A stretch of DNA of 64,000 bases from positions 128,001-192,000 of the forward strand of contig CAVUKB010000010.1 in the NCBI GenBank assembly GCA_963741955.1. Direction: 5' to 3'. The notes beneath the pieces were generated by a model, which was not told where the DNA came from, did not search any database, and saw only the letters and a program-made list of their open reading frames with translations. Every line of letters starts with the position of its first letter. Position 1 is the first letter of the stretch. Position numbers and translations under genes: made by a program. Of this stretch, positions 1-64,000 are shown piece by piece. Source of the DNA: an uncultured Acidobacteriota bacterium. GTDB taxonomy: Bacteria; Acidobacteriota; Thermoanaerobaculia; Gp7-AA8.

Positions 1-762
1 ACCAGTTCCAATCCCTATTTCTGCGGAAGCTGCCACGACATGGGGACCTACTTCGCCAACTGGAAGGACTCGCCCCACGCCCGTGCGGAAGTCAGCTGCG
101 ATCGCTGCCACTACGAACCGGGAGTCGGTGGATTCGTCAGAGCGAAGATCCGCGGCACCTCGGAGCTCGTCACTACCCTCACCGGCACGCAGCGCCCGAA
201 ACCGGTTGCGGAAGTCACGAATGACCGCTGCCTCGCGTGTCACCCGATGGCGAAGCTCGGGAAGACCATTCGGGTCGCGGACAGCTGGAACTTCAATCAT
301 GTGCGGCACCTGGCCGCGCCGTTGACTCGAGGCCCCGCGAAGCTGCGATGCACCAGCTGCCACACCGACGTGGGAAGTGCGACTCATTTCGCGGTCGACA
401 CGAACGCGTGTTTCACCTGTCACTTCGAGACCTCCGCATCCGCGCGACTCGCGGCCAGCGTCGGTTGCATCGGATGCCATGACCTTCCTGGATCGAAGAG
501 CCGCTTCGATCACGTCGCCGCAGGCATCGAGAGAAACGACGACACGTGCGCGTCTTGTCACGATTCCGCATCGAGGGGAACCATGCTGGTCGAGATCCGC
601 CAGTGCCGGCACTGCCATGAGGAAAGCGGACGCGATCTTCTGAACGCGGCCGACGTACACGCCATTCACGATCTTCACGTCACCGGAAAGGGAGTGGGAT
701 GCGACTGGTGCCACGGGGTCATTCAGCACGAGAAAGTTGACACGAAACTCGCCATGAAGTAG
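1..762 (+). CDS. Multiheme cytochrome c (NapC/NirT-like N-terminal part plus further heme repeats), 5'-truncated
   Basis: Frame 1 is open from base 1 (TSSNPYFCGSCHDM...). Nine CxxCH motifs: CGSCH, CDRCH, CLACH, CTSCH, CFTCH, CIGCH, CASCH, CRHCH, CDWCH. 'WKDSPH...VSCxxCH' is typical of NapC/NirT-type domains. Confidence 0.9.
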   Translation, partial: TSSNPYFCGSCHDMGTYFANWKDSPHARAEVSCDRCHYEPGVGGFVRAKIRGTSELVTTLTGTQRPKPVAEVTNDRCLACHPMAKLGKTIRVADSWNFNHVRHLAAPLTRGPAKLRCTSCHTDVGSATHFAVDTNACFTCHFETSASARLAASVGCIGCHDLPGSKSRFDHVAAGIERNDDTCASCHDSASRGTMLVEIRQCRHCHEESGRDLLNAADVHAIHDLHVTGKGVGCDWCHGVIQHEKVDTKLAMK

Positions 763-766
763 TCAA

Positions 767-785
767 CTTGAGAAACTATTTCAAG
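767..785. promoter_or_regulatory. Candidate MarR operator, inverted repeat CTTGA-N9-TCAAG
   Basis: AT-rich dyad cttgagaaactatttcaag ending 14 nt before the MarR ATG. Confidence 0.4.
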
Positions 786-799
786 GCGAAAGGGAACAT

Positions 800-1420
800 A
801 TGGTGAAGACCTCCGCGAAAGGGTGGATTGGAGAGTTTCTCGGGAGCGCGCACATTTTTGCGTCGGCTGTCGAGGACGTGCTCGAGAGAAAGATTCTCGA
901 TGAAGTGGCGGGCAAGCAGATCACCCACTCTCAGTTCCGTCTTCTCAAGATGGTCGAGCTCGCGGACACCCAGACCATCCGCGACGTGGCGATCTTTCTC
1001 GGGATCAGCAATGCGGCTGCGAGCAAGGCGGTGGACAAACTGGTGAAGAAGCACTTTCTGCTGCGGGAAGAAGCAGAGGTCGACCGGCGCGAGATCCGTC
1101 TCTCTCTCACCGACTCGAGCCGGAAGATCCTCGCCGATTACGACCGGGCACGAGACGAGAAGCTCGCGCGGATCTTCTCGGATTTTTCTTCCGACCAGTT
1201 GAAGGACGCTTCCATCCTTCTCGATCGTCTCTCCGCGGGTCTGGTGGACCACCACGACAATCCCGACGATCTCTGTCTCCAGTGCGGCATCTATTTCCGG
1301 CAGAGATGCGTCGTCCGTGAGCTCGCGAAGAGGGACTGTTTCTTCCACCAGAACCGCGCCGCGCGCCGCGGCAGGGTGGCCGATGTGGAGCCTTTGCCGA
1401 GTACGGTTGAATCGGAGTAG
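800..1420 (+). CDS. MarR-family winged-helix regulator with C-terminal Cys-rich extension
   Basis: 'ITHSQFRLL..TIRDVAIFLGISNAAASKAVDKLVKKHFLLREEAEVDRREIRLSLT' MarR wHTH with DRR wing; C-x2-C-x7-C-x9-C-x2-H tail. Confidence 0.85.
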   Translation: MVKTSAKGWIGEFLGSAHIFASAVEDVLERKILDEVAGKQITHSQFRLLKMVELADTQTIRDVAIFLGISNAAASKAVDKLVKKHFLLREEAEVDRREIRLSLTDSSRKILADYDRARDEKLARIFSDFSSDQLKDASILLDRLSAGLVDHHDNPDDLCLQCGIYFRQRCVVRELAKRDCFFHQNRAARRGRVADVEPLPSTVESE

Positions 1421-1483
1421 TACCGGATCGTCGACCGGGCGAGCGTGTCGCTCGATCGAACAGAAGAGAATCGGGAGAACATC

Positions 1484-1750
1484 ATGTGCCTCGCGGTACC
1501 GGGAAAGATTCTGACCAGGGAGATGAAGAACGGGTCGCTCACCGCGCGGGTGCGGTTCGGTGGGATCACCCGCGAGGCATACCTCGATTTCGTGCCGGAA
1601 GCCGGCGTGGGGGACTACGTGATGGTCCACGTCGGGTTCGCGATCAGCCGGGTCGACGAAGAAGAAGCGCAACGCACGTACCGGATTCTCGAGAGCATGG
1701 GTCTTCTGGAGGGTGAGCTCGGTCCCGGCGAAGAGACTGTCGAATCATGA
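1484..1750 (+). CDS. hypC: Hydrogenase maturation chaperone HypC
   Basis: MCLAVPGKI N-terminus, GDYVMVHVGFAIS motif; GGAG RBS upstream of ATG 1484. Confidence 0.97.
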   Translation: MCLAVPGKILTREMKNGSLTARVRFGGITREAYLDFVPEAGVGDYVMVHVGFAISRVDEEEAQRTYRILESMGLLEGELGPGEETVES

Positions 1751-1820
1751 CCCCTGCATCACGAATGCAGGCTCGTAACGAAGCAAAGATCGCCGGCAGG
1801 CGAAGACGATCGAGGCGGCC

Positions 1821-2918
1821 GTGAAATACATCGACGAATACCGCGACGAGAAGATCGCGCGATCGCTGGTCGAGCGCATCCGGCGCCGGGTGACTCGCCC
1901 GGAGGTACTGATGGAGATCTGCGGCGGGCAGACTCACACGCTGATGCGCTACGGCATCGACGAGATGCTGCCGCCCGAGATCGAGCTGGTCCACGGACCG
2001 GGGTGCCCGGTCTGTGTCACACCGCTGGAGACGCTCGACAAGGCGATCGAGATCGCCTCCCTTCCGGACGCCACGCTCGTCTCCTACGGGGACATGTTGC
2101 GTGTTCCCGGCTCCCGCTCGGATCTGTTCCGGATCAAAGCGGAAGGAGGCGACGTTCGAATCGTTTACTCGCCGGCGGAAGCGGTGAAGATCGCGCGTTC
2201 CAATCCGGAGCGGCGGGTGGTCTTCTTCGGCGTCGGCTTCGAGACCACTGCTCCCGCGAACGCGATGGCCGTCTACCTCGCGAAACGCGAAGGGCTGAGA
2301 AACTTCTCGATGCTGGTCTCGCACGTCCTCGTCCCGCCCGCGATCCGTCTCCTCCTCGAGTCGAAGTCGAACCGGGTGCAGGGCTTCATCGCTCCCGGTC
2401 ACGTCTGTACCGTGGTCGGCTATGCGGATTACGAAACGCTTGCGAGAGATTACCGGGTGCCGATGGTGATCGGAGGTTTCGAGCCGGTCGATCTTCTCGA
2501 GGCGATTGCCATGCTCGTCGATCAGCTCGAAGACGGACGTTACGAGGTCGAGAACCAGTACGTCCGCTCCGTCGGATACCGCGGCAATATCCCCGCCCAG
2601 CAGCTGATGGAAGAAGTCTTCGAAGTCTGCGACCGGAAGTGGCGGGGAATCGGATCGATCCCGATGAGTGGGTTCGCCATCCGGCCGGAGTACGCCGCCT
2701 ACGATGCGGAGAAGATCTTTCCGCTCGAGAGCATCACCGCCGAGGAGCCGCCGGAGTGCATCAGCGCACTGGTGCTGCAGGGGCTTCGCAAACCGATCCA
2801 CTGTCCCGTGTTCGCCACGCGATGCACGCCGGAGATGCCCATGGGAGCTCCGATGGTCTCTGCGGAGGGTGCCTGCGCCGCGTACTACCACTACCGCCGT
2901 CACGCCGCCGCCGGATGA
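1821..2918 (+). CDS. hypD: Hydrogenase maturation protein HypD
   Basis: [27 protein letters not shown] and EGACAAYY motifs. Confidence 0.98.
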
Positions 2919-2926
2919 GGTGAGTC

Positions 2927-3985
2927 ATGTCCGATGCCGTATCGATTGAGAATTTTGCCTGTCCGGTTCCGATCGCCAGACGCGATCGCGTCCTTCTCGG
3001 CCACGGCAGCGGAGGCAAGCTGAGCGCCGAGCTCCTGTCGGAGCTTTTCCTCCCGACCTTTTCGAACGACGTGCTCGGGAGAATGGATGACCAGGCGATC
3101 GTCGATGTCGAAGGCGTTCGAATCGCGTTCACCACCGACAGCTTCGTGGTCAAGCCGCTCTTCTTTCCCGGAGGGGACATCGGCTCGCTCGCCGTGCACG
3201 GCACGATCAACGATCTTGCGATGGGAGGCGCGAAGCCTCTTTTCCTCAGCGTCGCCTACATCATCGAGGAAGGACTGGAGATGGAGGTCCTGCGCCGGCT
3301 GACGGAGTCGGTGCAGCGCGCGGCGGAGGCTGCGGGCGTGACCGTGGTGACGGGCGATACGAAGGTGGTGGAGAAGGGGAGTGGCGACGGGCTCTTCATC
3401 AACACGTCGGGGATCGGAGTGGTTCCGAAGGATCGCGATCTCTCTGCTTCGCACGCCCGTCCGGGGGACCGAGTGATCCTCAGCGGCTCGATCGGCGATC
3501 ACGGAATCGCGATCATGACCCGTCGCGAAGGTCTCGAGTTCGAGAGCGACATCGAGAGCGATTCGGCGGCGCTGCACGGTTTGACTGCCCGGATGCTGAA
3601 AGCATCGAGCAACATCCGCTGCATGCGCGATCCGACGCGCGGGGGCCTGTCGAGCACGTGCAACGAGATCGCCGCCTCCTCCGCAGTCGGGATCACCCTC
3701 GACGAGCGCACCATTCCGGTTCGGGAGGAAGTCCAGGGCGCGTGCGAGCTTCTCGGGCTCGACCCGCTGTACGTCGCGAACGAGGGGAAACTCGTGGCGA
3801 TCGTCGATCCTGCGGACGCGGATCGGGTGATCGAGGCGATGCGGTGCGACCCGCTGGGTCGCGAGGCGCGGATCATCGGGACGGTGACCGGCGACTCGCC
3901 CGGCCTGGTGATCATGCGCACCCGTTTCGGGACCAGCAGGATCGTGGACATGCTCGCCGGCGACCAGCTGCCGAGGATCTGCTGA
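2927..3985 (+). CDS. hypE: Carbamoyl dehydratase HypE
   Basis: HGSGG, TTDSFVV, GDTKVV, MRDPTRGG and C-terminal LPRIC. Confidence 0.98.
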   Translation: MSDAVSIENFACPVPIARRDRVLLGHGSGGKLSAELLSELFLPTFSNDVLGRMDDQAIVDVEGVRIAFTTDSFVVKPLFFPGGDIGSLAVHGTINDLAMGGAKPLFLSVAYIIEEGLEMEVLRRLTESVQRAAEAAGVTVVTGDTKVVEKGSGDGLFINTSGIGVVPKDRDLSASHARPGDRVILSGSIGDHGIAIMTRREGLEFESDIESDSAALHGLTARMLKASSNIRCMRDPTRGGLSSTCNEIAASSAVGITLDERTIPVREEVQGACELLGLDPLYVANEGKLVAIVDPADADRVIEAMRCDPLGREARIIGTVTGDSPGLVIMRTRFGTSRIVDMLAGDQLPRIC

Positions 3986-3993
3986 GGAGAACG

Positions 3994-4341
3994 ATGCACG
4001 AGCTGGGAATTGCTGCCGCTCTGCTCGACGCGATCCGCGTCGAAGTCGCGAAGCACCCGGGCGGACGCGCGTCCAGAGTCGGCATCCGGATCGGCGAGAT
4101 CAGCGGAGTCGATCCCGACGCTCTCGGTTTCAGTTTCGAATGCCTTCTCTCCGACTCCGGTCTCGCTCCTCTGCAGCTGGAAATCGAGACCTGTCCCCGA
4201 ATTCAGAAATGCAGCTCGTGCGGGCATCGCTTCGACGTGGTCGATCTCGATACCCGCTGTCCATCATGCGCTGAGCGATTGACCGAATGTGTCGGCGGGA
4301 CGGAGCTCGATCTCGCCTGGCTGGAGGTAGAACGACCATGA
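3994..4341 (+). CDS. hypA: Nickel metallochaperone HypA
   Basis: MHELGIA start after GAGGAG RBS; CSSC...CPSC zinc site; GTEL. Confidence 0.95.
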   Translation: MHELGIAAALLDAIRVEVAKHPGGRASRVGIRIGEISGVDPDALGFSFECLLSDSGLAPLQLEIETCPRIQKCSSCGHRFDVVDLDTRCPSCAERLTECVGGTELDLAWLEVERP

Positions 4342-5015
4342 CCCGAATCGCGATGGAAGGAAAGATTCTCAACGAGAACCAGCGCATCGCCGCGGAGCTT
4401 CGCGAGCGATATGAAGCGAACGGTCTGCTGACCCTCAATCTCATCAGCTCTCCCGGCGCCGGAAAGACGTCGCTGCTCGAGAAGACTCTGCAGCGATTCG
4501 ACCGCGCTCGACGCGTCGCCCTCCTGACCGGAGACATCCAGACGGATCTCGACGCCGGCCGGCTGGCCCGTTTCGGATTTCCGGTCCGGCAGATCACGAC
4601 CAGCGGCGCGTGCCATCTCGACGCGAAAATGGTCGAGCGGGCACTGGATGGATGGGATCTCGGCACACTCGAGCTTCTTCTGATCGAGAACGTCGGCAAT
4701 CTCGTCTGTCCCTCCAGCTTCGACCTCGGCGAAGAGTCGAAAATCGTGGTGTTCAGCGTCGCCGAGGGGGAGGAAAAGCCGCTCAAGTATCCGGGGACCT
4801 TCGCGCGGGCGGAACTGGTGATCATCAACAAGATCGACCTTCTGGGTCATGTGCCGTTCGACATCGAAAAGGCACGCGAGAATACCGAGCGAAGCAATCC
4901 CGGAGTCCGGGTGATCGAGCTCTCGTGCACCACCGGGGACGGGATCGCGGAATGGGAATCGTGGATCGAGGAGAAGCTCGGCGCGAAACGCGATCTCACT
5001 GCGGTGGTCCACTGA
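4338..5015 (+). CDS. hypB: Nickel-insertion GTPase HypB
   Basis: SSPGAGKT P-loop, CHLDA, ENVGNLVCP, NKIDL; ATGA overlap with hypA; no N-terminal His-rich region. Confidence 0.97.
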   Translation: MTRIAMEGKILNENQRIAAELRERYEANGLLTLNLISSPGAGKTSLLEKTLQRFDRARRVALLTGDIQTDLDAGRLARFGFPVRQITTSGACHLDAKMVERALDGWDLGTLELLLIENVGNLVCPSSFDLGEESKIVVFSVAEGEEKPLKYPGTFARAELVIINKIDLLGHVPFDIEKARENTERSNPGVRVIELSCTTGDGIAEWESWIEEKLGAKRDLTAVVH

Positions 5016-5040
5016 AGGAACGAGATCGGTCGAGGATCCG

Positions 5041-7341
5041 ATGCCGGATCATTCCCATCTGATTGTCGAGCCCTCGATGAGAAAGTCGATCGAGGTCGGC
5101 GGGATCGTGCAGGGAGTCGGATTCCGTCCTTTCATCCACCGCCTGGCATCGTCGTGCGGCGTGAACGGCTCGGTCGGGAACACTGCACGTGGTGTGACCA
5201 TCGAGATCGAGGGGACGGGATCGGCGCTGCAGAGTTTTCTCGAGCGGCTCCCTGCGGAGCTGCCGCCGCTCGCGCGAATCACCAGATTCGCGGTGCGTGA
5301 TCTTCCGGCGACCGGAGAGACCGGATTCCAGATCGTCGCCAGCAGTCACGAAGCTTCGGCTTCGGTGCTCGTCTCGCCGGACATCGCGGTCTGTCCCGAT
5401 TGTCTCCGGGAAATGTTCGACCCGGCCGACCGCCGCTACCGCTACCCGCTCATCAACTGCACCAACTGCGGCCCGCGGTTCACCATCATCCGCCGGCTTC
5501 CGTACGACCGTCCGAACACCTCCATGGACCGGTTTCCGATGTGCGACGAATGCAGGCGCGAGTACGAGGATCCGACGGACCGACGGTTCCACGCGCAACC
5601 GAACGCGTGCTGGGAGTGTGGCCCGCGTCTAGACTGGTGGGATTCCGCAGGATCGCGAATCGAGTGCGATGACCCGATCGCTGCTGCTGCCGCAGCGCTC
5701 GCGCGAGGAGAGATCGTCGCGATCAAAGGGCTGGGAGGATTTCACCTTGCGGTCGACGCGACGAATCGCGAGGCAGTTCAGCGGTTGCGTGAACGGAAGG
5801 GACGGGTGGACAAACCGTTCGCGGTCATGGTACCGGCAATCGATGCCGCGAGAGCGCTCTGCGAGATCGGGTCAGGTGCCACCGAGCTCCTCTCGCCCCA
5901 GCGTCCGATCGTCCTGATGCCGTGGAAGCGGTCCACGGAGGTGGCTGAAGCGGTCGCTCCGCGAAGCGTCACCCTCGGATTGTTCCTTCCCTACACTCCG
6001 ATGCAGTTTCTTCTGTTTGCGGCGGGTGCTCCGCAGGCCCTGGTGATGACCAGCGCAAACGTGAGCGAAGAGCCGATCGCGATAGACAACCGGGACGCGG
6101 TCGCGCGGCTCGGGGGTATCGCGGATTCGTTTCTGGTGCACGATCGCGACATTCTGAGGCGGTGCGACGATACGGTGATGCGGCTGGCCGGAGGAAGTCC
6201 GCGGCAGGTGCGGCGCTCACGCGGATTCGTACCGGCGCCGATCGCCCTCCACTGCGAAGTCCCATCCGTGCTCGCCGTCGGTGCGGAGCTCAAGAACAGC
6301 GTCTGCATCACGCGGGGGAACGAAGCGATGCTCAGCCAGCACGTCGGAGACATCGAGAACCTCGAGGCGTTCCGGTTCTTCGAAGAAGTGATCGCCCACA
6401 TGAAGCAGGTGTTCGAGATCGACCCGGAGATCGTGGCGTGCGATCTTCATCCCGACTACTTTCCTTCCAGGTGGGCGCGATCGCTGGAGGGAAAGACCAT
6501 CGTCGAAGTGCAGCACCATCACGCTCACGTCGCGAGCTGCATGGCCGAGAACGGCCTCACCGGAAAGGTGATCGGAATCGCGCTCGATGGCACCGGCTAC
6601 GGAACGGACGGAACCATCTGGGGCGGCGAGATCCTGGTCGCAGACTACGCGTCCTTCGATCGTGTCGCGAGTTTCGAGGAGACGCCGATGCCCGGAGGCG
6701 AGGCGGCGATCCGTCAGCCATGGCGAATGGCGCTGGCTCACCTGGACCGGAGCTACGGCCGGGATCTGTTCAATCTGGAGATACCTTTCGTCCGGCAGCT
6801 CGACCGGGGCAAAGCCACGACTCTCCTCGGGATGATCTCGCAGCGATTCAACTCTCCCGTGACGACGAGCTGCGGCCGTCTGTTCGACGCGGTTGCAGCA
6901 CTCATCGGTGTCCGCGAGAGCGTCAACTACGAAGCACAGGCGGCCATCGAGCTGGAGGCGGTCGCGAGCGAGGAGTTTCACGGAAGCTATGCCGCGGACG
7001 TCCACGAGGGACGGGAGAGGCTGGTGATCGGCACAGCGCCGCTGATCGAGGCCATCGTCGGGGATCTGCGTCGGAACGTGCCCGCACCAGTCATCTCGAG
7101 CCGCTTTCACCGCGGCATCATCGAGGCTCTCGCACGCTGCTGCCGGATCATCGGTTCCAGAACGGGCCTCCGGCGGGTCTGCCTGAGCGGTGGAAGCTTT
7201 CAGAACCGGATTCTGCTCGAAGGGGTGATCGAGGAGCTGACCGGGGATCGGTTCGAGGTATTCACGCACGCCTCGGTTCCCACCGGCGATGGCGGCATCG
7301 CGCTGGGTCAGGCGATGGTGGCCGCCGCGCGGATGAAATGA
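5041..7341 (+). CDS. hypF: Carbamoyltransferase HypF
   Basis: Acylphosphatase GIVQGVGFRPF, zinc fingers (CPDC/CTNCGPR, CDEC/CWECGP), KGLGGFHL, QHHHAH, DGTGYG, GDGGIALGQA. Confidence 0.98.
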   Translation: MPDHSHLIVEPSMRKSIEVGGIVQGVGFRPFIHRLASSCGVNGSVGNTARGVTIEIEGTGSALQSFLERLPAELPPLARITRFAVRDLPATGETGFQIVASSHEASASVLVSPDIAVCPDCLREMFDPADRRYRYPLINCTNCGPRFTIIRRLPYDRPNTSMDRFPMCDECRREYEDPTDRRFHAQPNACWECGPRLDWWDSAGSRIECDDPIAAAAAALARGEIVAIKGLGGFHLAVDATNREAVQRLRERKGRVDKPFAVMVPAIDAARALCEIGSGATELLSPQRPIVLMPWKRSTEVAEAVAPRSVTLGLFLPYTPMQFLLFAAGAPQALVMTSANVSEEPIAIDNRDAVARLGGIADSFLVHDRDILRRCDDTVMRLAGGSPRQVRRSRGFVPAPIALHCEVPSVLAVGAELKNSVCITRGNEAMLSQHVGDIENLEAFRFFEEVIAHMKQVFEIDPEIVACDLHPDYFPSRWARSLEGKTIVEVQHHHAHVASCMAENGLTGKVIGIALDGTGYGTDGTIWGGEILVADYASFDRVASFEETPMPGGEAAIRQPWRMALAHLDRSYGRDLFNLEIPFVRQLDRGKATTLLGMISQRFNSPVTTSCGRLFDAVAALIGVRESVNYEAQAAIELEAVASEEFHGSYAADVHEGRERLVIGTAPLIEAIVGDLRRNVPAPVISSRFHRGIIEALARCCRIIGSRTGLRRVCLSGGSFQNRILLEGVIEELTGDRFEVFTHASVPTGDGGIALGQAMVAAARMK

Positions 7342-7388
7342 GCGGGAAGATCCGGGCGGGGCGGCCCTCGCCCGGTCGACCCTCATCA

Positions 7389-7697
7389 CTACGGCTGCAC
7401 GTGAATGTTGTTGATCACTCCCTTGACCCCGCTGACGCTCCGCGCGGCGTCGACCATCTTGTTGATGTCCGACTGATTCGCGGCGTGGCCACCGAGAGTC
7501 ACGATCGCATGGTCGTCCACAGTCACTTCGATGGCGAACGTCTTCTCCGGAACGACTTCGGCGATCTTGGAACGAACGTCCGCTTCCATCGCTTTCGCGT
7601 CGACCTGAGACGGCAGGACGCGATTCATCGATCCGCAGCCGAATGCGAAGAGCATCAGGACCGCGGCCAGCATCGAAAACTTGCGATTCATATCCAT
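7389..7697 (-). CDS. Small BON-domain (OsmY-like) lipoprotein
   Basis: Signal peptide with lipobox-like FAFGC; IEVTVDDHAIVTLGG...ARSVSGVKGVINNI BON signature; AGGAGG RBS. Confidence 0.85.
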   Translation of the reverse strand: MDMNRKFSMLAAVLMLFAFGCGSMNRVLPSQVDAKAMEADVRSKIAEVVPEKTFAIEVTVDDHAIVTLGGHAANQSDINKMVDAARSVSGVKGVINNIHVQP

Positions 7698-7723
7698 TTC
7701 CTCCTAAACGGAGGAGCAGGAGC

Positions 7724-7738
7724 GCAAATCCGGTGCCA
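7724..7738 (-). promoter_or_regulatory. Sigma-54 (-24/-12) promoter for the BON lipoprotein gene
   Basis: Minus strand reads TGGCAC-CGGAT-TTGC, matching TGGCAC-N5-TTGC, about 26 nt upstream of the ATG. Confidence 0.7.
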
Positions 7739-7760
7739 GGGCTCCAGTACCCTCGCAACC

Positions 7761-7982
7761 TCAGCGGCGGGAGAAGTACGTCACGAGCGCCGCCACTCCG
7801 CCAACCGCGACCGCAGCCGTGATGACGCGGATGAGGCTGATCACCCACGCGATGCCGATCCCGAGTGCCGGCCACTGCACCCACCAGTCACCCGGCGAGG
7901 TCATCAGATTGATCGCGAACAGGAACGCGAGAATGACCGGTCCCATGACGAGGAATCGGACGGAGCGCATCAGCTTGAACAT
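7761..7982 (-). CDS. Small membrane protein, 2TM-domain-like (73 aa)
   Basis: MFKLMRSVRFLVMGPVILAFLFAINLMTSPGDWWVQWPALGIGIAW...; 'INxxTxPxxWWxxWPxxGxG' pattern; GAAAGGAG RBS before ATG 7982. Confidence 0.75.
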   Translation of the reverse strand: MFKLMRSVRFLVMGPVILAFLFAINLMTSPGDWWVQWPALGIGIAWVISLIRVITAAVAVGGVAALVTYFSRR

Positions 7983-8009
7983 CGCTTCGATTCTCCTTTC
8001 TCGAGAGGA

Positions 8010-8035
8010 TACGGGCCCCGGGGCGACTGGTTTCA
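8010..8035 (-). promoter_or_regulatory. ECF sigma-type promoter TGAAAC-N16-CGTA for the 2TM gene
   Basis: Minus strand TGAAAC cagtcgccccggggcc CGTA, the SigW-like ECF consensus spacing. Confidence 0.65.
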
Positions 8036-8079
8036 CCCCCGCGCGCGAATCGGTGAAGATCATCGGCTGAAGGTCACCG

Positions 8080-8105
8080 GTCACATTTTTCCGGCTCCCG
8101 GTACT
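8080..8105 (+). promoter_or_regulatory. Possible ECF-type promoter GTCACA-N15-GTACT for the hydrolase-ECF operon
   Basis: gtcacatttttccggctcccggtact, 46 nt upstream of the hydrolase ATG; GTCACA -35 boxes occur in several ECF groups. Confidence 0.4.
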
Positions 8106-8151
8106 TTGCCTTCGGATGGCGCGGATCGCCATCGCAGAAAGGAAGAAACCG

Positions 8152-9057
8152 ATGAATTCTCCCGTAAAGACATTCTCACTTCTCGTCGTCACCCTCTGCA
8201 TTGCGACGCTCGCCCTCGCCGCGGAGCCTGTTGCGTTTCGCGCCGAGGTGTCGGGCTCGGGACGCCCGATGATCCTCATCCCGGGGCTGGCGTGTCCGGG
8301 TTCCGTCTGGAGCTCGACCGTTTCCCACTTCGAGAATCGATATGAGATGCACGTGCTGACTCTGGGCGGATTCGCCGGACAACCTGCCGTCGGTGGGCCG
8401 TTCGTTTCCACGATGACCGATGCGATCGCCCGCTACATCCGCACTCACGAGCTCGACCATCCGGTGATCGTCGGCCACTCGATCGGAGGTCTGATCGCCT
8501 ATTCGGTCGCGTCGAAGTATCCCGATCTGGTCGGACCGGTGATCGCAGTGGACGGGGTTCCGTTCCTTCCCGCGCTGCAGAATCCCGCTGCCACGCCGGA
8601 GGCTGCCGCGCCGTTCGCCGACGGCATCCGGCAGACGTACGAGAACCTTTCCGCGGAAGAGTTCGCGAAGCGGAATCGGGCCGCGCTGAGCTCGATGATC
8701 ACCGATCCGGCGGAAGTCGACGCGGTGGCCGGCCCGAGCGCGAAATCGGATCGCGCCACGGTTGCCGAAGCGGTTTATGAAGCGATGACGACGGACTTGC
8801 GAGACGAGGTTGCGAAGATCAGGCAGCCGGTTCTTCTCATTGCGGCGGTCCCCGCGGACGTTCCGGAAGAGTTGCGCGAGCCGCTCGTCGCGGCGTACGG
8901 GGCGGAAATCGCGAATATCCCGGATCATCGCCTCGTTGTCGCGAAGACGAGACACTTCGTGATGCTGGACGCGCCGAAGTTCTTCTTCCGGACGGTCGAG
9001 TCGTTTCTCGATGGGCCGGCTGGTACGCCGGTGCGTGGAAGCGGTGACGGACGATGA
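8152..9057 (+). CDS. Secreted alpha/beta hydrolase
   Basis: Signal peptide (..LALAA), IPGL oxyanion region, GHSIGG nucleophile elbow, C-terminal RHFVMLD His. Confidence 0.88.
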   Translation: MNSPVKTFSLLVVTLCIATLALAAEPVAFRAEVSGSGRPMILIPGLACPGSVWSSTVSHFENRYEMHVLTLGGFAGQPAVGGPFVSTMTDAIARYIRTHELDHPVIVGHSIGGLIAYSVASKYPDLVGPVIAVDGVPFLPALQNPAATPEAAAPFADGIRQTYENLSAEEFAKRNRAALSSMITDPAEVDAVAGPSAKSDRATVAEAVYEAMTTDLRDEVAKIRQPVLLIAAVPADVPEELREPLVAAYGAEIANIPDHRLVVAKTRHFVMLDAPKFFFRTVESFLDGPAGTPVRGSGDGR

Positions 9058-10241
9058 GCACGACCTGGAATCAGATCGAGGCGGCTCTTCCCCGCGGATT
9101 CCAGCCGAACGCGCTCGATCAGGCGCTGGAGGAAGAGGTCCGCGCGGCTGCAAAGGGTGATTCGGACGCCTTCGGCCGGATCGTCTCCGCCTCGAGCCGT
9201 ATGGTCTGCAGCATCGCTCTCGCGATCGTCCGTGATCTCCACGCCAGCGAAGACGTGGCACAGGAAGTCTACGCGATGGCGTGGAGGGACGTCGGCAAGC
9301 TCCGGAACCCTCAGAGCTTCCTCCCCTGGCTTCGTCAGATGACCCGGAATCGTGCGCACTCGTATCTGCGGGATCAGGTGTCGCGACACGCGCCGCTCTC
9401 CGACGAAGCGGCGGAGGGACACCCGGATCCGCGCGCAGGTGCCGAGGTTCGCCTCATTCGCAAGGAGGAAATGCGCCTCCTCGACGAGGTGATCGACTCG
9501 CTTCCGGACGACGCTCGTGAAGTCGTGACCCTCTACTACCGCGAGGGGGAGTCGATCCGTCAGGTGGCCGCGCTGCTCGGGCTCCGCGAGGACGCCGTGC
9601 GTCAACGTCTCTCTCGCGCTCGGGCTCTCATCCGTGAGGAGGTTCTCCGGAAGAGCGGCCGCGTCCTGGCGAAGACGGCGACCGGTGCGGCATTCACGAC
9701 CGTGGTCCTCGCCGCGCTGACCACCACCGCGCCGGCTGCCACGGCGGCGACCGGGGCCGCGGCCGCGTCGGCGCTCAAGGGAGCGTCGCTTCTGGTGAAG
9801 TTTCTCGCGGCACTCGGTTCCGCCTCGCTCGGGATCGTCCTCGGAGTGGGAGCCGTTCTCTTCGACGTGAGGAAGGAATACGCGCACGCGATCGACGCGC
9901 GGGAGCGTCGTGCCGTCGTGCGATTCGGCTTACTGAGCTCCGGAACGATGGTTCTCGTCGTGATCGGATTCACGATGGCAGGTCTATGGAAAAGTCTGAC
10001 CCTTCTGATGCTGACCCAGAGCTTCTTCATCATCGTCATGGCGTGGCTCTACCGGGTGCGCCTTCCGGCCCTCCGTGCGCGTCGCCTCGCGGAAGAAGCG
10101 GCGGCCGATCCGGCCCGCGGCAGACGGGCCCGGCGCCGCGATGTTCTCTGCAGCGTGCTCGGATTCTGGGGTGGATTGATCGTCTCGACCGCGACCGTGG
10201 TCTGGGTGGCATTCTCGAGCGGGATGGCTCATCTCCCATGA
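9054..10241 (+). CDS. ECF sigma-70 factor fused to an Ala-rich linker and a C-terminal multi-pass membrane domain
   Basis: Region 2 (GDSDAFGRIV, SEDVAQEV, FLPWLRQMTRN), region 4 (LPDDAREVVTLYYREGESIRQVAALLG..VRQRLSRAR), then about four hydrophobic segments. Confidence 0.88.
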   Translation: MSTTWNQIEAALPRGFQPNALDQALEEEVRAAAKGDSDAFGRIVSASSRMVCSIALAIVRDLHASEDVAQEVYAMAWRDVGKLRNPQSFLPWLRQMTRNRAHSYLRDQVSRHAPLSDEAAEGHPDPRAGAEVRLIRKEEMRLLDEVIDSLPDDAREVVTLYYREGESIRQVAALLGLREDAVRQRLSRARALIREEVLRKSGRVLAKTATGAAFTTVVLAALTTTAPAATAATGAAAASALKGASLLVKFLAALGSASLGIVLGVGAVLFDVRKEYAHAIDARERRAVVRFGLLSSGTMVLVVIGFTMAGLWKSLTLLMLTQSFFIIVMAWLYRVRLPALRARRLAEEAAADPARGRRARRRDVLCSVLGFWGGLIVSTATVVWVAFSSGMAHLP

Positions 10242-10563
10242 GCGGGGTACAGCGAATCGGGCCGGTTGAAAGAGAAGCAAAGACCTGACCCTGATGGCCT
10301 TTGGGATTGCGGCAAGCACACAGGCGATCTAACACAACATGTCACGCTCATAACGCCGCAATAGAACGCGGTGTGGTTCTTCGCGGTGACCTCGATCTCG
10401 ACGCATCGCTGGCATGGAGCGATGTGCCGAGTCGAGGCGCGGCGGATCGCAATCGTACCGGACGATGCGGCGCCTCGGCAGCGCGGCGTTCGACCGGGGT
10501 CTGGCTGCGACCCCTTCCGGCTCGCCCGCCTTGCCTTTCGCGCGATGCGCTCTGAGGGTGTCC

Positions 10564-11478
10564 TCATTCCAGCCCGTGCGATGAAGCGGCGAGCTCGGGA
10601 GGCTTTCGCCGGGCGGCGCGCTGCATCAGCGCGACGCCTGCGAGCACCGTCACTCCTCCGACAATCGTTGAGGGAGGGACGGGCTCGTGGAGAAGAGCGA
10701 CCGCCGCGGCGAGCGTCACCAGCGGCTCGAGATAGAGGAACGCCGCCACCTGCGAGGCCTCGACCTTCTCCAGCGCGCCGTACCAGAAGAAGTAGCCCAG
10801 GCCCGAACAGGCGACGCCGAGAAAGAGAAGTGCTCCCCAGCCGCCGGGTGAGAGGTGGCCGATCTCGAGCCAGCCTCTCTTCGCCACGAAGAAGGGAGCG
10901 AGCATCAGCCAACCGAGGAGCATCGAGCCGGCGGTTGCCTCGAGCGCGCCGAGGCGCCGGAGAATCGAGCGTGATGCGACGGTGTAGACCGCCCAGTTGA
11001 TCGTGCTCGCCAGGATCAGGAAATCGCCGCGGGTGGAGGGAAGGGGAAGCGCGAGGACGCGCAGGTCTCCACGGGTGATTACCAGGAGGGCGCCCGCCAG
11101 TCCGAAAACCAGTCCCGCCGATTTCATCGCGCCGAACCGTTCATGGAGGAAGATCGCAGCGAGAATCGCCGACCAGATCGGGATCAGTCCGATCAGCCAT
11201 CCGGTCTTGACTGCCGTCGTCATGGTCAGAGCCCACGCCTGCATCATCTGATGGACGAAGACGCCGATGAAGCCCATCAGCGCGAGGTGCGCCCAGGTCG
11301 CCGGCGGCGGGATCAGTCGCTCGCGTCGCGCGAGAAGGATCCCGTGAAGCAGCGCGGTGCCGAGCGCGAAACGGATGAAGATCAGACTGACCGGCGAGAT
11401 CTCGCGCAGCACCGATTTGGTGGCGACGAACGAGATACCCCAGAAGACGATGGCGGCGAGTGCTGCGAGTCGCGGCAT
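10564..11478 (-). CDS. DMT/EamA family transporter
   Basis: 304 aa, about 10 TM segments, FWGISFVATK, RFALG, LHER and LEPLV...LLHEP repeats. Confidence 0.92.
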   Translation of the reverse strand: MPRLAALAAIVFWGISFVATKSVLREISPVSLIFIRFALGTALLHGILLARRERLIPPPATWAHLALMGFIGVFVHQMMQAWALTMTTAVKTGWLIGLIPIWSAILAAIFLHERFGAMKSAGLVFGLAGALLVITRGDLRVLALPLPSTRGDFLILASTINWAVYTVASRSILRRLGALEATAGSMLLGWLMLAPFFVAKRGWLEIGHLSPGGWGALLFLGVACSGLGYFFWYGALEKVEASQVAAFLYLEPLVTLAAAVALLHEPVPPSTIVGGVTVLAGVALMQRAARRKPPELAASSHGLE

Positions 11479-11629
11479 GGGATGTCCGGTCGAGCCGGAA
11501 TTCAGTTCTCAGGATGAAGAATTCGTATCGAGAAAGAAGCGCAATATTGCATCCTATTTTATGGGAATATTTTCAGGACGGCCACCCGTCGCCGACGGAG
11601 CCGTGGTCTCACTCTTCTCCATTCTCCTC

Positions 11630-12274
11630 TCACAGCCCGGCCTTCGGTGATGGCGCCAGTGCGACGTATACCAGGAGGACCATGAAATGGCAGAGGCTTC
11701 CTCCGATGACGAAGAGGTGCCACACGCCGTGGCTGTAGCGCACCTTCTTCGACATGGCGAAGAAGACGATTCCCACGGTGTAGACGATGCCGCCGGCCAC
11801 GAGCCAGGTGATCGCCGTTGGAGGAAGAGCTTTGGTGAGCGGACGGAATGCGAACACGATCAGCCATCCCATCAGGACGTAGAGAACCACGGAGAGCGCC
11901 CGGAGACGGTGCGGATATACCGAGTCCTTCACGATCCCGATAATGGCGAGTGTCCAGATTGCGCCGAACAGCCACCACCCCGTTTTTCCGCGGAGTGTCA
12001 CCAGAGTCAGCGGGGTGTAGGTACCGGCGATCAAGAGATAGATCGCGCAGTGGTCGAAGATGCGGAAGACCTGTTTGGCCCGGCCGCGGAACGAATGATA
12101 GAGAGCGGAGCTGAGGTAGGCGAGGGTCATCAGCGCGCCGTAGATCGCGAATGCAGTGACGGTCCAGGCGTCGCCCCGCAACGCCGCGGCGGTGACCGCG
12201 ACGCTCGTCCCGATGACCGCGAGCTCTGCCCCGACCACGTGGGTGATGCTGTTGAAACGCTCTCCTTCGTACAT
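11630..12274 (-). CDS. Hemolysin III / PAQR family membrane protein (YqfA/TrhA-like)
   Basis: GERFNSITH, SSALYH, FDHCAIYLLIAGTYTP, HGVWHLFV motifs. Confidence 0.93.
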   Translation of the reverse strand: MYEGERFNSITHVVGAELAVIGTSVAVTAAALRGDAWTVTAFAIYGALMTLAYLSSALYHSFRGRAKQVFRIFDHCAIYLLIAGTYTPLTLVTLRGKTGWWLFGAIWTLAIIGIVKDSVYPHRLRALSVVLYVLMGWLIVFAFRPLTKALPPTAITWLVAGGIVYTVGIVFFAMSKKVRYSHGVWHLFVIGGSLCHFMVLLVYVALAPSPKAGL

Positions 12275-12275
12275 C

Positions 12276-12776
12276 TCAGCTCTGAGGTCCGGACGGTTCG
12301 TCCGCGCTCGTCCCGTAGATCGCGGGAAGCGGCACATCCAGGATACGGAGGTAGACCGTCAGCTGTCCCCGATGATGGATGGAGTGATTCATCAGAACGT
12401 TGCGGATGAAGACGAGGTTCGGGAACGAGCGAACCTCCTGCTCGCCGCGGCGGAACGAGAAAGACGCCCGGGTCCATTCGTCGTCCTTCCCCTTCAGGAA
12501 TGCGCGAAGGTGGTCGAGATTCTCGCGAAACGCTTCGACCAGGTCGCCCGGGGGGACGGGCTGAGGTCTTGCGGCGGTGAGATCGAAGGAGCCCTCCTCG
12601 AGGAGGCGGCTGGCGCGCAGCGGGATATTCGCGAGATGCGTGCCGAGCTCGCCGAGAGTCATCGACTTCGCGTGTGGGCGCCACTCCCGCTTTTCGAGCG
12701 GGACGCGCTCGAGGACTCTCACCGTATTTGCTCCTTCGAATTCGAGCTCGCTCAGGATCGTCTCCAGGATTGCCAT
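12276..12776 (-). CDS. DinB/YfiT family protein
   Basis: C-terminal part of the 12276..14165 ORF: WRPHAKSMTLGELGTHL...NHSIHHRGQLTVYLRILDVPLPAIYG; GGGGAG RBS before MAILE. Confidence 0.9.
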   Translation of the reverse strand: MAILETILSELEFEGANTVRVLERVPLEKREWRPHAKSMTLGELGTHLANIPLRASRLLEEGSFDLTAARPQPVPPGDLVEAFRENLDHLRAFLKGKDDEWTRASFSFRRGEQEVRSFPNLVFIRNVLMNHSIHHRGQLTVYLRILDVPLPAIYGTSADEPSGPQS

Positions 12777-12917
12777 TTCCATCTCCCCGTCGCCTTGCCG
12801 CGAGCATGATAGCCCGAATTCCGGTGATGGATTCCAGTGGGATACTCTCCTCGCCGGCGCACGCCCGGCCATAATTCGCGAGGCCTGAAGCGTCGCGCCT
12901 TTGATAGACTCGCCGGC

Positions 12918-13985
12918 ATGGACGAGAAGACGTCGTATCGAGAAGCAGGGGTCGACATCGATGCCCAGGACGAGGCGCTGCGTGAGGTCCGCCGGGTGAT
13001 CCGCGACACGTACAAAGAGAACGTGTTGTCGGAGCTCGGATCGTTCGGTGGTCTCTACCGCGCCGACTTCGGAACGGCGGAGAAACCGATCCTGGTCTCG
13101 TCCACGGATGGAGTCGGGACCAAGCTCGCAGTGGCGCATGCGATGAACGTGCACGACACGGTCGGTTACGATCTGGTCTGTCACTGCGTGAACGACATCC
13201 TGGTTCAGGGAGCCAAGCCGCTCTTCTTTCTCGACTACTTCGCGACGGGACGGCTCCGGCCGGCGGTCATGGTCGACGTGGTCCGCGGGATGGCCCGGGC
13301 CTGCCGTGAGAACGGCGCCGCGCTGATCGGCGGCGAGACGGCCGAGATGCCGGGCTTCTATCCGGAGGGGACGTACGACATCGCCGGGTTCATCGTCGGG
13401 GTGGTGGACGAGAAGAACCTCATCGACGGAAAAAAGGTGCGGCAGGGAGACGTGATCCTCGGGCTCCCTTCGGCAGGTCTTCACACCAACGGGTACTCTC
13501 TCGCGCGGCAGATTCTCATCGACCGGCTCGGACACGACTACCAGACGATCGTCCCGGAGATCGGCGGAAAAGTGGGCGAAGTCCTCCTGGCGCCGCACCT
13601 GTCGTATCTCTCGCCGCTCCTGCCGCTGGTGGAGGAACAGACCATCCACGCGCTCGCGCACATCACCGGAGGGGGACTCACCGACAACGTCCCGCGCGTG
13701 TTGCCGGACGACTGCAATGCGCGGATCAAAGCCGGCTCGTGGGACGTCCCTCCGCTGTTCCGCTATCTCTTCGAGAAGGGGAACGTCGAGATCGAAGAGA
13801 TGTTCCGGGTGTTCAACATGGGGATCGGAATGGTGATGATCCTGGATCCGGAGAAAGTTTCCGGGGTGATCCGGCGCCTCGACAGCCTGAGGCAGAAGTA
13901 CTACTTCATCGGGAACGTGGTGAAGGGGAACGGCGTGGTGGAGTACGACTTTCCACCGGCCGGTTTCGCCAGTTGGATCCAGTAG
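12918..13985 (+). CDS. purM: Phosphoribosylformylglycinamidine cyclo-ligase (AIR synthase)
   Basis: SYREAGVDI, TDGVGTK, GGETAEMPG, GLHTNGYSL, HITGGG, FNMGIG. Confidence 0.97.
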   Translation: MDEKTSYREAGVDIDAQDEALREVRRVIRDTYKENVLSELGSFGGLYRADFGTAEKPILVSSTDGVGTKLAVAHAMNVHDTVGYDLVCHCVNDILVQGAKPLFFLDYFATGRLRPAVMVDVVRGMARACRENGAALIGGETAEMPGFYPEGTYDIAGFIVGVVDEKNLIDGKKVRQGDVILGLPSAGLHTNGYSLARQILIDRLGHDYQTIVPEIGGKVGEVLLAPHLSYLSPLLPLVEEQTIHALAHITGGGLTDNVPRVLPDDCNARIKAGSWDVPPLFRYLFEKGNVEIEEMFRVFNMGIGMVMILDPEKVSGVIRRLDSLRQKYYFIGNVVKGNGVVEYDFPPAGFASWIQ

Positions 13986-13988
13986 GCC

Positions 13989-14591
13989 ATGAAACGTCTC
14001 GCAGTTCTCCTCTCCGGCCGCGGCTCGAACTTTCTCGCCATTCAGAAGGCGATTGCCGAACGCCGCATCGACGCCGAGATCGCAGCCGTGATCTCCAACG
14101 TTCATGAGGCACCGGGATTGGTGAAGGCACGCGAGCTCGGTTTGCCCTCGTGGGAGGTCGATCATCGCAGCTATGCGTCACGGGAGGACCACGAGAACGC
14201 GGTGCTTGCGATCCTCCACCGCGAGAACGTCGATCTGATCGCTCTCGCCGGTTACATGCGTCTGCTCAGCGAGAAGTTCGTTCGCGAGTTCCGGAACCGG
14301 ATTCTGAATATCCATCCCTCCCTCCTTCCGTCTTTTCCGGGGACGAATGCACAGAAACAGGCGTTCGAGTATGGAGTGAAGATCTCCGGCTGTACGGTTC
14401 ACTTCGTCGATGAGACTCTGGATGGAGGACCAATCCTCGTTCAGCGCGCAGTCCCGCTGCTCGACGTTGACACCACCGAGACGGCCGCGGCGAGGATTCT
14501 CGCGGAGGAGCACGAGGCGTACGTGGAAGCTCTGGCGAAGATCTGCAGCCGGGAGTTCCGGATCGAAGGACGCCGGGTCACCTTCCGGTGA
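13989..14591 (+). CDS. purN: Phosphoribosylglycinamide formyltransferase
   Basis: SGRGSN, LAGYMR, NIHPSLLP, GCTVHFVD, EHEAY. Confidence 0.97.
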   Translation: MKRLAVLLSGRGSNFLAIQKAIAERRIDAEIAAVISNVHEAPGLVKARELGLPSWEVDHRSYASREDHENAVLAILHRENVDLIALAGYMRLLSEKFVREFRNRILNIHPSLLPSFPGTNAQKQAFEYGVKISGCTVHFVDETLDGGPILVQRAVPLLDVDTTETAAARILAEEHEAYVEALAKICSREFRIEGRRVTFR

Positions 14592-14630
14592 GAGCTGGTT
14601 TCTGTCGTGAAGAGGAGTGCTGACGGATCG

Positions 14631-16277
14631 TCAGGCATTCTTTCCGATCACCAGGACCGTCAGATCGTCCGCGACCGGGCGCTCACCGATGAAACGCATC
14701 ACCGCCAGTTCGATCTGCTCGACGATCTCCTCCGCCCGCTCGCCATGCAGGGCCGACAGGACTTCTGCGAATCGGGAATCGCCGAACTCGGCGCCGGAGG
14801 CATCGTCCGCCTCGCTCACTCCGTCCGTGAACAGAACCAGCGCGTCACCCTTCTCCAGGGTCAGTTCTGCAGTCTGATAGCCGGGATCGGGAAACATTCC
14901 CAGAAGAAGGTGTGCGTCGGAAACGATCCGGGGTTCGCCGGCGTGGAGCCAGTAAGGCGGCGTATGGCCGGCATTGGTGTATTCGACCCGACCACTTTCC
15001 GGATGGAGCCGGCCGGCAAATAGAGTGATGAACCTCGCCTGAGGCATATTCTCCCGAAGCGCGGAGTTCAGGCGGGCCACCAGTTCGCCTGGCGCGGGAT
15101 CCGACCCGGCGAAGATGCGGAAGGAAGCCTGAAGACAGGCCATCAGGAGCGCGGCCGTGACTCCCTTCCCGCTCACGTCGGCGATCACGAAGTAGATCGA
15201 GCCGTCGGGACGCACGATGAAGTCGTAGTAATCGCCACTGACGGTGCGGCACGGCCGGTTGACACCTTCGAAGCTGTACCCGTCGATCGCTGGAGGAGTC
15301 TCGGGGAGAAGCCTCTTCTGAATGATGTACGCGGTCTTGAGCTCCTCGTCGAGAATCCTCTTCTGAATCGCCGCCTCACGGAGCCGGGTGTTCTCCACTT
15401 TCACTGCCGCGATCCGGGCGATCTGCCCGAGAAGACGGACGTCGTCCTCGGAGAGACTCTTCTGGGTGAAGAGGTAGTCGACGTACAGCACTCCCATCAC
15501 GGAGTCGCCCGCGAGGAGGGGAGCGCAGATCACCGAGTGAATCCCCTGCATGATGATCGAATGCGCGCGGCTGAGCTTCTCGTCGACCGACACATCGACG
15601 AACGCGAGCGCCTTCTTCTCTTCCACCACCTCGGCGAGGAGAGTCTTGCTGATCGCCAGATCGCTGGTGTCGTCGGGATCCTTCCGGCGGACTTCGACAT
15701 TGCTGAACGATCTCCCGTCGTCGGCCAGAATACCGATCGCCGCACGGGACGGGTGGAGGTGTTCCATCATCCGATCGAGGATGAAACCGAACAGCTGGTC
15801 GAGCGGCTGCTCTTCGATCAGTTCCATCGCCATCGAGTTGAGGATGCGGAAACGCCCCAGGTCGATGTCGACTTCCTGTTCGGCGGTGATGTCGGAGAAG
15901 GGAATGGCGATGGTCGGCCGGGTTCGGGACTCCGGAATGGCCAGGAAGCGATCCGTGGTCTGGTCGAACAGAAAGAGGATCTCGGTATCCCCGAGCCGTA
16001 CTCGATCACCCGAGCGGAGGCGGGAGAGTCCTTCGATCCGCGTCCCGTTGACGAACGTTCCGTTCGCGCTTCCGCAGTCGCGCAGAACCCAGGAGCCTTC
16101 TTCGTGCAGAAACTCCGCGTGGCGCCGCGAGAGATAGCGGTCGCGGATGGGGACGGTGCAGTCGGGCGAGCGGCCGACGGTGGCCAGAGCCTCCATCAGG
16201 ACGTACTTCGTCGGAGGGAGCATCGGCGAGAAAACAGTAATCTCGGCGCGATGCCTCGGCAGAAGCTCTTCCATCAT
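14631..16277 (-). CDS. FHA-GAF-SpoIIE (PP2C) Ser/Thr phosphatase
   Basis: FHA (VGRSPDC..SRRHA..DCGSANGTFVNG), GAF (IHSVICAPL..GVLYVD), PP2C (SGDYYD, ADVSGKG, NAGH, FTDGV, DDLT). Confidence 0.93.
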   Translation of the reverse strand: MMEELLPRHRAEITVFSPMLPPTKYVLMEALATVGRSPDCTVPIRDRYLSRRHAEFLHEEGSWVLRDCGSANGTFVNGTRIEGLSRLRSGDRVRLGDTEILFLFDQTTDRFLAIPESRTRPTIAIPFSDITAEQEVDIDLGRFRILNSMAMELIEEQPLDQLFGFILDRMMEHLHPSRAAIGILADDGRSFSNVEVRRKDPDDTSDLAISKTLLAEVVEEKKALAFVDVSVDEKLSRAHSIIMQGIHSVICAPLLAGDSVMGVLYVDYLFTQKSLSEDDVRLLGQIARIAAVKVENTRLREAAIQKRILDEELKTAYIIQKRLLPETPPAIDGYSFEGVNRPCRTVSGDYYDFIVRPDGSIYFVIADVSGKGVTAALLMACLQASFRIFAGSDPAPGELVARLNSALRENMPQARFITLFAGRLHPESGRVEYTNAGHTPPYWLHAGEPRIVSDAHLLLGMFPDPGYQTAELTLEKGDALVLFTDGVSEADDASGAEFGDSRFAEVLSALHGERAEEIVEQIELAVMRFIGERPVADDLTVLVIGKNA

Positions 16278-16420
16278 CGTCGGAATGTGTCCCAGCTCGT
16301 TGTTTCATGACAGACTACACCAGGAGGCCGCGCGGCAGAAGCAGACGTCGCGAGGACGTGGATCTGGGGTCGTCCCGCCATCGGGACGGGGAGCATCACC
16401 ATCAGGAGCGGCGGAGAAAG

Positions 16421-17143
16421 ATGTCGAACGACGAAGAGGTCGACCAGGGCCGCGATAAGGGTCCCGACGGAGGGACGGACGACTCGTCGCTGCCGGCTGA
16501 CGAGGGCGAATACTTCCTCGACATCGAGTCCCACTTCGCTGAACGCCGCGGCACGCCGTTCATCTTTTCGGCCAAAGATTGGGCCCTGATGAAGAGCTGG
16601 AAAGCGGAGGGCGTTCCGGTCGCCATCGTTCTCGAAGCAATCGATCACTGTTTCGAGAAGCGACGCGAAGGGGGGCGGCGGCGGACCGTCTCCAGTCTTT
16701 CGTACTGCCGCCATGCGGTGCACGAGCTGTGGGATCAGAGAAAAGAGCTCTACGTAGGTGATTCGCCCTCGATTCCGGAAGAGGATCCCTCCATTCCGCT
16801 CGGGCGACTCGCGGAGCGGGTGGCCGAGCGCGCTGGCGCATTCGAAGAAGGTCCGATCCGCGATCATCTGAATAGAGCTGCGGACGAGATCCGGACCCTC
16901 GCGAAAGGGAAGAGCGTTCCACAGATCGAGGAGGCTCTGCTTCGGATCGAGGACGAGCTGATCACGCGAATCGGTGCCCAGCTTCCGCCGGATCTCCTCT
17001 CCCGGATCGATGCTCAGATCGAGTCCGATCTCGCGCGCTACTCATCGATCGATCCGGTGGTTCTGCAGCGGACCCGTGCGGCGAACTTCAAGCGGCTCGT
17101 TCGACGGGAGCTCGAGCTCCCTACGCTATCGATTTTCGGCTGA
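16421..17143 (+). CDS. Hypothetical protein, possible DnaD/DnaB_2-like helical domain
   Basis: Plausible codon usage; GGAG upstream of ATG 16421; 'IESHFAERRG..SAKDWALMKSW..GVP..IVLEAID..SLSYC..V..LW' resembles DnaD-like domains (inference). Confidence 0.6.
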   Translation: MSNDEEVDQGRDKGPDGGTDDSSLPADEGEYFLDIESHFAERRGTPFIFSAKDWALMKSWKAEGVPVAIVLEAIDHCFEKRREGGRRRTVSSLSYCRHAVHELWDQRKELYVGDSPSIPEEDPSIPLGRLAERVAERAGAFEEGPIRDHLNRAADEIRTLAKGKSVPQIEEALLRIEDELITRIGAQLPPDLLSRIDAQIESDLARYSSIDPVVLQRTRAANFKRLVRRELELPTLSIFG

Positions 17144-18496
17144 AGGCCTGCCGGCGCCGATCGCATCGAGCACGCGTGCCGCTTCGGTTCCGCTCAAGGG
17201 CGCATCGGGATTGGCCGGGAGCGCTCGGAGCTGGATACCGCAGCCCTCGAGAACCCGTTCGGCGCGCTGCAGCTCATCCGGATCTCCGAGCCCCTCCTGA
17301 GCGCAGCGAGGAGCGCCTCCGAGAAGCATGGCGCGGGAGGAGATCCGGAGAAAATTGGCTGCCGTGACGGTCTGCTCCGGATATGCGCGGCGGGTCACGG
17401 GATCCACCCGGAAGATGCCGAGTGCCAACGCCCGAACGAACTCTTCGCGTCCTCCTTCTTCCGGAATGTCGATGGCGATCGGCGGCTCCGGAAGATTCCT
17501 CGCGAAGCGGACCGCGGAGACCTTCCAGTAGAGGAGGGTCGCGAGCTGTTCCCGCGTCAGCGCCTGGCTGTCGAGCGCTTCGTGGTACTGCGGCGGGAGG
17601 TTGGCTTCCATCCATCGAGCCTTCACCCGGCTGAGCTTTTGCGAGTAGTTGCGGTCGGGGTACCGGCGCTGGAGACGCTCGAGTCGCGCAATGGCGTCCT
17701 GGTATCGGCCTTGTCCGGCGGCGATGTCGGCCAGCGCCTCCTGGACCTCGGGCCGGTCCGTGTATCCCTGATTGAACAGCGGCTCGATCTCCTTTCGCGC
17801 CCGCTCGAAATCCTGCAGCACGATCAGTTGCTGTACCAGGAGCAGCCGGGCCGCACTCGATTCCTTTTCGACGTCGAGGGCTTGCTGGAGAAGCTTCACA
17901 GCCTCTCGCGGCTGCGTCTGCTGGTTCGCGGCAGTGACGAGCTGTTCGAAGTAATCCTTGCGAATTTCGCCGAAGCGATTCCGGATCGACGGAGGGGAGT
18001 CAGGAGAGGCGATCGACGCGTAGGTCTGCCACGCGGACGCGAGGTCGCCTCGCGCGAACGCGAGCTCGGCCCGGTACGCTGTGGCGGCGGTGTACCCCTG
18101 GACCCCGGCATCGGCGCGGTCGATGAGAGCCTGTGCGGGATCGAGATTACCGCGGACGATTGCTATCGCTGCCTCGGCGAGAAGAGCGGGTCCATATCCG
18201 GGCACACGCTTTTCGATTCTCTGGAGATCCTGCTCCGCGGCATCGAGCTGCCCCGAAGTGAACTCACTCCAGGCCTGATCGAAGCGCCGGCTCTCTCCGG
18301 TGTCGAGAACGGCTCCGGGATATCCGAGGCGCGGGTCCGGAAACCGCGCGATCGTCTCGGCCGTCTTTGGCGAGATCCTGACGGGAGGAGGGGGCGCCGT
18401 TGCACATGCGGTGACGAGCAGCGTCACGAGCGCGACAGCAAAACTGGTGCGAACGACACCGGTGCGTCGCGAGTCGGTCCGGATCAAGTGTCCCAT
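17126..18496 (-). CDS. TPR-repeat lipoprotein with a C-terminal SLH-like region
   Basis: Lipobox LVTAC; Ala-rich TPR-like repeats; LTREQLATLL and ALALGIF..PEQTVT SLH-like segments. Confidence 0.7.
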   Translation of the reverse strand: MGHLIRTDSRRTGVVRTSFAVALVTLLVTACATAPPPPVRISPKTAETIARFPDPRLGYPGAVLDTGESRRFDQAWSEFTSGQLDAAEQDLQRIEKRVPGYGPALLAEAAIAIVRGNLDPAQALIDRADAGVQGYTAATAYRAELAFARGDLASAWQTYASIASPDSPPSIRNRFGEIRKDYFEQLVTAANQQTQPREAVKLLQQALDVEKESSAARLLLVQQLIVLQDFERARKEIEPLFNQGYTDRPEVQEALADIAAGQGRYQDAIARLERLQRRYPDRNYSQKLSRVKARWMEANLPPQYHEALDSQALTREQLATLLYWKVSAVRFARNLPEPPIAIDIPEEGGREEFVRALALGIFRVDPVTRRAYPEQTVTAANFLRISSRAMLLGGAPRCAQEGLGDPDELQRAERVLEGCGIQLRALPANPDAPLSGTEAARVLDAIGAGRPSAENR

Positions 18497-18583
18497 CGAG
18501 CGAGATTCCTCCTGAGATCGGGATCAGCGGCGAGAAGTGGTGATGCACGCTCTGCGCCGCCGTCGCACCGTCTGCCGGTGACA

Positions 18584-19495
18584 CTATGGCGACCGGCGGG
18601 TCAAAAATTCCAGGATCGTCTCGACCGCTCTATCCACCCCGTCAGTCACGTCGATCCAGCGGACTCCCGGCTCCGAGCGAAACCAGGTCATCTGTCGCTT
18701 CGCGTAAGCGCGGGTCCGCCGCTTCGTTTCTTCGACCGCTTCGCCGATGGAGATCTCTCCGCGAAGGTGCCGTACGGCTTCCCGGTAGCCGATCGTCCCG
18801 AACGGGCGTACGTCCTCCGGATATCTTTCGAGGAGCCTGCGTGTCTCTTCGACCAGGCCGGCTGCGTACATCGCGTCGACCCGGGCATCGAGCCGTTGTA
18901 CGAGCAAGGGTCGCGGAAGTGAGAGAACGAATTTCAACGAGGGGATCACTTCTGCCCCTGCGACGGGAGGAGTCCACGAAGAGATCGGCCTGCCGGCGGT
19001 GATCCAGACTTCGAGTGCGCGCTCGACACGATGCCGGTCGTGTGGAGAGATTCGCGACGCCGAGAGAGGATCGACCCGCGAGAGCCAGCGGTGAAGCCGC
19101 TGTGCTCCTCGGTGCCGCGTCTGCAGCTTTCGGAGACGTGACCTGACCCCCTCGTTGCGTGGCGGCATCTCGGGAAGGCCGCTGAGGAGAGCGCGAAGAT
19201 AGAAGCCGGTGCCACCGACCAGAATCGGACGCCGGCCTCGGGATAGGATGTCCGCACAGACGGTCCGGGCGACGTGTGCGTAATCGGCGGCGCTGAACGT
19301 CTCGTCGGCATCGACGAGGTCGAAGAGGTGGTGCGGAACAGTCAGACGTGTCGCTGTGTCCGGCTTCGCACTGCCGATGTCGAAACCGCGATAGAGCTGG
19401 ACCGAATCGTAGTTGACGATCTCGCCCTCGACTCGGGCGCCGAGGCGAATCCCCGTTTCCGATTTTCCCACTCCGGTCGGGCCGGCGAGGACCAC
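18584..19495 (-). CDS. miaA: tRNA dimethylallyltransferase
   Basis: GPTGVGKS, DSVQLYRGFDIGSAKP, VGGTGFY, RALEV, IGYRE, YAKRQMTWF; exact start uncertain. Confidence 0.96.
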   Translation of the reverse strand: MVLAGPTGVGKSETGIRLGARVEGEIVNYDSVQLYRGFDIGSAKPDTATRLTVPHHLFDLVDADETFSAADYAHVARTVCADILSRGRRPILVGGTGFYLRALLSGLPEMPPRNEGVRSRLRKLQTRHRGAQRLHRWLSRVDPLSASRISPHDRHRVERALEVWITAGRPISSWTPPVAGAEVIPSLKFVLSLPRPLLVQRLDARVDAMYAAGLVEETRRLLERYPEDVRPFGTIGYREAVRHLRGEISIGEAVEETKRRTRAYAKRQMTWFRSEPGVRWIDVTDGVDRAVETILEFLTRRSP

Positions 19496-19511
19496 CAGAG
19501 ATTTTTCGGAG

Positions 19512-19844
19512 TCAGCGGTCTCGTCCGGGTCTGATGTCGTGGTTCCGATCGTGCTCCTCCTCGAGGATGCTCCGCAGGTGAGTGCGGCAGTACATCTCCC
19601 CCCGTCGAATCGGACGCCGGCAGACCACGCAACGGCTTCGCGTTCCCGGCTTGAAGATGCGGTCGATCACCTGCAGGATGAGTCCGAGGACGACCAGTGC
19701 GACGCCGAACAGACCAGCCCAGGTGAGCATACTCACAGGGAGGAACTCGAGCAGAGGCGCATTGCTGGTCAGGTCGCGGACGAGAAAAAGCACCGCGACG
19801 ATCAGCGTCACCCACAGACCGGCCCACAGAAGCAGCGTCGACAT
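19512..19844 (-). CDS. Small two-TM membrane protein with a C-terminal zinc-ribbon-like motif
   Basis: Two hydrophobic segments, then CVVC-x9-YCRTH; sits in operon order between comEC and miaA. Confidence 0.65.
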   Translation of the reverse strand: MSTLLLWAGLWVTLIVAVLFLVRDLTSNAPLLEFLPVSMLTWAGLFGVALVVLGLILQVIDRIFKPGTRSRCVVCRRPIRRGEMYCRTHLRSILEEEHDRNHDIRPGRDR

Positions 19845-19863
19845 TCGCTCTTGTGAACCGATC

Positions 19864-22164
19864 TTATGGCTCGGTGAGACGGGTGTCAATTTCCCGGCTG
19901 ACGAAGAGAGCGTTCACCCGAACCGCGATGCGGATGGTGCCGCCCGTGTCGGTGCGGAACAGCCGGATCTCACTCGCCGCGAGCCTCTTCGTCACCTCCC
20001 GGTGCGGATGGCCGAAGAGATTGTTCCTGCCACAGGAAATGACCGCGATCGCAGGATGAACGCGACGGAGCATCGCCGTTCCGGTGGAGCTCCGGCTTCC
20101 GTGGTGAGCGATCTTCAGGACGTCGGCCGAGAAGTCGATGGGCCGTCGGAGGAGGTCGTCTTCCGCTTCATGTTCAATGTCTCCGCTGAGGAGGAAATGC
20201 CGCCGTCCGGTGCCGACGCGAAAGACGATCGACGAGTTGTTCTCGAACGCTCGTTTGAACCGTCTGTCTGCGCTGTGGGCCTCGAACCAGAATTCGCCGA
20301 CCGGGAATCGGTCGCCATCGTGGACCGCGCGAACCGGTACGGCGCGACTGGCGGCTGCATCCGTGAGGGCGTGACCACAGGGGAACGAGACGTGTCGTGG
20401 CGAGATGAGGATCTCTCCGACATCGAGATCGCGGATCACTGCAGGGAGCCCTCCACAATGGTCCGGATGCGGATGCGAGAGAGCGACCACGTCGAGATGC
20501 CGGACTCCGCGATCCAGCAGAAGCGGGAGGAGTCGCCGCTCCCCGAATTCATCGTCCCCGGGATGACCTCCTCCGTCGACGAGAATCGCGTGGCGACCGG
20601 AGCGGAGGAGAATCGCGTCGCCCTGACCGACGTCGAGAAACTCGATCTGCGCCGCGTCCACGCTGCCGCGTGCGTGAGAGAGGAGAAGAGTCGCGACAAG
20701 CGGGATCAGGAGGGGGAGCGGTACGAGGGCTCCGGCTTTTCGGCGGGTGGCGAGAAGCGCGACGAGAAGAAATGCGATCACGATCAGAAAGGCCGGAGGT
20801 GCCAGAGCGACCTGGTGGAGCCTCAGCGTCGTCGACACGAATTCGTTTCCGACAGTCGCACAGTGATCGAGTAACCCGATCAGATCGAGCGAGCTTCGTG
20901 CGAGCGGTGCGTAGGCGAAGGATCCTGCGGCCGCGGCTGCGGAGAGGAGCATCATCGCCATCAGAACCGGTCCGAGCAGGATGGTGAAGAGAGCACTCCC
21001 GATCACGAACTGGTGGAAGTAAAAGAGAGTGAGAGGGGTGGTGCTGAGCTCCGCCCCTGCGCCGTAGAGCAGTGCGGAAGTCAGCCGCCGTCGCGGCTCG
21101 AGCCATTGATGGAGCGCTCCGCCGACGAGAATCAGCCCTCCCGTCGCGCCGTAGGTGAGCGCAAAGCCTGCGTCCGTGAGCTCTCCTGGAACCGCGATGA
21201 GACGGATCAGAGCCGAGACGAACAGCAGGTTGCGCGTCGAGGTGGGGCGCCGAAGGAGACGGGAGAGCGCATACAAGCCGAGCATCCACGCCGAGCGAGC
21301 AACGGATGGTTCATTTCCTGCGAACGACGGTGCGAGGAGAGCGATGCACAACAACACGAAGTCGGCCGATCGCCGTGCTCCCGCGAAACGCAGCAGGATC
21401 GTCAGCAGTGCCGCGGCCACTGCGATGTGCATCCCGGAGAAGACGAGAAGGTGGTACGTTCCTCCGCGCCTGTAGCTCCGTTTCGTCTGAAGAGAGAGAG
21501 CGTCTTTCCGTCCCAGGAGGAGCGCCTTCGCGAGCGCGACCGATTCCCGCCGTCGCGCCGAGTCGGCAAAGCGGTCGAGTCGTCTTCCGATGGCGCGGTT
21601 CCAGGCGGTGGGACTCCACGCCGGAATGGTTTCCTCCAGGTGGACCAGCCGCGGCGACTTCACGTGGAGTGTGATCCGCCCGTCGGGGCTCGTCCGCATC
21701 AGTGCCTCGGCGACTACGCGCCGGTGCGTGACGATGTCGGGCGGAACGCCCGAGAGATAGAGAAAGAGGGGCTCCCGAATGAGCCGCGACTCCCGCCCCT
21801 GGCGGATCTCGACGTCACTCAACTCGATGCGGTGCTCGCCGAAGCGCCCCTCGACCCAGTCGTGCTCGATGGTGCCGCGCGCCTGGACGAAGCGGGCCGA
21901 AACGAGCGAGGCGACGAATCGTCTCTCGGCGCGGTGCAGGATCGCTTCGTGATGACCGACGAAGACGCCCGCCACGAACAATGCGACCAGCAGAGAGAGC
22001 GCACAGCGGCGTCTCCGGGCGAGCGCACCGCTGAGAAGAGGAAGGACGACGAGGGCCCCCAGCATCCACGGATACAAGTCGACCGTTTCGCCGGCCACGA
22101 GACCGGCGACATAGATGAAAAGTGCTGCTGCTGCAGGAGTCTCGGCAGTCGTATCACGCGACAC
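19864..22164 (-). CDS. comEC: DNA uptake protein ComEC/Rec2 (competence plus metallo-beta-lactamase domains)
   Basis: [55 protein letters not shown]. Confidence 0.93.
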
Positions 22165-23347
22165 GCACGAAGGAGGAAAGCGTCTCGATGTGGTGGGTGT
22201 TCGGGAAGAGGTCGACCAGCTCGAGCGAGGAGAGGGACCATCCGGCGCGTCTCAGCCGGGACGCGTCGCGGGCCAAGGTTACCGGATCACACGAAAGATA
22301 ACAAATCGTTCCCCCGTTCATCCCGCCGAGTGCGCTGGTCACCGACTGGTGCAGACCGGCGCGTGGCGGGTCGACCATCACGAAGTCGAAATCGAGCCGA
22401 GTCCGCCGGACGAACTGTTCCACGGTCGTCGAGACCACCTTCGCGTTCCGGCAGCCGTGGAGATTGATCTCGGCCCATCGGTTCGATTCCGCAGAGGCTT
22501 CGACTGCGATCACGCTGTCGAACAGTGTTGCGAGCGGGACCGCGAAGAAGCCGGCTCCGGCGTACAGGTCGGCCGCGCTGCGGCGAGAAGAGATCGCGCC
22601 AGCGAGGTCCATCACCAGCCGGATCAGAGTTCCGAGAAGATGACGATTCACCTGAAAGAACGACGCGGTCGAGATGCGGTAGCTGAACGGATCGACGTGG
22701 ACTTCGACCGGTTCTCCCGTCGACCGGGCCGACGGGTCGACGACCACCAGCTCGTTTCCCGAGTCGAAGACCTCCAGAGTTCCTCCGGCAGTCGACGCAC
22801 CGAAGCGCGAAAGTTCATCGAGATGCCGCAACACGGATGGACTGACGATCTCGCACTCCGCCGGCAGCGGCACGATGCGGTGCGACTCTGCTGCGTAGAA
22901 GCCGATCGCCGGATCGCCATCTCCCGCTGCGTGTATGCGGCTCCGGATGCGGTAGTTCAGCGGAGAAGGATGGATTCTCACCGGAGGGATCTCCGCATCG
23001 GAAAACTTCGCCACGCGCCGGAGCGAGTCGAGGAGGATGCTGCGCTTCGCCCGGAGCTGGGCGTCGAGCCGCAGCTCGGTCCAGTCGCAGCCGCCGCATT
23101 CGGACGCGACCGGACATGGATTGGTGCGCCGCTCGGGTCCCGCGAATCTCAGCTCGCGAAGAACGCCCCTCCCGAATCCGCGCCTGACTTCGGTGACTTC
23201 GACCAGTGCAGTGTCGCCGGGATAGAGTCCTGGGACGAACAACGGGAACCCGTCGATCCGGGCGAGCGCGTCGCCGCCGGCGACGAGCTGTTCCGGATGG
23301 ATTTCGACCAGATCTCCGGGATGTGTGGGTGGAATTCTCTCGGGCAT
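22154..23347 (-). CDS. TRAM-domain class I SAM-dependent RNA m5U methyltransferase (RlmD/TrmA family)
   Basis: TRAM N-terminus, [10 protein letters not shown] Fe-S motif, [39 protein letters not shown]. Confidence 0.92.
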
Positions 23348-23428
23348 CGGTGCGTCCCTCCGATTCTGTCGATTTTTACCGAATTTTCGATACGCAACCC
23401 CCGGAGGCGTGATAAAAACCCAGCGGCT

Positions 23429-24601
23429 ATGAAAGTACATGAATATCAGGCAAAAGACATTCTCAAAAGATACGGCGTTCCCACGCCTCGTGGGACGGTC
23501 GTAGAAAACCCGATGGCGGCGCGCGAGGCTGCGAAGGAGCTCGGCGGCCGAGTCGTCGTCAAAGCACAGATCCACGCAGGAGGCCGAGGCAAAGGCGGCG
23601 GCGTGAAACTCGCGAACGACGCGGATGAAGCGGCCGAGCTGACGAAGAAAATGCTCGGCATGACTCTGGTGACCCACCAGACCGGCCCGGAGGGGCGGGT
23701 GGTCCGCAAGGTCCTGATCGAAGAAGCGTTGAACATCGACCGCGAGTTGTATCTCGGCATCACTCTGGATCGACGGATCGGAAAGCCGGTGGTGATGGCC
23801 TCCGCTCAGGGCGGCATGGAGATCGAAGAAGTCGCCGCACGCGATCCGAAGGCGATCTATCGTGAGCCGGTGGATGGAGTTCTCGGAATCCAGCCTTTCC
23901 AGGCGAAGAAGATCGCTCTGGCACTCGGACTGGAAGGCGACGCGTACAAGAAGTGCGTGAGCTTCGTCCAGAAGTTGATGAAGGCGTACATCGAGATGGA
24001 CGCCTCTCTCGCGGAGATCAATCCCCTTCTGGTTACGAAGGAAGGGAACGTCGTCGCGCTCGACTGCAAGATGAACTTCGACGACAACGCGATGTTCCGC
24101 CACAAGGATGTGGCCGAGATGCGCGATCTTTACGAAGAAGATCCGCTGGAAGTCGAGGCTTCGAAGTTCGGGCTCAACTACATCAAGCTCGACGGAAACG
24201 TCGGTTGCATGGTCAATGGTGCGGGCCTCGCCATGGCGACCATGGACATCATCAAGCTCGCTGGCGGAGAACCGGCGAACTTTCTCGACGTCGGCGGCGG
24301 AGCCAATGCCGAGCAGGTGAAGAACGCCTTCCAGATCATTCTGAGTGATCAGAATGTGAAGGCGATCCTGATCAACATCTTCGGCGGAATCATGCGGTGC
24401 GACCGCATCGCCGAAGGAGTGGTCGAAGCCTCGAAAGAAGTCGGGCTCCCGGTGCCGGTCGTCGTCCGTCTCGAAGGGACGAACGTCGACCTCGGTAAGG
24501 AGATCCTGGCGAAATCGGGCCTGAATCTGATCAGCGCCGACGGGATGGAAGATGCTGCCCGCAAGGTGGTCGACGCCGCGGGTGGCGCCGCCAAGGCCTG
24601 A
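23429..24601 (+). CDS. sucC: Succinyl-CoA ligase beta subunit
   Basis: [55 protein letters not shown]. Confidence 0.98.
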
Positions 24602-24623
24602 GAACGACCGACTGGAGACGTGA

Positions 24624-25520
24624 ATGGCAATCTGGGCTGACAAGACGACGCGGGTGGTCGTACAGGGGATCACCGGCAAGGAAGGTACGTTTCACGCGAT
24701 CCAATGCCGCGACTACGGAACGAACATCGTGGGCGGTGTCACCCCCGGAAAAGGGGGAACGACACATGAGGGATTCGCCGTCTTCAATACGGTGGAAGAT
24801 GCGAAGAACCAGACCGGCGCGAACTGCGCTCTGATTTTCGTGCCTCCACCGTTCGCCGGAGATGCGGTGATGGAAGCCACCGAAGCGGGGATGGATCTGA
24901 TCGTCTGCGTGACGGAGGGGATTCCGGTCAACGACATGATCCGGGCGCATGATTTTCTGGCGAAGGCGAATGCCGCACGACCGGAGGGGAAAGAGATCCG
25001 GCTGATCGGTCCGAACTGTCCGGGAATCATCACTCCCGACCAGGCGAAGATCGGGATCATGCCGGGACACATCCACAAGGCGGGGCCGATCGGGATCGTT
25101 TCCCGCTCCGGAACGCTGACCTACGAAGCGGTCGGTCAGCTCAGCCGCCGCGACATCGGTCAGTCGACGGCGGTCGGAATCGGCGGGGACCCTCTTCCAG
25201 GGACGAACTTCATCGACTGCCTCCGTGCCTTCCAGGCGGATCCGGAGACGGAAGCGATCGTGATGATCGGCGAGATCGGAGGGTCGGCCGAAGAAGACGC
25301 CGCAGCCTTCGTGAAGGCGAACGTGACGAAACCGGTGGTCGCGTTCATCGCGGGACAGACCGCGCCTCCGGGCCGGCGGATGGGACATGCCGGCGCGATC
25401 ATCAGCGGAGGAAAGGGAACCGCGAAGGAGAAGATGGAAGCGCTCAGCGCGGCCGGCATTCACGTGGTGAAGTCTCCTGCGGATCTCGGTTCGAAGATCG
25501 TCGAAGTCTGGAAGAAGTAG
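24624..25520 (+). CDS. sucD: Succinyl-CoA ligase alpha subunit
   Basis: [34 protein letters not shown]. Confidence 0.98.
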
Positions 25521-25588
25521 GCCTTCGGTCGCGATCGACCGGCGCAGCTTTCCAGGTCATCGCGGAATCCGACGACTGCGTGATCGCC

Positions 25589-25627
25589 CCCGCCATTCGA
25601 TGATTTCAGAGTTGTTCGAATGGCGGG
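25589..25627. terminator. Hairpin downstream of sucD (12-bp perfect stem, no U-tract)
   Basis: cccgccattcga ... tcgaatggcggg. Confidence 0.4.
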
Positions 25628-25660
25628 CGGCGGCGCGGGACGATACGAGGAAAGTGGAGT

Positions 25661-26338
25661 ATGGCAACGCCGCTCACGGTTCCGGGAACGCCGTCCCGTG
25701 GATGGCTCGTGCTGATCGGGGGAGGAGAATTCTCGTTCGGCGAGACCGAGGAGATCGACCGGTTTCTGCTCGGAAAGCTGCCTCCGGACCGGCGGCGCAT
25801 TGCGTTCCTCCCGACTGCGTCCGGCTCGACCGAGTACGCGCGTCACTTCGCCGCGTACGTCCACGGTCTCGACCCCGAGGTGGAGGTTCTGAACGTCCCG
25901 GTGTACCGCGGTCGAGATGCCCGCCGGGGCAGAAATCTGGAATGGATCTCCGAAGCCGGGATGGTGTACGCGGGCGGTGGAATCGTCAACCGGTTCCTCT
26001 TCACCATCCGGGAATCACCCGCGGAGGAAGCGATGCGCGCAGTGCTCGACGGAGGAGGCATCGTCGCCGCCATCGGCGCGGCCGCATCCGCGTTCGGCGC
26101 CGTCTGTCGCGACATGGAAGGCCGCGAGCCCTGGCTGGAGGGGCTGGACTGGATTTCGGACAGCGTCATAGAGACCTCGTTCGAACCGGCTGACGACACC
26201 GGACTGCGACGGCTGGTATCCCTCCCACGAATCCAGATGGGGTTCGGCATCCCGGCAGGGATGGCTCTGGCGATCGCTCCGGACCGGAGCGGCGAGATCG
26301 TGGGTAGCGGTTCGCTGGCCGTGGTCCGCAAACCCTGA
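25661..26338 (+). CDS. Cyanophycinase/peptidase S51-fold protein lacking the catalytic residues
   Basis: LVLIGGGE, IAFLPTAS, YAGGG, EGLDW and VGSGS motifs of S51; nucleophile elbow reads AIGAAA rather than GxSAG. Confidence 0.75.
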   Translation: MATPLTVPGTPSRGWLVLIGGGEFSFGETEEIDRFLLGKLPPDRRRIAFLPTASGSTEYARHFAAYVHGLDPEVEVLNVPVYRGRDARRGRNLEWISEAGMVYAGGGIVNRFLFTIRESPAEEAMRAVLDGGGIVAAIGAAASAFGAVCRDMEGREPWLEGLDWISDSVIETSFEPADDTGLRRLVSLPRIQMGFGIPAGMALAIAPDRSGEIVGSGSLAVVRKP

Positions 26339-26453
26339 ACTCCGCATCTTTCCCGGAGCGTGGTGCCACCGACTTCACCGCCCCGCGTCGAAAATCGCGG
26401 AGCGTGATCGTCCGAATCCAGGGGCGTCAAGGTGCTACGATGAGTGCTTCACC

Positions 26454-28658
26454 ATGATGTCCAGGCCGTTTTCGAGACAGACGGCAGCTGCGGCTGCTGA
26501 AGCGCAGCTCGACTCCCGGCGACGAGTGGTCATAGTCGATCTCGTCCAGGGCGTGATCGGGCTCGGCGCGCTGCTCGTCGTCACGATCCTTCGATTCCCA
26601 GAGGCGCGGAAACTTCTCGCCGAGCTCGGATCCGACGCATGGATTCTGATCCTGATCTTTTTTCTCTTTGCTTCCGTGTTGCAGATGCTGAAGTTCGAGC
26701 TGACGAATCTGGTGTTCGTCTCCCTGAGTCTCACCGCCTACATCGCGATGTATCCCATCCTGGGAATGACTCTCTCCGCGTGGATCGCGGTCGCTGCCGC
26801 GATGATCACCCGCTTTCTCGGAATCAAGCAGATCGGACCGGTGAAGATCGACGTGAGCGATCCGTTGATCGAGTACCTCAACGTTTTCCGGCTTTTCGCG
26901 ACATATGGGATCCCGGTGATGATCGGGGCATGGCTGTACGAATTTCTCGGCGGGAGCGTCCCGGTCGGTGAGATCTCCCTTGCCGAGATCTCACGCCTGA
27001 CGGTCTGCTCACTGGTGGTGATTGCAGCAAACAGTTTTCTGATGGATCGCGTGATGGCTGCGTGGGGATATACCGCCGACCGCCGGGTCACTCTGATCGC
27101 GACCGACAGCTCCATTTATCTCCTCACGCTCCCGTACGCGATCACCATGACCCTTGCTTATCGGGGAATGGGTTGGGGGGCGGTGCTCGCGCTGGCATTC
27201 ACCGGAATCGTGGCGAATCTGGTGGCCCGAAATCTCGCCGCGACGAGAACAGAGTCGCGGGTGCAACTCCAGCGTCTCGCGTCACTGTCGAATATCGGGA
27301 AGACCATTTCGCTCCGCTTTACGACCGAGGAGCTCCTGACCACCATCTACACCGAGTGCCGGAAAGTCGTGGATGTGTCGCTCTTCAGCATCGCGCTCTT
27401 CGACGAACAGACGAACGAGCTTTGCTTCGAGCTGGACATCCGGGATGACACGGTCCTGCCGAAAGATCGGATTTCGATGGGAGAGGGGCTGAACTCGTGG
27501 GTGATCACGAACCACCGGCCGCTGCTTCTCGGAAGCGTGAAGGAGGAGCGGCAGCTGGGGCTGCAGTCGCTCGAAGACGGCAAACCGACCGAATCGTGGC
27601 TCGGAGTACCGATGATCGCGCGAGACCGTGCGATCGGGGTCATCTCGATCCAGAGCTATCGCAAGCATGCGTTCAACCACGACGACGTTCTGCTGCTCAC
27701 TTCGATCGCCAATCAGGCCGCGGTCGCGCTCGAGAATGCGAACCTGTACAAAGATCTGGAAGGATTGACCTACGCTCTCGAGCAGAGGGTCCTCGACCGG
27801 ACCAACGAACTGCGCGAAGCGAACCTGAGGCTTCTCGCGGCCGATCGCTCGAAGAGCCAGTTCCTGGCGAACATGAGCCATGAGCTGAGGACTCCTCTGA
27901 ACTCCGTGATCGGTTTTTCGAGCGTGCTGCTCGACAACACCGAGCCGGTCCTCCCGTCGAGGTTGTACAAGTTTCTGGAGAACATCCGGACCGCTGGAAA
28001 TCACCTGCTCGAGCTGATCAACGACATCCTCGACCTGTCGAAGATCGAAGCGGGCAAGATGGAATTGCGCCCCGAATGGTTCGAGATCCGCGACACGGTC
28101 GCCTCGGTCGAACGGGTGATGCGTGGTCTAGCCGCCGAAGCGGGCGTCTCGCTCAAGACGACCGTGGAGACGACGGTTCCGCTGGTCCGGCTCGACGAAG
28201 GACGAGTGAAGCAGATCCTCTTCAATCTCCTCTCGAACGCGGTGAAATTCTCGCCTGGAGGTGGCCCCGTCGAGCTGGAAGTGGCACGCGTCGATGCCGA
28301 CGCATCGCCGCTCGAGATGTCCTCGATCCGGATGGTCGTCCGCGACCACGGCATCGGGATCGACGCCGAACACCTGGCCAGGATCTTCGACGAGTTCTAT
28401 CAGACCGACGAAGGGCGGAAGACCCGGAAGGGGGGGACCGGTCTCGGTCTCTCGCTGACGCGGAGTTTCGTCGAGCTCCATCACGGAGAGATCGAAGTTC
28501 AGTCGCAACTCGGCAAAGGGTCGACGTTCCGGATGGTGCTCCCGGTCGATTACTACGAAGCGGCGGCGGCTCGCGGTTCCATTCCGTCTCGATCGAGCTC
28601 CTCGCCGCGTTCTGCGGTCGGCGACGTCGCGCTCGGAGAGATGCCGGTCCGTCACTGA
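26454..28658 (+). CDS. Membrane sensor histidine kinase (multi-TM, GAF, HisKA, HATPase)
   Basis: About 7-8 TM segments, GAF (SWLGVPM..IGVISIQS), FLANMSHELRTPL, NLLSNAVKF, DHGIGI, GGTGLGL. Confidence 0.93.
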   Translation: MMSRPFSRQTAAAAAEAQLDSRRRVVIVDLVQGVIGLGALLVVTILRFPEARKLLAELGSDAWILILIFFLFASVLQMLKFELTNLVFVSLSLTAYIAMYPILGMTLSAWIAVAAAMITRFLGIKQIGPVKIDVSDPLIEYLNVFRLFATYGIPVMIGAWLYEFLGGSVPVGEISLAEISRLTVCSLVVIAANSFLMDRVMAAWGYTADRRVTLIATDSSIYLLTLPYAITMTLAYRGMGWGAVLALAFTGIVANLVARNLAATRTESRVQLQRLASLSNIGKTISLRFTTEELLTTIYTECRKVVDVSLFSIALFDEQTNELCFELDIRDDTVLPKDRISMGEGLNSWVITNHRPLLLGSVKEERQLGLQSLEDGKPTESWLGVPMIARDRAIGVISIQSYRKHAFNHDDVLLLTSIANQAAVALENANLYKDLEGLTYALEQRVLDRTNELREANLRLLAADRSKSQFLANMSHELRTPLNSVIGFSSVLLDNTEPVLPSRLYKFLENIRTAGNHLLELINDILDLSKIEAGKMELRPEWFEIRDTVASVERVMRGLAAEAGVSLKTTVETTVPLVRLDEGRVKQILFNLLSNAVKFSPGGGPVELEVARVDADASPLEMSSIRMVVRDHGIGIDAEHLARIFDEFYQTDEGRKTRKGGTGLGLSLTRSFVELHHGEIEVQSQLGKGSTFRMVLPVDYYEAAAARGSIPSRSSSSPRSAVGDVALGEMPVRH

Positions 28659-28751
28659 GATCACCCGGCCATACGGATTGATTCGATTTCTGTATAATCC
28701 GCGCCCGCGGTGCCGTGCGGCGGCCGTGAACACTCCATGAAGGATGGTCCC

Positions 28752-29168
28752 ATGTCAGAAAGAACGTTCACCATCGTGAAGCCCGACTCGGTCGAGAAGG
28801 GAAATTTCGGAAGAATCATGGCTAGGCTCGAAGCCGAGGGTTTCAAGGTGATCGGCATCAAGAGGCTGCACCTCAGCCGTCAGCAGGCGGAAGCCTTCTA
28901 CGGCGTACATCGCGAGCGACCCTTCTTCGCGGATCTCGTGCGATACATGACGTCAGGTCCGGTGTTCGTCGCTGCGCTGGAGCGCGCAGATGCGGTTCCG
29001 CATCTGCGAAAGGTGATGGGAGCGACTGATCCGTCCAAAGCCGATCCCGGCACCATCCGGAAAGAGATGGGCGAGTCGATCGAGCGGAATGCGATTCACG
29101 GTTCGGATTCGCCCGAGAACGCCGCGATCGAGATCGGCTTCTTCTTCTCCACGGCGGAGCTGCTGTAA
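28752..29168 (+). CDS. ndk: Nucleoside diphosphate kinase
   Basis: ERTFTIVKPD, MTSGP, GATDP, NAIHGSDS. Confidence 0.97.
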   Translation: MSERTFTIVKPDSVEKGNFGRIMARLEAEGFKVIGIKRLHLSRQQAEAFYGVHRERPFFADLVRYMTSGPVFVAALERADAVPHLRKVMGATDPSKADPGTIRKEMGESIERNAIHGSDSPENAAIEIGFFFSTAELL

Positions 29169-29230
29169 TCCGAGCTTTTTGAGCTTGCGGGGTTCGCGCT
29201 CCGCGCCGGTGGCATTACACTCACTGCAGG

Positions 29231-29422
29231 ATGGACGAACGGCGAGCCCTGACGCTGCGAACGCTTCTCGATCTCGCCGAGGGCTCGTCGCCGACTTCCT
29301 GCTGGGATGATCGTCGAGCCGTGGAGCTGCTGCGGAGCCAGTCGGCGCCGGAGGAGTTGCGGTCGATCGGAGCTGTAGAAGAGATCATCCGATTGATCTG
29401 GCCGGAGGAAGATGGGCGCTGA
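29231..29422 (+). CDS. Small hypothetical protein (63 aa)
   Basis: Fills the gap between ndk and the PTPS gene and overlaps the latter by 11 nt; no recognisable motif. Confidence 0.5.
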   Translation: MDERRALTLRTLLDLAEGSSPTSCWDDRRAVELLRSQSAPEELRSIGAVEEIIRLIWPEEDGR

Positions 29423-29843
29423 GTTTTCGATCCGGGTGGAGGCACACTTCGAAGCTGCGCATTTTCTGCGGAGCTATCACGGCGTGCCCGAGCCCCTGCA
29501 CGGTCATTCGTACCGGGTGGAAGCCGAGCTGGCGGCGGTGGAGGGAGGAATCGACGCGGAGTCCATCGCGGTCGACTTCATCTCAGCGGAGCGTCATCTG
29601 CAGGAGATCGCGCGGCGTCTCGACTACACCTGCATCAACGACGTGGCCCCCTTCACCGGGCTGAATCCATCCGCAGAGAACATCGCCGCGTGGTTTCATC
29701 GCGAGCTCACGGCTGCAGTCGTCGCGGAGCACGCGGAAGTCCGTGCGGTTGTCTTGTGGGAGGGGCCGTTTCACTCCGTCACGTACCGGCCCGGATCCGC
29801 ACGAGGGACGTCGAGGGAACGAGGAGCGGACGAACGGTCATAA
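29412..29843 (+). CDS. 6-pyruvoyltetrahydropterin synthase-family protein with a PTPS-III-type motif
   Basis: FEAAH, PEPLHGHSY, VDF, NPSAENIA, WEG; no Cys before HGH. Confidence 0.85.
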   Translation: MGAEFSIRVEAHFEAAHFLRSYHGVPEPLHGHSYRVEAELAAVEGGIDAESIAVDFISAERHLQEIARRLDYTCINDVAPFTGLNPSAENIAAWFHRELTAAVVAEHAEVRAVVLWEGPFHSVTYRPGSARGTSRERGADERS

Positions 29844-30323
29844 TTCGGGCTGCGGCTCCTGCAGTCTCGACGTGGTGAGAATGAAGTCGCAGCTCGAGGT
29901 CGCGATCAGCTTCTCGTCCGCATCGTGCATCTCGACGTATCCCACGCAGACCTTCGCACCCTTTTTGATGATGTGAGCGCTGGCGGTAATGCGGCTGCGG
30001 GCGCGTCGCAGGAAATGAATGCCGAGATTCGATGTCGCGAACCCCATCCGCCCATCGAAATTCGTCGACAGTGCGCAGGCCACGGCGGTGTCGGCGAGCA
30101 TCGAGAGCACTCCTCCGTGAATCGCGCCGCCCCCGTTGTCGAATCGCGGGAGGAACGAGATCGCCATCCGGCAGAAGTCGAGATCGAGATCGAGGATCTC
30201 GAAATCGAGGAAGGCGTAGATGGGATGGTCGCGAAACCGGTTGCGAAGACGCTCCGCCAGATCACGAGCCACTAATCCCTTCTGCTCCCGGGCGCGGTGG
30301 CTGGTCAGTTTTCGCTTTTCCAT
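29838..30323 (-). CDS. PaaI family hotdog-fold thioesterase
   Basis: NGGGAIHGGVLSMLADTA motif. Confidence 0.88.
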   Translation of the reverse strand: MEKRKLTSHRAREQKGLVARDLAERLRNRFRDHPIYAFLDFEILDLDLDFCRMAISFLPRFDNGGGAIHGGVLSMLADTAVACALSTNFDGRMGFATSNLGIHFLRRARSRITASAHIIKKGAKVCVGYVEMHDADEKLIATSSCDFILTTSRLQEPQPEL

Positions 30324-30412
30324 GGCTTCTCCTTTTCTTCAGCTCCTCGGCTTTGCCGGACCGGGTGCACGATTCTCTTCTTCTCTGCCCCGAACGGGTG
30401 AAAAATACGGGT

Positions 30413-31171
30413 GTGGAAACCGCGCTCGTGATCGGCACCATCGCCTCGGGGTTTCTTCTCGCGACGATCGTGATTGGTGTGGCGTCCTTCTGGCGCCGCC
30501 GATTCGATCGTGGAGAAGGAGCGCCACCTCCGAAGGAGCAGAGCCGCCTGGCCGGGTCCATCTTATTTCAGATCGTCAGGGCAGGAGGGGCGGACAGCGC
30601 CGAGTCGGCGAAGCTGATTCGCGAGGGGACGCTTCACGATCCCGACGGCGGTGAGCGCGCGGACGTCCGTTTGTGGGCGGAGCTTTACCGGGAAATGGTG
30701 AGCGTCGAAGCGCGCAGCGGACTGCTCGACGACGCGGTGCGGCTCGCGGTCGTTCAGAACTCGACCATCCCCGTGGAGCAGTACGACAAGCTGCTCGACC
30801 TCTCGTTCGGTCTCGGATTTCAGACCGACGCGCTTGCCCGTCTCCGGGCGCGATACCGGTTCAGCTACCTGGATCACGCCCACTCCCGTCCGCGGCATGC
30901 TGGAGGGCGGGGGCGTCCGGAGCGGTCATCCGGCAAGCGAAAAGGGGGAGAGTCGTCGGCGCTCGCGACGTTCGGAATTCGCCCGCCGTTCAGCCGTAAA
31001 TCACTGATTTCGCAGTATCGTTCGCTCGCCGCGCAATGCCATCCGGACAAGGTGCACGCGGGGTCTCTCGAGGAGCAGGAGAGCTCGACTCGGAGATTCA
31101 TCGAGATCACGGAAGCGTACGAGATCCTGCTGCCGCTCTGCGAGGAGATTGAAACCGGCGACGAGGCGTGA
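30413..31171 (+). CDS. DjlA-like membrane-anchored J-domain co-chaperone
   Basis: N-terminal TM, helical middle domain, C-terminal J domain YRSLAAQCHPDKV..FIEITEAYEIL; GTG start uncertain. Confidence 0.75.
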   Translation: METALVIGTIASGFLLATIVIGVASFWRRRFDRGEGAPPPKEQSRLAGSILFQIVRAGGADSAESAKLIREGTLHDPDGGERADVRLWAELYREMVSVEARSGLLDDAVRLAVVQNSTIPVEQYDKLLDLSFGLGFQTDALARLRARYRFSYLDHAHSRPRHAGGRGRPERSSGKRKGGESSALATFGIRPPFSRKSLISQYRSLAAQCHPDKVHAGSLEEQESSTRRFIEITEAYEILLPLCEEIETGDEA

Positions 31172-31265
31172 TACTCTTCTGCCGTTGTTGGAATTTCGGA
31201 TGTTTTCAGTTTGTTAACCGCATTCTTCCCGAACGAATCTCCACCCACAGACGTATACTTTGAGG

Positions 31266-31292
31266 TGTAACCTTCTGGTGGACACCGTCGTC
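31266..31292 (+). promoter_or_regulatory. ECF-type promoter (TGTAAC-N17-CGTC), probably autoregulatory
   Basis: tgtaac cttctggtggacaccgt cgtc with canonical AAC-N17-CGT spacing, upstream of an ECF sigma gene. Confidence 0.6.
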
Positions 31293-31509
31293 TCTATCTC
31301 AGGACACCGGGGCGGCGGAGGATTCGTTCTGACGAAGTGGGCGACTTCAGTTTGTCCGGAAGCCAAACACCACGGAATGAAGAACTTCTGATCGAATTGT
31401 CCGCGCTCGGCAGGGCGCGGAAAACGTCACGTATCAAAGCGGCCACGCGGCACGACTTATGAAGCAAATCTTGGCTGGGGCGGCATACAGGCCGCACCGG
31501 GGAGAGACG

Positions 31510-32286
31510 ATGAAGAGTGCAGAAGCATACGAGCACGAGCAGGGTTGGAACTTCGAAAAAGCGGCGATGCCGTACGTCGACTCCCTGTACAACACGGCCT
31601 ACCGGATGACTCGCAATGCCGAGGACGCCGAAGATCTGGTCCAGGAGACCTATCTGAAGGCGTACAAGTACTACGACAAGTTCGAAGAAGGTACGAATTT
31701 CAAGGCGTGGCTCTTCAAGATCATGAAGAACACGTTCATCAACAACTACCGGAAGAAGAAACTCACTCCGCACAAGATCGACTTCTCGGAGATCGAAGAG
31801 TCGTACGAGCGCGTGATCCAGAAGAGCGCGCCGGATCTGATCAAAGATCCGGAGAGCGAGATCTTCCAGGACATGATGGATGAGGACGTGAAGCGTGCGG
31901 TCGATTCGCTGCCGCACGACTACAAGATGGTCGTGCTTCTCGCCGACATCGAAGGGTTCTCGTACAAAGAGATTGCCGAAATTCTCGACTGCCCGGTCGG
32001 TACGGTGATGTCGCGGCTCTACCGGGGACGCAAGATGCTGGAGCGGACGCTGCTCGAGTATGCTCGGAAATACGGTTACATCCGTGGTGCCGAGCCGGCG
32101 AAGATGCGTTCCCGCAAGGACGAGCTGAAGAAGAAGAGTAAGGGCAGCAGTCCCACGACGGAAGAGATCGAAGAGCCGGTCGAAACGGATGACGACGACA
32201 TCCGGATCCTCGGGGGAGAAGACTCCGAAGAGTTCGAATTCGAGCTCGCCGATGAGGAAGAGGAAGAGGAATTCGACCTCGAATAG
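31510..32286 (+). CDS. ECF sigma factor (SigH/SigR-like) with a basic then highly acidic C-terminal tail
   Basis: DSLYNTAYRMTRNAEDAEDLVQETYLKAY, GTNFKAWL, GFSYKEIAEILDCPVGTVMSRLYRGR; GGAG RBS. Confidence 0.93.
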   Translation: MKSAEAYEHEQGWNFEKAAMPYVDSLYNTAYRMTRNAEDAEDLVQETYLKAYKYYDKFEEGTNFKAWLFKIMKNTFINNYRKKKLTPHKIDFSEIEESYERVIQKSAPDLIKDPESEIFQDMMDEDVKRAVDSLPHDYKMVVLLADIEGFSYKEIAEILDCPVGTVMSRLYRGRKMLERTLLEYARKYGYIRGAEPAKMRSRKDELKKKSKGSSPTTEEIEEPVETDDDDIRILGGEDSEEFEFELADEEEEEEFDLE

Positions 32287-32301
32287 GGCCGTTGTGGCTC
32301 G

Positions 32302-32589
32302 ATGAGCATCGCCACTGAAACAACGGAAGGGAGAATGCCCATGACGTTGATCTGTGACGAGGTGAAGCGAGTCGCATACTTCTACCTCGATGGTCAGCTC
32401 GGCAGGAACAAGACGGACGACTTCGCGAGCCATCTGAAGGCTTGCGGCGATTGTGACGGCAGGATCGTGATCCATCAGCGACTTCGGCGCCTGGTTCAGC
32501 ATCGGCTCGCCAGGAGCATCGCCCCGACACCCCTGAAGGACCGCGTTCGCCAGATCTGCCGGTCGGGAGCTCTCGCTCGCCCATCGTGA
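32302..32589 (+). CDS. Zinc-binding anti-sigma factor (zf-HC2, RshA/RsrA-like)
   Basis: C..YLDG...HLKACGDC (HxxxCxxC), directly after the ECF gene, soluble. Confidence 0.88.
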   Translation: MSIATETTEGRMPMTLICDEVKRVAYFYLDGQLGRNKTDDFASHLKACGDCDGRIVIHQRLRRLVQHRLARSIAPTPLKDRVRQICRSGALARPS

Positions 32590-33164
32590 CGCGACAACTC
32601 GTCCTGGCGACGTCGAATCCGAACAAAGCGCTCGAAGCCGAACGCATTCTGAGGATTCCTCTTCTCCACGTCGCCGCATCCCTCCCCGAGATCCAGGCCG
32701 CAACGGTCGAAGAGATCACTCGACACAAGCTCGAAGTCGCCCGAAGCCTCGGGTACGATTGCCTCATTGTCGAGGATGTATCGCTCGGGTTCGATGAGCT
32801 GGGTAACTTTCCCGGTCCCTATGTACGCTGGCTGCTCGAAGCCGCAGGGGGAAAGGGGCTCGGCGCGATCGCGTTCGCCCTTCGCGATCGTTCCGCACTC
32901 GCTCAGTGCTGTCTCGGTTACTGGAACGGCCGCGACGTGATCACGTTCCTCGGCGAGACGCGGGGAGAGATTCTGGTCGAGCCGCGGGGAACGAAGAACT
33001 TCGGATGGGATCCGTGGTTCCTGCCGGCGGACGAGGAACAGACGTACGCGGAGCTCCCTCCGGAGCGAAAGGACCGGATATCGCACCGGGGACGCGCGTA
33101 CCGCCGGTTTCTCGAATACCTCCGGGAGTCGGAACCTGACCTCTTCGATGGACAGTCTCGCTGA
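32586..33164 (+). CDS. Non-canonical purine NTP pyrophosphatase (HAM1/ITPase family)
   Basis: ATSNPNK, LPEIQ, EDVSL, PGPY, FGWDP, SHRGRA. Confidence 0.92.
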   Translation: MTRQLVLATSNPNKALEAERILRIPLLHVAASLPEIQAATVEEITRHKLEVARSLGYDCLIVEDVSLGFDELGNFPGPYVRWLLEAAGGKGLGAIAFALRDRSALAQCCLGYWNGRDVITFLGETRGEILVEPRGTKNFGWDPWFLPADEEQTYAELPPERKDRISHRGRAYRRFLEYLRESEPDLFDGQSR

Positions 33165-33322
33165 CCCGAGGACAGTCGCTCAACGGCTCAGATTCCCGTG
33201 ACCAATCTAACTCGTTCTTGGATTGGTAGTTATGCCGATGCTGAATCGGCTGGTACCTGGCAGGACCCTTGAAGTTCACTCCAGTACGGAAGTCGACGAG
33301 ACGACCGGGAAAGGAGTTTGGC

Positions 33323-33505
33323 ATGTGGGTTTTCGATGGAGAAAAATGGGAACAGGACGACGGTCCTTCGCGACGGGAAACAGACCGTGCGCAGGGAGCC
33401 GATGACCGGAACAATGAGGGTCCCTTCCCCGAGTTGCAGATCGTCGAAATTCCTCTCAAGCCGCAGCACGACAACTGCCCGCCGTTTCCTTTTCCTCTTC
33501 CCTAG
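33323..33505 (+). CDS. Small hypothetical protein (60 aa, MWVFDGEKW...PPFPFPLP)
   Basis: Strong AAGGAG RBS before ATG 33323; its TAG stop lies in the CTAG end of the adjacent repeat element. Confidence 0.55.
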   Translation: MWVFDGEKWEQDDGPSRRETDRAQGADDRNNEGPFPELQIVEIPLKPQHDNCPPFPFPLP

Positions 33506-33686
33506 CCCGCATTTCTCACAACGTCTCCGCTGCGGAGACGGATAGAGGCCTGTCTACTACGTTGCGCACATCTTCGGCTCCTCAACATAGTCACTACTAT
33601 GCCTTCGTCGCCGAAGCTGCGCGCGCCTTGCATCCAGGCCACTCTCCGCCTCCTCGCGACGAGACGGTGTGAGAAATGCGGGCTAG
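33502..33686. mobile_element. MITE-like element, 185 bp, with 26-bp terminal inverted repeats beginning and ending in CTAG
   Basis: Left ctagcccgcatttctcacaacgtctc; right gagacggtgtgagaaatgcgggctag (25/26 match); further nested internal inverted repeats; no ORF. Confidence 0.75.
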
Positions 33687-33718
33687 CCGGAGCGAACCGA
33701 AGAAGGTTCGACTCCGGC
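33686..33718. terminator. Hairpin between convergent genes
   Basis: gccggag-cgaacc-gaagaa-ggttcg-a-ctccggc. Confidence 0.4.
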
Positions 33719-33741
33719 TCCCTTCCTGACTTCATCCCCCT

Positions 33742-34569
33742 TCACCCCGCCAGTGTCGCGTACGTTTCCAGGTGATGGAAGATCAGCCGGTGCATCAACT
33801 GCGGCGCGACCGCGAGCAGCCGATCGGCGTGGTAGCAACCTGGAATGTCGAGCAGATGGAGCGACTTCGGCTCGTTCGCACGCTGAAACAACGCGATCGA
33901 ATGGCGATGCCCGACCAGCCAGTCGTTTCGCGCGTGGATCAAAGTGATCGGGACTCGAACGCTGGCGACGTCCTCCAGTGCGGAGAGACGGTCGCCTCGC
34001 CAGATCTGCCATTCGAAGCGGGGATGGCGCAAGGCCTGGCCGAGAGAAACGTGTCGATGAATCGTGAATGGATTGATCCGAGGCGAGATCATCGACATCG
34101 TGGCCACAGGCGAGACGAGGAGAAGCGACGACCAGGGGAGATCGTGCCGGACTACCGTGGAGATGGATACAGCGCCGCCGAAGGAAAAACCGAGCAGGGT
34201 GACGGTTCGAGTCGCAGTCGAAGCGAGGAGCGATTCCGTCACGGCCGTGACGTCGAGGTGCTCGTGGCGGTTGAATCCGAAGGTTCCTTGACTGTCGCCG
34301 TGACCCCGAAGATCGAGAATGGCGGCTCGGTATCCGGAGCGAACGAGGTGCGAGGCGAGTGAGCGGAGGGTTCCGTAATTGCGGTCTCGCCAGAATCCGG
34401 GAACAATCAGGACCGTGTGCGGTGAGTCGGCCTCATAGACGTCGAAAGCGATGGAAATGCCGTCCGCAGAGCTCGTCAGGCTCGTCAGTACGGTCGTGGC
34501 TGCCGGGGAAGGGTCAGGGCTCGCAGCCTTTGTCCTTGACAACTCTCGACTCACCTCTAATATATACAT
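33742..34569 (-). CDS. Alpha/beta hydrolase
   Basis: DLRGHGDS, GFSFGG nucleophile elbow, HARNDWLV, YHAD; start uncertain. Confidence 0.85.
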   Translation of the reverse strand: MYILEVSRELSRTKAASPDPSPAATTVLTSLTSSADGISIAFDVYEADSPHTVLIVPGFWRDRNYGTLRSLASHLVRSGYRAAILDLRGHGDSQGTFGFNRHEHLDVTAVTESLLASTATRTVTLLGFSFGGAVSISTVVRHDLPWSSLLLVSPVATMSMISPRINPFTIHRHVSLGQALRHPRFEWQIWRGDRLSALEDVASVRVPITLIHARNDWLVGHRHSIALFQRANEPKSLHLLDIPGCYHADRLLAVAPQLMHRLIFHHLETYATLAG

Positions 34570-34865
34570 CGGTTTCCCCGTGCCACACCCGCGCGGCCGG
34601 TACGTCGCAGTCTCCGCGCCACATCGCCCCCGGAAGCACCGAGCGGGGTCAGGACAGCAGATACCCCTCAGATTCCGGGCCGAACGTGATATGGTAGCGA
34701 TTCCGACGTTCGTGGACTTTAGTCAACTAGCTCTCGGAATTCGTTGGATTTCGAAAAGTGAATACGAAGTGAGGTGATTGAGGCAACCCATCAACACGAT
34801 CGTTCCGTCGATTTCAAACGAACTTTCGAAGAACAGGCAATAACCTGAAGAAGGAGAGATTACCC

Positions 34866-35123
34866 ATGAAGAAGTCGTTCATTCTCGCACTGGTCACGCT
34901 GTTCGCCGTCGCAATGCTCGCGGTCGGCTGCAAGAAACAGGAAACCATCGTCACCGACACCGCCGCGACCGACACCACCATGACCAGCAGCGATACCGGC
35001 ATGACGGACACCGCGATGTCGACCGACACCACGATGACCGATACCACGATGACCGATACCACGATGACCGATACCACGATGACCGATACCACGATGACCG
35101 ACACCACGGGTACCCAGCAGTAA
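34866..35123 (+). CDS. Small Thr/Asp/Met-rich repetitive lipoprotein
   Basis: AAGGAG RBS, MKK signal peptide, lipobox LAVGC, (TDTTM)n body, downstream intrinsic terminator. Confidence 0.85.
   Translation: MKKSFILALVTLFAVAMLAVGCKKQETIVTDTAATDTTMTSSDTGMTDTAMSTDTTMTDTTMTDTTMTDTTMTDTTMTDTTGTQQ
35022..35111 (+). repeat. 15-bp coding tandem repeat ACCGA(T/C)ACCACGATG, six units
   Basis: Four identical copies at 35037-35096 flanked by two variant copies. Confidence 0.95.
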
Positions 35124-35143
35124 GTTCTGGGTGAAGCCATTTC

Positions 35144-35176
35144 AGCGCTCCGCCTTTCCGGCGGAGCGCTTTTTTT
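35144..35176 (+). terminator. Rho-independent terminator
   Basis: agcgctccgcc-tttcc-ggcggagcgct followed by a T run. Confidence 0.9.
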
Positions 35177-35177
35177 A

Positions 35178-35192
35178 TGGCATCTCGATTGC
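35178..35192 (+). promoter_or_regulatory. Candidate sigma-54 promoter TGGCAT-N5-TTGC
   Basis: tggcatctcgattgc, 20 nt upstream of ATG 35213. Confidence 0.55.
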
Positions 35193-35212
35193 TCGACGAT
35201 TCCGCCGGGAAC

Positions 35213-35539
35213 ATGGGGCGAAAAACGGACAAACCCATCTCTTTCGTGCTGGTTGCTCTGGCGGTGTCGCTCTCGGCTTGTACCCGCACCGAACCTGCTG
35301 CGGTCGACACCGCTTCGACTCCTGCCAGTTCGGCGGAGAGCTCCTCGACCGCCGGTCGCGCGAGCGACGGCGGCCTGGTCTCCGGCGTCCCCCGTTCCAC
35401 TGTCACCACGCTGCTCGCTCCGGAGAACACCACTGACGTGACGACGACGTCCGGAGTACCGGAGGGGAAGACTCCGGGATCGACGCCGAAGACGACGACG
35501 GCAACGGGGTCTCCGGACGAGGATACCGGCGTCGACTGA
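35213..35539 (+). CDS. Ser/Thr/Pro-rich low-complexity lipoprotein
   Basis: Hydrophobic core and lipobox LSAC, followed by a disordered S/T-rich sequence. Confidence 0.7.
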   Translation: MGRKTDKPISFVLVALAVSLSACTRTEPAAVDTASTPASSAESSSTAGRASDGGLVSGVPRSTVTTLLAPENTTDVTTTSGVPEGKTPGSTPKTTTATGSPDEDTGVD

Positions 35540-35571
35540 CGCGGTTGCGATCCGGCCGAGGCGCAGTCGAT

Positions 35572-36198
35572 TCAGCGATTCGGCTGCGAGAGGGTTCTCA
35601 GATCCCGGCGGAGACTCTCGAGCACCGCATCGACCTCACTCTCGGTCTGCTTCCGATCTCCATCGTTCCGGATGATGTAGTCGGCGAGCCGGAGTCGTTC
35701 GCCCCGTGACATCTGCCGCTCCATCCGCCGCACGACTTCTTCTCTCTTCATCCCGCGCTCGACGCCGCGACGGATCTGTAAGTCGGGATCGACGTCGACG
35801 ACGACGATGCGGTCGTAGCGATTCCTTCCGCCCGATTCGAGCAGCAGAGTGGCTTCGACCACCGCGATACGGTCCCGCGGGTCGGATTCCAGCTCCCGGA
35901 GGATCTCGGATTCGCGAGCGATCACCAGAGGATGGATCAGCGCGTTCAGCATCGCCGCGCCTTCCGGAGTCGAAAGCGCACGCGCGGAAAGCACCTCGCG
36001 GTCGATCTCCCCATTCACGGCGAGGACATCCCTTCCGAAGGCCCCCACGATCGCTCGGTATCCGGGCTCGCCAGCACGGTAGAGATCAGCAACGACCCGA
36101 TCGGCGTCGAACACGTCGCAGCCGCGCGCGGCGAACATCGCGGCGACGGTGCTCTTTCCCGACGCGATCCCTCCGGTGAGGCCGACCCGGAGGATCAC
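35572..36198 (-). CDS. coaE: Dephospho-CoA kinase
   Basis: VGLTGGIASGKSTV, DAD, IDR, HPLV, IRNDG; GTGA overlap with folD. Confidence 0.95.
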   Translation of the reverse strand: MILRVGLTGGIASGKSTVAAMFAARGCDVFDADRVVADLYRAGEPGYRAIVGAFGRDVLAVNGEIDREVLSARALSTPEGAAMLNALIHPLVIARESEILRELESDPRDRIAVVEATLLLESGGRNRYDRIVVVDVDPDLQIRRGVERGMKREEVVRRMERQMSRGERLRLADYIIRNDGDRKQTESEVDAVLESLRRDLRTLSQPNR

Positions 36199-37115
36199 CG
36201 CCGGCGCGCCTCGGCTGCACGGACGGTGTTCGCCATGAGCATGGCGATGGTCATCGGTCCGACGCCGCCCGGGACCGGTGTGATCCATCCGGCCACCTCG
36301 CTCGCACCGGGAAACGCGACGTCGCCCGCGAGCACGCGACCCTTTGCTTCGAGCGTCGAGAACTTCTTCGGATCCGCCGTTTTCAACAGCGAGGCCGCCG
36401 GAGTGCCGGGAAGAATCCTGTTCACTCCGACGTCGATCACGATCGCTCCGGGGCGGATCATCGATCGATCGATCAGCAGCGGACGCCCGACCGCGGCGAT
36501 CACGATCTCGCCCTCTCGAACCACGGCGCCGAGGTCGTGCGTTCGTGAATGACAGATGGTGACAGTCGCGTGCCGCGCGAGAAGGAGCGATGCGGCCGGC
36601 TTTCCCACGATGTCGCTCCGTCCCACCACCACGGCGCGTTTCCCGGAGATCGGCTCACCGGTCGATTCGATCAGGCGGATCACCCCCGCAGGCGTGCACG
36701 GGACGAGGGTGGTCTGTCCGAGATGGAGCCGGCCGACGTTCATCGGATGGAACCCGTCGACGTCCTTGGCCGGATCGATTGCCTCGATCATCGTTCGCGA
36801 ATCGAGATGGCCGGGAATCGGGAGCTGGAGGAGAATCCCGTCGATCTCGGGATCGGCATTGAGCCCGTGAATGACTGCGAGGAGATCTTCGGCGGAGATG
36901 GTCGCTTCGAGGTGTTTCTCTTCTCCGCGGATTCCCAACTCGTTCGCCTTCCGAACTTTGTTGCGGACGTAGATCTCGGATGCGGGATCCTCGCCGACGC
37001 GGACGGTGACCAGGGCGGGCTGGATGCCGCGCTCTCCGAGTCTGCCGATCGGCTCTTTCAGTTCCGCCTCGACTCGGGCGGCGACTGCGGTACCGTCGAT
37101 GATCCGGGCGCTCAT
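36195..37115 (-). CDS. folD: Methylenetetrahydrofolate dehydrogenase/cyclohydrolase
   Basis: IIDG, YVRNK, KDVDG, PCTPAG, GRSDIVGKP, TPVPGGVGPMT. Confidence 0.97.
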   Translation of the reverse strand: MSARIIDGTAVAARVEAELKEPIGRLGERGIQPALVTVRVGEDPASEIYVRNKVRKANELGIRGEEKHLEATISAEDLLAVIHGLNADPEIDGILLQLPIPGHLDSRTMIEAIDPAKDVDGFHPMNVGRLHLGQTTLVPCTPAGVIRLIESTGEPISGKRAVVVGRSDIVGKPAASLLLARHATVTICHSRTHDLGAVVREGEIVIAAVGRPLLIDRSMIRPGAIVIDVGVNRILPGTPAASLLKTADPKKFSTLEAKGRVLAGDVAFPGASEVAGWITPVPGGVGPMTIAMLMANTVRAAEARRR

Positions 37116-37804
37116 GGCTTCTCTCCTCGATAGAAGGTGACGATCCCTCCGCTCAATCGGGCGGCGGTGTTGTTCGAAAACCCGGCCTGCCGCATGAGGG
37201 CGAGGAACCGCTCGCCTTGCGGAAACTCTCCGACCGAGGCAGGGAGGTACTGGTAGGCTTCGCGCCGACCGGTGATCCATCCTCCGATGGCGGGGAGGAG
37301 CCTGTTCAGGTAGATCCGGTAGAAGGCATCGATCGGCCGCGCTGGTCTCGAGAACTCGAGAATGCCTGCGCCCCCTCCAGGCCGGAGAACGCGGAACATT
37401 TCGCGGAGCCCCGCGAGAGGATCGGCGAAGTTTCGGATTCCGAAGGCCACCGTGACCGCGTCGAATGAATCGCCGCGGAATGGAAGGGAGAGCGCGTCGG
37501 CCGAGATCTGAGGAGGCCGGGGGACGAACTGATCGAGTTTCGAGCGGCCGGCCACCAGCATCTCGAAAGTGAAATCCGCGGCCACCGGCCGGTGTTTGCC
37601 GAACCGGATCAGGTCGGCCGTCAGGTCGCCTGTCCCGGAAGCAAGGTCGAGAATCACTCCTCCCGGCCGGGGAAGAATCTGCCGGGCCACGCGCTTTCGC
37701 CATCCGACGTCGAACCGAAGCGACAGGACGTGGTTGGCCCGGTCGTATCGGGGGGCGATCGTGGCGAACATTCGCTGGATCCGACGGGGGTCCTTGTCGA
37801 TCAC
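37112..37804 (-). CDS. menG: Demethylmenaquinone methyltransferase (UbiE/MenG)
   Basis: MFATIAPRYDRANHVLS, LDLASGTGD, AFGIRN, LRPGG, YQYLPAS. Confidence 0.9.
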   Translation of the reverse strand: MIDKDPRRIQRMFATIAPRYDRANHVLSLRFDVGWRKRVARQILPRPGGVILDLASGTGDLTADLIRFGKHRPVAADFTFEMLVAGRSKLDQFVPRPPQISADALSLPFRGDSFDAVTVAFGIRNFADPLAGLREMFRVLRPGGGAGILEFSRPARPIDAFYRIYLNRLLPAIGGWITGRREAYQYLPASVGEFPQGERFLALMRQAGFSNNTAARLSGGIVTFYRGEKP

Positions 37805-38032
37805 GCGCGGGCTTGTATCATGCCGACCGGCCGGGGGCAAGAATTCGGGTCCCGGGAGTCTGCACGGTAGCAACGTCCGTCGCGAGAAGGTCGAGGAGTG
37901 AAGCCTGATTCGTTCGGAGCCGAGGCGTGGCGGGAAGGACTCGGCGGGAACCAGACGGATCGGGGCCGCTGATCTATTTTCGCAGCAGGACGGTTTCTGC
38001 CGCGTAGACCCGCCTCCCGGGGGAATGCTCCC

Positions 38033-38061
38033 TTGACAGCCGGTGTTCGCAGTGTTACGGT
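38033..38061 (+). promoter_or_regulatory. Sigma-70 promoter of the rplM operon
   Basis: TTGACA-N17-TACGGT with an extended -10 TG. Confidence 0.7.
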
Positions 38062-38189
38062 TTCGAGCCCTTTGATTGGGCGAGGTGTGCAGTAACGTTT
38101 TTTGAAGAAGTGATCGAGACGCTCACCGGGTTCCGCTCACCTCGAACGAACCACCGATGAGTTCCGAAGTTCCACGCACAGGGAGAGTC

Positions 38190-38624
38190 ATGCGCACGTA
38201 TTTCCCGAAACAGGGAGACATCAAGCCACACTGGTACGTGATCGATGCCGAAGGGCTGGTGCTGGGTCGTCTGTCGACGATGGTGGCGAACCTCCTCTCC
38301 GGCAAGGCCAAGCCGACGTACACACCGTTTCTCGACACCGGCGATCACGTGATCATCGTGAATGCCGAGAAAATTCTCCTGACCGGTCGGAAGGAGAACA
38401 AGAAGCTCTACCGTCATCACTCCGGGTATCCGGGCGGACTGAAGGAGCGAGCGGCTCGCTTCGTTCGGGCCGAGAAGCCGGAGACGATGATCGAGACCGC
38501 GGTTCGCGGAATGCTGCCGAAGAGCAAACTCGGTCGCAAGATGATCAAGAAACTGAAGGTTTATCGCGGCCCGCAGCATCCTCACGAGGCGCAGCAGCCG
38601 GAGAAATTCGAGGTTGCGGGTTAA
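38190..38624 (+). CDS. rplM: 50S ribosomal protein L13
   Basis: [34 protein letters not shown]. Confidence 0.98.
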
Positions 38625-38640
38625 CCGCAGGGAGGCATTC

Positions 38641-39033
38641 TTGGCATTCGTCGAATATTACGGAACCGGTAGAAGAAAGACGTCGACGGCTCGCGTGCGC
38701 TTGCGCCAGGGGACCGGTGACGTCACAGTGAACAAGCGGACGCTGGACAGCTATTTTCCGAATGAAGTGCTGAAGATGATCATCAAGCAGCCGCTCTCGC
38801 TCACCGAGACGGTCGACAAGTTCGACATCTTTGTGACCGTCGACGGCGGCGGACCGAGCGGTCAGGCCGGCGCGATCCGGCACGGCATCTCCCGGGCACT
38901 CGAAGGCTACAATGCCGAGCTCCGGAAACGGCTGAAGAAAGCAGGGCTGCTGACCCGTGATCCGCGTATGAAAGAGCGGAAGAAGTACGGTCAGAAGGGC
39001 GCGCGTGCCCGGTTCCAGTTCTCGAAGCGCTAG
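38641..39033 (+). CDS. rpsI: 30S ribosomal protein S9 (TTG start)
   Basis: [37 protein letters not shown]; GGAGG RBS. Confidence 0.98.
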
Positions 39034-39085
39034 GCTTCGGGCGGATTCGAATGTCGGGCTTCGCTCATTCTCAGGATTCAACCAC

Positions 39086-39120
39086 GGGGGCACGGCGGTT
39101 GCCGCGCCCCTGATTTTTTT
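39086..39120 (+). terminator. Terminator-like hairpin between rpsI and rpsB
   Basis: ggggc-a-cggc-ggtt-gccg-c-gcccc followed by TGA and T7. Confidence 0.55.
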
Positions 39121-39159
39121 GTCGAACATCTGAAGAAGAATCGAGGAAAGGAGGATCAG

Positions 39160-39954
39160 TTGGCCGTCGTTATTACAATGAAAGAGCTTTTGGAAGCTGG
39201 CGTCCACTTCGGTCACCAGACCAAGCGCTGGAACCCGAAAATGAAGAAGTACATCTTCGGCAAGCGCAATGGCATTTACATCATCGACCTGCAGAAGACG
39301 CTCAAGCTCTTCAAGGAAGCTTCCAATTTCGTCACGGAGCTCGCCTCTCAGGGGAAGCGGGTTCTTTTCGTCGGTACCAAGCGCCAGGCCCAGGACGCGA
39401 TCGTCGAGGAAGCGAATCGCTGCGGAATGTTCTATGTGAACAACCGCTGGCTGGGTGGCACGCTGACGAACTTCGTCACGGTGCGTCGTTCGATCGAGCG
39501 CCTCAAAGAAGTCGAGGCGGTTCTCAACGACACCGAAAAGGAAATGTCCAAGAAGGAGCGGGCCGCGCTCGACCGGGAACGTGACAAGCTGAACCGGAAT
39601 CTCATCGGCATTCGCGAGATGGACGCGATTCCGGACGCGATCTTCGTGATCGATCCGAAGAAGGAGCACATCGCGGTTCAGGAAGCGAAGAAGCTCGGAG
39701 TTCCGGTCGTCGCAATCGTCGATACGAACTGTGATCCCGACCCGATCGACTACGCGATCCCCGGGAACGACGATGCGATCCGCGCGATTCGTCTGTTCAC
39801 ACAGAAGGTCGCCGACTCGGTCCTGGAAGGATACCGTCTGGCTGAAGAAGCGTACATGGCTGCCGAGGACAAGCAGCAGCTGGAAGAAGAAATGCAGGTC
39901 CAGCAGGCGTCCGAGGAATCTACGGAAGCAGCCGCCGCTCCTCCGACTTCCTGA
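39160..39954 (+). CDS. rpsB: 30S ribosomal protein S2
   Basis: [31 protein letters not shown]. Confidence 0.98.
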
Positions 39955-40063
39955 TTCGGCCGAATCCGCCGAAGTTCTGCGAGCCGCGGCACCGTGCCCC
40001 CGGGCATCGATGCCGCGGCCACCGCGCCCATCGATCAATCACAAATTCGTCTGGAGAATCGAA

Positions 40064-40996
40064 ATGGCTCAGATCACAGCAGCCCAGGTGAAGGAGCTTC
40101 GCGAGCTCACCGGAGCAGGCATGATGGACTGCAAAAGCGCTCTCGCGGAGGCCAACGGCAATCTCGAGGAAGCCACCAAGATCCTTCGCAAGAAAGGTCT
40201 CGCTGCAGCTGCCAAGAAGGCGAGCCGGACTGCGACCGAGGGCCAGGTCCTGGCGCACCTGGAGGAGCACGACGCGGTACTCGTCGAAGTGAACTGCGAA
40301 ACCGACTTCGTCGCGCAGACCGACGAGTTCCGTGAGCTCGCCGACGGCATCGCCGCGATCATCGCTTCGACCGGAGTCTCTTCGGTCGAGCAGCTCATGG
40401 AGCAGAAATGGCCCGGCGACGCGGAAGGTCACACCGTGGCTCAGGTGATCTCATCGAGGATCGCCAAAATCGGCGAGAACATCACCGTTCGGCGCTTCGT
40501 CCACTACAAGCGTGCCGAAAATGCGGTGTTCGGATACTACATTCACGCCAACGGGAAGATCGGCGTTCTGGTCGAAGTCAAGACTTCCCCCGGCGGCGCC
40601 CCGACCGAGGCTGCGGAAGCTCTGGCGAAAGAGATCGCCATGCACGCCGCCGCTGCGGAGCCGCGGTTCGTCCGGCGGGACGAGGTCACCGAGAATGACC
40701 TCGCGACCGAGCGCGAGATCGCTCGCGATCAGGCGCTCAAGTCGGGAAAGCCCGAGGCGGTGGTGGAAAAGATCGTTGCTGGAAAGATGGAGAAGTTCTA
40801 CGGTGAGCTCGTTCTTCTCGAGCAGCCTTACGTGCGGGACGACAAGATGACGGTTGCCAATCTCGTCGCCCAGAGAGGCAAAGAGGCGGGTGCGAATTTC
40901 GAAGTGCTTCGCTTCACCCGTTTCAAGCTCGGCGAAGGTCTGCAGAAGCGATCCGATGACTTCGCCGCCGAAGTCATGGCTCAGGTGCAGAGCTGA
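40064..40996 (+). CDS. tsf: Elongation factor Ts
   Basis: VKELRELTGAGMMDCK, NCETDFVA, GENI, DDFAAEV. Confidence 0.98.
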   Translation: MAQITAAQVKELRELTGAGMMDCKSALAEANGNLEEATKILRKKGLAAAAKKASRTATEGQVLAHLEEHDAVLVEVNCETDFVAQTDEFRELADGIAAIIASTGVSSVEQLMEQKWPGDAEGHTVAQVISSRIAKIGENITVRRFVHYKRAENAVFGYYIHANGKIGVLVEVKTSPGGAPTEAAEALAKEIAMHAAAAEPRFVRRDEVTENDLATEREIARDQALKSGKPEAVVEKIVAGKMEKFYGELVLLEQPYVRDDKMTVANLVAQRGKEAGANFEVLRFTRFKLGEGLQKRSDDFAAEVMAQVQS

Positions 40997-41122
40997 CCCG
41001 ATTCCCCCTCGCGTGCTGATGCGGCGTTCGAGGCCGCCTGCCGTTTCTCGAACCTTGGCGCCCGGTTTTCGGACCGGGCGCTGTCGTATGCTGTGGTATA
41101 AATCACGATTCTGGAGCCGTGG

Positions 41123-41878
41123 ATGAGCGAAGATCCCCGCCCGAAGTTCAAACGTATCCTTCTGAAACTCTCGGGCGAAGCCCTCATGGGCGAGCGTGCC
41201 TACGGCATCGAGTCGGAGACTCTCGCCACCATTGCCGATGAACTGGTCAGCATCCAGTCCCTCGGTGTCCAGGTCGCGATCGTCATCGGTGGCGGAAACA
41301 TCTTCCGGGGCGTCACCGGTGCGACCACCGGGATCGACCGGGCGGTCGGGGACCAGATGGGAATGCTGGCGACCGTGATCAACGGTCTCGCGCTCCAGGA
41401 CGCTCTCGAGCGTCGCGGCGTCGCCACCCGCGTCGCAACCGCCATCACCATGCCCGGCGTGGCCGAACCGTTCATTCGCCGCCGCGTCCTCCGGCATCTG
41501 GAAAAGGGACGGGTGGTGATCTGCGCGGCCGGGACGGGAAATCCGTTTTTCACGACCGATTCGGCCGCGGCGTTGCGGGCGGCCGAGCTCAAATGCGACA
41601 TCATTTTCAAAGCCACGAAGGTGGATGGTATCTACACTGCCGATCCGCACAAGGATCCGAACGCGCAGAAAATCCCGCGGATGACGTATCAGCGGGTTCT
41701 TGCCGACCGTCTCAACGTGATGGACGCCTCGGCGATCGACCTCGCCCGGGGCAGCGCGATTCCGATCTGCGTGTTCTCACTCCGTGAACGCGGAAACATT
41801 CGCAGAGCCGTTCTGGGAGATGAAGTCGGCTCGATCGTGACGGATGAACCGGACCCCGTGACGGTGGGAGGAGAGTGA
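41123..41878 (+). CDS. pyrH: UMP kinase
   Basis: LLKLSGEAL, GGGNIFRG, GTGNPFFTTD, VMDASA. Confidence 0.98.
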   Translation: MSEDPRPKFKRILLKLSGEALMGERAYGIESETLATIADELVSIQSLGVQVAIVIGGGNIFRGVTGATTGIDRAVGDQMGMLATVINGLALQDALERRGVATRVATAITMPGVAEPFIRRRVLRHLEKGRVVICAAGTGNPFFTTDSAAALRAAELKCDIIFKATKVDGIYTADPHKDPNAQKIPRMTYQRVLADRLNVMDASAIDLARGSAIPICVFSLRERGNIRRAVLGDEVGSIVTDEPDPVTVGGE

Positions 41879-42438
41879 TGGAAGTCAGGAATCTTTTGAA
41901 GGATCTCGAACGACGGATGCACGGAGCGATCGAAGCGCTCCATGCGGAATTCAGACAGCTGCGGACCGGTCGCGCGTCGACCTCGATGCTGGACGGAGTC
42001 GTGGTGAACTACTACGGAACCGACACGCCGCTGAACCAGGTCGCGTCGTTGAACGTTCCGGAGTCTTCGATGATCGTCGCTCAGCCGTGGGACAAATCGT
42101 TGATTCCGGCCATCGAAAAGGCGATCCGCAACTCCGATCTCGGCTTGAATCCGTCGAGCGACGGAACGGTGGTGCGCATTCCGATCCCCCCTCTGACCGA
42201 GGAGCGGCGACGGGAGCTCACCAAGAAGGCGCATCACATGTCCGAAGAGGCGCGCACCGCGATCCGTCAGGTGCGCCGGGACGGAAATGACAAGCTCAAG
42301 AAGATGGAGAAGGAACACCAGATCTCACAGGATGACGAGAAGCGAGGGATGGAAGAGATCCAGAAGCTGACCGACCGGTTCGTGAAAGAGGTCGACGATC
42401 ATCTGAAGAACAAGGAAGCGGAGATCATGGAGGTCTGA
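41875..42438 (+). CDS. frr: Ribosome recycling factor
   Basis: LRTGRA, YYG, DLGLNP, PPLTEERR, KEAEIM. Confidence 0.98.
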   Translation: MMEVRNLLKDLERRMHGAIEALHAEFRQLRTGRASTSMLDGVVVNYYGTDTPLNQVASLNVPESSMIVAQPWDKSLIPAIEKAIRNSDLGLNPSSDGTVVRIPIPPLTEERRRELTKKAHHMSEEARTAIRQVRRDGNDKLKKMEKEHQISQDDEKRGMEEIQKLTDRFVKEVDDHLKNKEAEIMEV

Positions 42439-42529
42439 CGGATTGTTTTCCTCTCCTCAGTGAGGAGGCGAGGCGTCTTCACGTGCTTCGCCGGTTTCGT
42501 GAGCACCGCCGAGACGCGGGAGTCGAAAC

Positions 42530-43216
42530 ATGAAGTGCGCAGTCGTCATCCCGGCCGCCGGAAGCGGTCTCCGATTCGGGAGCGAGACTCCCAAGCAGTA
42601 CCTCCCTCTGCGGGGACGTCCCCTGATTGCATACGCGGTCGAAAAGTTCCTCGGGCAGGAGTGCGTCGAACAATTGATCATCTGCGCCTCCGACGTTTAT
42701 CACCCGACGCTTCGCGACATGATCCGGGAGTTCTCGTGGCGCGACGTCACCCTGGTCGAAGGTGGGCTGAGCCGGCAGCACTCCGTTCACAACGGAGTCC
42801 GCGCCGCCGCGGAAGAGTGCCAGATGGTCGCGATTCACGATGCGGTACGCCCCTTTTTTGCAGCGGACACGTTCCGTTCGGTGCTCGCAGCAGCAGCGTC
42901 GTGCGGCGCTGCACTTCCGGTACGCTCGATCAACGAAACAGTTCACGAAGTGATCGGCGGGAAGATCGAACAGACCATCGATCGCGACCGTCTTCGAGCT
43001 GCCCAGACACCGCAGTGTTTTCGACGCCGGATCCTTCTGGAGGCTCTCGAGAGAGCGATCCGTGACGGTTTCGTCGGAACAGACGAGGCCTCGCTAGTTG
43101 CCCACTACGGCCACGAAGTTCGTGCAGTCGAAGGGGACTCGATGAACCTGAAGATCACCCGCCCGGAAGATCTCCGTTGCGCTGAGGCGAACTTCGAGCT
43201 CTGGAGCCGGCCGTGA
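42530..43216 (+). CDS. ispD: 2-C-methyl-D-erythritol 4-phosphate cytidylyltransferase
   Basis: PAAGSG.R, PKQY, HDAVRP, QTPQ, TDEAS, NLKIT. Confidence 0.96.
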   Translation: MKCAVVIPAAGSGLRFGSETPKQYLPLRGRPLIAYAVEKFLGQECVEQLIICASDVYHPTLRDMIREFSWRDVTLVEGGLSRQHSVHNGVRAAAEECQMVAIHDAVRPFFAADTFRSVLAAAASCGAALPVRSINETVHEVIGGKIEQTIDRDRLRAAQTPQCFRRRILLEALERAIRDGFVGTDEASLVAHYGHEVRAVEGDSMNLKITRPEDLRCAEANFELWSRP

Positions 43217-43707
43217 TCCGTATAGGTCAGGGAGTGGACGTCCACGGCTTCGATCCATCGCGACCGCTGGTTCTGGGCGGGGTGCGGATCTCCGACGAGG
43301 GGGGACTGGGAGGGCACTCCGATGCCGACGCGGTTCTTCATGCCGTAACGGATGCCTTACTCGGAGCACTCGGCGCGGGTGACATCGGACAGTACTTTCC
43401 CTCCAGCGACGAACAGTGGCGCGGCGCCGACTCGTCCGTCTTCGTGCGTGAAGCGCTTCGGCTGATGGCGGCGGAACACGCGAACATCTCGAATCTCGAC
43501 GTGACGGTGATCGCGGAGCGGCCGCGGCTCGGGGCGCATCGAGACGCCATGACTGCGTCGCTCGCCGCGCTCCTCGAGATCGATCGATCTCGGGTCAACG
43601 TGAAGGCGACCACGACGGATCATCTCGGGTTCATCGGGCGCGCCGAGGGAATCTGTGCGCTCGCAGTCGTATTGATCGAGATCGGCGACACGGACGGGAG
43701 CGCCTGA
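43213..43707 (+). CDS. ispF: 2-C-methyl-D-erythritol 2,4-cyclodiphosphate synthase
   Basis: RIGQGVDVH, GHSDAD, DIG, VKATT. Confidence 0.96.
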   Translation: MIRIGQGVDVHGFDPSRPLVLGGVRISDEGGLGGHSDADAVLHAVTDALLGALGAGDIGQYFPSSDEQWRGADSSVFVREALRLMAAEHANISNLDVTVIAERPRLGAHRDAMTASLAALLEIDRSRVNVKATTTDHLGFIGRAEGICALAVVLIEIGDTDGSA

Positions 43708-43799
43708 GGCACTCGCACCGCAGTACGCCATCCGCGAAACGCGGAGAGAACTCTGAACCACTACACTATCGTTCGACACTTCAAGGGGGAGATCCGCAG

Positions 43800-45323
43800 T
43801 TGTCTGAGAATGTCCGTGTCCGATTCGCCCCATCGCCAACCGGCCATCTGCACGTCGGCGGGGCCCGCACTGCCATATTCAACTGGCTCTTCGCTTCCCA
43901 TCACGGCGGCACCCTGGTCCTCCGAGTCGAAGACACCGACCAGGCGCGGTCGACGGTCGAGTCGGAGCAGATGGTCCTGGACGATCTGCGGTGGCTTGGA
44001 GTGGAGTGGAATGAAGGCCCGGACGTCGGCGGACCGCATCACCCGTACCGCCAGTCGGAGCGGATGCATCTTCACCGCGAATACGCGGAGAAGCTCGTTT
44101 CCGATGGCCTCGCCTACCGCTGTTTCTGCAACGAGGAGGATCTCGAGCGGAAGCGTCGCGAGGCGGAGGCTGCGGGACGGGCGCCGCACTACGACCTCGG
44201 GTGCTTTCGCCTGACGGGCGAAATGGTCGAGGAGCGTCGGAGCGAAGGGCTGCCGCACGTGATCCGCTTTCATGTCCCGAAGGAGCGGGAGGCGAAGTTC
44301 GATGCGGACGTCACGATCCATGACCTCATCCGCGGCGACGTCACCTGGAAGAAGGAGATGCTGGGCGACTTCATCATCCTTCGTTCCGACGGCATGCCGA
44401 CGTACAACTTCTCGGTAGTCTGTGACGACCACGATATGGAGATCACTCACGTGGTTCGTGCCGAGGAGCACCTGACGAACACCCACCGGCAGGTACTGCT
44501 GTACAGAGCATTCGGATGGGCCGTTCCGCAGTTCGCGCACGTCTCTCTCATCCTGGGCGAGGATCGGACGAAGCTCTCCAAGCGGCATGGCGCCACATCC
44601 GTCTCGGCGTACGCGGAGGAGGGTTATCTGCCGGATGCGCTCTTCAATTACCTGACGCTTCTCGGCTGGTCCGCCCCGAACGGAGAGGAGATCTTCACGC
44701 GGGCGTATGCCGCCGAGAACTTCACTCTGGAAAGGGTGAACGACTCTCCCGCCATATTCGATGTTCGCAAGTTCACCTGGATGAACGGGCAGTACATCCA
44801 GGCCATGGCTCCCGCCGAGTTACGAGCCAGACTGATGGGACGCTTCATCGACGCGGGGTGGGTTCGCGGGACCGCCATGCCGGAAGTCGAGCAGTGGCTG
44901 GAGCAGGCGGTGGCGTCGGTTCAGAAAGGACGCTCGACTCTCGACGAGTTCGTCCCGGCGCTCGCGTTTTTCTTCCTTCTCGATCCCGGAAAAGTGATCG
45001 AGGAGACGGACAACAGCGAAGTTCTTGCGGATGAATCGGCGCTCGGGCTGATTCGCGCGATGAAAGAGGATCTCGAGCGCAACGGCGCCCCGAGAGATGC
45101 GGAGGGATATGCCGCAATGACGGAACGGCTGAAGGCGGAGACCGGATTGAAAGGGAAGAAGCTCTTCATGCCGCTCCGGGTCGCGCTGACCGGCTCGACG
45201 CACGGCCCCGAACTGCAGCGAGCGGTACCTCTGATGCAGCTCGGCAGCGAGATCGAAGGCCTCGCTCCGGTCGCCGCACCGGCCGAGCGTGTCGCACGTT
45301 TGCTCGACCATCTCGAACGATGA
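43800..45323 (+). CDS. gltX: Glutamate--tRNA ligase
   Basis: RFAPSPTG.LHVGG, RVEDTD, YRQSER, KLSKRHG, PLRVALTG. Confidence 0.96.
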   Translation: MSENVRVRFAPSPTGHLHVGGARTAIFNWLFASHHGGTLVLRVEDTDQARSTVESEQMVLDDLRWLGVEWNEGPDVGGPHHPYRQSERMHLHREYAEKLVSDGLAYRCFCNEEDLERKRREAEAAGRAPHYDLGCFRLTGEMVEERRSEGLPHVIRFHVPKEREAKFDADVTIHDLIRGDVTWKKEMLGDFIILRSDGMPTYNFSVVCDDHDMEITHVVRAEEHLTNTHRQVLLYRAFGWAVPQFAHVSLILGEDRTKLSKRHGATSVSAYAEEGYLPDALFNYLTLLGWSAPNGEEIFTRAYAAENFTLERVNDSPAIFDVRKFTWMNGQYIQAMAPAELRARLMGRFIDAGWVRGTAMPEVEQWLEQAVASVQKGRSTLDEFVPALAFFFLLDPGKVIEETDNSEVLADESALGLIRAMKEDLERNGAPRDAEGYAAMTERLKAETGLKGKKLFMPLRVALTGSTHGPELQRAVPLMQLGSEIEGLAPVAAPAERVARLLDHLER

Positions 45324-46381
45324 TCTACGATCTTCTGAGGGCGGGGCTGTTCCGGCTCGAAGCCGAGCATGCCCACGAGCTGGTCTCGGCGCAGATGGAG
45401 CGTCTCGGTGAGATCTCGCTCCTTCGTGCAGCGCTCCGAGCGATCTATCGGGTTCCGGATCTCTCCCGCAAGCTCTGGGATCTTCATTTTCGAAATCCCC
45501 TCGGAATCGCGGCCGGCTTCGACAAGAACGCGACGATGGTCCCGTTCCTTCGAAGTCTCGGGTTCGGATTCGTCGAGGTGGGCACGGTGACTCTCGAGCC
45601 ACAGGCGGGAAATCCGCGGCCGCGCCTCTTCCGGATTCCCGACAGCGAGGCGTTGATCAACCGGATGGGATTCAACAACGACGGAGCGCGACTGGTTGTC
45701 GGCCGGCTCGAGGATCTCCGGCGGCGAAGTGCTGCAGCTGAAGAGACGCCGCTGCTGGTGAACATCGGAAAGAATCGGGATGTGCCGATTGCGGGTGCGA
45801 CCCGCTCCTACGCGGCGTGTTACCGTCTCCTCGCGCGGTGGGCGGATGGCGTCGTAGTGAATGTCTCCTCACCGAACACCCCGTCGCTGCGTGACCTTCA
45901 AGCCCCCGAACAACTGAAGGATCTGCTGATCGCCATGAGGAATGAGCGTGAATCGATCGTGTTCGACGGACCCGGTGTGCATCCGATTCTGGTGAAGATC
46001 GCGCCCGATCTGACCGAGCAGCAGGCTGACGAGGCCGCAGATGTCTGCCGCGGGCTTGCAGACGGGATGATCGCGACGAACACGACGATCTCGCGCGAAG
46101 GTTTGGTGCGCGAGGTCGAGCAGTCGGGCGGCCTCTCCGGCAAGCCGCTCTTCGAACGATCGACGGCGATTTTGAGACTTCTTCGAAAGCGAGTCGGGCC
46201 GGAGTATCCGCTGGTTGGGGTGGGAGGGATCTTCAGCGTCGAGGATGCGGCGGAGAAGATCGCGGCAGGCGCGGACCTCGTGCAGGCGTATACCGGTTTC
46301 ATCTACCAGGGCCCCGCGTTCGCATCGAAACTCGTTCGAGGTCTGGCTGGACGAATGGCAGGGAAGGGGGGACCTCGATGA
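45320..46381 (+). CDS. pyrD: Quinone-dependent dihydroorotate dehydrogenase (class 2)
   Basis: AAGFDKN, GNPRPRLFR, NRMGFNN, NVSSPNTP, KIAPD, GGLSG. Confidence 0.96.
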   Translation: MIYDLLRAGLFRLEAEHAHELVSAQMERLGEISLLRAALRAIYRVPDLSRKLWDLHFRNPLGIAAGFDKNATMVPFLRSLGFGFVEVGTVTLEPQAGNPRPRLFRIPDSEALINRMGFNNDGARLVVGRLEDLRRRSAAAEETPLLVNIGKNRDVPIAGATRSYAACYRLLARWADGVVVNVSSPNTPSLRDLQAPEQLKDLLIAMRNERESIVFDGPGVHPILVKIAPDLTEQQADEAADVCRGLADGMIATNTTISREGLVREVEQSGGLSGKPLFERSTAILRLLRKRVGPEYPLVGVGGIFSVEDAAEKIAAGADLVQAYTGFIYQGPAFASKLVRGLAGRMAGKGGPR

Positions 46382-47100
46382 TCATCTACGGGTGGAATCC
46401 GGTACGGGAGGCGATCCGGTCGGATCCGTCGCGAATCCGGTTCGTCGCCGTCGCCCAGGGTGAGGAGCACGGGAAGCGCGCTCGTCTCGTTGCCGAACTG
46501 AAGGACGCGGGTGTCCCGGTGCGGTATCTGCCGAAGGCTCGACTCGACCGGCTCGCGGAGGGAGGCGTCCACAACGGTGTCGTGGCAGAGGTCGCATCCG
46601 TCGGCTACGCGGATTTCGAGGAGAAGGTGCGGGAAGAGGGACTCCGCTTCGTGCTGCTGCTCGATCAGATTCAGGATCCACAGAATGTCGGGGCGATTCT
46701 CAGGGTCGCCGACGCGATGGGAGTGGACCTGGTGGCGATGACCGAGCACGACAGCGCGGGGCTGACACCGGTCGTGGTGAAGGCTTCTGCCGGAGCGGCG
46801 GAGTGGGTCCCGGTGGCCCAGGTGACGAACCTCTCCCGAGCCATCGAGAGCCTGAAGGAATCGGGATTCTGGGTGTACGGTGCGGACGGGTCGGGGGACG
46901 AGCTCAGTGGGATTGATCTCCGCGGGAAGGTCGCTCTGGTGCTGGGAAGCGAAGGAGGAGGGATCCGGAAGAATGTGCGGGCGCATTGCGACCGGCTGGT
47001 GCGGATCCCGATGCGGGGGAAAGTGGAGTCTTTGAATGTCGCGACGGCGGCGGCGGTTCTGGCATACGAGGTCGACCGGCAGAACCGGGAAGAATCCTGA
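46378..47100 (+). CDS. rlmB: 23S rRNA 2'-O-methyltransferase RlmB (TrmH/SpoU family)
   Basis: HNGV, DPQNVGAILR, KASAGA, GSEGGG, IPMRGKVESLNV. Confidence 0.93.
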   Translation: MIIYGWNPVREAIRSDPSRIRFVAVAQGEEHGKRARLVAELKDAGVPVRYLPKARLDRLAEGGVHNGVVAEVASVGYADFEEKVREEGLRFVLLLDQIQDPQNVGAILRVADAMGVDLVAMTEHDSAGLTPVVVKASAGAAEWVPVAQVTNLSRAIESLKESGFWVYGADGSGDELSGIDLRGKVALVLGSEGGGIRKNVRAHCDRLVRIPMRGKVESLNVATAAAVLAYEVDRQNREES

Positions 47101-47122
47101 TGGGAAACGCGATTTCGTGGGC

Positions 47123-49216
47123 GTGAACGTCTCGGAGCCATCAATTCGAAGCCGCTCGTTCGCGGGCGGTGTCATGCTGATCATCGTCGCGGTCGGATTC
47201 GCACTGAGGCTTCGCATTCAGAACGGCGCCGCACTTCCGAGCAGCGATCCGGTGCTGTGGCACCTGGTGGGCCTGGTTCAGGACCTCGCCGTGGGAGCGG
47301 TGGTGGCGTTGCTGGTTCTCGGGTCCGGGTTCAGTCGCAGATTCGAACGAGTCGGCCGGTGGGCGGCCGGCTCGCTGGTCCTTTTCTTCTCCCTTGCCGG
47401 ACTGGCGCGATCCGAGGCGATCATTCTGTTCGGAATGACGCCCCAGGCGGCTGACTTCGAAACCGGACCGGTGGGGACGGTGATCATTCGCTCGATCCGT
47501 GGATCGACCGGTCTGCTGCTTGCCATCACACTGGTGCTGGTCTGCGCCGCCCTCCTGATCGTGGCAATCCGGGCGAAGCGAGCGGTGCGGACATTTCAGA
47601 CACTCCGCGGTGCGGCTGCTGTTGCCGTGTTGTCCGCTCTCTTTCTGGCGCTCTTTCCGGTCCACTCGATTCACCGGGTCGAGACCGCGGAGGATCCTCT
47701 GGTCAGCCTGGTGCAGTTGGTCCGTGACCACCGAGAAGCCGAAGATGACACCGAGCTGCGACTGCGCGCTCCAGAGCTTCCCATTACGGCGGTCCGCGCA
47801 CTGATCGCTGGACAGCGTGGATCGGCGTTCACGGACCGGGATTTTCCGCTCGCGCACCTGAATGGTGTGCGCTCTCCGGATGCGCCGACTCTCCCGGCGG
47901 GATTCAAGCCCAATATCGTCTTTTTCGTCGTAGAGAGCCTTCGGGCGGAAGAAGTCGGATGCTACGGTGCTAACGTGCGGGGGGTCACACCCAACGTCGA
48001 CGCTCTCGCGGCGGAAGGAATCCGGATCGAGGACGTCTACAGTGCCGGGACCTACACGCCCGCTGGAGAGCTGGCCCTCTGGTATGGCCTGCTTCCGATT
48101 CCGGGCGAGATGCTGATGACTCGGCATCCGCTGACGAGGCTGACGGGCCTGCCGGAGATGCTTCGTGCCGCCGGTTGGAAATCGTTCCTGTGGATCTCCA
48201 ATACCGATCAGACCTTTTATCACCGCGCTCGATTCTACCGGCCGCGCGGGTTTCAGATGTTCGACGGGACCGACTTTCCGACCGATGACCCGAGGGTGAA
48301 CTGGGGATATTCCGACCGGGCGCTGGCGCGGCACGCAGTCGATTCAATCACGCGTCTGCAGGAACCGTTCGCGTCGATGGTCCTCACTGTGGACAATCAT
48401 CATCCGTATCAACTCCCTCCGGACGCAGGACCGAAATTGACCGGTCTCCCGTCTCCGAAACATGGGTATCGTCTGTTTCCGGGATCGGATCAGGCGTTCG
48501 GGCTTCACTCGAGCCAGATGATTCAGACGGTCCACTACTCGGATGAGGCACTCGGAGACTTCATCCAGCTCGCCCGGAAGCAGCCTTGGTTCTCGCGCAC
48601 GATTTTTGTGATCAGCGGCGATCATGGAATTCCGGTGGCGCCGCTCGGACGAGAGATCTCGACGATCCACGATCTCGCCGGGCTGCGGCATCACATTCCA
48701 CTGGTCTTCTATTCGCCGCTGCTACCGAAGGGGAGGGTCGTTCCCGGGCCGGCGAGCCAGGTCGATGTCATGCCGACGCTTCTCGGGCTGATGGGGATCG
48801 GAAGTCGGGCCCCGTCGATCGGGATCGACTTACTGGATCAGAAGAGATTCAATCCGGACCGCGCGGTCGTGTCGTGGAGCGAGCACGAGCGGATGCTGAA
48901 TATTGCGAAGGGGGATCTCGTCTATCACGCGGTGATCCCGGTGCGAGGTCTCAGCGGCGGATCCGAGCCGGTGGATGAGATCCTGATCAACTCGAAGAGG
49001 GATCCGGAAGGGAGGCGGAACCTGGCGACGGAGGAGCCTGGTACGATCGAGACGTTCCGGCGGATCGCAAGGGCGTACGACGAGGTCTATCCGTGGATCG
49101 TGCTGAACGGAGAATCGGGCCTTCCGCCCTCGGGGGGATCCGCAGAGGAGTCGGGTCCGGCTGGCCTTGGGCTGAGGCGCGCGAGCCGATCTCGCGTCTC
49201 AGTCGGTGCGGAATAA
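47123..49216 (+). CDS. LTA synthase-like membrane sulfatase/phosphoglycerol transferase family protein
   Basis: About 5 N-terminal TM segments; PNIVFFVVESL, TPNVD, GTYT (Thr nucleophile), NHHPY, GDHG, SQVDVMPTLL; start uncertain. Confidence 0.85.
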   Translation: MNVSEPSIRSRSFAGGVMLIIVAVGFALRLRIQNGAALPSSDPVLWHLVGLVQDLAVGAVVALLVLGSGFSRRFERVGRWAAGSLVLFFSLAGLARSEAIILFGMTPQAADFETGPVGTVIIRSIRGSTGLLLAITLVLVCAALLIVAIRAKRAVRTFQTLRGAAAVAVLSALFLALFPVHSIHRVETAEDPLVSLVQLVRDHREAEDDTELRLRAPELPITAVRALIAGQRGSAFTDRDFPLAHLNGVRSPDAPTLPAGFKPNIVFFVVESLRAEEVGCYGANVRGVTPNVDALAAEGIRIEDVYSAGTYTPAGELALWYGLLPIPGEMLMTRHPLTRLTGLPEMLRAAGWKSFLWISNTDQTFYHRARFYRPRGFQMFDGTDFPTDDPRVNWGYSDRALARHAVDSITRLQEPFASMVLTVDNHHPYQLPPDAGPKLTGLPSPKHGYRLFPGSDQAFGLHSSQMIQTVHYSDEALGDFIQLARKQPWFSRTIFVISGDHGIPVAPLGREISTIHDLAGLRHHIPLVFYSPLLPKGRVVPGPASQVDVMPTLLGLMGIGSRAPSIGIDLLDQKRFNPDRAVVSWSEHERMLNIAKGDLVYHAVIPVRGLSGGSEPVDEILINSKRDPEGRRNLATEEPGTIETFRRIARAYDEVYPWIVLNGESGLPPSGGSAEESGPAGLGLRRASRSRVSVGAE

Positions 49217-49224
49217 CTCTCCTC

Positions 49225-49253
49225 TTGCGTTCCGTTAGGCAACTTGCTATAAG
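49225..49253 (+). promoter_or_regulatory. Sigma-70 promoter of the tRNA cluster
   Basis: TTGCGT-N17-TATAAG with TG upstream of the -10 box. Confidence 0.6.
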
Positions 49254-49333
49254 GCTCAGTTCCCGACGCCTCGACGATCGGAGGCTGGGATACGCGCGCG
49301 TCCGGCGCGCGATAACTCATTGAAATATCGAGC

Positions 49334-49409
49334 GCTGGCATAGCTCAGTTGGTAGAGCAGCTGATTTGTAATCAGCAGGTCGCGGGTTCGAGTCCCGTCG
49401 CCAGCTCCA
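49334..49409 (+). tRNA. tRNA-Thr(TGT)
   Basis: Cloverleaf, anticodon loop TTTGTAA, TTCGAGT T-loop, encoded CCA. Confidence 0.96.
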
Positions 49410-49478
49410 GACAAGAGTGTCGAGGTCCGCTGCGCCGGAAGGCCGGGCGGGTGGGGCTCGAGAGAGTTTGGTGAAAGT

Positions 49479-49565
49479 GGAGGCGTGCCCGAGTGGCTAA
49501 AGGGGGCAGACTGTAAATCTGTTGGCGTAATGCCTACGGTGGTTCGAATCCATCCGCCTCCACCA
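49479..49565 (+). tRNA. tRNA-Tyr(GTA)
   Basis: Long variable arm, loop CTGTAAA, encoded CCA. Confidence 0.97.
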
Positions 49566-49593
49566 TCAATTCATTTGTGTTCATTCGAGGTAA

Positions 49594-49668
49594 GCGGGAG
49601 TAACTCAGGGGTAGAGTCACAGCCTTCCAAGCTGTTGGTCGCGGGTTCGAATCCCGTCTCCCGCTCCA
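49594..49668 (+). tRNA. tRNA-Gly(TCC)
   Basis: GCGGGAG/CTCCCGC acceptor stem, loop CTTCCAA, CCA. Confidence 0.97.
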
Positions 49669-49738
49669 TTTTGCGGTTGATCGCGGCAGTCCGCCGCCGA
49701 ATTGGCGGGATGGTTGCCGAGAGCCGAAAGGCTCGAGC

Positions 49739-49813
49739 GCCCTCGTAGCTCAGGGGTAGAGCACGTCCTTGGTAAGGACGGGGTCACGAGTTCAAATCTC
49801 GTCGAGGGCTCCA
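49739..49813 (+). tRNA. tRNA-Thr(GGT)
   Basis: GCCCTCG/CGAGGGC acceptor stem, loop TTGGTAA, CCA. Confidence 0.97.
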
Positions 49814-49915
49814 TTTCCGTGGTCGAACTAAAGTGAGCGTCGCCGGGACGGGTCGAACGGCTCCGGGGTGGAACCACCGGGGCGGGCCCTGTCGTCGTGG
49901 CGTTTTGGAGAACAG

Positions 49916-50074
49916 ATGGCAGCAATTCGAGAAATCATTTCGCTTCAGTGCACCGAGTGCAAGCGTCGTAACTATTCGACGACGAAGAACCGCAAGAAGA
50001 CGACCGAGAAGCTCGAGCTGAAGAAGTTCTGCCGCTTCGACCGTCGGCACACGGTACACCGCGAAGCCAAGTAG
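49916..50074 (+). CDS. rpmG: 50S ribosomal protein L33
   Basis: [37 protein letters not shown]; GGAG RBS. Confidence 0.97.
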
Positions 50075-50142
50075 GAATAAGCCGTCGCCGGTCCGGATTG
50101 GAGCGGCCGGAATCGATCGGACTGACGGGCGGAGGAGAGTTC

Positions 50143-50218
50143 AGGCCAGTAGCTCAATTGGCAGAGCACCGGTCTCCAAAACCGGCGGTTGGGGGTTCAA
50201 GTCCCTCCTGGCCTGCCA
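50143..50218 (+). tRNA. tRNA-Trp(CCA)
   Basis: AGGCCAG/CTGGCCT acceptor stem, loop CTCCAAA, CCA. Confidence 0.97.
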
Positions 50219-50268
50219 GCCCCTCCGGGCGACGGGTTCGAGAGCAGAAAGAGATCACTGGAGTCGAG

Positions 50269-50493
50269 ATGGAATTCGCACCCAAGCAGTGGTGGCAGAC
50301 GTGGACGGGCTTCTGGCATGAGACGAAGGCCGAGATGCGAAAGGTCACCTGGCCGAATCGCAACGAGGTGGTCGGAACAACGGGGGTCGTCCTCATCGCG
50401 ACGATCTTTTTCGGCGTATTTCTCTGGGTCTGCGATCTCGCGTTCTACCACGCGCTATCGGTTCTTTTTGGTTGGTTTGGCGCGAGCGTTTAA
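50269..50493 (+). CDS. secE: Preprotein translocase subunit SecE
   Basis: EMRKVTWP plus a single TM; canonical position before nusG. Confidence 0.95.
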
Positions 50494-50498
50494 AAATT

Positions 50499-51068
50499 AT
50501 GGCTGAGATGCAGTGGTTCATCGTCCACACCTATTCCGGATTCGAGGAGAGGGTGAGGGAAAATCTCGAGCAGCGCATCGAGGCGCTCGGGATGCGCGAG
50601 AAGTTCGGCGAGATCCGGATCCCCACCGAGACGCTGATCGAGATGCGTGGCGGAAAGAAGCGCGAAGTGCAGCGCAAGTTCTTTCCCGGCTACATTCTCG
50701 TCCAGATGCAGATGGACGACGACGCCTGGCATCTGGTGAAGAACACGCCGAAGGTGACCGGCTTCGTCGGGACCGGGAAGAAGCCGACTCCGCTGACTCA
50801 GGAAGAGGTGGACGGAATTCTCACTCAGGTCGTTTCGACCAAAGAGAAGCCGAAACCGAAGCACGTCTACGAACATGGCGAGCACGTGCGGATCACGGAC
50901 GGACCGTTCACGAACTTCACCGGTGTGGTGGAAGAGGTCAACCTCGACCGGAACACTCTGAAGGTGATGGTCACGATCTTCGGCCGGTCGACCCCGGTCG
51001 AGCTCGACTTTCTCCAGGTCACCCGCTACGACGCCGCAGAGGAACAGACGGGCGCATCGAAGAAATGA
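50499..51068 (+). CDS. nusG: Transcription termination/antitermination factor NusG
   Basis: [33 protein letters not shown]. Confidence 0.98.
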
Positions 51069-51118
51069 ATTGAAGATCCCGCGGCGAACTCGATTCGCCG
51101 CTCTGAAGGAACCGACTT

Positions 51119-51544
51119 ATGGCGAAGAAAATCACCGGATTCATCAAGCTGCAGATTCCTGCCGGCCAGGCGACCCCGGCCCCCCCGGTGGGACCGGCGC
51201 TCGGTCAGCACGGCGTGAACATCATGGAGTTCTGCAAGACCTTCAATGCACGCACCCAGAGCCAGCAGGGGCTGATCATTCCGGTCGTGATCACGGTCTT
51301 CTCCGACCGCTCGTTCACGTTCGTGACCAAGACTCCTCCTGCGGCGATTCTTCTTCTTCGGGCCGCAGGCGTGCAGAAGGGGTCGGGAACTCCGAACAAG
51401 ACGAAGGTCGCCTCGGTCACTCGCGCGCAGGTCGAGGAGATTGCGAAGACCAAGATGCCCGATCTGAATGCGGCGTCGCTCGAGACCGCGGTGAAGACGG
51501 TCGAAGGAACTGCGCGTTCGATGGGCATCGAGATCCAGGGCTGA
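51119..51544 (+). CDS. rplK: 50S ribosomal protein L11
   Basis: [27 protein letters not shown]. Confidence 0.98.
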
Positions 51545-51585
51545 ACAAAGTTCGGCGCCGCGACGATGATGCCGCGGTGCGAGAT

Positions 51586-51624
51586 CGTAGGAGACGGGAC
51601 ATCGATCCCGTCGCTCGGACTACG
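51586..51624 (+). promoter_or_regulatory. Putative L1-binding autoregulatory hairpin upstream of rplA
   Basis: CGTAG-GAG-acgggac-atcg-atcccgtcg-CTCGGA-CTACG stem with an asymmetric internal loop, abutting the rplA RBS. Confidence 0.55.
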
Positions 51625-51632
51625 GAGGTGAA

Positions 51633-52337
51633 ATGGCCAGACACGGCAAGAAGTATCGTGCAGCAGCCGAGAAGGTCGACGAGCGGCCGTACCAGTTGGA
51701 GGAGGCGTTCGATCTGCTCAAACAGATCGGGTTCGCCAAATTCAACGAGACGGTCGAGCTGTCGATGAGACTCGGCGTCAACCCGAAGCACGCGGATCAG
51801 ATGGTTCGCGGCACGACCGTGCTCCCGCACGGCACCGGCCAGACCAAGCGCGTGCTCGTCATTGCCTCGGGGGATAAAGTCCGCGAGGCCGAGGAAGCCG
51901 GAGCCGACATGACCGGCGGGGACGACATGGTCGAAAAGATCCAGGGTGGCTGGGTCGACTTCGATGCGGTGATCGCCACGCCGGACATGATGAAATCGGT
52001 CGGCCGGCTCGGAAAGGTGCTCGGTCCCCGCGGCCTGATGCCCAATCCGAAGACCGGAACCGTCACGTTCGATGTGACGAAAGCCGTCCAGGAGATCAAG
52101 GCCGGCAAGGTCGAGTTCCGCGTCGACAAGACCGCCATCATCCACGTTCCCGTGGGAAAGCTTTCCTTCTCACCCCAGCAGTTGAGTGAGAATGCGGAAG
52201 CCCTGATCCAGGCGGTGCGGAAGGCCAAGCCATCCGCGGCCAAAGGCAAGTACGTCCACTCGATCTACGTCGGCTCGACCATGAGCCCTTCCATTCAGAT
52301 CGATTCGGCCGCGGCCGAGCTTCAGGCGGCCGAGTAG
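51633..52337 (+). CDS. rplA: 50S ribosomal protein L1
   Basis: [29 protein letters not shown]. Confidence 0.98.
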
Positions 52338-52346
52338 GAGGGGACC

Positions 52347-52883
52347 ATGAATCGCGACGAGAAGACTCAGTTCATCGAACAGATGCGCAACGGGGTCGGC
52401 GGTGCGACGAGCGCCTTCCTGATCCAGTTCAGGGGCATCAAGGTCCCCGAAGTCACCGAGCTTCGACGGCAGATCCGCGACACCGGATCCGACTACATCG
52501 TGGTGAAGAACACCCTCGCCATGATCGCGCTCAAGGATTCGCCGCTGATCGAGCTGCGCGAACAGTTCAAGGGTGAAACGGCGGTCGCGTACACCACGGG
52601 AGATGCCGTGGCGCTCGCGAAAGCAATCACCAAATTCGCCAAGGACGTCCCGGCAGTCACGTTCAAAGGGGCGATGCTCGACAGCCAGATCGTTCCGACC
52701 GAGCAGATCGACCAGATCGCGAACCTCCCCTCGAGGGAAGAACTGGTCTCCAGGCTTCTCTATCTGCTCCAGTCGCCGATCCGGAACCTCGTGACGTTGC
52801 TCTCCGCAAACCAGAGAAATCTCGCAATAGTGCTCGACCAGATCGCCAAGACGCGTTCGGGCTCTGCTGCGGAACAGGGTTGA
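52347..52883 (+). CDS. rplJ: 50S ribosomal protein L10
   Basis: LRRQ..VVKNTL, LPSREEL; position in operon. Confidence 0.96.
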   Translation: MNRDEKTQFIEQMRNGVGGATSAFLIQFRGIKVPEVTELRRQIRDTGSDYIVVKNTLAMIALKDSPLIELREQFKGETAVAYTTGDAVALAKAITKFAKDVPAVTFKGAMLDSQIVPTEQIDQIANLPSREELVSRLLYLLQSPIRNLVTLLSANQRNLAIVLDQIAKTRSGSAAEQG

Positions 52884-52920
52884 TTGAAAGTTACCAACAT
52901 CGAATTGGAGGCTGAACGCA

Positions 52921-53301
52921 ATGGCTATTTCCACGGAAGAATTCGTCAAAAATATTGAAGAGATGTCGGTCCTCGACCTGAACAACCTGGTCAAGGCCCT
53001 CGAAGACCACTTTGGAGTTTCCGCTGCTGCCGCGACGGTTGCCATGCCGGCCGCCGGCGCTGCCGCCGCTGCCGCCCCGGTCGAAGAGCAGACCGAGTTC
53101 ACGGTCGTTCTCACCGAGGTGGGCGACAAGAAGATCAACGTCATCAAGGCGGTCCGCGAAGTGACCAGCCTCGGCCTGAAGGAGGCCAAGGACCTGGTCG
53201 AGGGCGCTCCGGCCACCATCAAGGAAGGCGTGTCGAAGGACGAGGCCGAGAGTATCAAGAAGAAATTCGAAGAGGCCGGCGCCAAAGTCAACGTCAAGTA
53301 G
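52921..53301 (+). CDS. rplL: 50S ribosomal protein L7/L12
   Basis: FGVSAAA hinge, [24 protein letters not shown]. Confidence 0.98.
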
Positions 53302-53317
53302 CTGCTTTTTATCGAAC

Positions 53318-53350
53318 GGCGGGGGCCGCTTGCGCGGCCGCCCGCCTTTT
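53318..53350 (+). terminator. Terminator/attenuator after rplL
   Basis: ggcggg-ggccgc-ttgc-gcggcc-g-cccgcc followed by TTTT. Confidence 0.7.
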
Positions 53351-53650
53351 CCGTCCCTGGGAATATACGGGCTTCGGCCCCGGTAATGTCCTATGTCGGA
53401 CAGAATTTTGCATCCCACGGACGATTCGTACGCACGAATTGCTGCTGCTGCGACAAAAATTGCGAGCCTGGAAAGGGGGGGAGCGGCCCTTTCCCGAAGG
53501 CTCAGCGACCCGCGAACCTCTGCGCCGCGACGCCTGCGGCCAACCTCGCAACAATCCTGGTTCAGCCGGAGCTTTTCCGGTCAACTCTTCTTCAGAGGCA
53601 CGGGTGAATAGGCCTGTGTCGTCGACACTCATCGTAAGGAGCGTCTGCAC

Positions 53651-56600
53651 ATGAATGGATCCCTGCCGAAACAGGAGCCGGTTCGTCACGACTTCTCCAA
53701 AATCCGCAGCTACATGTCGTTGCCCAACCTCATCGACGTACAGCGGAAGTCGTACGAGCGGTTCCTGCAGATGAATCTGCTCCCCGAGGAGCGCGAAGAC
53801 GCCGGTCTGCAGTCAGTCTTTACGAGCGTTTTCCCGTTCTCCGATTTCCGGGAGACCTGCTCGCTCGACTTCGTCAAGTTCTCGATCGGGAACTGGGAGT
53901 GCAAGTGCGGCCAGCTCAAGGGGCTCGAGCACCTGCGCATGACCTGTGCGAACTGCGGAGCCAAGATCATCACCGAGCATCCTCACGAGGAGACCGTCGG
54001 CTGCCAGAAGTGCGGCGTGATCAACAAGAATCGGGTCGAGATCTGCGATATCTGCGGAAACCCGGTCGATCTGCAGATGAAGTACTCCGTCGAGGAGTGC
54101 CAGGAGCGAGGGATGACTTACAGCGTTCCGCTGAAGGTCACCTTCCGGCTCTACGTCTACGACAAGGATCCCGAGACCGGCGTCAAGCACATGCGCGACG
54201 CGAAGGAAGAGGAGGTCTTCTTCGGCGAGATCCCTCTGATGACCGACAACGGGACCTTCATCATCAACGGAACCGAGCGGGTCATCGTCTCCCAGCTGCA
54301 CCGCTCGCCGGGTGTCTTCTTCACCCGTGAGAGTGCGCACACGTTCCTCGCCAAGATCATTCCGTACCGCGGCTCCTGGGTCGAGTTCGAGTACGACCAG
54401 AAGAACATCCTGTACGTCAGAATCGACCGGAAGCGGAAGTTTCTCGGCTCGGTCTTCCTTCGCGCGCTCGGATTGACCACGGACGAAGAGATTCTCCGGC
54501 AGTTCTACACTCCGATCCGGCTGAAGGTGCCGACCTCCGGCGAGACCGTCGAGCTCACGTTCGACCGGCGGGTTCTCGATCAGGAGGAGGCGAAGGAGAA
54601 GCACTCCATCCGCGGCCGCCGCGAGATCCGTCCGATCTTCGCCGGGCTGAAGCTCGACAGGAAGATGTCGGACGCGCTCACCAAGAACGGTGAACACACC
54701 GCGAAGGTCGACTTCAGCGCGCTCGACAAGGCGGTCTTTCTCACCGACGTGGTCGACGTCAACAGCGGTGAGGTCCTCTTCGAATCCGGCGACAGCGTCT
54801 CGGCGGATTGGGTCGACGTTCTCCGCCAGCACGAAGTCTCGGAAGCGGAAGTGATCTTCCCCGAGTGGGACCTGGTCAGCGACATTCTTCTCAACACGGT
54901 CCGGAAGGACACCAGCAAGAGCTTCGAGGCGGCGATCATCGAGATCTATCGACGGATGCGTCCTGGTGATCCTCCCACCCTCGAATCGGCCAAGGCGCTC
55001 TTCGAAGGGATGTTCTTCGATCCGCGGAAGTACGACTTCTCGCGCGTCGGCCGTTTCAAGTTCAACATCAAGCTGGATCTCGAGACTCCGGTGACCCAGA
55101 AGACGATGACCGCGGACGACTTTTTCGTGGTCATCAACTATCTCCTTCGTCTCCGCAAGGACGTCGGCCGGGTGGATGACATCGACAACCTCGGCAACCG
55201 CCGGGTCCGCGCAGTCGGAGAGCTTCTCGAGAACCAGTTCCGGATCGGTCTGGTCCGGATGGAGCGCGCGATCAAGGAGAAGATGTCGGTCCATCAGGAC
55301 ATCGACTCGGCGATGCCTCACGACCTGATCAATTCCAAGCCGGTCATCGCGGCGATCAAGGAGTTCTTCGGGTCCTCCCAGCTCTCGCAGTTCATGGATC
55401 AGACGAATCCGCTCTCCGAGGTCACTCACAAGCGGCGCCTTTCGGCACTCGGACCGGGAGGCCTCTCCCGCGAGCGGGCTGGATTCGAAGTCCGCGACGT
55501 CCATCCGACCCACTACGGTCGAATCTGTCCGATCGAGACACCGGAAGGTCCGAACATCGGTCTGATCTCCTCGCTTGCGTGCTACGCACGGATCAACGAG
55601 TACGGATTCATCGAGTCGCCCTACAAGAAAGTGGAAGGCGGGCGGGTTCTCGATCACTACCGGATCATCAAAGTGGGGGATACGAACTTCCAGCTCGGGC
55701 AGATCGTCGAGAAGCGCGATCTGCAGAAAGAGAACAACCGGATCGCCAAGCTGAACGCGGAAGCGAGCTCGAAGAAGGCGGGCTATCAGCCGGCCGAAGC
55801 CGAGCCGTACGCGTTCTATCTCTCCGCGTGGGATGAAGAGCGGTACACCATCGCCCAGGCGAACGCGGTCACCGACGAAGACGGCAACCTGGTCCACGAT
55901 CGGGTCATCGCTCGGCAGGGAGGCGACTTCGTCTCCATCGAGCGCGAGAAGGTCGACTTCATCGACATCTCGCCGAAGCAGCTCGTCTCGGTCGCGGCAT
56001 CGCTGGTTCCGTTCCTCGAGAACGACGATGCGAACCGTGCACTGATGGGAGCGAACATGCAGCGCCAGTCCGTACCGCTGCTCCGTACCGAATCGCCGCT
56101 GGTCGGCACCGGCATGGAGAATGTGGTTGCCCGCGATTCGGGCGCCGTGGTGGTCTGCAAGCGCGGTGGCGTGGTCGATCTGGTGGACTCGAACCGGATC
56201 ATCGTCCGGGTCGAAGCCGAAGACGTCGAGACCGGCGAGACCAAAGAGTTCGGCGCCGACATCTATCAGCTGATCAAGTTCAAGCGTTCGAACCAGAACA
56301 CCTGCATCACCCAGAAGCCGGTCGTTCGCGAAGGACAGCGGGTCCGCAAGGGGCAGGTGCTCGCCGACGGGCCGTGCACCGACTCCGGAGAGCTCGCTCT
56401 CGGACGGAACATCCTCGTCGCGTTCATGCCGTGGCGCGGGAACAACTTCGAGGACGCGATCCTCGTCTCCGAGAAGCTGGTGAAGGAGGACTACTACACC
56501 TCCATTCACATCGAGGAGTTCGAGATCGAGGCCCGGGACACGAAGCTGGGACCGGAAGAGATCACCCGGGACATCCCGAACGTCTCGGAAGCCGCACTGC

Positions 56601-57937
56601 GCGACCTCGACGAATCCGGCATCATCCGGATCGGCGCGACGGTCAAACAGGGCGACATCCTGGTCGGAAAGGTCACGCCGAAGGGCGAGACCCAGCTGAC
56701 TCCGGAAGAGAAACTCCTCCGAGCGATCTTCGGTGAAAAGGCCGGCGACGTCCGTGACGCATCCCTGAAGACGCCTCCGGGCATCGAAGGGACGATCGTC
56801 GACGTGAAGATCTTCTCGCGCAAGGGCGTCGAGAAGGATGCCCGCGCGAAAGCGATCGAAGAAGGCGAGATCGAGCGGATGAACCGGAACATCCAGGACG
56901 AGATCCGGATCATCAACGACGCCCGCAACAAGAAGATCTCCGAAATTCTCGCCGACTACAAACTGCAGCGCGACCTGATCGACTTCCGTTCGGGCGAGAC
57001 GCTGGTCGCGAAGGGCGAGATGGTCGGACGCGACACGGTCTCGAAGCTCTCGCGCCGCGAGCTCCTCGCGATTCCGGTCGACGACGAAGCCCGCGAGACG
57101 GTGAGAATGTTCGTCGAGCGCGCCGAGAACCGGATCCGGGTTCTGGAACAGAAAGCCGAAGAGCGGCGCGAAGACCTGCAGAAGGGCGACGAGCTCGCCC
57201 CCGGCGTGATCAAGCTGGTCAAGGTCTACGTCGCCATGAAGCGAAAGCTCTCGGTCGGGGACAAGATGGCGGGACGCCACGGAAACAAGGGCGTCATCTC
57301 CAGGATCCTGCCGGAAGAAGACATGCCGTACCTGCCGGACGGGACGCCGGTAGAGATCGTTCTCAACCCGCTCGGTGTTCCGTCCCGAATGAACGTCGGA
57401 CAGATCCTCGAGACCCATCTCGGATGGGCGGCGAGGATTCTGGGTCTGCACTTCTCGACTCCTGTATTCGACGGGGCGACGGAGACGGAGATCAAGACGC
57501 AGCTTCGCGCTTCGGGTCTCCCGGACGGCGGAAAGACGCAGCTGTGTGACGGAATGACCGGCGAGCCCTTCGAACAGAAGGTGACCGTCGGCTTCATCTA
57601 CATGCTGAAGCTCTCGCATCTGGTCGACGACAAGATCCACGCGCGCTCGATCGGACCGTACTCGCTGATCACCCAGCAGCCGCTCGGTGGAAAGGCGCAG
57701 TTCGGAGGTCAGCGATTCGGTGAGATGGAAGTGTGGGCGCTCGAAGCATACGGGGCGGCGTATACCCTGCAGGAGCTCCTCACCGTCAAGTCTGACGACG
57801 TGGAAGGTCGCTCGAAGGTGTACGAGGCGATCGTCAAGGGCGACGTGCCGGAGGATCCGGGTCTTCCCGAGTCGTTCAACGTCCTCGTTCGCGAGCTGCA
57901 GTCGCTCTGTCTGGACGTCGAGCTGTTGAAAGAATAG
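53651..57937 (+). CDS. rpoB: RNA polymerase beta subunit
   Basis: [50 protein letters not shown]. Confidence 0.99.
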
Positions 57938-58022
57938 CCGGGAGAGAGGTGGCGTCGGGCCAGCCCGGCGCTACGCCGCCAGATCTGGAAAAGTGGAACC
58001 GAACTCCGAAAGGGAGGCCAAA

Positions 58023-62201
<4,179 letters not shown>

Positions 62202-62227
62202 GAGTATCCGATCCACACTGACAATCG

Positions 62228-62258
62228 ACGGGCGGCCGCAAGGCCGCCCGTTCTTTTT
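62228..62258 (+). terminator. Rho-independent terminator after rpoC
   Basis: acgggcggcc-gcaa-ggccgcccgt-tcttttt. Confidence 0.9.
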
Positions 62259-62396
62259 GGCGTTACAATCGCTCGATCGATTCAGAGTCGGGCGGGATGT
62301 GACGCTGAATCTCGTTCGCCGGAAACGGGAGGCTCGCACCCGTTGAGTCATGTCGCTCGCATTCGCGGCGGCGCGACCGACAATGATCGAGCGATC

Positions 62397-63128
62397 ATGA
62401 CCTCGGGACACACGGCGCACTCATCCGATCACCTCGCTGCGCTCCTCAGCGGCGAGACGAAGGTGTTCGTCGTCGTACCTGCGTTCAACGAAACGAACGC
62501 CATCGACGCGGTGGTCACGGCGCTGAAGCATTTTCCGGTGACGGTGGTGGTGGTGGACGACGGATCCTCTGACGGAACCGGCGCGACCGCTTCTGTGGCG
62601 GGCGCAGTGGTAGTCCGGCACGCGATCAACCGTGGCCAGGGAGCGGCACTCCAGACCGGGATCGAATTCAGTCTCCGGGAGGGGGCAGCTTACGTCGTGA
62701 CCTTCGATAGTGATGGACAACATCGAGCGGAAGACGTTCCACGGCTCCTCGAGCCGTTGCTCGATGGAGTCGCCGACGTGGCTCTCGGATCGAGGTTCCT
62801 CGGCAGGGCCGTAGGAATTCCTCCCCGGAGGCGGGGGCTCCTCCGCGCGGCGGTACTCTTCACGCGCCTTGCCTCCGGTCTGCCGGTCACGGACACGCAC
62901 AACGGGCTCCGTGCGTTCACGCGCGCCGCGGCGGAACGAATCGATATCCGTCTGGACGGAATGGCGCATGCCAGCGAGCTGCTCGATCAGATCCGAGCAG
63001 GGAGGTTTCGCTTCATCGAGGTTCCGGTCGAGATTCGATACAGTGATTACTCGACGAGGAAGGGACAGCGCGACTGGTCGGCGGTTCGAATCGTCTTCGA
63101 GTACTTCCTGGGGCGGTGGTTGCGATGA
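62397..63128 (+). CDS. GT2 family glycosyltransferase (polyprenol-phosphate glycosyltransferase-like)
   Basis: VVPAFNE, VDDGSSD, NRGQGAA, FDSDGQH, GSRF, TDTHNGLR. Confidence 0.92.
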   Translation: MTSGHTAHSSDHLAALLSGETKVFVVVPAFNETNAIDAVVTALKHFPVTVVVVDDGSSDGTGATASVAGAVVVRHAINRGQGAALQTGIEFSLREGAAYVVTFDSDGQHRAEDVPRLLEPLLDGVADVALGSRFLGRAVGIPPRRRGLLRAAVLFTRLASGLPVTDTHNGLRAFTRAAAERIDIRLDGMAHASELLDQIRAGRFRFIEVPVEIRYSDYSTRKGQRDWSAVRIVFEYFLGRWLR

Positions 63129-63535
63129 CACTTTTTCAATGGATCGGTCTTCCCGTGACGGCGATGCTGTTCGTCTTCACGATCGTCGTAGTTGCCAGAC
63201 GGAGGATGAGCCCCCGAGTCGGCCTCGCATGGTCGCTCCTCTGGATTGCGGCCGCGACGGCGATCGCGCAGCCCGAGATCACGGTGGTGATCGCTCATCT
63301 TCTCGGTATCGGACGCGGGACGGATCTGGTGTTCTATCTCGCGATTCTCGCGACGCTCTTCGGCTTTTTCGCCCTCTATCTCCGCATGCGGAAGGTCGAA
63401 ACGGAGATTACCCGCCTGGTTCGGCATCTTGCCCTGCGCGATGCTGCGTCCGATGATTGGCGGAACGACGACGCAACGGGCGCTCCCCGCGACATCGACC
63501 CCGGAGCCCCGACTACAGCGTCGCGCCATTCCTGA
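63125..63535 (+). CDS. DUF2304-like small membrane protein
   Basis: W..LW, LLGIGRGTDLVFY, ITRLVRHLAL; ATGA-coupled to the GT2 gene, the usual pairing. Confidence 0.8.
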   Translation: MTLFQWIGLPVTAMLFVFTIVVVARRRMSPRVGLAWSLLWIAAATAIAQPEITVVIAHLLGIGRGTDLVFYLAILATLFGFFALYLRMRKVETEITRLVRHLALRDAASDDWRNDDATGAPRDIDPGAPTTASRHS

Positions 63536-63580
63536 TCCCTTCCAGCGGGATCGGCGATCACCGGACGAACGCGGTCCGGA

Positions 63581-64000
63581 TCAAGCCGGATAATAGCGCT
63601 GGAGCAGCGCGACGATCGCGGCGCCCAGCGGAATCATGGCGAGCACCAGACCGGCCTGGATCGCGTGCTGTTTCCAGGCGACGCCATTACGCCAGGTGAC
63701 GGACATCATCAACAGGGGGACGAGGGGGAGGAAGTATCTTCCTTGAATTCCCAGGACGTAGTTCGCACCGACCGGATTCCAGAGCACGTACGCAGCGACG
63801 AAAATCACCGCGGCCGACGATAGCCAGCTTGCTGCCAGGGTGAGACGTTCCGAGGAGCGCAACCGCAGGGTCCCAGCGGCCGCGAAGGGAGCGATTCCAG
63901 TGAGAAGGACTCCGCTCAGGCCGTTCGCCCACAACGGCAGCGGCGTATCCAGCCAACCGAGCACGCCGGTGAACTCCCTCAGCTGGACAGTACCGCCGAT
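63581..64000 (-). CDS. DUF2142-like membrane protein (GT-C-like), 5'-truncated
   Basis: GVLGWLDTPLP and GIQGRYFLP motifs with TM segments; frame runs off the window end. Confidence 0.7.
   Translation of the reverse strand: MGGTVQLREFTGVLGWLDTPLPLWANGLSGVLLTGIAPFAAAGTLRLRSSERLTLAASWLSSAAVIFVAAYVLWNPVGANYVLGIQGRYFLPLVPLLMMSVTWRNGVAWKQHAIQAGLVLAMIPLGAAIVALLQRYYPA

Follow-up and report, generated by a model that had tools for sequence, protein, structure and literature searches.

A MarR-family protein with a four-cysteine tail that probably switches a hydrogenase and heterodisulfide reductase gene cluster

Hydrogenases of the Mvh-Hdr type are widespread among the Acidobacteriota and Gemmatimonadota of soil, as are other HdrA modules. 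The literature that we searched gave no account of how Mvh-Hdr or HdrA modules are regulated in soil members of these two phyla. A 64,000-nucleotide stretch of DNA from an uncultured member of the Acidobacteriota, referred to below as the window, encodes a small MarR-family protein with a cysteine-rich C-terminal tail close to a set of hydrogenase maturation genes. Which genes does this protein control, and what might its tail sense? The evidence assembled below suggests that it probably switches a large hydrogenase and heterodisulfide reductase cluster according to redox or iron-sulfur status.

A MarR core with an invariant Cys4 tail

The gene, here called marR-Cys4, occupies positions 800..1420 on the forward strand and is present in a single copy in its own genome. 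The originally predicted reading frame and translation were reproduced (ATG start, 206 aa), and the normal MarR fold ascribed to the product is borne out by profile and structure alike. Pfam family PF01047 matches residues 41–99, the winged helix-turn-helix region (920..1096, forward strand), with 40.8 bits against a cut-off of 24.6, and PF12802 scores 32.7 bits against a cut-off of 27. The NCBIfam search matched MarR-type models alone, every one below its cut-off. The AlphaFold2 model of the full-length protein (mean pLDDT 92.8) contains predicted helices at residues 6–37, 43–55, 60–67, 71–83, 105–128 and 131–150, with a predicted wing (strands 87–91 and 99–103) between helices 71–83 and 105–128. 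The top Foldseek matches are all MarR proteins, with a probability of 1.00 and target TM-scores of up to 0.81. Hydrogenase and hyp gene expression is known to be controlled by HoxA/HupR, FhlA, NikR and FNR. The domains that define these regulators are absent from marR-Cys4, for which Pfam gave MarR-type winged-helix families only and no receiver, sigma-54 activator, ribbon-helix-helix/NikR or cNMP-binding/FNR domain.

Beyond the core, residues 151–183 (1250..1348, forward strand) form a tail rich in arginine and lysine. The tail segment DHHDNPDDLCLQCGIYFRQRCVVRELAKRDCFFH contains all four cysteines of the protein, C159, C162, C170 and C180 (codons at nt 1274–1276, 1283–1285, 1307–1309 and 1337–1339), arranged as C-x2-C-x7-C-x9-C. 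This motif, singled out in the original prediction, is real and conserved: all four cysteines are kept in each of the 81 family ORFs, which come from 79 genome loci, and are invariant in 30 close homologues. Of the best 120 word-index matches, 119 contain them, as do 119 of 150 representatives clustered at 50%; those exceptions in the full-length range that were aligned appear to be shortened, frame-shifted or altered in the tail. In an alignment of 82 tails, the four cysteine columns are invariant and no others are. The 2/7/9 spacing is kept in 78 of these rows, 79 tails have exactly four cysteines, and no exchange of cysteine for histidine was seen among the sequences examined. Judged from sequence, conservation of the Cys4 motif is far above chance. 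The trailing histidine (C-x2-H) that had been counted as part of the motif is, by comparison, not conserved, with histidine in 27 and glutamine in 28 of the 82 rows, and the first histidine of the ‘DHH’ stretch is histidine in just 43.

Typical MarR proteins had been said to lack such a tail, and indeed no solved MarR chain aligns past profile position ∼154. The Foldseek matches listed cover 128–155 columns of the MarR core, with one exception that spans 186 columns at an rmsd of 10.6. Classical MarR repressors (MarR, SlyA, YusO, Rv1404, ST1710, FabT and others) share the domain and the fold but end at about residue 140–150, without a Cys4 tail. Structure prediction, which had been proposed as a check, models the tail with high confidence on the MarR core: residues 151–190 have pLDDT values of 89–93 within the full-length model, whereas the tail folded in isolation gives a poor model (mean pLDDT 60, pTM 0.32). 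This dependence on the core fits a module that is coupled to the DNA-binding dimer. The tail has no match in the PDB and none in Pfam above cut-off, zinc ribbon and GATA-type profiles included. Its best Pfam match at E values up to 10, PF00320 (GATA), scores 16.8 bits against a cut-off of 26.8 and spans just 16 residues around the CxxC, and no other Pfam family falls on the tail. In the ESM Atlas the tail gave no usable feature match, and the structure search there returned nothing beyond the MarR cluster of the protein itself (1608 members) and sub-threshold rows. ArnR/SufR-type regulators are recognized by three or four conserved cysteines as potential cluster ligands, and the tail has four that are invariant. 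We regard the protein as the representative of a new MarR subfamily, MarR-Cys4; no description of it was found in the literature searched, whose coverage did not extend to subscription journals.

Gene neighbourhoods of the regulator

In its own genome, marR-Cys4 lies inside a ∼22-kb same-strand cluster that encodes, in order, hdrC-hdrB-hdrA, mvhD, the NiFe small and large subunits, hycI, a multihaem cytochrome, marR and hypCDEABF. A single NiFe large subunit and a single hyp set are encoded in the genome, whose sole [NiFe] hydrogenase sits in this cluster. Directly 5′ of marR, the first 762 nt of the window (1..762, forward strand) encode the C-terminal part, a multihaem cytochrome c domain, of a membrane protein of 1205 aa. 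The whole cytochrome ORF (C10:125145-128762 in genome coordinates) contains nine CxxCH motifs and matches Cytochrome_C7, Paired_CXXCH_1, Cytochrom_c3_2 and a NapC/NirT N-terminal region in Pfam. On the 3′ side of marR, and likewise on the forward strand, are hypC (1484..1750; HupF_HypC, 88 bits), hypD (1821..2918; HypD, 498 bits), hypE (2927..3985; AIRS and AIRS_C, and 66–73% identical to the gene that follows hypD at related loci), hypA (3988..4341; HypA, 83.6 bits), hypB (4287..5015; cobW/HypB/UreG, with an uncertain start codon, the listed ORF overlapping the end of hypA) and hypF (5041..7341; Acylphosphatase, zf-HYPF, Sua5_yciO_yrdC, HypF_C and HypF_C_2). The original prediction that marR heads a hyp operon is therefore correct in that all six hyp genes follow it, each above its Pfam cut-off, but the gene is an internal member of the larger cluster.

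The wider family was surveyed at 80 loci from several phyla, all from metagenome-assembled genomes. Hdr-, Mvh-, Hyp- or ETF-type genes adjoin the regulator in 59 of the 80, in keeping with the expected linkage to hydrogenase-related genes. Where both the regulator and such a gene were found (58 loci), the nearest one is at most 300 bp away in 45 cases and on the same strand in 43 of these 45. Hydrogenase maturation, however, does not emerge as the family theme: hyp genes are neighbours at just 13–14 loci, against 52 with Hdr-like neighbours. Further contexts, characteristic of whole clades, are FeFe-hydrogenase-like/NuoF, ETF-Hdr, AprBA-Qmo (a sulfur-metabolism context, at five loci) and DUF362/ferredoxin. 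The few hyp and many Hdr-like neighbours, together with the FeFe/NuoF, ETF-Hdr and AprBA-Qmo contexts, point to HdrA-type redox modules as the common theme.

The association is not universal in either direction. A redox-gene neighbour is absent at 21 of the 80 loci; among five such genomes that were checked, two had no MvhD match, one being a 2.9-Mb record. In a phylum sample of 151 genomes, the regulator occurs in six, all of which have MvhD, and MvhD occurs in 56. The remaining 50 of these 56 MvhD-bearing genomes are without the regulator, so it is not needed for Hdr/Mvh generally.

A predicted operator at a promoter-like site of the cluster and upstream of marR

A pseudo-palindrome, TTAAC-N3-GTTWA, is conserved upstream of the regulator or its operon and forms the core of a long, AT-rich predicted operator of ∼19–23 bp. 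The first version of the pattern was chosen by eye from upstream sequences; an exact-palindrome word count over 23 upstream regions gave nothing above shuffles. A pattern scan of 1.26 Mb returned 33 matches, nearly all of them directly 5′ of the regulator or of an operon-starting NiFe small-subunit gene. Matrix sites of at least 17 bits are present in 53 of the 80 loci. In 51 held-out loci, 30 matches reached at least 17 bits, 26 of them near operon starts, compared with a mean of 0.3 in block-shuffled DNA. Predicted sites also lie 5′ of regulators that have no Hdr or hydrogenase neighbour (e.g. loci L043, L044, L048, L055, L065 and L068), which argues for autoregulation by MarR-Cys4 rather than for the action of another factor.

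The matrix was built from other genomes, leaving the genome of the window (5.4 Mb, 10.87 million positions) outside training. Here the top-scoring position of all is C10:115570 (27.5 bits), the start of the 23-mer O1 (C10:115570-115592), which lies inside a promoter-like site, TTGAAA-18-AATAAT, upstream of hdrC; this is the sole sigma-70-like site found across the cluster. A weak operator-like site, O2 (AGTAGTCAACTTGAGAAACTATT; 758..780, no strand assigned), is located 20 nt before the marR ATG and overlaps the cytochrome stop codon. O2 has the best matrix score in the window (10.2 bits, the next being 4.7), and scores of at least 10.2 bits are reached at just 34 of the 10.87 million positions. 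The equivalent place in close relatives (L003, L007, L009 and L011) is occupied by stronger sites. A (pseudo)palindromic site over a promoter beside the regulator's own gene or operon is thus shared with classical MarR repressors; for MarR-Cys4 it is an in silico prediction. Two secondary matches in the same genome, C5:157912 (22.9 bits) and C1:153122 (21.7 bits), were rejected as regulon members, as they are AT-rich and intergenic, with unrelated-looking ORFs.

Regulation and sensing by MarR-Cys4

On balance, we favour a model in which MarR-Cys4 is an autoregulated homodimeric repressor of Hdr/Mvh-type modules that acts through the TTAAC-N3-GTTWA operator and carries a metal centre in its tail. 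The homodimer would bind the ∼19–23-bp pseudo-palindrome at strong O1, in the only sigma-70-like promoter of the cluster, and at weak O2, just before marR. With these two sites, the protein would control its own synthesis along with that of the hydrogenase, the Hdr partner and the maturation proteins. The C-terminal tail would pack on the MarR core, and its four invariant cysteines may hold a metal centre, for which we rank an oxygen-labile Fe-S cluster first and a Zn(Cys)4 redox switch second. Gain, loss or oxidation of this centre would alter DNA affinity. We conjecture that the cluster-free or oxidised form occupies the operator and keeps the Fe-S-rich, oxygen-sensitive enzymes off, while the cluster-loaded form releases DNA. 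This polarity is a guess; ArnR, a known Fe-S repressor, binds DNA with its cluster in place (PMC12343034).

ArnR, from Corynebacterium glutamicum, also provides a precedent for the proposed chemistry, as this winged-helix protein binds a [4Fe-4S] cluster via conserved C-terminal cysteines. According to its description (PMC12343034), it shares with MarR-Cys4 a MarR/ArsR-like winged helix at the N terminus, a constitutive dimer, C-terminal Fe-S-binding cysteines and a role in anaerobic respiration control, the dimer, the Fe-S binding and the role being putative in MarR-Cys4. The three ArnR cysteines (179, 193 and 223), however, are in a separate C-terminal sensory domain, reported as weakly TRAPPC3-like, and its targets are narK/hmp (PMC12343034), whereas the predicted targets of MarR-Cys4 are hdr/mvh/hyp. 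The four MarR-Cys4 cysteines (159/162/170/180) fall within 22 residues, in a short tail on a complete MarR core, which sets the protein apart from ArnR as published.

How well do other signals account for the same data? The single CxxC knuckle and the weak, sub-cut-off GATA match make zinc as compatible with the sequence as an Fe-S cluster. The same regulator, with the same targets, might hold Zn in its four cysteines, either structurally, stiffening the tail on the dimer, or as a zinc-thiolate redox switch, which oxidation or disulfide stress would open so that DNA is released. Cys4-Zn sites in regulators, also as thiol switches, are established; here, a glycine follows the CxxC knuckle, and there is the weak GATA zinc-finger resemblance. 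Classical zinc ribbons, though, use two CxxC knuckles, while the last two ligands in MarR-Cys4 are single cysteines nine residues apart; cysteine-to-histidine exchange is absent among the sequences examined; and the neighbours are consistently Fe-S-rich, oxygen-sensitive enzymes, which a cluster-based sensor fits somewhat better. The zinc-dependent MarR proteins AdcR and ZitR, in which metal sets DNA binding, are among the nearest solved structures, but their ligands lie in the core (the listed ZitR entries include a C30/H42 mutant) and not in a C-terminal Cys4 tail, and they control zinc uptake, not redox enzymes. The NCBIfam model AdcR_fam_Zn_TF scores 33.1 bits on marR-Cys4, far below its cut-off of 175. 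The ArnR paper likens Zn and Fe-S ligand sets and found Zn in ArnR preparations (PMC12343034). Taking both sides together, we consider a zinc site unlikely, if a serious contender. Nickel sensing, raised in the original prediction, would tune hyp maturation to nickel supply. Thiolate-rich sites can bind Ni, and hypCDEABF, with hypA and hypB for nickel insertion among its genes, is directly 3′ of the gene. The scarcity of hyp genes across the 80 loci nevertheless makes this role hard to credit, as do the whole clades in which the regulator stands beside nickel-free FeFe-hydrogenase-like/NuoF, ETF-Hdr, AprBA-Qmo or DUF362/ferredoxin genes and the location of the strong predicted operator of this genome at the hdrC promoter, not at hyp.

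Two other readings of the tail fare little better than nickel sensing. The signal for classical MarR repressors is an organic ligand or the oxidation of one or two cysteines elsewhere in the fold, most MarR proteins respond to small ligands, and thiol-switch MarR proteins exist. The tail could be structural, or make an extra DNA contact, with the signal being a small molecule that binds where MarR ligands usually do, in the pocket separating the dimerisation domain from the DNA-binding domain; the tail's arginine and lysine content and the length and AT-richness of the predicted operator are consistent with this. DNA contact does not require invariant cysteines, however, and the varied gene contexts suggest no candidate ligand, which leaves the pocket reading quite improbable. 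The cysteines could instead, without metal, sense the substrates of Hdr-type enzymes (a pool of disulfide, persulfide or polysulfide) by reacting with them, such that the substrate induces the operon. Hdr-like genes are the common neighbour, and the AprBA-Qmo loci add a sulfur context. Yet thiol switches usually need one or two cysteines, four invariant ones at a fixed spacing are the signature of a metal site, and the compact, confidently modelled tail points to a structured one; we hold direct thiol sensing to be improbable. A parallel is seen in Hyphomicrobium denitrificans, where sHdr genes are under the sulfane-sulfur-responsive ArsR-type repressor sHdrR (PMC12423496). Both sHdrR and SoxR of this organism are repressors with cysteine-based sensing that are encoded with heterodisulfide-reductase-like genes, but they are ArsR-family proteins with two reactive cysteines and no metal site, they respond to sulfane sulfur, and they serve the sulfur-oxidising sHdr as opposed to Mvh-linked HdrABC.

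The repressor with a metal centre in its tail can also be read more boldly and, in our view, more doubtfully. MarR-Cys4 might be the first MarR-family Fe-S-cluster sensor, controlling its own gene and acting, through a conserved TTAAC-N3-GTTWA operator, as a master switch dedicated to modules built on HdrA (flavin-based electron bifurcation), comprising Mvh-Hdr hydrogenase, FeFe-hydrogenase-like/NuoF-HdrA, ETF-Hdr and AprBA-Qmo. Present in uncultured members of the Acidobacteriota, Gemmatimonadota, Actinomycetota and related phyla, it would couple the expression of these Fe-S-rich enzymes to oxygen or Fe-S supply. If the tail does hold an Fe-S cluster, the MarR family would join FNR, Rrf2, SoxR, Wbl and ArnR/SufR, the few families of cluster-based sensors, and would contribute a compact module that senses with some 35 residues. 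The locus offers a concrete, testable regulator in any case: a 206-aa protein, a defined 23-bp predicted operator, and a predicted regulon made up of the cell’s sole [NiFe] hydrogenase, its Hdr partner and the maturation genes. As metagenome-assembled genomes are the source of all 80 loci, it is the sequences of operator and protein that provide the practical handle on the hydrogen and sulfur metabolism of these uncultured soil bacteria.

A MarR-family protein with a conserved four-cysteine tail

The marR-Cys4 gene (800..1420, + strand) starts with ATG and encodes 206 aa. Residues 41–99 form a MarR winged-helix domain (Pfam PF01047, 40.8 bits versus a cut-off of 24.6), and the protein belongs to the MarR family by both domain and fold; in NCBIfam it matches MarR-type models only, every one far under its cut-off. 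Past the last core helix is a tail, LVDHHDNPDDLCLQCGIYFRQRCVVRELAKRDCFFHQNR, which carries the only four cysteines of the protein (C159, C162, C170 and C180; spacing C-x2-C-x7-C-x9-C). The ORF, its MarR domain, the four-Cys tail and the hyp genes on its 3′ side are all as originally predicted. None of the domains of NtrC-type HoxA/HupR, FhlA, NikR or FNR regulators is found by Pfam in MarR-Cys4, and membership in those families was rejected. The gene is single-copy in its own genome, where the family profile finds two other MarR-like ORFs at E ≤ 1e-5 (35 and 28 bits), both lacking the motif and Hdr/hydrogenase-type neighbours. Source annotations label family members ‘MarR family transcriptional regulator’ or, automatically, ‘organic hydroperoxide resistance regulator’ and similar.

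The cysteines are conserved across the family. A word-index search returned 563 proteins at E ≤ 1e-3 from 1500 candidates; the best 120 of these share 53–64% identity and are 190–234 aa long, and in the 30 of them that were aligned C159, C162, C170 and C180 are invariant. When 50%-identity representatives were searched exhaustively, 2378 proteins reached E ≤ 1e-3 and 66 reached E ≤ 1e-30. Written as a regular expression, the motif is found in 119 of the best 120 word-index proteins and in 119 of the top 150 representatives. Fourteen of the 31 motif-less representatives were aligned, full-length-range ones included, and looked truncated, frame-shifted past the third Cys or changed in the tail, where one has Ser for the third Cys and another has an insertion. 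The motif is present in 81/81 family ORFs from 79 genome loci. Among 82 tails aligned without pre-selection, the four cysteines are the sole invariant columns, the 2/7/9 spacing is kept in 78 rows, and 79 tails have exactly four Cys. The terminal His of the original motif drops out, as that position holds His in 27/82 rows and Gln in 28/82. The four cysteines are again the sole invariant columns in a 119-row alignment, but its rows were picked by the motif and it adds nothing independent.

An AlphaFold2 model built with 119 sequences has a mean pLDDT of 92.8 and a pTM of 0.84. Tail residues 151–190 are modelled confidently (block means of 89, 92, 93 and 91), with short bridges at 158–159 and 179–180 and helices at 171–176 and 181–194. 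Folded by itself the tail reaches only pLDDT 60 and pTM 0.32, so the model has it packing against the MarR core. Solved structures match that core and not the tail: 122 MarR-type chains came up when PDB sequences were searched with the family profile, none aligning past profile position ∼154, and the Foldseek matches listed are MarR proteins over 128–155 columns, the sole longer match having an rmsd of 10.6. Pfam gives the tail a GATA zinc-finger match only, below cut-off, and zinc-ribbon or GATA family membership was rejected on that basis. The ESM Atlas returned only the protein's own cluster of 1608 members, mostly Acidobacteriota.

Hydrogenase and Hdr genes around the regulator

The window is C10:128001–192000 of its own genome (5.4 Mb, 99.1% complete), which contains one NiFe large-subunit gene and one hyp set. 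Downstream of marR, Pfam identifies hypC (1484–1750), hypD (1821–2918), hypE (2927–3985), hypA (3988–4341), hypB (4287–5015) and hypF (5041–7341), all on the + strand. The marR gene does precede this hypCDEABF run as predicted, but the Hdr/NiFe part of a ∼22-kb cluster also lies 5′ of marR. There, on the same strand, in order and with short gaps, are genes for an HdrC-like protein, an HdrB-like CCG-domain protein and a 1500-aa HdrA-like fusion (L082:5106–9605 in the own-genome locus, C10:117106–121608 on the contig), then mvhD (FlpD, 185 bits), the two NiFe subunit genes (small, then large) and the hycI protease gene. A gene for a 1205-aa membrane protein with a cytochrome domain (C10:125145–128762, its end covering window 1–762) lies between hycI and marR. 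Gaps of 37 nt separate it from marR and 63 nt separate marR from hypC. The same-strand order and the single NiFe and hyp sets therefore mark the ∼22-kb stretch as one self-contained hydrogenase/Hdr module, in which the name ‘Mvh-type’ for the hydrogenase is taken from its MvhD/HdrA neighbours and not from phylogeny.

The 1500-aa HdrA-like protein combines three FAD/NAD-binding Rossmann regions with several 4Fe-4S motifs and resembles a fusion of several HdrA/GltD-like units; a related locus, L001, has a comparable form of 1489 aa. The 1205-aa ORF opens with a hydrophobic stretch within ∼930 N-terminal residues that lack a Pfam match, and ends in a multihaem domain of NapC/NirT-plus-c7 type that carries nine CxxCH motifs. 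It could link the cytoplasmic Mvh–Hdr module to membrane or outside electron carriers; a similar gene occupies the same place in just one of the 80 related loci (L003). Further downstream, a 395-aa ORF (9054–10241, +) has ECF-type sigma-70 regions 2 and 4 within its first ∼195 residues and a long hydrophobic C-terminal half; it may be a fusion of a sigma factor with a membrane domain.

A genome scan yielded 80 related loci, all from metagenome-assembled genomes (MAGs) of uncultured organisms in Acidobacteriota, Gemmatimonadota, Actinomycetota (Acidimicrobiia), Latescibacteria and Krumholzibacteriia. Their neighbouring genes were clustered and then named by Pfam, and the cluster profiles, derived from the same loci as were later counted, were run over all six-frame ORFs. 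Recurrent partners are HdrA-like, CCG-domain (HdrB-like) and HdrC-like proteins, MvhD, both NiFe subunits and HycI, as well as NuoF-like with FeFe-hydrogenase-like and DRTGG-domain proteins, and ETF alpha and beta; four loci have a DUF362 protein and a poly-ferredoxin. At least one Hdr, Mvh, Hyp, NuoF, ETF or FeFe type occurs in 59/80 loci and none in 21/80. Hdr-like genes occur in 52/80 (HdrA in 45/80) and Mvh/NiFe parts in 38/80, but hyp genes, part of the proposed synteny, are near the regulator in just 14/80 by profile, or in 13/80 plus one doubtful HypE-like match (28% identity) with the window's Hyp proteins as queries. NuoF-like genes occur in 14/80, ETF in 11/80 and FeFe-like in 8/80. 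Both the regulator and a redox-type gene were found in 58 loci; in 45 of these the nearest such gene is ≤300 bp from the regulator ORF (a lower-bound distance, taken from stop-to-stop ORFs), and in 43 of the 45 it is on the same strand. The 21 neighbour-less loci are mostly from Gemmatimonadota, with the regulator gene preceding era; MvhD is encoded elsewhere in three of five such genomes and gives no match in the other two. Among 151 genomes sampled from the phylum, with regulators called at E ≤ 1e-30 from just 21 candidates scored per genome, the regulator is present in six and MvhD in 56, including all six; we give no p-value because kin are not independent.

In a FastTree phylogeny (midpoint-rooted, without support values, rows under 80% model coverage dropped), every member of the window protein's clade has the order NiFe-hycI-marR-(hyp). 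Other clades pair with FeFe-like/Hdr, regulator-first Hdr-Mvh, ETF-Hdr and Apr-Qmo contexts. In five Bryobacterales/Acidobacteriota MAG loci (L054, L061, L064, L066 and L071; at ∼10.6–17 kb in each) the regulator gene is followed by aprB and aprA, genes for an Ogr/Delta-like zinc-finger protein and a CxxCxxCC protein, and two HdrA-like (Qmo-like) genes, with sulfite-exporter (TauE) and uroporphyrin-methylase-type genes upstream; the arrangement resembles a dissimilatory sulfur locus controlled by this type of regulator. Paired MarR-Cys4 copies, each with four Cys, occur in tandem (L001:10001–10594 and 10630–11262) and divergently around an operator-like site (L077:8855–9613(−) and 10001–10546(+)). 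In four loci (L012:10549–11121, L024, L025 and L028; neighbour cluster c44) the regulator gene directly adjoins one for a 191-aa protein whose sole domain binds cyclic nucleotides, and which may be a second regulatory input. Several MvhD (FlpD) matches in other genomes of the phylum (G012, G030, G034, G046, G049, G050 and G109) contain one or two in-frame TGA codons, which could be selenocysteine codons or gene boundaries.

A predicted operator

The pattern TTAAYNNNRNTWA, first spotted by eye in 16 upstream regions, matches 33 times in 30 of the 80 loci (1.26 Mb), almost always immediately 5′ of either the regulator gene or the NiFe small-subunit gene at the head of its operon. It matches once in the 17.5 kb of own-genome sequence upstream of and including marR (expected 0.01), in the divergent intergenic region before hdrC (L082:3575–3587). 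A 23-column matrix from 29 such sites (consensus GATAGTTAACCAGGTTTAYWATT) also carries information in columns left unfixed by the starting pattern. Two tests were independent of the training set. In the own genome, site O1 before hdrC (C10:115570, ATTGCTTAACCAGATTAATAATG) scores 27.5 bits, the top of 10.87 million positions and the sole one at ≥27 bits; just three reach 20 bits. In 51 held-out loci there are 30 matches at ≥17 bits in 24 loci, 26 of them near operon starts, versus a mean of 0.3 after shuffling within 100-bp blocks.

O1 lies inside a promoter-like site, TTGAAA-18-AATAAT (10/12 positions matching); no second promoter-like site of this kind was found across the cluster, and terminator-like matches are at chance level. 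A weaker site, O2 (758–780, 10.2 bits), 20 nt 5′ of the marR ATG, is the top match of the 64-kb window (next 4.7), and only 34 own-genome positions score as high; close relatives have stronger operator-like sites at this position. Loci that lack a redox neighbour likewise have such sites 5′ of the regulator gene, which points to autoregulation by MarR-Cys4 rather than control by another factor. The second and third own-genome matches, C5:157912 (22.9 bits; after two small ORFs and before an 810-aa ORF) and C1:153122 (21.7 bits), are in AT-rich intergenic DNA and may be chance matches or further targets.

A possible metal-dependent switch

The family combines a MarR fold, four invariant Cys in an extra tail and repeated tight linkage to HdrA-type redox modules. 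As judged from sequence, a pseudo-palindrome is kept at promoters of the regulator or its operon and spans the predicted −35/−10 region in the own genome. We propose that a MarR-Cys4 dimer would bind this operator and repress, and that the Cys4 tail would ligate a metal centre, with DNA affinity depending on the state of that centre. Oxygen, redox or Fe–S supply would be the signal, since the recurrent neighbours are all very Fe–S-rich, oxygen-sensitive enzymes. Nickel sensing by the tail, an option in the original prediction, fits this family-wide context poorly. A Zn(Cys)4 site, structural or acting as a redox switch, would fit the sequence as well as an Fe–S cluster does.

We favour an Fe–S cluster and take the form without it to be the repressor on DNA, because a repressor of anaerobic-type enzymes should hold DNA when clusters cannot be kept. 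Ligand-bound MarR proteins usually come off DNA, which likewise counts for the cluster-free form as repressor. This direction of the switch is a guess. The nearest functional precedent, ArnR, is reported to bind DNA while it holds its [4Fe-4S] cluster (PMC12343034). ArnR and SufR combine a winged helix with a Cys-ligated cluster, and MarR-Cys4 may by analogy work alike, although its putative sensory part differs from theirs and is much shorter. Full-text searches of literature outside subscription journals gave no description of the MarR-Cys4 subfamily. What appears new here is a MarR subfamily marked by its putative sensor tail, for which an operator and a regulon can be predicted.
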